A stretch of 6,164 bases of DNA from a virus: IMG/VR virus record IMGVR_UViG_3300045988_002819; one strand, given 5' to 3'. Shown here one piece after another: positions 1 through 6,164 of this stretch (positions within the stretch are counted from its first letter, which is position 1; every line of letters begins with the position of its first letter). The position numbers and the translations under genes are program-made. Under the pieces are notes generated by a model that saw only the letters and a list, made by a program, of their open reading frames with translations, was not told the origin of the DNA and did no database searches.

Positions 1-141
1 TCAATTCTTTCGTACTCTTTCAATTTTTCGCAGATTGCGTTTGCCCATTTATTATTTAAGTTGTACTCTGCCTTCAGTTCGTCTTTGTCATTGCTTCTCC
101 ATCCTTCTTTGTAAAGTGCTGTTGCACAGCTTTCAACTTCA
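1..141. repeat. Terminal redundancy, copy 1 (identical to 6024-6164). It marks a circular 6,023-nt replicon written linearly.
   Basis: Base-by-base comparison of 1-141 with 6024-6164 shows no mismatch. An ORF reads continuously across the implied junction (6023 joined to 1). Confidence 0.97.
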
Positions 142-182
142 TCTGCATAGAAAGTCTTGTCCATGATATAGCTTTTAATCAT
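1..182 (-). CDS. Hypothetical 64-aa protein, 5' portion. The ORF runs off the window start and finishes at 6023-6011 on the circle: MIKSYIMDKTFYADEVESCATALYKEGWRSNDKDELKAEYNLNNKWANAICEKLKEYERIDKND.
   Basis: ATG at 182-180 is preceded by GAGG with a 9-nt spacer. The frame is open to base 1 and continues in frame through the circular junction to TAA at 6013-6011. The ATG overlaps the stop of the upstream ORF (ATGATTAA). It is missing from the supplied ORF track only because the window edge cuts it. Confidence 0.6.
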   Translation of the reverse strand, partial: MIKSYIMDKTFYADEVESCATALYKEGWRSNDKDELKAEYNLNNKWANAICEKLKEYERI

Positions 183-186
183 TTTT
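158..186. repeat. 29-nt exact direct repeat, copy B (tgtccatgatatagcttttaatcattttt). Its partner is at 5994-6022.
   Basis: Exact match read directly. On the minus strand it is AAAAATGATTAAAAGCTATATCATGGACA, i.e. the upstream gene's end (K N D stop) plus the downstream gene's start (MIKSYIMD). Confidence 0.95.
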
Positions 187-408
187 TTCAACCTCGAATT
201 CATATAGGCCATTCCATCCTAGGATCCAGCATTCAAATTCTTCAATTGCATCATTCCACCGGTATAGTGTTTCTTCATACCTTTTCAGTTTTTCGTTCCA
301 TGTTTTATCTATGCTGTATTCGTAGATTCCTTTTCTTACTGTTTCGCCGTTCATCAGTCTATTAATGGTTTCTCTGCTCAGTCTAGGTTTCCTTGTGTAC
401 TCTTTCAT
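175..408 (-). CDS. Hypothetical 77-aa protein, or 80 aa if the GTG at 417 is used. Residues LSRETINRLMNGETVRKG resemble a short HTH recognition-helix/turn segment.
   Basis: The open frame 175-417 is in the ORF track. ATG at 408 lies 11 nt after AAAGGA, while GTG at 417 is only 2 nt from it. It is the first ORF downstream of the strong promoter at 441-469, and its stop TAA (177-175) overlaps the next ATG. Confidence 0.6.
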   Translation of the reverse strand: MKEYTRKPRLSRETINRLMNGETVRKGIYEYSIDKTWNEKLKRYEETLYRWNDAIEEFECWILGWNGLYEFEVEKND

Positions 409-440
409 TTTGAGCACCGTCCTTTCTTTTCCTTGACTCT

Positions 441-469
441 ATTATATCACTTGTCAATAGGTTTTTCAA
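441..469 (-). promoter_or_regulatory. Sigma70-type promoter on the minus strand: -35 TTGAAA (469-464), 17-nt spacer, -10 TATAAT (446-441).
   Basis: The minus strand reads caTTGAAAaacctattgacaagtgaTATAATagagtcaaggaaaagaaaggacg. That is a 6/6 -10, a 5/6 -35 and optimal 17-nt spacing, followed by an SD and an ORF start about 25-35 nt downstream. Confidence 0.7.
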
Positions 470-674
470 TGATTTTGCTGTTTTGTAATATATTTGTAAC
501 CTTCTCTTGCAATCCGGTTTTGCTCCTTTGTTTTGAAAGCGCTTTAGCGCCTTGCCGTGTGTAGCGTAAGCGGAACTCGGCTAATCCATTCATTTTGAGC
601 GCTGTGCGCGTTTTCAACACTTTCAACACTTTCAACAGGTTTTCCACAAAATGTTGCACAAAGGTTTTCGTCAT
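447..674 (-). CDS. Doubtful 75-aa basic ORF. It may be part of the non-coding control region.
   Basis: The frame is open with ATG at 674, but there is no convincing SD. The first ~20 codons are encoded by the TTCAACA iteron array (LLKVLKVLK), and the 3' end contains the promoter. It lies outside the promoter-to-terminator unit that covers every other gene. Confidence 0.3.
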   Translation of the reverse strand: MTKTFVQHFVENLLKVLKVLKTRTALKMNGLAEFRLRYTRQGAKALSKQRSKTGLQEKVTNILQNSKIIEKPIDK

Positions 675-785
675 TTTGACGAACTTTCAACATTTCAACA
701 AGTTTTCAACAAAACTTTCAACAGCGTTTTTTGCTTTTTATTTACGCTTTAGCGTTAAATTTTAGTACTTTTCAACTTTTCCACA
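613..785. repeat. Iteron array. TTCAACA starts at 613, 622, 631, 686, 694, 705 and 717; TTCAACT at 771; the variant TTCCACA at 642 and 779. On the minus strand the motif is TGTTGAA(A).
   Basis: Counted directly. The first three copies are an exact 9-nt tandem (ttcaacact). A given 7-mer is expected about 0.4 times per strand in 6 kb, and here 8-10 copies fall within 173 nt. Confidence 0.85.
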
Positions 786-790
786 TTGCC

Positions 791-805
791 TACTACTACT
801 ACTAC
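791..805. repeat. (TAC)5 trinucleotide microsatellite.
   Basis: tactactactactac read directly, in non-coding sequence between the iterons and the AT-rich core. Confidence 0.9.
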
Positions 806-819
806 AACAAGTTAATATA

Positions 820-872
820 ATATACGCGCGTGTGCGCGTGCGCGTTTACGCGCGTGTGCGCACGTGCGTACA
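820..872. repeat. Two 26-nt perfectly alternating purine-pyrimidine tracts (820-845 and 847-872), rich in CG/TG and sharing the 14-mer acgcgcgtgtgcgc. This is Z-DNA-prone and multiply self-complementary.
   Basis: The R/Y alternation was checked base by base and only T846 interrupts it. Embedded palindromes are acgcgcgt (824-831) and cgcacgtgcg (859-868). The composition contrasts sharply with the rest of the genome. Confidence 0.85.
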
Positions 873-878
873 GCGGCA

Positions 879-894
879 GCCCCAAGACTGGGGC
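879..894. other. Hairpin: 6-bp GC-rich stem (gcccca/tggggc) with 4-nt loop agac.
   Basis: Inverted repeat read directly, in the non-coding region. Confidence 0.7.
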
Positions 895-901
895 GCGACG
901 C

Positions 902-928
902 AAGGGGTTGACTTTAAGTCAACCCCTT
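902..928. other. Perfect 12-bp-stem hairpin (aaggggttgact / agtcaacccctt) with 3-nt loop tta.
   Basis: Perfect inverted repeat read directly. A short T-run (TTT) follows only on the plus strand. On the gene-sense minus strand it is followed by gcgtcg, so it is not an obvious terminator for the phage genes. Confidence 0.8.
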
Positions 929-972
929 TGAATCACTGAATAGTTTGATAACATGGAGCTTTTAAATTACAA

Positions 973-1006
973 TAGCCCAGTACCTTACTTGATAGGTACT
1001 GGGCTA
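973..1006 (-). terminator. 13-bp-stem hairpin (tagcccagtacct / aggtactgggcta, 8-nt loop), 10 nt downstream of the VP4 stop. Candidate intrinsic terminator of the genome-length operon.
   Basis: Perfect inverted repeat. On the minus strand it is followed by TTGTAATTTAAAAG, a U-rich but interrupted tail. Confidence 0.5.
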
Positions 1007-1016
1007 AGTGACACTG

Positions 1017-2036
1017 TTAAAGTGTCCCCTTCTTCTTCATCTGCTTCTTTATCACTCTCTCTTTCGTTTTACACTGTTCTGCAAAGTCTGCATTTTCGTA
1101 CTTTAGCCGGTTTTCTGCAATTGTTTTTGCTTGTCTGTTCTGTTTAATTCTCCACAATCTTTGTGGGTTTTCAGCTTCCATCATTTTTTCATAATAGCGT
1201 GGAATTTGTGCGTGTTTGCCGTTTGTGCATTGGATGTACCCTTGTCTCCAGATTTCTGCTTTGTGTTCTTGGTAATAGTGGTCTCCTAGACCTGGTTTAA
1301 GGCTCATACATGCAAAAGGTTTTTGTTGTCCTAGTTTGTAATATGCATTTGCTTTCTTGCCGTCTATTTCGTACATTTTTTTTGTGACGTATCCTGCAAC
1401 GTATCTATATGTTTCCGGTACTGCTTGTGCTATTTGGATTTGACCCATGCCCCATAGTTTTGCTAGCCATTCACTTGTGTAGTATCCGTTGTGTTGTATC
1501 TTGTATAGATGCTCTAGGTCTGTTGGCCTCCATCCATATAGTATCATATGGTAATGCGGCCTTGCCGTCTGTTCTCCGTATTCTCCCGCTACAAAATAGC
1601 GTAATTTGCCCCTATAAGCCTTTCTGAGGCGTTTTAAGAACTTTTGAACGTCAGTATATAGCAACGTTTGGACGCTTTCAGGGCGCTTCTCTCCCGGCTT
1701 CCAGACGTATTGTACTTTTCGCATGATTTCGCCTGTGTTTATTATCATGCCCGGTACGTGGTCGTCATCATAGGTTAGTGTGATAAACCAAACTTCTTCT
1801 CTTGGATAATCTCGCGCTTCTAGTTCTATTCGTGTTGTCCAGTCTTCGCGTTGTCGGATTCTGCATCCGATGCATTGCCCACATGGTATTAGCATGATAT
1901 CTTTTCTATACATCAAATCTTCATACTTGAGCTGTTTCCCGCTTATTTCAGAAAAGCGGGCAAGTGAATACACCCGCCCGCTTATGTCTTTGTTTTCCGG
2001 GTTGTACAGCCTTATTAATGGCTTGTAACAACTCAT
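1017..2036 (-). CDS. VP4: Replication initiation protein VP4 (HUH rolling-circle endonuclease, phiX174 gene A analogue), 339 aa.
   Basis: Motifs are FITLTYDD, the HUH motif PHYHMILYG, the catalytic tyrosine pair YVAGYVTKK, and an N-terminal Cys cluster (C3 ... CGQCIGC). ATG at 2036 overlaps the VP2 stop (ATGA), with AGGTGA 9 nt upstream. Confidence 0.93.
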   Translation of the reverse strand: MSCYKPLIRLYNPENKDISGRVYSLARFSEISGKQLKYEDLMYRKDIMLIPCGQCIGCRIRQREDWTTRIELEARDYPREEVWFITLTYDDDHVPGMIINTGEIMRKVQYVWKPGEKRPESVQTLLYTDVQKFLKRLRKAYRGKLRYFVAGEYGEQTARPHYHMILYGWRPTDLEHLYKIQHNGYYTSEWLAKLWGMGQIQIAQAVPETYRYVAGYVTKKMYEIDGKKANAYYKLGQQKPFACMSLKPGLGDHYYQEHKAEIWRQGYIQCTNGKHAQIPRYYEKMMEAENPQRLWRIKQNRQAKTIAENRLKYENADFAEQCKTKERVIKKQMKKKGTL

Positions 2037-2902
2037 TTAAGATAATCACCTGGCTTTCGTTTTTCTCCGTATGACCCTGTTTTGTCTTGCTGTTTTATAC
2101 TTCTGCTTTGTTCTGTGCCTTTTACTTTTTCTACTTTATCTGTTGCCTTTGTGATGGCTTTGCTTGTGTTGTCCTTGACTTTTGTAAGTGCTTTTTGCAG
2201 TCCGTACGGCGACATATGTGTTTCGCTAAGCATTTGTTGCCAGCTTTGCGCCGCATTATACCAATCGCTTTGACTCCAGCTTGAACTTGAGTATGCGTTT
2301 GGTACAAATCCTCCGCTTCTGCTTACTCCTAGTGCACTGCTACTTGCAAGTCCCATACTCGCCCCGCTGATTGTTCCTGCACTGCCGCCCGGTGTGCTTG
2401 CTCCGCCGTTTGCAAAGGCTAAGATTGGGTTAAGCCCTGCTTTTCTCATGTCTTCTACAGCTCGCTGATATGCTGTGTTTGACATGTGTTCTTGCCATTC
2501 ACGGTTTGCGAGTGCTTCCGCGCTGTTGTAGTTCATGGCTACGCTGTTTTCAATGTGGTTGTATACGCCTTGCATGATTGCTGACAAGGTATTGTATCCC
2601 ATTTGTTTTAACATGCTTTGGCTGTTATATTTACCTTGCATGGCTGCTTCTTGTCCTTGGTATGCATATGCCTTTTTAAGCCATTCATCAACTTGCTGTA
2701 TGTTTGTTCCTGCTTGGCTTCCGCTTTCGGAGTGTCCACCGCCCTGGCTTACGCTTCCGCCTTGGCTTTGGCTTCCGCCTTCTTGACCCCATCCACCGAA
2801 TGCTCCAGCGATTTGTTTTCCAGCGTTTGCAAATGTTCCAACTGTGTTTGCAACGTTTCCAGCTACGTTGAGCGCTGTTAAGAATCCTGATAATGCTCCC
2901 AT
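2033..2902 (-). CDS. VP2: Minor capsid / DNA pilot protein VP2, 289 aa.
   Basis: It sits immediately after VP1 as in gokushoviruses. It has a Gly/Ala-rich hydrophobic N-terminus, a Gly/Ser/Gln low-complexity stretch and the conserved-looking segment YQRAVEDMRKAGLNPILAF. Confidence 0.85.
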   Translation of the reverse strand: MGALSGFLTALNVAGNVANTVGTFANAGKQIAGAFGGWGQEGGSQSQGGSVSQGGGHSESGSQAGTNIQQVDEWLKKAYAYQGQEAAMQGKYNSQSMLKQMGYNTLSAIMQGVYNHIENSVAMNYNSAEALANREWQEHMSNTAYQRAVEDMRKAGLNPILAFANGGASTPGGSAGTISGASMGLASSSALGVSRSGGFVPNAYSSSSWSQSDWYNAAQSWQQMLSETHMSPYGLQKALTKVKDNTSKAITKATDKVEKVKGTEQSRSIKQQDKTGSYGEKRKPGDYLK

Positions 2903-2930
2903 TTAAAAATAGCCCGGATTTCTCCGGGCT
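2903..2930 (-). terminator. Hairpin AGCCCGG-AGAAAU-CCGGGCU followed by AUUUUUAA, between VP1 and VP2. Terminator-like attenuator and/or a structural bridge between the VP2 SD and its ATG.
   Basis: The minus strand reads TAAGAAAGGAGGAAGCCCGGAGAAATCCGGGCTATTTTTAAATG. The 7-bp stem has 5 GC pairs, followed by a U5 run that ends at the VP2 start codon. Confidence 0.6.
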
Positions 2931-2940
2931 TCCTCCTTTC

Positions 2941-4641
2941 TTACAGTTTGTACAAGCCCGGTACGCTGTACAACGGCATACGTCTTGTGGTTTTGTTTGC
3001 TACTCGGATTGCGCCGAAAAATTGTGGTTCATCCTGTACGATTAGAGTGCGTGCAATTTCTTCCTTTCCTTCTGCCATCCATTCCTGTGATAGCGTCGGT
3101 ACTTCTGAATAGTTGTCGGCATAGTGCCAGAAGTCTAGTGTTCCGGTTGCGTTGCTTCTCATGAGGCCTGATACGCGGTTAGGCTTCATGCGGTAGTCTG
3201 CCCATGCTTCTTGATATCCAAACGTCTCTTCATCGCTTGCTCCGCCGGTGAGCATGATTTCTTTATTTTTTACAGGCTGTTCGCCTATATTTGCAAACTG
3301 AGGTACATAGTAGTCTAGCCTGTCCATTCTGCTCCAGAAGCGTTCCAAGCCTTGCTGGTAACTGTGATTGTGTCGCACGCAACATACGCCGATTACGAAG
3401 CCGTGCTCTTCAAACGATTTGGTAAAACTGCTTTCGTTTACCGGCGTTACTGACATTGCGCCAGTTTCGCCGATTGGTGTATCTGTGTTGGTCTGCTGTC
3501 CGCTTGTCTGAACGATTTGATTCATATTGACGTGGTATCTGCCACCGCCTAGGTATTCCGGAATCTGTGCAGTTTTATCGCTGATTACGACATTCCATAG
3601 TGCTTGCACCTGTTCGCGGTAACGGCTGCCGCCTCGTGCTAGTGCTTCGTAGTACTGCTGTACTGCTATGGTTTTTCTCAGGTCGTTGATGGTTGCTGCG
3701 GTTATGCTTCCAAGGTCTGCATACATCCAGCCGCCCGCACCTGTTTCACCGGATGTATTTTCGGTTCCGGTAAATTCCATCTTCTTTTTTTCTCCTGGTT
3801 GTCCTCTTTCTTGTGTATAGATTAGACTTCCGGGCTTGTTCGATGCACTTGTTGACCCCAGTACCATTTCTACCGGTGACGGATAATCTTCGTATTGGTA
3901 ATGGGTATCGCCTAATCTTATAGGTGCGTTACCCTCCATTGGCAGCGTCACTTCCGGCCCACGCTGAGGATACGGTAAGCAGCTGGTAAAGTAGTCATGG
4001 AACTTGTTTACCGGTAAGCAGAATCCTCCTTTGTACGCGTTTAAAAGTCTGATTTCTTCTGTTGCGTCTTCATCTTTTCCGCTTTCTGTTCCTGTTGAAT
4101 ATGTGATGAATTCGCTTTTGCTTGTGTATGTTGCCTGGTTATCTACGTTTTCGTCTCGAAAAAATTCGTTCCAGATTTTCACGTATGCTCTTACCGGCAG
4201 TGCGTTGATATTGAAACTTTTATTGATTTTTGTCGGCACTCCCATGTAATCTAGGATTGTTTTTTCATGCGGTTTATAGTCTCCTTCTGTGCCGCCTATT
4301 AAGATTTGTGGGACTTTATAGGTTTTTGTTGGCATCCACGGTGTGCTTTCGACTTCTCCCATGAAGTATTTGAAGTCGTCCCACAGAATTCTGTTGGGAC
4401 AGTAGAAATAGTAGAAGTCAATAAATGCATCGTCCATTACTGGATATTTCGGCGTTGTCATTCGGATGATTGCTGATGTATTTACGTTGAATGTGTCGCC
4501 CGGTAATACTTCGTCCACGTAAAACGGAATCAGTTTGCCGGAATCAAACGTTGTTAAAATTGTCTGGTCACGGTTGAACCGCGTTCGACTTGCCTTCATT
4601 TTTGGAATTTGGTTGAAGTGCCGTTCATTGTTTCGGTTCAA
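2941..4641 (-). CDS. VP1: Major capsid protein VP1 (F-type jelly-roll capsid protein of Microviridae), 566 aa, TTG start.
   Basis: The N-terminal signature RHFNQIP...SRTRFNRD...TTFDSGKLIPFYVDEVLPGDTF matches remembered gokushovirus VP1 N-termini. Its size and a long Gly/Ser/Thr-rich insertion are typical of the gokushovirus threefold protrusion loop. AAGGAGG lies 7 nt upstream of TTG at 4641. Confidence 0.95.
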   Translation of the reverse strand: MNRNNERHFNQIPKMKASRTRFNRDQTILTTFDSGKLIPFYVDEVLPGDTFNVNTSAIIRMTTPKYPVMDDAFIDFYYFYCPNRILWDDFKYFMGEVESTPWMPTKTYKVPQILIGGTEGDYKPHEKTILDYMGVPTKINKSFNINALPVRAYVKIWNEFFRDENVDNQATYTSKSEFITYSTGTESGKDEDATEEIRLLNAYKGGFCLPVNKFHDYFTSCLPYPQRGPEVTLPMEGNAPIRLGDTHYQYEDYPSPVEMVLGSTSASNKPGSLIYTQERGQPGEKKKMEFTGTENTSGETGAGGWMYADLGSITAATINDLRKTIAVQQYYEALARGGSRYREQVQALWNVVISDKTAQIPEYLGGGRYHVNMNQIVQTSGQQTNTDTPIGETGAMSVTPVNESSFTKSFEEHGFVIGVCCVRHNHSYQQGLERFWSRMDRLDYYVPQFANIGEQPVKNKEIMLTGGASDEETFGYQEAWADYRMKPNRVSGLMRSNATGTLDFWHYADNYSEVPTLSQEWMAEGKEEIARTLIVQDEPQFFGAIRVANKTTRRMPLYSVPGLYKL

Positions 4642-5039
4642 TCTTCTCCCTCCTTTGCTTTAGCTTCTTTTTCAGGTTCTTTTTCCGTTGTCATTTTTTT
4701 CAGTTCTTCAAGCTTCATGGCGTTTGCCTGTGCGGTCGCTATCATTCGGTGATATTCATGAATGTTCTGCGGAAATTCGGTGATGTCTACTTCTGCCCCC
4801 GTCATTGCTCCTTCGGATAAGCTTTTAAGAAACTCCGGGTCAAAACTTGCTTTTCGAATAATGTTTTTGATGTCGCATTCGTCTGCATAGCTTTCGATTT
4901 CCTGTTTAATGTCGATTGGTTCAGTTTCTTGAAGTACTTCTTCGCCTTTCTCGTCTTTTGTCCAGACGTATTGCTTTCGGAATTTTTCTCCTGATTCGGA
5001 AAAGAAGGGCTCTCGCCCTTCTTCGTACCGTTTATTCAT
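4638..5039 (-). CDS. VP3: Internal scaffolding protein VP3, 133 aa from ATG 5039. The maximal ORF extends to 5093 (151 aa).
   Basis: The motif ADECDIKNIIRK matches the conserved ECDI(N)NI motif of gokushovirus VP3. It has an acidic C-terminus and sits directly upstream of VP1. GGGAGGG lies 8 nt upstream of ATG 5039, whereas ATG 5093 has GAGG with no spacer. Confidence 0.85.
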   Translation of the reverse strand: MNKRYEEGREPFFSESGEKFRKQYVWTKDEKGEEVLQETEPIDIKQEIESYADECDIKNIIRKASFDPEFLKSLSEGAMTGAEVDITEFPQNIHEYHRMIATAQANAMKLEELKKMTTEKEPEKEAKAKEGED

Positions 5040-5271
5040 TCGGCTTGCCCTCCCATACTTTTTCCTTCCAGTTCTGGAAAAGTCCCGTCTCATCCTCGAA
5101 TTCTGCCAGCTTATAACCTGTGTAGTCCTGTGGACTCTGCCCGATAAAGGTCTTTTCGTCCTTTGCCATTACACTGCACATTCTCGCAAAAGTTGCATCG
5201 TTCTTGCTTTCGCCTACCCATGCATAGCATTTTGCCACGTCGTCCCAAATACCATAGTAGTTGTTTCTCAT
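5032..5271 (-). CDS. Small conserved gokushovirus non-structural protein (ORF5/VP5-like), 79 aa.
   Basis: The pattern YYGIWDDVA...NDATFARM...SPQDYTGYKLAEFEDETG resembles the Y.I.D.VA...ND..A.R.F...P.DY.LY.IGEFDDETG pattern I recall from small gokushovirus proteins located upstream of VP3. AAAGGA lies 9 nt upstream of ATG 5271. Confidence 0.75.
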   Translation of the reverse strand: MRNNYYGIWDDVAKCYAWVGESKNDATFARMCSVMAKDEKTFIGQSPQDYTGYKLAEFEDETGLFQNWKEKVWEGKPNE

Positions 5272-5289
5272 TTGTTGTTTTCCTTTCTT

Positions 5290-5412
5290 TTACAGCCGGA
5301 TGCCACCGCGCATAGGTTTCTGGCTGAGGTTGATTGTTTTGGTTTTGCGTGCGGTTACGTTAAACATTCGGCGGTCTTTTGCGCCGCTCATTACCTTACG
5401 ATGTCTTGCCAT
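5290..5412 (-). CDS. VP8/J-like small basic DNA-binding (packaging) peptide, 40 aa: MARHRKVMSGAKDRRMFNVTARKTKTINLSQKPMRGGIRL. The maximal ORF extends to 5481 (63 aa).
   Basis: It is strongly basic, about 40 aa, and ends in RGGIRL, as I recall for Chlamydia-phage/SpV4 ORF8-type peptides. GAAAGG lies 9 nt upstream of ATG 5412, and the upstream ATGs at 5481 and 5451 lack an SD. Confidence 0.65.
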   Translation of the reverse strand: MARHRKVMSGAKDRRMFNVTARKTKTINLSQKPMRGGIRL

Positions 5413-5504
5413 TGTTGTGTACCTTTCTTTTCTTTTTTTTGTTTCGTCCATGGTGTTCTTTTTCGGTCTGGTCTCGTACATTCCATGCTTTGTGCATCAT
5501 GGCT

Positions 5505-5627
5505 TTACTCCTTTTCGTTTTCGCTGATGCTGTCATGCAGTGCATGATAGATTTCGTCAAGCTTTTCAAGAATCTGCATCATGATGCGGATTGCCTGTTT
5601 GACGTCTTTAATAGAAATCAGTGCCAT
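5505..5627 (-). CDS. Hypothetical 40-aa amphipathic helical peptide (MALISIKDVKQAIRIMMQILEKLDEIYHALHDSISENEKE). The maximal ORF extends to 5720.
   Basis: AAGGGGG lies 6 nt upstream of ATG 5627, immediately after the peptidase stop. The longer 71-aa version would overlap the peptidase by 92 nt and has no SD. There is no transmembrane segment. Confidence 0.45.
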   Translation of the reverse strand: MALISIKDVKQAIRIMMQILEKLDEIYHALHDSISENEKE

Positions 5628-5628
5628 T

Positions 5629-6018
5629 TTATACCCCCTTTCTGTATTTTTTTGTGCGTGTGTCGATGTGTACCCACGTGCTATATACGATAATGCCGCA
5701 TTCATTCGGGATGATTTCATTCAGTTTGTTGGCAATTTCTTTTGCACTCATTCCGTTTATTCGAATGTCTGCGGCCATACCGCGCATATGGTATGAGTAT
5801 TTTGCACCGCCTACCGCTTTATTCCTTGTCGGTGTTCGGTATCCGCTGTTTATGATTACAGGTTTTCCGACTCTGTTTCTGAGGATGTCTAGGATTGACA
5901 CTAGGTAGCTGTCTATAAAAACTACCTGTGAACCGTCTTTGCAAGCAAATTCCTTTACTTTGAAGTGCTGTCCTACTTTTTCGTTTGCGTCTGTGTCCAT
6001 GATATAGCTTTTAATCAT
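5629..6018 (-). CDS. Zinc D,D-/L,D-peptidase-type peptidoglycan hydrolase (Peptidase_M15_3 / M15A-like, LAS-fold), 129 aa. Candidate endolysin.
   Basis: FKVKEFACKDG ... INSGYRTPTRNKAVGGAKYSYHMRGMAADI ... WVHIDTR gives the SxHxxGxAxD (H-x6-D) plus distal H zinc-ligand pattern of this family. I place the start at ATG 6018; the ORF track uses TTG 6027. The ATG overlaps the stop of the 64-aa ORF. Confidence 0.85.
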   Translation of the reverse strand: MIKSYIMDTDANEKVGQHFKVKEFACKDGSQVVFIDSYLVSILDILRNRVGKPVIINSGYRTPTRNKAVGGAKYSYHMRGMAADIRINGMSAKEIANKLNEIIPNECGIIVYSTWVHIDTRTKKYRKGV

Positions 6019-6022
6019 TTTT
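5994..6022. repeat. 29-nt exact direct repeat, copy A. Its partner is at 158-186, 187 nt away on the circle.
   Basis: Exact match read directly. It spans the stop of the 64-aa ORF and the first 8 codons of the peptidase gene. Confidence 0.95.
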
Positions 6023-6164
6023 GTCAATTCTTTCGTACTCTTTCAATTTTTCGCAGATTGCGTTTGCCCATTTATTATTTAAGTTGTACTCTGCCTTCAG
6101 TTCGTCTTTGTCATTGCTTCTCCATCCTTCTTTGTAAAGTGCTGTTGCACAGCTTTCAACTTCA
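6011..6164 (-). CDS. The same 64-aa hypothetical ORF, 3' portion plus the redundant copy. It is 5'-truncated by the window end.
   Basis: 6024-6164 duplicates 1-141. The reading frame continues ...EYERIDKND then TAA at 6013-6011, which overlaps the ATG (6018-6016) of the peptidase gene. Confidence 0.6.
   Translation of the reverse strand, partial: EVESCATALYKEGWRSNDKDELKAEYNLNNKWANAICEKLKEYERIDKND
6024..6164. repeat. Terminal redundancy, copy 2 (identical to 1-141).
   Basis: Same comparison as above. The 141-nt length equals the default largest k-mer of a common metagenome assembler, which suggests an assembly overlap of a circular contig rather than a biological repeat (inference). Confidence 0.97.

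What the first reader, a model, noticed from the sequence alone, without database searches (positions are those of the whole stretch)
613..785. Dense array of about ten TTCAACA iterons straddling the start of the doubtful 75-aa ORF
There are seven exact TTCAACA copies, one TTCAACT and two TTCCACA within 173 nt, all in the same orientation. They form two clusters (613-648 and 686-723) plus an outlying pair (771-785), and the first three copies are an exact 9-nt tandem. On the coding strand each reads TGTTGAAA, which contains the -35-like hexamer TTGAAA. The same hexamer serves as the -35 of the real promoter 150 nt downstream. Possible roles are binding sites for VP4 or a phage or host regulator (iteron-like origin control), a sigma-factor or RNAP sink, or a structural packaging signal. 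I do not know of iteron arrays described for gokushoviruses.
Basis: seen in the sequence. Interest (0 to 1): 0.65.

Follow-up and report, generated by a model that had tools for sequence, protein, structure and literature searches.

The report
Host-origin DnaA boxes in a gokushovirus
The repeated TTCAACA motifs are most likely binding sites for the host replication initiator DnaA, part of a ~230-bp copy-like version of a gut Clostridia chromosome origin carried by a tiny single-stranded DNA phage, which suggests the phage uses DnaA and points to its host.

Summary
Seven exact TTCAACA, one TTCAACT and two TTCCACA lie co-oriented in 613-785, against 1.25 exact copies expected in the whole window. 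They are not phage-specific iterons. The proximal pair (769-785) is followed by a 4-nt spacer, five perfect CTA trinucleotides (790-804; 5'-TAG-3' on the gene strand, the DnaA-trio consensus) and an AT-rich stretch. This is the architecture of the bacterial origin basal unwinding system (BUS). The same boxes, spacer, trios and AT-rich run occur between dnaA and dnaN in four Oscillospiraceae/Ruminococcus/Clostridiales genomes, and host and phage box logos match. The module is present in at least 174 gokushovirus genomes whose VP4 is only 37-100% identical. It occurs in either orientation relative to the genes. The 75-aa ORF over it is not conserved. Best reading: host-type DnaA boxes in a captured or mimicked oriC module that recruits DnaA to the double-stranded replicative form and opens the duplex. 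What the opening then feeds (helicase loading, help for VP4, or mainly DnaA titration) is inferred, not shown. I found no paper linking DnaA to microviruses. The module also predicts an Oscillospirales-like host, tentatively.

The parts
611..648 (+). Distal box cluster A. Four co-oriented DnaA-box-like 9-mers: TTTTCAACA 611-619, CTTTCAACA 620-628, CTTTCAACA 629-637, TTTTCCACA 640-648.
   Evidence: The layout is conserved in relatives. The box logo matches host oriC boxes.
652..660 (-). Degenerate inverted box TGTTGCACA. It aligns with an inverted TGTTGAAAA box of the host oriC in L269.
   Evidence: alignment of window 610-723 to the L269 dnaA-dnaN spacer; sequence.
667..683 (.). Inverted repeat TTCGTCA-TTT-TGACGAA between the two distal clusters. 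The ATG of the doubtful 75-aa ORF lies inside it.
   Evidence: I9, D4. It is conserved in relatives. TGACGAA is also present in host oriC spacers. Its function is unknown.
684..723 (+). Distal box cluster B. Four co-oriented boxes: CTTTCAACA 684-692, ATTTCAACA 692-700, TTTTCAACA 703-711, CTTTCAACA 715-723.
   Evidence: conserved in relatives.
744..755 (.). Short hairpin ACGCT-TT-AGCGT between the distal boxes and the proximal box pair.
   Evidence: (D12) and the fold. An AACGTT-type element is kept at this position in all VP4 classes. Its role is unknown.
769..785 (+). Proximal co-oriented box pair of the BUS-like core: TTTTCAACT 769-777 and TTTTCCACA 777-785.
   Evidence: These positions are about 90-100% conserved in 174 genomes. 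The arrangement matches host oriC.
786..789 (+). 4-nt spacer (TTGC) between the proximal box and the first trio. Hosts have TACC or CCCC here.
   Evidence: The BUS description gives a spacer of about 4 bp (PMC8287927).
790..804 (-). Five DnaA-trios. They read 5'-TAG-3' x5 on the minus (gene) strand, which is 3'-GAT-5', the DnaA-trio consensus. On the + strand they read CTA x5.
   Evidence: (790-805, period 3, 100%). The three trios nearest the boxes are invariant in relatives. Consensus from PMC8287927 and PMC10721633.
805..824 (.). CAACAAGTT plus the AT-rich run AATATAATATA, the candidate unwinding element. CAACAAG is phage-specific and absent from host origins.
   Evidence: An array-only scan of IMG/VR still finds CAACAAGT or CAACAAAT after the trios.
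825..870 (.). GC-rich (CG/CA)n imperfect palindrome bounding the AT-rich stretch. It is not part of the host-like module.
   Evidence: (I1, D1). Its composition is conserved but its sequence is not. It is absent in L056.
447..674 (-). 75-aa ORF whose N-terminal codons are the boxes read in frame. I judge it not to be a gene.
   Evidence: No Pfam hit. The downstream open length varies from 66 to 534 nt. 73 of 144 same-orientation genomes lack the downstream anchor, and genomes with the inverted block lose the N-terminus.

Best explanation
The ten repeats are host-type DnaA boxes. They are the lineage variant TTTTCAACA/TTTTCCACA of the TTATCCACA consensus. Together with a 4-nt spacer, five 5'-TAG-3' DnaA-trios and an AT-rich stretch, they form a compact (~230 bp, 611-824) version of the dnaA-dnaN origin of Oscillospirales-type Clostridia. 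On the double-stranded replicative form, host DnaA binds the co-oriented boxes. Guided by the proximal pair, it oligomerises onto the trios of the gene strand and melts the adjacent AT-rich DNA. This gives the phage a DnaA-dependent entry point for host replication machinery. Shown here: the anatomy, its match to real host origins, its conservation independent of VP4, and its non-coding status. Inferred: DnaA binding and duplex opening. Open: whether the opening loads the host helicase for theta-type amplification or plasmid-like carriage of the replicative form, or exposes single-stranded DNA for the VP4 nuclease.
For: Host match. A genome-collection scan for three spaced TTCAACA returned four Oscillospiraceae, Ruminococcus or Clostridiales contigs. 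In these, dense TTCAACA/TTCCACA clusters lie between genes with Bac_DnaA plus Bac_DnaA_C domains (E 1e-63 to 5e-70) and DNA_pol3_beta domains, and one also has rnpA upstream. Each host cluster ends in box-box-4 nt-CTACTACTAC...-AT-rich. An example is TTCCACAGTTTCAACA-TACC-CTACTACTACTACTAAC-TATATA. The phage has TTCAACTTTTCCACA-TTGC-CTACTACTACTACTAC-AACAAGTTAATATAATATA.

Box logos. They match, including the A/C ratio at box position 6 (host 84/16, phage 88/12) and the flanks. Both show strong co-orientation: host 67 forward to 14 reverse, phage 7.8 to 0.17 per block. Canonical TTATCCACA is nearly absent from these host origins, 0-1 per origin. Window 610-723 aligns at 72% over 123 columns to the L269 origin, including an inverted box and TGACGAA.

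Fit to the published definition. The BUS is defined as a co-oriented box pair, a ~4-bp spacer and at least 3 trios of consensus 3'-GAT-5' (PMC8287927, PMC10721633). TT(T/A)TCAACA has been proposed as a DnaA-box consensus in mollicutes (PMC3322544).

Conservation. The module is present in 174 distinct gokushovirus genomes with VP4 37-100% and VP1 37-100% identical to the window. The box pair, spacer length and proximal trios are about 90-100% conserved in every VP4 class. An array-only scan recovers further microviruses, all with trios. L150 keeps only the core of two boxes, trios and AT-rich run.
Against: No experiment shows DnaA binding or unwinding here, and DnaA boxes of Oscillospirales have not been characterised. 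Rolling-circle microviruses have no known need for DnaA. The cultured gokushoviruses SpV4 and phiMH2K lack any such module. The AT-rich stretch is short (~20 nt) and abuts a GC-rich palindrome. The block occurs in both orientations with no change in coding-strand A>T skew. This argues that it does not carry the strand-defining VP4 nick site and leaves its step in the life cycle open. A pure DnaA sink would also explain many co-oriented boxes. The genome scan stopped at 120 rows, so the taxonomic spread of TTCAACA-type origins, and hence the host call, is not established. The 24-nt pattern used forces conservation of the trios in that subset. Unbiased support comes only from the VP4-based set (74 of 80 carry AACTTGTTGTAG) and.
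Confidence: 0.6

Rival explanations
1. DnaA sponge. The boxes bind host DnaA, but the selected function is titration. Many copies of the replicative form, each with about ten boxes, would drain DnaA. This would block host chromosome initiation or reset DnaA-controlled genes, as plasmids carrying Bacillus incC do. No phage replication would start there.
For: The same evidence shows the repeats are host-type DnaA boxes. Function independent of orientation and position fits a sink. Plasmids carrying the B. subtilis dnaA-dnaN region inhibit chromosomal initiation (PMC6669920).
Against: A sink needs neither trios, nor a fixed 4-nt spacer, nor an AT-rich stretch, yet these are the most conserved parts. 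L150 keeps only that core and has lost the distal boxes.
Confidence: 0.2
2. DnaA acts as a transcription factor. The boxes let host DnaA-ATP level (growth state) switch phage promoters on or off.
For: In the window the array lies about 150 nt upstream of the promoter-like site 469-441. DnaA is known to regulate transcription through box clusters (PMC8203912, listed).
Against: The block changes position (after VP4, or between VP2 and VP4) and orientation between clades. No promoter-like site lies inside it. The trios are unexplained.
Confidence: 0.07
3. Phage iterons. The repeats are binding sites for VP4 or a small phage DNA-binding protein, like the bind locus of rolling-circle plasmids or the iterons of CRESS-DNA viruses.
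For: The direct repeats lie in the main non-coding region next to the VP4 gene. CAACAAGTT next to the trios is phage-specific.
Against: The repeat sequence does not co-vary with VP4 across 37-100% identity, whereas the post-VP4 hairpin does. The repeats are identical to host oriC boxes. The small ORFs next to the block are not conserved across clades.
Confidence: 0.05
4. Spo0A (0A-box) sites. TGTTGAA is one mismatch from TGTCGAA, so the array would let a sporulating host silence the phage, as in phi29.
For: The motif resemblance, and the TGACGAA inverted repeat at 667-683. Both rest on my memory of the 0A-box consensus and were not tested.
Against: The box logo never shows C at the diagnostic position. 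The same boxes fill host dnaA-dnaN spacers and are followed by DnaA-trios.
Confidence: 0.03
5. The repeats are coding sequence of the 75-aa ORF, or promoter -35 decoys.
For: An ORF spans 447-674 on the minus strand. TTGAAA resembles a -35 hexamer.
Against: The ORF length and its presence are not conserved, and it is destroyed in genomes with the inverted block. It has no Pfam hit. No -10 partner exists for any array copy.
Confidence: 0.02

Closest known systems
[quoted passage not shown]
   Same: It shares the co-oriented box pair, a ~4-nt spacer, at least 3 (here 5) trios of consensus 3'-GAT-5', an adjacent AT-rich DNA stretch and further upstream co-oriented boxes. The layout is nearly superimposable on the dnaA-dnaN origins of four Oscillospirales genomes.
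   Different: It sits in a 6-kb single-stranded DNA rolling-circle phage, not next to dnaA. It is compact. It carries a phage-specific CAACAAGTT between the trios and the AT-rich run, and it is bounded by a GC-rich palindrome. Its activity is untested.
Plasmid and phage origins that use host DnaA boxes as accessory sites (P1 oriR, F, pSC101, RK2; from my own knowledge)
   Same: In both, a mobile element recruits host DnaA through boxes in its origin.
   Different: Those origins have one to a few boxes flanking the element's own iterons and depend on their own Rep for melting. Here there are no separate phage iterons, and the chromosomal box-plus-trio unwinding core is present.
DnaA-titrating loci (E. 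coli datA, B. subtilis DnaA-box clusters, incC incompatibility)
   Same: Each is a cluster of DnaA boxes able to sequester DnaA. incC on plasmids inhibits chromosome initiation.
   Different: Titration loci lack trios and an unwinding element.
Iterons / bind locus of rolling-circle replicons (pMV158 RepB; CRESS-DNA virus Rep iterons)
   Same: They are short direct repeats near the origin of a rolling-circle replicon.
   Different: Those repeats are specific to, and co-evolve with, the element's own Rep. Here the repeats are invariant across VP4 at 37-100% identity and equal host boxes.

Membership tests
oriC basal unwinding system (BUS) | A DnaA box (at most 2 mismatches to the consensus or to the species-specific motif) within 0-16 bp of the trios | tested here: met
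   TTTTCCACA at 777-785 has 1 mismatch to TTATCCACA and ends 4 nt before the first trio. Rule taken from PMC8287927.
oriC basal unwinding system (BUS) | A second, co-oriented box immediately upstream (at most 3 bp between the boxes) | tested here: met
   TTTTCAACT at 769-777 is co-oriented and abuts the proximal box. It has 1 mismatch to the host-type TTTTCAACA.
oriC basal unwinding system (BUS) | At least three consecutive trios with a central A (consensus 3'-GAT-5') on one strand | tested here: met
   Five perfect 5'-TAG-3' on the minus strand, 790-804. The three nearest the boxes are invariant in relatives.
oriC basal unwinding system (BUS) | The same element is present in the cognate host chromosome origin next to dnaA | tested here: met
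   Four Oscillospirales dnaA-dnaN spacers carry the same boxes, 4-nt spacer, CTA trios and AT-rich run. The host assignment itself is inferred.
oriC basal unwinding system (BUS) | Located at the chromosomal origin | tested here: not met
   The element lies in a circular 6023-nt gokushovirus genome with no dnaA. I therefore file it as a BUS-like module of a virus, not as an oriC.
oriC basal unwinding system (BUS) | DnaA-ATP-dependent strand separation that requires both boxes and trios | not testable with these tools
   This needs purified host DnaA and a strand-separation assay.
Replicon-specific iterons (bound by the element's own initiator) | The repeat sequence co-varies with the initiator protein | tested here: not met
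   The motif and layout are the same with VP4 at 37, 45, 56, 80 and 100% identity. A different element, the post-VP4 hairpin, tracks the VP4 clade.
Sigma-70-type promoter (-35 element) | A -35 hexamer with a -10 hexamer 16-18 nt downstream | tested here: not met
   The only promoter-like site on the minus strand near the array is 469-441, outside it.
Protein-coding gene (75-aa ORF) | The reading frame and its length are conserved among relatives | tested here: not met
   Variable stop position, missing downstream part in 73 of 144 genomes, disrupted by block inversion, and no family hit.
DnaA titration locus (datA-like) | A cluster of DnaA boxes able to sequester DnaA, with no unwinding element required | tested here: inconclusive
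   The box cluster is present, but so are trios and an AT-rich run. Sequestration cannot be tested here.

The most novel reading that the evidence does not exclude
A large, globally distributed group of mammalian-gut gokushoviruses has captured the complete DnaA-box, DnaA-trio and unwinding core of its Clostridia host's chromosome origin. It fires this core with host DnaA. A rolling-circle ssDNA phage would then also replicate, or persist, as a natural oriC minichromosome tied to the host cell cycle. The box variant carried by such phages would reveal their otherwise unknown Gram-positive-type hosts.
Probability: 0.4. Interest if true: 0.9.

Novelty: new variant of a known kind. Interest (0 to 1): 0.8.

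Why it matters
Three reasons.

1. Mechanism. DnaA-box plus DnaA-trio unwinding modules are regarded as a hallmark of bacterial chromosomes. Finding one under strong selection in a 6-kb rolling-circle ssDNA phage would add a DnaA-dependent step to microvirus replication, persistence or host takeover. None of these is currently described.

2. Host prediction. Hosts of the abundant gut gokushoviruses are largely unknown, and few microviruses have been tied to Gram-positive lineages (PMC9239249). An origin mimic that must match the host's DnaA specificity is a sequence-only host marker. Here it points to Oscillospiraceae or Ruminococcaceae-like bacteria.

3. Origin biology. It gives a natural, minimal and evolutionarily replicated origin (more than 170 variants). 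Which boxes, spacings and trios are indispensable can be read from it for a group of bacteria whose replication origins are unstudied.

Tried and rejected
- Pfam on the 75-aa and 80-aa ORFs gave no family.
- Rfam on 380-1060, both strands, gave only sub-threshold chance hits.
- Single-strand DNA folding of the non-coding region shows strong hairpins at 973-1006, 902-928 and in the GC-rich palindrome, but the repeat array itself is unstructured. I therefore dropped a structural or packaging-signal reading.
- I considered AACTTG (minus strand 808-813) as a phiX174-like VP4 nick site (resemblance to CAACTTG, from memory). The block is inverted in several clades without any change of coding-strand skew, so I do not claim it.
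- Test of the refutation criterion 'relatives lacking the repeats'. L012 lacks them but is an 8.8-kb contig whose sequence after the VP4 hairpin is unrelated DNA, probably chimeric. L021 and L074 are truncated contigs. L150 keeps the core only.
- Cultured gokushoviruses SpV4 and phiMH2K have no module.
- A scan for canonical-box BUS (TTATCCACA...CTACTACTA) in IMG/VR returned mostly long non-microvirus contigs and one microvirus with a different, hairpin-type arrangement. The module is therefore not general to Microviridae.
- Among the 120 genome hits, Bacteroidales and other contigs had TTCAACA triplets but no trios and no dnaA. I treated them as unrelated.
- Literature searches for iterons or DnaA in Microviridae found nothing relevant.

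Full report
CONTEXT. The window is a circular gokushovirus genome of 6023 nt; bases 1-141 repeat at 6024-6164. All genes are on the minus strand. They are VP4 at 1017-2036 (REP_ORF2-G2P), VP2 at 2033-2902, VP1 at 2941-4641 (Phage_F, E 8e-137), a Chlamy_scaf scaffold protein, VP5 and an M15 peptidase. The finding lies in the ~600-nt non-coding region (418-1016) that follows VP4.

OBSERVATION. It is correct. Seven exact TTCAACA lie at 613-723 on the + strand, against 1.25 expected in the whole window, and 0 of 200 shuffles reach 8. TTCAACT lies at 771-777 and TTCCACA at 642-648 and 779-785. The first three copies form an exact 9-nt tandem. All ten are co-oriented. Directly after it come TTGC, then (CTA)5 at 790-804, then CAACAAGTT and AATATAATATA. 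The combined pattern TTCMACA-N4-CTACTACTAC has 0.00 expected matches.

CONSERVATION. GenBank relatives at 76-86% DNA identity keep the array in the same 4+4+2 layout. Of 80 IMG/VR genomes found through VP4 alone, nearly all carry 7-10 copies, and 74 carry the adjacent AACTTGTTGTAG.

A scan with the trio-containing pattern brought in many more genomes. An independent array-only scan did the same. In total I examined 174 distinct blocks. Their genomes have VP4 37-100% and VP1 37-100% identical to the window. Every VP4 class keeps the box pair, a 3-4-nt spacer, three invariant proximal trios and an AT-rich run.

The non-coding module is therefore far better conserved than the proteins and does not co-vary with VP4. 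By contrast, the hairpin after the VP4 stop codon (973-1006) is found only where VP4 is at least 70% identical.

The block is inverted relative to the genes in 29 of 173 genomes. The inverted set comprises the whole ~38% VP4 clade, 7 genomes of the close clade and KT264801. Its position also differs between clades: after VP4, or between VP2 and VP4. The 75-aa ORF is not conserved in length or presence and is destroyed by the inversion. It has no family hit.

IDENTITY. Among the hits were four gut or rumen Oscillospiraceae, Ruminococcus or Clostridiales contigs with 8-29 such boxes in one spacer.

Pfam shows that the spacer lies between dnaA (Bac_DnaA, Bac_DnaA_C) and dnaN (three DNA_pol3_beta domains), with rnpA upstream in one contig. 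This is the classical Firmicute chromosomal origin. The four DnaA proteins are only 48-55% identical to one another, so the box type is shared by diverse lineages.

Each origin ends in two co-oriented boxes, a 4-nt C-rich spacer, CTA trios and an AT-rich run. The phage has the same order, orientation and spacing.

Position-by-position box logos agree between host (81 boxes) and phage (1360 boxes). The agreement includes the A/C mix at box position 6 and the flanking bases. Both sets are strongly co-oriented. Canonical TTATCCACA is almost absent from these host origins. Part of the phage block aligns to one host origin at 72% over 123 columns, including an inverted box and a TGACGAA element.

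The published basal unwinding system is defined by a co-oriented DnaA-box pair, a ~4-bp spacer and at least 3 DnaA-trios of consensus 3'-GAT-5' (PMC8287927, PMC10721633, PMC6669920). The phage meets each sequence criterion. TT(T/A)TCAACA has already been proposed as a DnaA-box variant, in mollicutes (PMC3322544).

MECHANISM. The steps below differ in how well they are supported.

- Shown: the array is a conserved, non-coding, host-origin-like DnaA-box cluster with an adjacent trio and AT-rich core.
- Inferred from the established BUS mechanism: on double-stranded replicative-form DNA, DnaA binds the boxes. The proximal pair directs a DnaA-ATP oligomer onto the TAG trios of the gene strand, and the neighbouring AT-rich DNA opens.
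- Undetermined: what the opening serves. The options are host helicase loading (theta-type amplification or plasmid-like carriage of the replicative form), exposure of single-stranded DNA for the VP4 HUH nuclease, or chiefly DnaA titration.

Selection on the spacer, trios and AT-rich run argues for opening rather than titration alone. So does L150, which keeps only that core.

Coding-strand A>T skew is the same whether the block is direct or inverted. This argues that the block does not carry the strand-defining nick site. I therefore favour helicase loading or replicative-form maintenance over VP4 assistance, with low certainty.

LIMITS. None of this has been tested by experiment. The host call rests on four metagenome-assembled origins from a truncated scan. 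Other lineages such as mollicutes may share the box type. SpV4 and phiMH2K lack the module, and canonical-box versions are not common in microviruses. This is therefore a feature of one large gut-associated group, not of the family.

NOVELTY. Searches of the open literature found no report of iterons, DnaA boxes or DnaA-trios in Microviridae. DnaA boxes as accessory sites in plasmid and phage origins are known. A chromosomal-type box-plus-trio unwinding core in a virus appears not to be. I rate it a new variant of a known kind, with high interest.

Noticed in passing
window 611-824 versus relatives L009, L014, L048, L056, L065, L069, L073, L405 and the ~38% VP4 clade: The whole box-trio block is inverted relative to the genes in several independent clades, and it sits between VP2 and VP4 in one clade. 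Inverted-type blocks share their own sequence variants, so these look like old recombination events rather than an active switch.
   Followed up: partly
window 823-870: A 48-nt alternating (CG/CA)n imperfect palindrome lies directly next to the AT-rich stretch. Its composition and palindromic nature are conserved in relatives but its sequence is not, and it is missing in L056. It could be a cruciform, a Z-DNA-prone element or a complementary-strand origin.
   Followed up: partly
window 973-1006 (minus strand): A perfect 13-bp hairpin with a conserved 8-nt loop (ATCAAGTA) lies right after the VP4 stop codon. It is present only in genomes with VP4 at least 70% identical and always in the same orientation. 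It is a terminator-like site, or a candidate VP4-specific origin or nick hairpin.
   Followed up: partly
window 667-683: The inverted repeat TTCGTCA-TTT-TGACGAA lies between the two distal box clusters. TGACGAA also occurs in the host dnaA-dnaN spacers L269, L237 and L220. It fits the relaxed Spo0A 0A-box TGNCGAA as I remember it, which I did not verify.
   Followed up: no
window 540-610: A conserved ~70-nt GC-rich element (ACGCGCACAGCGC...GGATTAGCCGAG...GGCGCTAAAGCGC) lies downstream of the array. It is present in 99 of 174 genomes and contains small hairpins. It has no Rfam match and its function is unknown.
   Followed up: partly
window 161-185 and 5999-6023: An identical 25-nt stretch (catgatatagcttttaatcattttt) occurs at both places. 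As a result, two different minus-strand ORFs, the M15 peptidase and a ~64-aa ORF crossing the window ends, start with the same residues MIKSYIMD. This looks like a duplicated gene-start or recombination module.
   Followed up: no
window 1-141 and 6024-6164: There is an exact 141-nt terminal redundancy. The window is a circularly permuted complete genome of 6023 nt.
   Followed up: yes
L483:566-591 (IMG/VR microvirus, VP1 37% identical): The hairpin GTTATCCACAGGGC-ATGTCTACTACTA-GCCCTGTGGGTAAC places a canonical DnaA box in a stem. This resembles the DnaA-dependent primosome assembly hairpins of some plasmids (from memory). It would be a second, different way for a microvirus to use DnaA.
   Followed up: no
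L311:2749 and reverse strand 5188 (Mesoaciditoga sp. contig): TTCAACA box pairs followed by CTA trios occur in a palindromic arrangement in a Thermotogota genome. No dnaA was detected in the 8 kb held. The box-plus-trio type is therefore not confined to Clostridia.
   Followed up: no
L017 (10.7-kb IMG/VR contig): One contig holds two different microvirus genomes, each with its own box-trio block, in opposite orientations. It is either a co-assembly or a natural heterodimer.
   Followed up: no
L150:5196 onward: This relative keeps only the core (two boxes, trios, AT-rich run), has lost both distal clusters and carries a canonical TGTGGATAA box nearby.
   Followed up: partly

What the first reader, a model, noticed from the sequence alone, without database searches (positions are those of the whole stretch)
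5994..6022. A whole stop/start gene junction is duplicated exactly (29 nt), giving two neighbouring genes the same first 8 codons
AAAAATGATTAAAAGCTATATCATGGACA occurs at 6022-5994 and again at 186-158 on the minus strand, 187 nt apart on the circle. Each copy holds the last codons and stop of the upstream gene (K-N-D-TAA) overlapped with the start of the downstream gene (ATGATTAA, MIKSYIMD). So the 64-aa ORF and the peptidase share an identical N-terminal octapeptide and translation-initiation context, and the 77-aa and 64-aa ORFs share the C-terminus KND. A chance 29-mer repeat in 6 kb is essentially impossible. Just outside the core the two upstream proteins remain similar at the protein level only (LKEYERIDKND versus LYEFEVEKND). 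That points either to an old duplication with a selectively maintained core or to recent gene conversion. The repeats exactly bracket one small-gene cassette. That is the geometry expected for cassette gain or loss by template switching or slipped recombination during rolling-circle replication. The core could also be a conserved translational-coupling element.
Basis: seen in the sequence. Interest (0 to 1): 0.7.

Follow-up and report, generated by a model that had tools for sequence, protein, structure and literature searches.

The report
Duplicated gene-start left by cassette stacking
The exact 29-base repeat is real: it is the start region of this small gut phage's cell-wall-cutting (lysis) gene, copied a second time when recombination stacked two alternative small accessory genes in front of that gene, so it is a scar of gene gain rather than a new kind of element.

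Summary
The contig is a 6023-nt circular gokushovirus-like microvirus, and the 29-mer occurs twice on the gene strand, 187 nt apart (34 nt with one mismatch, sharp borders).

The repeat is the ribosome-binding spacer, ATG and first 8 codons of the M15 peptidase (endolysin) gene. About 60-100 related genomes carry it once, always at the peptidase start; none carries it twice.

The stretch between a conserved promoter/leader and this junction is a variable slot. It is empty or holds one small ORF from at least 12 unrelated families.

Family A (77 aa) and family B (54-58 aa) each occur alone in relatives, directly upstream of the peptidase. This genome has both, as A-junction-B-junction-peptidase. 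Copy 1 ends exactly at B's ancestral start codon, in the shared octamer CATGGACA.

The backbone is 93-96% identical and collinear with a B-only relative over the ~5.0 kb held, apart from a 256-nt insertion. Four assemblies hold the same arrangement, so it is not an assembly artefact.

A and B are not homologous, so the 'old duplication' reading fails. The 'cassette gain by recombination' reading holds.

Translational coupling is plausible but untested. The promoter-like match is probably incidental.

The parts
5994..6027 (-). Junction copy 2 (J2), the resident copy. It reads TTGACAAAA-ATG plus peptidase codons 2-8 and the first base of codon 9. It also carries the stop (TAA 6013..6011) of the 64-aa ORF.
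   Evidence: The same element lies at the peptidase start in 64 of 97 fetched loci at up to 7 of 34 mismatches. It is identical in L001, L002 and L205.
158..191 (-). Junction copy 1 (J1), the extra copy. It reads TTGAAAAAA-ATG-ATT-AAA-AGC-TAT-ATC-ATGGACA. It carries the stop of the 77-aa ORF (TAA 177..175) and the new start of the 64-aa ORF (ATG 182..180). Its last 7 nt (164..158) are the ancestral ATGGACA start of family B.
   Evidence: and alignment A1.
175..408 (-). Cassette A, a 77-aa ORF (80 aa if read from the upstream GTG at 417). Function unknown. A GAGG Shine-Dalgarno at 195..192, inside its last codons, serves the next start.
   Evidence: There are 20 homologues at 69-100% identity. 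In every genome inspected other than this one they lie immediately upstream of the peptidase. Pfam and PHROG give no significant match. The structure model has no significant PDB match.
1..182 (-). Cassette B, N-terminal 60 codons of the 64-aa ORF. The six codons MIKSYI come from the peptidase; the ancestral ORF follows, starting MDKTFYADE. The ORF wraps the contig end.
   Evidence: B-only relatives start at ATGGACAAG with their own Shine-Dalgarno.
6011..6164 (-). Cassette B, C-terminal part of the same ORF. Positions 6024-6164 repeat 1-141. The ORF ends ...EKLKEYERIDKND-TAA.
5629..6018 (-). M15 peptidase (putative endolysin), 129 aa. This is the gene whose start region is the repeated element.
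   Evidence: Pfam PF08291, E = 1.2e-23. PHROG 894 endolysin, E = 7.8e-43.
441..469 (-). Promoter-like site TTGAAA-17-TATAAT with an upstream TG. Together with the conserved leader down to the A start codon it forms the left border of the variable slot.
   Evidence: 11 of 12 matches. It is conserved in front of different cassettes.
1..141 (.). Terminal redundancy of the contig (identical to 6024-6164), which marks a circular genome of 6023 nt.
   Evidence: repeat family D1.

Best explanation
**What the repeat is.** The repeated 29-34 nt (J) is the translation-initiation region and first 8 codons of the M15 peptidase (endolysin) gene of a gut gokushovirus-like microvirus. It consists of a Shine-Dalgarno GAGG, the spacer TTGACAAAA, the ATG, and then ATT AAA AGC TAT ATC ATG GAC A.

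**The slot.** In this clade the short stretch between a conserved promoter/leader and J is a variable slot. It is either empty or holds one small accessory ORF. That ORF usually terminates inside J, at the TGA in TTGACA or the TAA in ATGATTAA.

**The event (inferred).**
1. Two co-circulating variants met in one cell. One had leader-A-J-peptidase and the other had leader-B-J-peptidase.
2. They recombined out of register. The strand was copied through A and J as far as CATGGACA (peptidase codons 6-9).
3. It then continued at the identical octamer CATGGACA at the start of B. The mechanism would be template switching or microhomology-mediated crossover during rolling-circle replication.
4. The product is leader-A-J1-B-J2-peptidase.

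**Consequences.**
- Shown from sequence: B lost its own ribosome-binding site and now starts at the peptidase-type ATG with six extra residues (MIKSYI).
- Shown from sequence: A ends KND-TAA over that ATG, exactly as it does over the peptidase ATG in A-only phages.
- Inferred: the two direct repeats 187 nt apart could recombine to delete B precisely and restore an A-only genome.

The repeat is therefore a recombination scar of cassette gain, not an element that needs two copies to work.
For: - **J is single-copy elsewhere.** It occurs once, at the peptidase start, in 64 of 97 fetched relatives. A degenerate MIKSYIMD scan hit 53 IMG/VR and 48 metagenome contigs. The only two-hit contigs are terminal redundancies or concatemers.
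- **A alone.** A-family ORFs sit directly upstream of the peptidase and end EFEVDKND* over ATGATTAA in L100, L009, L154/155 and L156 (L153 stops just upstream).
- **B alone.** B-family ORFs start ...ACC-ATGGACAAG with their own Shine-Dalgarno and end over J in L083, L021, L205 and L206.
- **The join.** In alignment A1 the window follows the A-type sequence up to ...TATATC and the B-type sequence from ATGGACAAGACTTTC onward.
- **Backbone.** It is 93-96% nt identical and collinear with the B-only contig IMGVR_UViG_3300045988_000917 over the 5.0 kb held. The exception is 256 nt (421..166) absent there.
- **Slot survey.** The slot is empty (33-51 nt between the anchor and the ATG) or holds one ORF from 12-14 unrelated families, scattered with respect to peptidase identity.
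- **Not an assembler product.** The same arrangement at 99.96-100% identity is in a SPAdes-style NODE contig, the k141-named contig (141-nt terminal overlap) that is this window, a Logan contig and a scaffold.
- **Identical J exists in the B lineage.** The B-only genome L205 has a J identical to window copy 2.
Against: - No donor was found. The closest A homologue is 86% identical in protein.
- The A-lineage junctions seen differ from the window 29-mer at 2-5 positions. 29/29 identity of J1 and J2 therefore needs either parents with near-identical backbones or later homogenisation.
- A third arrangement complicates the history. NCBI protein DAN03503.1 has a 5' fragment of B, read in another frame, upstream of the same J1-B. 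It shares the A in TTGA[A]A with the window's J1.
- No read-level data and no experiment were available.
Confidence: 0.55

Rival explanations
1. Same scar, different route. A B-only genome first made a 187-nt tandem duplication of the B+J unit. This would arise by slippage or unequal crossover between the CATGGACA at the start of B and the CATGGACA in the peptidase, which lie exactly 187 nt apart. The upstream B copy was later replaced by A, through ordinary recombination in the conserved leader and in J with an A-type phage.
For: - In B-only genomes with a 58-aa B, the two ATGGACA sites are exactly 187 nt apart (arithmetic).
- The protein DAN03503.1 shows a genome with a 5' fragment of B upstream of J1-B. 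That is what a partly deleted B-J-B-J intermediate would look like.
- It and the window share the unusual A in TTGA[A]A. Of the 17 A-family homologues whose sequence was read, 14 have D (GAC) where the window has E; the other three end differently.
- This route also explains the 29/29 identity of J1 and J2.
Against: - It needs two events rather than one.
- No complete B-J-B-J genome was seen among more than 100 contigs.
- The DNA encoding DAN03503.1 could not be retrieved.
Confidence: 0.27
2. J is a functional module that is useful in two copies, either a translational-coupling (termination-reinitiation) adaptor or a sigma-70 promoter. Its exact identity would then be maintained by selection or gene conversion.
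For: - J2 is the best sigma-70-like match in the window: TTGACA-17-TATCAT, 11 of 12. J1 scores 10 of 12.
- J holds stop codons in both non-peptidase frames.
- 27 of 44 slot ORFs terminate inside J.
- Synonymous sites of peptidase codons 2-14 are more conserved than the rest of the gene: 0.89 versus 0.74, Mann-Whitney p = 0.005.
Against: - A transcript from this 'promoter' would start after peptidase codon 9 and after B's ATG, so it could express neither gene.
- The -35 hexamer is replaced by GGGAGC in several relatives.
- The number of promoter-like hits in the window is not above shuffles: 11 versus 9.4.
- Another part of the peptidase gene (codons 89-112) is at least as conserved at synonymous sites.
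- None of the roughly 100 relatives examined keeps two copies.
- There is no RNA structure: z = +1.5 and +1.3.
Confidence: 0.1
3. Assembly artefact: two co-occurring strains, A-type and B-type, were joined by the assembler.
For: Many closely related microviruses co-occur in similar samples, and the repeat length of 29 is of the order of typical assembler k-mer sizes (my own knowledge).
Against: - The A-type and B-type sequences share only 8 nt (CATGGACA) at the novel joint, far below any assembler k.
- The identical arrangement appears in four contigs whose names point to different assemblers and sources. One differs by a SNP.
- The Logan contig spans both copies.
Confidence: 0.02
4. Ancient tandem duplication of one small gene with its junction, where the flanks diverged beyond recognition and the core was conserved.
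For: The shared KND end and a weak L-x-E-[YF]-E resemblance.
Against: - Profile-profile comparison of A and B gives probability 1.5%.
- The predicted folds differ: helix plus beta-sheet versus three-helix bundle.
- Each family occurs alone in relatives.
- Distant B homologues with no peptidase downstream still have ...EKLKEYE, so that motif is native to B.
Confidence: 0.02

Closest known systems
Phage genome mosaicism: module exchange at gene boundaries, by illegitimate or homeologous recombination or through short conserved flanking sequences. Sources: Martinsohn, Radman and Petit 2008 (PMC2327257) and Hatfull-lab mycobacteriophage comparisons (PMC3029335).
   Same: - Unrelated ORFs are swapped between conserved flanks, here the leader on the left and the peptidase start on the right.
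- The novel joint lies exactly at a start codon and uses 8 nt of shared sequence.
- The recombinant keeps all reading frames intact.
   Different: - This is a 6-kb ssDNA microvirus. That group has been described as having small accessory repertoires and little mosaicism (PMC9239249).
- The crossover was out of register, so it added a cassette and duplicated the junction instead of swapping.
Morons: extra genes inserted between genes that are adjacent in related phages (Hendrix and colleagues; from my own knowledge).
   Same: - A is an extra ORF between elements that are adjacent in the closest relative.
- Distant B homologues form promoter-gene-terminator units.
   Different: In this genome neither A nor B has its own promoter and terminator. 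They sit in the leader of the lysis-gene operon and overlap their neighbours' start and stop codons.
Overlapping stop/start junctions and translational coupling in compact operons, of the ATGA or TAATG type (from my own knowledge).
   Same: - The upstream ORF stops 5 nt after, or 6-8 nt before, the next ATG.
- The Shine-Dalgarno lies inside the upstream ORF's last codons.
   Different: The 8-nt overlap ATGATTAA has been copied with its context to a second gene. Coupling has not been tested.
Deletion and duplication between short direct repeats by replication slippage or copy choice in ssDNA phages and rolling-circle replicons (from my own knowledge).
   Same: Direct repeats of 29-34 nt lie 187 nt apart on a rolling-circle genome. 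The event started from an 8-nt microhomology.
   Different: Loss of the 187-nt unit was not observed at assembly level. Reads were not available.
Hypervariable regions of gokushoviruses that confer superinfection exclusion. Source: Kirchberger et al. 2021 PNAS, as cited in PMC9239249 and summarised in PMC10002423.
   Same: A hotspot of variation among closely related microviruses, possibly with a role in conflict between phages.
   Different: Those regions lie inside the DNA pilot protein gene. This slot is a set of separate small ORFs upstream of the peptidase gene, of unknown function.
Integron gene-cassette arrays
   Same: One or more promoterless cassettes are stacked behind a common promoter, with a repeated sequence at each cassette boundary.
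   Different: There is no integrase, no attI or attC, and no inverted-repeat structure in J. The resemblance is in geometry only.

Membership tests
Recombination scar of cassette stacking (out-of-register crossover) | Each parental arrangement exists on its own in relatives | tested here: met
   A-J-peptidase is seen. B-J-peptidase is seen.
Recombination scar of cassette stacking (out-of-register crossover) | The novel joint coincides with a short sequence shared by both parents | tested here: met
   CATGGACA lies at peptidase codons 6-9 and at the start of B.
Recombination scar of cassette stacking (out-of-register crossover) | The rest of the genome is collinear with a relative that lacks the extra segment | tested here: met
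   93-96% identity to L083 over 5.0 kb, with a 256-nt insertion.
Recombination scar of cassette stacking (out-of-register crossover) | The arrangement is real in the population, not produced by an assembler | tested here: met
   Four contigs whose names point to different assemblers and sources, at 99.96-100% identity. Reads were not examined.
Translational coupling junction | The upstream stop overlaps or abuts the downstream start, with the Shine-Dalgarno inside the upstream ORF | tested here: met
   ATGATTAA at both copies. GAGG lies 9 nt upstream of the ATG at copy 1. Copy 2 has only a weaker GAAAGA.
Translational coupling junction | Downstream translation depends on translation of the upstream ORF | not testable with these tools
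   This needs reporter fusions.
Sigma-70 promoter | -35 and -10 hexamers with 16-18 nt spacing | tested here: met
   TTGACA-17-TATCAT scores 11 of 12 and TTGAAA-17-TATCAT scores 10 of 12.
Sigma-70 promoter | Placed so that its transcript can express a downstream gene | tested here: not met
   The predicted start falls after peptidase codon 9 and after B's ATG. There is no in-frame start codon nearby.
Sigma-70 promoter | Hexamers conserved beyond what coding and ribosome-binding constraints explain | tested here: inconclusive
   TTGAC is the majority base at 56-86% per position and is replaced by GGGAGC in several genomes. The -10 lies in Y-I-M codons.
Integron cassette / attC | Integrase gene and attC-type imperfect inverted repeats at cassette ends | tested here: not met
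   All large ORFs are microvirus core genes or the peptidase. There is no inverted repeat at J.
Moron | The inserted gene has its own promoter and terminator | tested here: not met
   A uses the resident leader and promoter and has no terminator. Terminator-like sites lie elsewhere.
Structured RNA element | A stable or conserved fold around the repeat | tested here: not met
   100-nt contexts fold less stably than shuffles: z = +1.52 and +1.30.

The most novel reading that the evidence does not exclude
J plus the conserved leader may act as an integrase-free cassette dock.
- The peptidase start region would be kept nearly invariant because it serves two roles.
- First, it would be the homology arm through which small accessory ORFs are swapped among co-infecting microviruses.
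- Second, it would be a universal adaptor, with stop codons in both other frames and the Shine-Dalgarno just upstream. That would end any incoming ORF and couple the lysis gene to it.
- The array could then grow by stacking, as caught here, or shrink by recombination between J copies.
- This would give microviruses a fast-turnover accessory locus, for example for inter-phage conflict or anti-defence.
Probability: 0.15. Interest if true: 0.6.

Novelty: new member of a known kind. Interest (0 to 1): 0.33.

Why it matters
Microviruses are usually described as having very few accessory genes and little mosaicism (PMC9239249). Three points follow from this case.

- A clade of gut microviruses has a hotspot just upstream of the endolysin gene. 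At least a dozen unrelated small ORFs replace one another there.
- This genome catches the step by which such a tiny genome gains a gene. An out-of-register crossover at an 8-nt match duplicated a translation start and gave the downstream ORF a new ribosome-binding site and N-terminus.
- The arrangement gives a concrete, testable substrate for measuring gene gain and loss rates in ssDNA phages: two 29-nt repeats 187 nt apart.

It is not a new type of genetic element.

Tried and rejected
- **RNA structure around either copy.** No stable fold.
- **Homology between A and B.** BLASTP gave only E = 0.034 in a different register. hhalign gave probability 1.5%.
- **Function of A and B.** No significant Pfam or PHROG match.
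  - The AlphaFold model of A has pLDDT 72, and only one of five models is confident. The model of B has pLDDT 84 and is a three-helix bundle.
  - Neither model has a PDB match with E below 0.2.
- **Other genomes with two junction copies.**
  - The exact 29-mer in IMG/VR hit 2 contigs, one copy each.
  - The degenerate MIKSYIMD pattern hit 53 IMG/VR and 48 metagenome contigs. The only two-hit contigs were terminal redundancies or concatemers.
  - The novel joint YIMDKTFYADE had 0 hits in JGI metagenomes.
- **DNA for the two other records with the MIKSYI-B protein** (JGI 6959-nt contig; NCBI DAN03503.1). Not on record. The wrapped 64-aa ORF itself could not be looked up.
- **GenBank phages.** Only distant relatives, from pig faeces and human blood, were found. 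None has the arrangement.
- **Promoter reading.** Considered and rated low, for positional reasons.
- **Integron-like reading.** Rejected: no integrase and no attC.
- **Kirchberger 2021 paper.** Not held in the library. It is used only as cited by others.
Full report
**1. What the window is**

The first 141 nt equal the last 141 nt, so the contig is a circle of 6023 nt. All genes lie on the minus strand. From they are:
- replication initiator, 2036..1017 (PF23343)
- DNA pilot protein, 2902..2033 (PHROG 8742)
- major capsid protein F, 4641..2941 (PF02305, E = 8e-137)
- scaffold protein, 5093..4638 (PF09675)
- an ORF5-like protein, 5271..5032
- small basic ORFs
- an M15_3 peptidase, 6018..5629 (PF08291, E = 1e-23; PHROG endolysin, E = 8e-43)

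This is a gokushovirus-like microvirus. M15 peptidases of this kind were reported in human-gut gokushoviruses and proposed to be endolysins (PMC3394797). Between the replication gene and the peptidase lie a ~550-nt repeat-rich region, a strong promoter-like site (469..441), the 77-aa ORF 'A' (408..175) and the 64-aa ORF 'B' (182..1 joined to 6023..6011).

**2.

- The 29-mer occurs exactly twice, at 186..158 and 6022..5994 on the minus strand. There were no matches in 200 shuffles.
- The copies are 187 nt apart on the circle. They extend to 34 nt with a single mismatch (TTGAAA versus TTGACA), and identity drops to background on both sides.
- Both copies contain K-N-D-TAA of the upstream ORF overlapped with ATGATTAA of the downstream ORF.

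**3. What the repeated sequence is**

- The exact 29-mer occurs once each in two IMG/VR microviruses, both times at the start of the peptidase gene.
- Among 97 loci fetched through the peptidase or through B, 64 carry one copy of the 34-mer at up to 7 mismatches, always at the peptidase ATG. None carries two.
- A degenerate scan for MIKSYIMD hit 53 IMG/VR and 48 metagenome contigs. The only two double hits are terminal redundancy or concatemers, with spacings of 5490 and 5755 nt.
- In genomes where nothing lies between the leader and the peptidase, the sequence reads ...GAAAGGGAGG-TTGACAAA-ATG.

So J is simply the peptidase's Shine-Dalgarno, spacer, ATG and first eight codons. The first ATG is the true start, because in some relatives codon 7 is CTA and in others the protein begins MAIKCYIMD.

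**4. The slot**

I extracted the stretch between a conserved anchor in the promoter (CTATTGACAWGT) and the peptidase ATG from about 75 genomes.
- About a third have an essentially empty slot (33-51 nt between the anchor and the ATG).
- The rest hold one small ORF of 44-100 aa, from 12-14 families with no detectable similarity to one another.
- These families are scattered with respect to peptidase identity. One family, for example, occurs with peptidases 75-91% identical to the window's.
- The leader in front of the cassettes (...AGAAAGGAAGGTGCTCAAA-ATG) is conserved across families.
- 27 of 44 slot ORFs end inside J. They stop either at the TGA within TTGACA or at the TAA within ATGATTAA, which are the stops that J offers in its two non-peptidase frames.
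- Only the window has two cassettes.

**5. The two cassettes occur singly elsewhere**

*Family A.*
- It has 20 homologues at 69-100% identity.
- In every inspected genome other than this one, A lies directly upstream of the peptidase. These are L100, L009, L153, L154/155 and L156.
- In all but L153 it ends ...LYEFEVDK[N/D]D-TAA over the peptidase ATG. L153 stops just upstream.

*Family B.*
- It is a conserved family of 51-58 aa.
- In the closest relatives it begins with its own Shine-Dalgarno and ACC-ATG-GAC-AAG (MDKTFYADE...). It ends over J, either as ...ERIDKND-TAA or, after a 1-nt indel, as ...ERN-TGA.
- In more distant microviruses that lack the peptidase at that position, B is a stand-alone promoter-gene-terminator unit and still ends ...EKLKEYE.

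So that motif is native to B, and the shared KND is imposed by J. A and B are not homologous. Their models differ: helix plus sheet versus three-helix bundle.

**6. How the second copy arose**

- Alignment A1 shows the window following the A-type sequence (leader, A, GAGG-TTGA.AAAAATGATTAAAAGCTATATC). From ATGGACA onward it follows the B-type sequence (ATGGACAAGACTTTCTATGCAGATGAA...).
- The peptidase start (ATC-ATG-GAC-ACA) and the B start (ACC-ATG-GAC-AAG) share the octamer CATGGACA. The joint lies in it.
- Genome-wide, the window is 93-96% identical and collinear with the B-only contig IMGVR_UViG_3300045988_000917 over the 5.0 kb held. The exception is 256 nt (421..166) with no counterpart there.
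- A-bearing contigs are only 76-88% identical over most of the backbone, though 84-92% over the peptidase region.
- The leader in the window is of the A/L002 type from just after the ATTGACA anchor. The imported segment therefore runs from the promoter to J1.

The simplest history is an out-of-register recombination between an A-type and a B-type variant. One crossover is illegitimate, at CATGGACA. The other is ordinary, in the conserved promoter region or elsewhere on the circle. This step is inferred. Template switching during rolling-circle replication is a plausible mechanism, but nothing here distinguishes it from break-and-join.

**7. Consequences that can be read from the sequence**

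- B has lost its own ribosome-binding site. Upstream of its old ATG now lies AAAAGCTATATC.
- B is preceded by the peptidase-type start with GAGG 9 nt upstream, inside A's last codons. It is therefore most likely made as MIKSYI plus B.
- Gene callers chose a 74-aa version from an upstream ATG that is not conserved in A homologues.
- A ends over this ATG exactly as it ends over the peptidase ATG in A-only phages.
- Recombination between J1 and J2 would remove B and one J precisely, regenerating an A-only genome. Whether this happens was not testable.

**8. Artefact excluded**

- The same arrangement, with both 29-mers, is present in ENA ERZ1744007 NODE_4426 (6100 nt, coverage 16, one SNP).
- It is also in ERZ28597864 scaffold_2070 (8830 nt, a concatemer with 2 SNPs between its repeated parts).
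- It is also in ERZ27272127 k141_133450 (this window) and in Logan SRR3992982_49879.
- The parental sequences share only 8 nt at the novel joint, too short for any de Bruijn assembler to bridge.
- Some of these assemblies may derive from the same sample. At least two sequence versions exist.

**9. A complication**

The 90%-identity cluster of the 64-aa protein contains mostly 58-aa B-only forms. It also contains NCBI DAN03503.1 (86 aa). Its first 20 residues, MQMKLKAVQQHFTKKDGEAM, are exactly the alternative-frame translation of B's own 5' part. They are followed by KK-MIKSYIMDKTFYADEV....

That genome therefore has a 5' fragment of B, instead of A, upstream of the same J1-B. It shares the A of TTGA[A]A with the window, whereas 14 of the 17 A homologues whose sequence was read have D (GAC) where the window has E.

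This suggests an alternative route: a 187-nt tandem duplication of B+J first, then replacement of the upstream copy. The two CATGGACA sites in a B-only genome are exactly 187 nt apart. It could equally be a secondary recombinant of a window-like genome. Its DNA could not be retrieved.

Either way J was duplicated by an out-of-register event at CATGGACA. Either way, variants around copy 1 exist in nature.

The exact 29/29 identity of J1 and J2 is notable. A-lineage junctions differ at 2-5 positions, and the closest B-only relative differs at 2. The identity fits parents with near-identical backbones, since L205 has an identical J. It also fits the tandem-duplication route or later conversion.

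**10. Other readings**

*Promoter.*
- J2 is the best sigma-70-like site in the window (11 of 12).
- The total number of such sites is no higher than in shuffles.
- The predicted start would lie after codon 9 of the peptidase and after B's ATG.
- The -35 is replaced by GGGAGC in several relatives.

*RNA structure.* None was found.

*Nucleotide-level constraint.*
- Synonymous sites of codons 2-14 are more conserved than the gene average: 0.89 versus 0.74, p = 0.005.
- Codons 89-112 are as conserved or more so.
- This is compatible with ordinary selection on a translation start, or with homogenisation by recombination at the slot border.

*Coupling.* It fits the geometry but is untested.

**11. 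Comparison with what is known**

- The phenomenon belongs to phage mosaicism by recombination at gene boundaries and short conserved flanks (PMC2327257, PMC3029335), and to duplication or deletion at short repeats in rolling-circle replicons.
- It is not an integron-like system (no integrase or attC) and not a classical moron.
- The hypervariable regions described for gokushoviruses lie in the pilot protein gene (as cited in PMC9239249 and PMC10002423), not here.
- Microviruses have been described as having limited accessory repertoires and little exchange beyond genus level (PMC9239249). A slot with at least 12 interchangeable small ORFs among close relatives is a modest addition to that picture.

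**12. Verdict**

The element is the peptidase's translation-start region present twice as a recombination scar. Interest is low to moderate.

Noticed in passing
window 420-1016, mainly 600-730 and 823-870: The region between the replication gene and the slot is packed with repeats. There are at least 6 copies of the 9-mer CTTTCAACA (minus strand TGTTGAAAG) at 600-730. There is also a GC-rich alternating purine/pyrimidine block, TACGCGCGTGTGCGCGTGCGCGT, repeated at 823-869. Both are also visible in relatives L001, L083 and L021. They could be iterons or origin-related sequences.
   Followed up: partly
window 447-674 (minus strand): A 75-aa ORF (MTKTFVQHFVENLLKVLKVLK...) runs through the 9-mer repeats and ends in the promoter-like site. 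Similar ORFs exist in L083, L015 and L022. It is unclear whether this is a gene or a by-product of the repeats.
   Followed up: no
window 902-928: A perfect 11-bp hairpin, AAGGGGTTGAC-TTTAA-GTCAACCCCTT, lies in the non-coding region and is also present in L083. A terminator-like hairpin follows the replication gene at 1006..973. Another with a T-run lies between the capsid and pilot genes at 2930..2911.
   Followed up: no
L205 1-2540 (ENA ERZ1744028 NODE_5984, 8265 nt): A microvirus 92-94% identical to the window, B-only and with an identical junction, is joined about 35 nt upstream of B to an IS66 transposase fragment, a ParA-like ATPase and a ParB_N protein. This could be an integrated or plasmid-borne microvirus, which would be a clue to host and lifestyle, or a chimeric contig. 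Only 6718 of the 8265 nt were held.
   Followed up: partly
NCBI protein DAN03503.1 (P0028); no DNA held: This is a second arrangement with a duplicated junction. A 5' fragment of B, read in another frame, sits upstream of the same J1-B. It shows that variants around copy 1 exist.
   Followed up: partly
window about 5683-5754 (peptidase codons 89-112): Synonymous sites here are as conserved as at the 5' end of the gene. The stretch overlaps the start of the 71-aa ORF 5720..5505 in another frame and the approach to the next gene.
   Followed up: no
L084-L095, about 3450-3720 in each: In more distant microviruses the B-family gene is a self-contained unit. It has an extended -10 promoter (TGTATAAT), its own Shine-Dalgarno, the gene, and then a hairpin with a long T-run. 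No peptidase follows.
   Followed up: partly
slot of relatives, e.g. L023 (8781-nt contig), L002, L013, L014, L015, L025, L030, L032, L080: At least 12 unrelated families of small ORFs, all of unknown function, occupy the same position upstream of the peptidase. One 100-aa ORF sits on an unusually long 8.8-kb contig.
   Followed up: partly
window 409-440 versus 183-200, and relatives: The leader in front of the cassettes (AGAAAGGAAGGTGCTCAAA-ATG) resembles the peptidase start region (AGAAAGAGAGGATTGACAAAA-ATG). Either start regions were duplicated in earlier stacking events or the two sequences converged.
   Followed up: no
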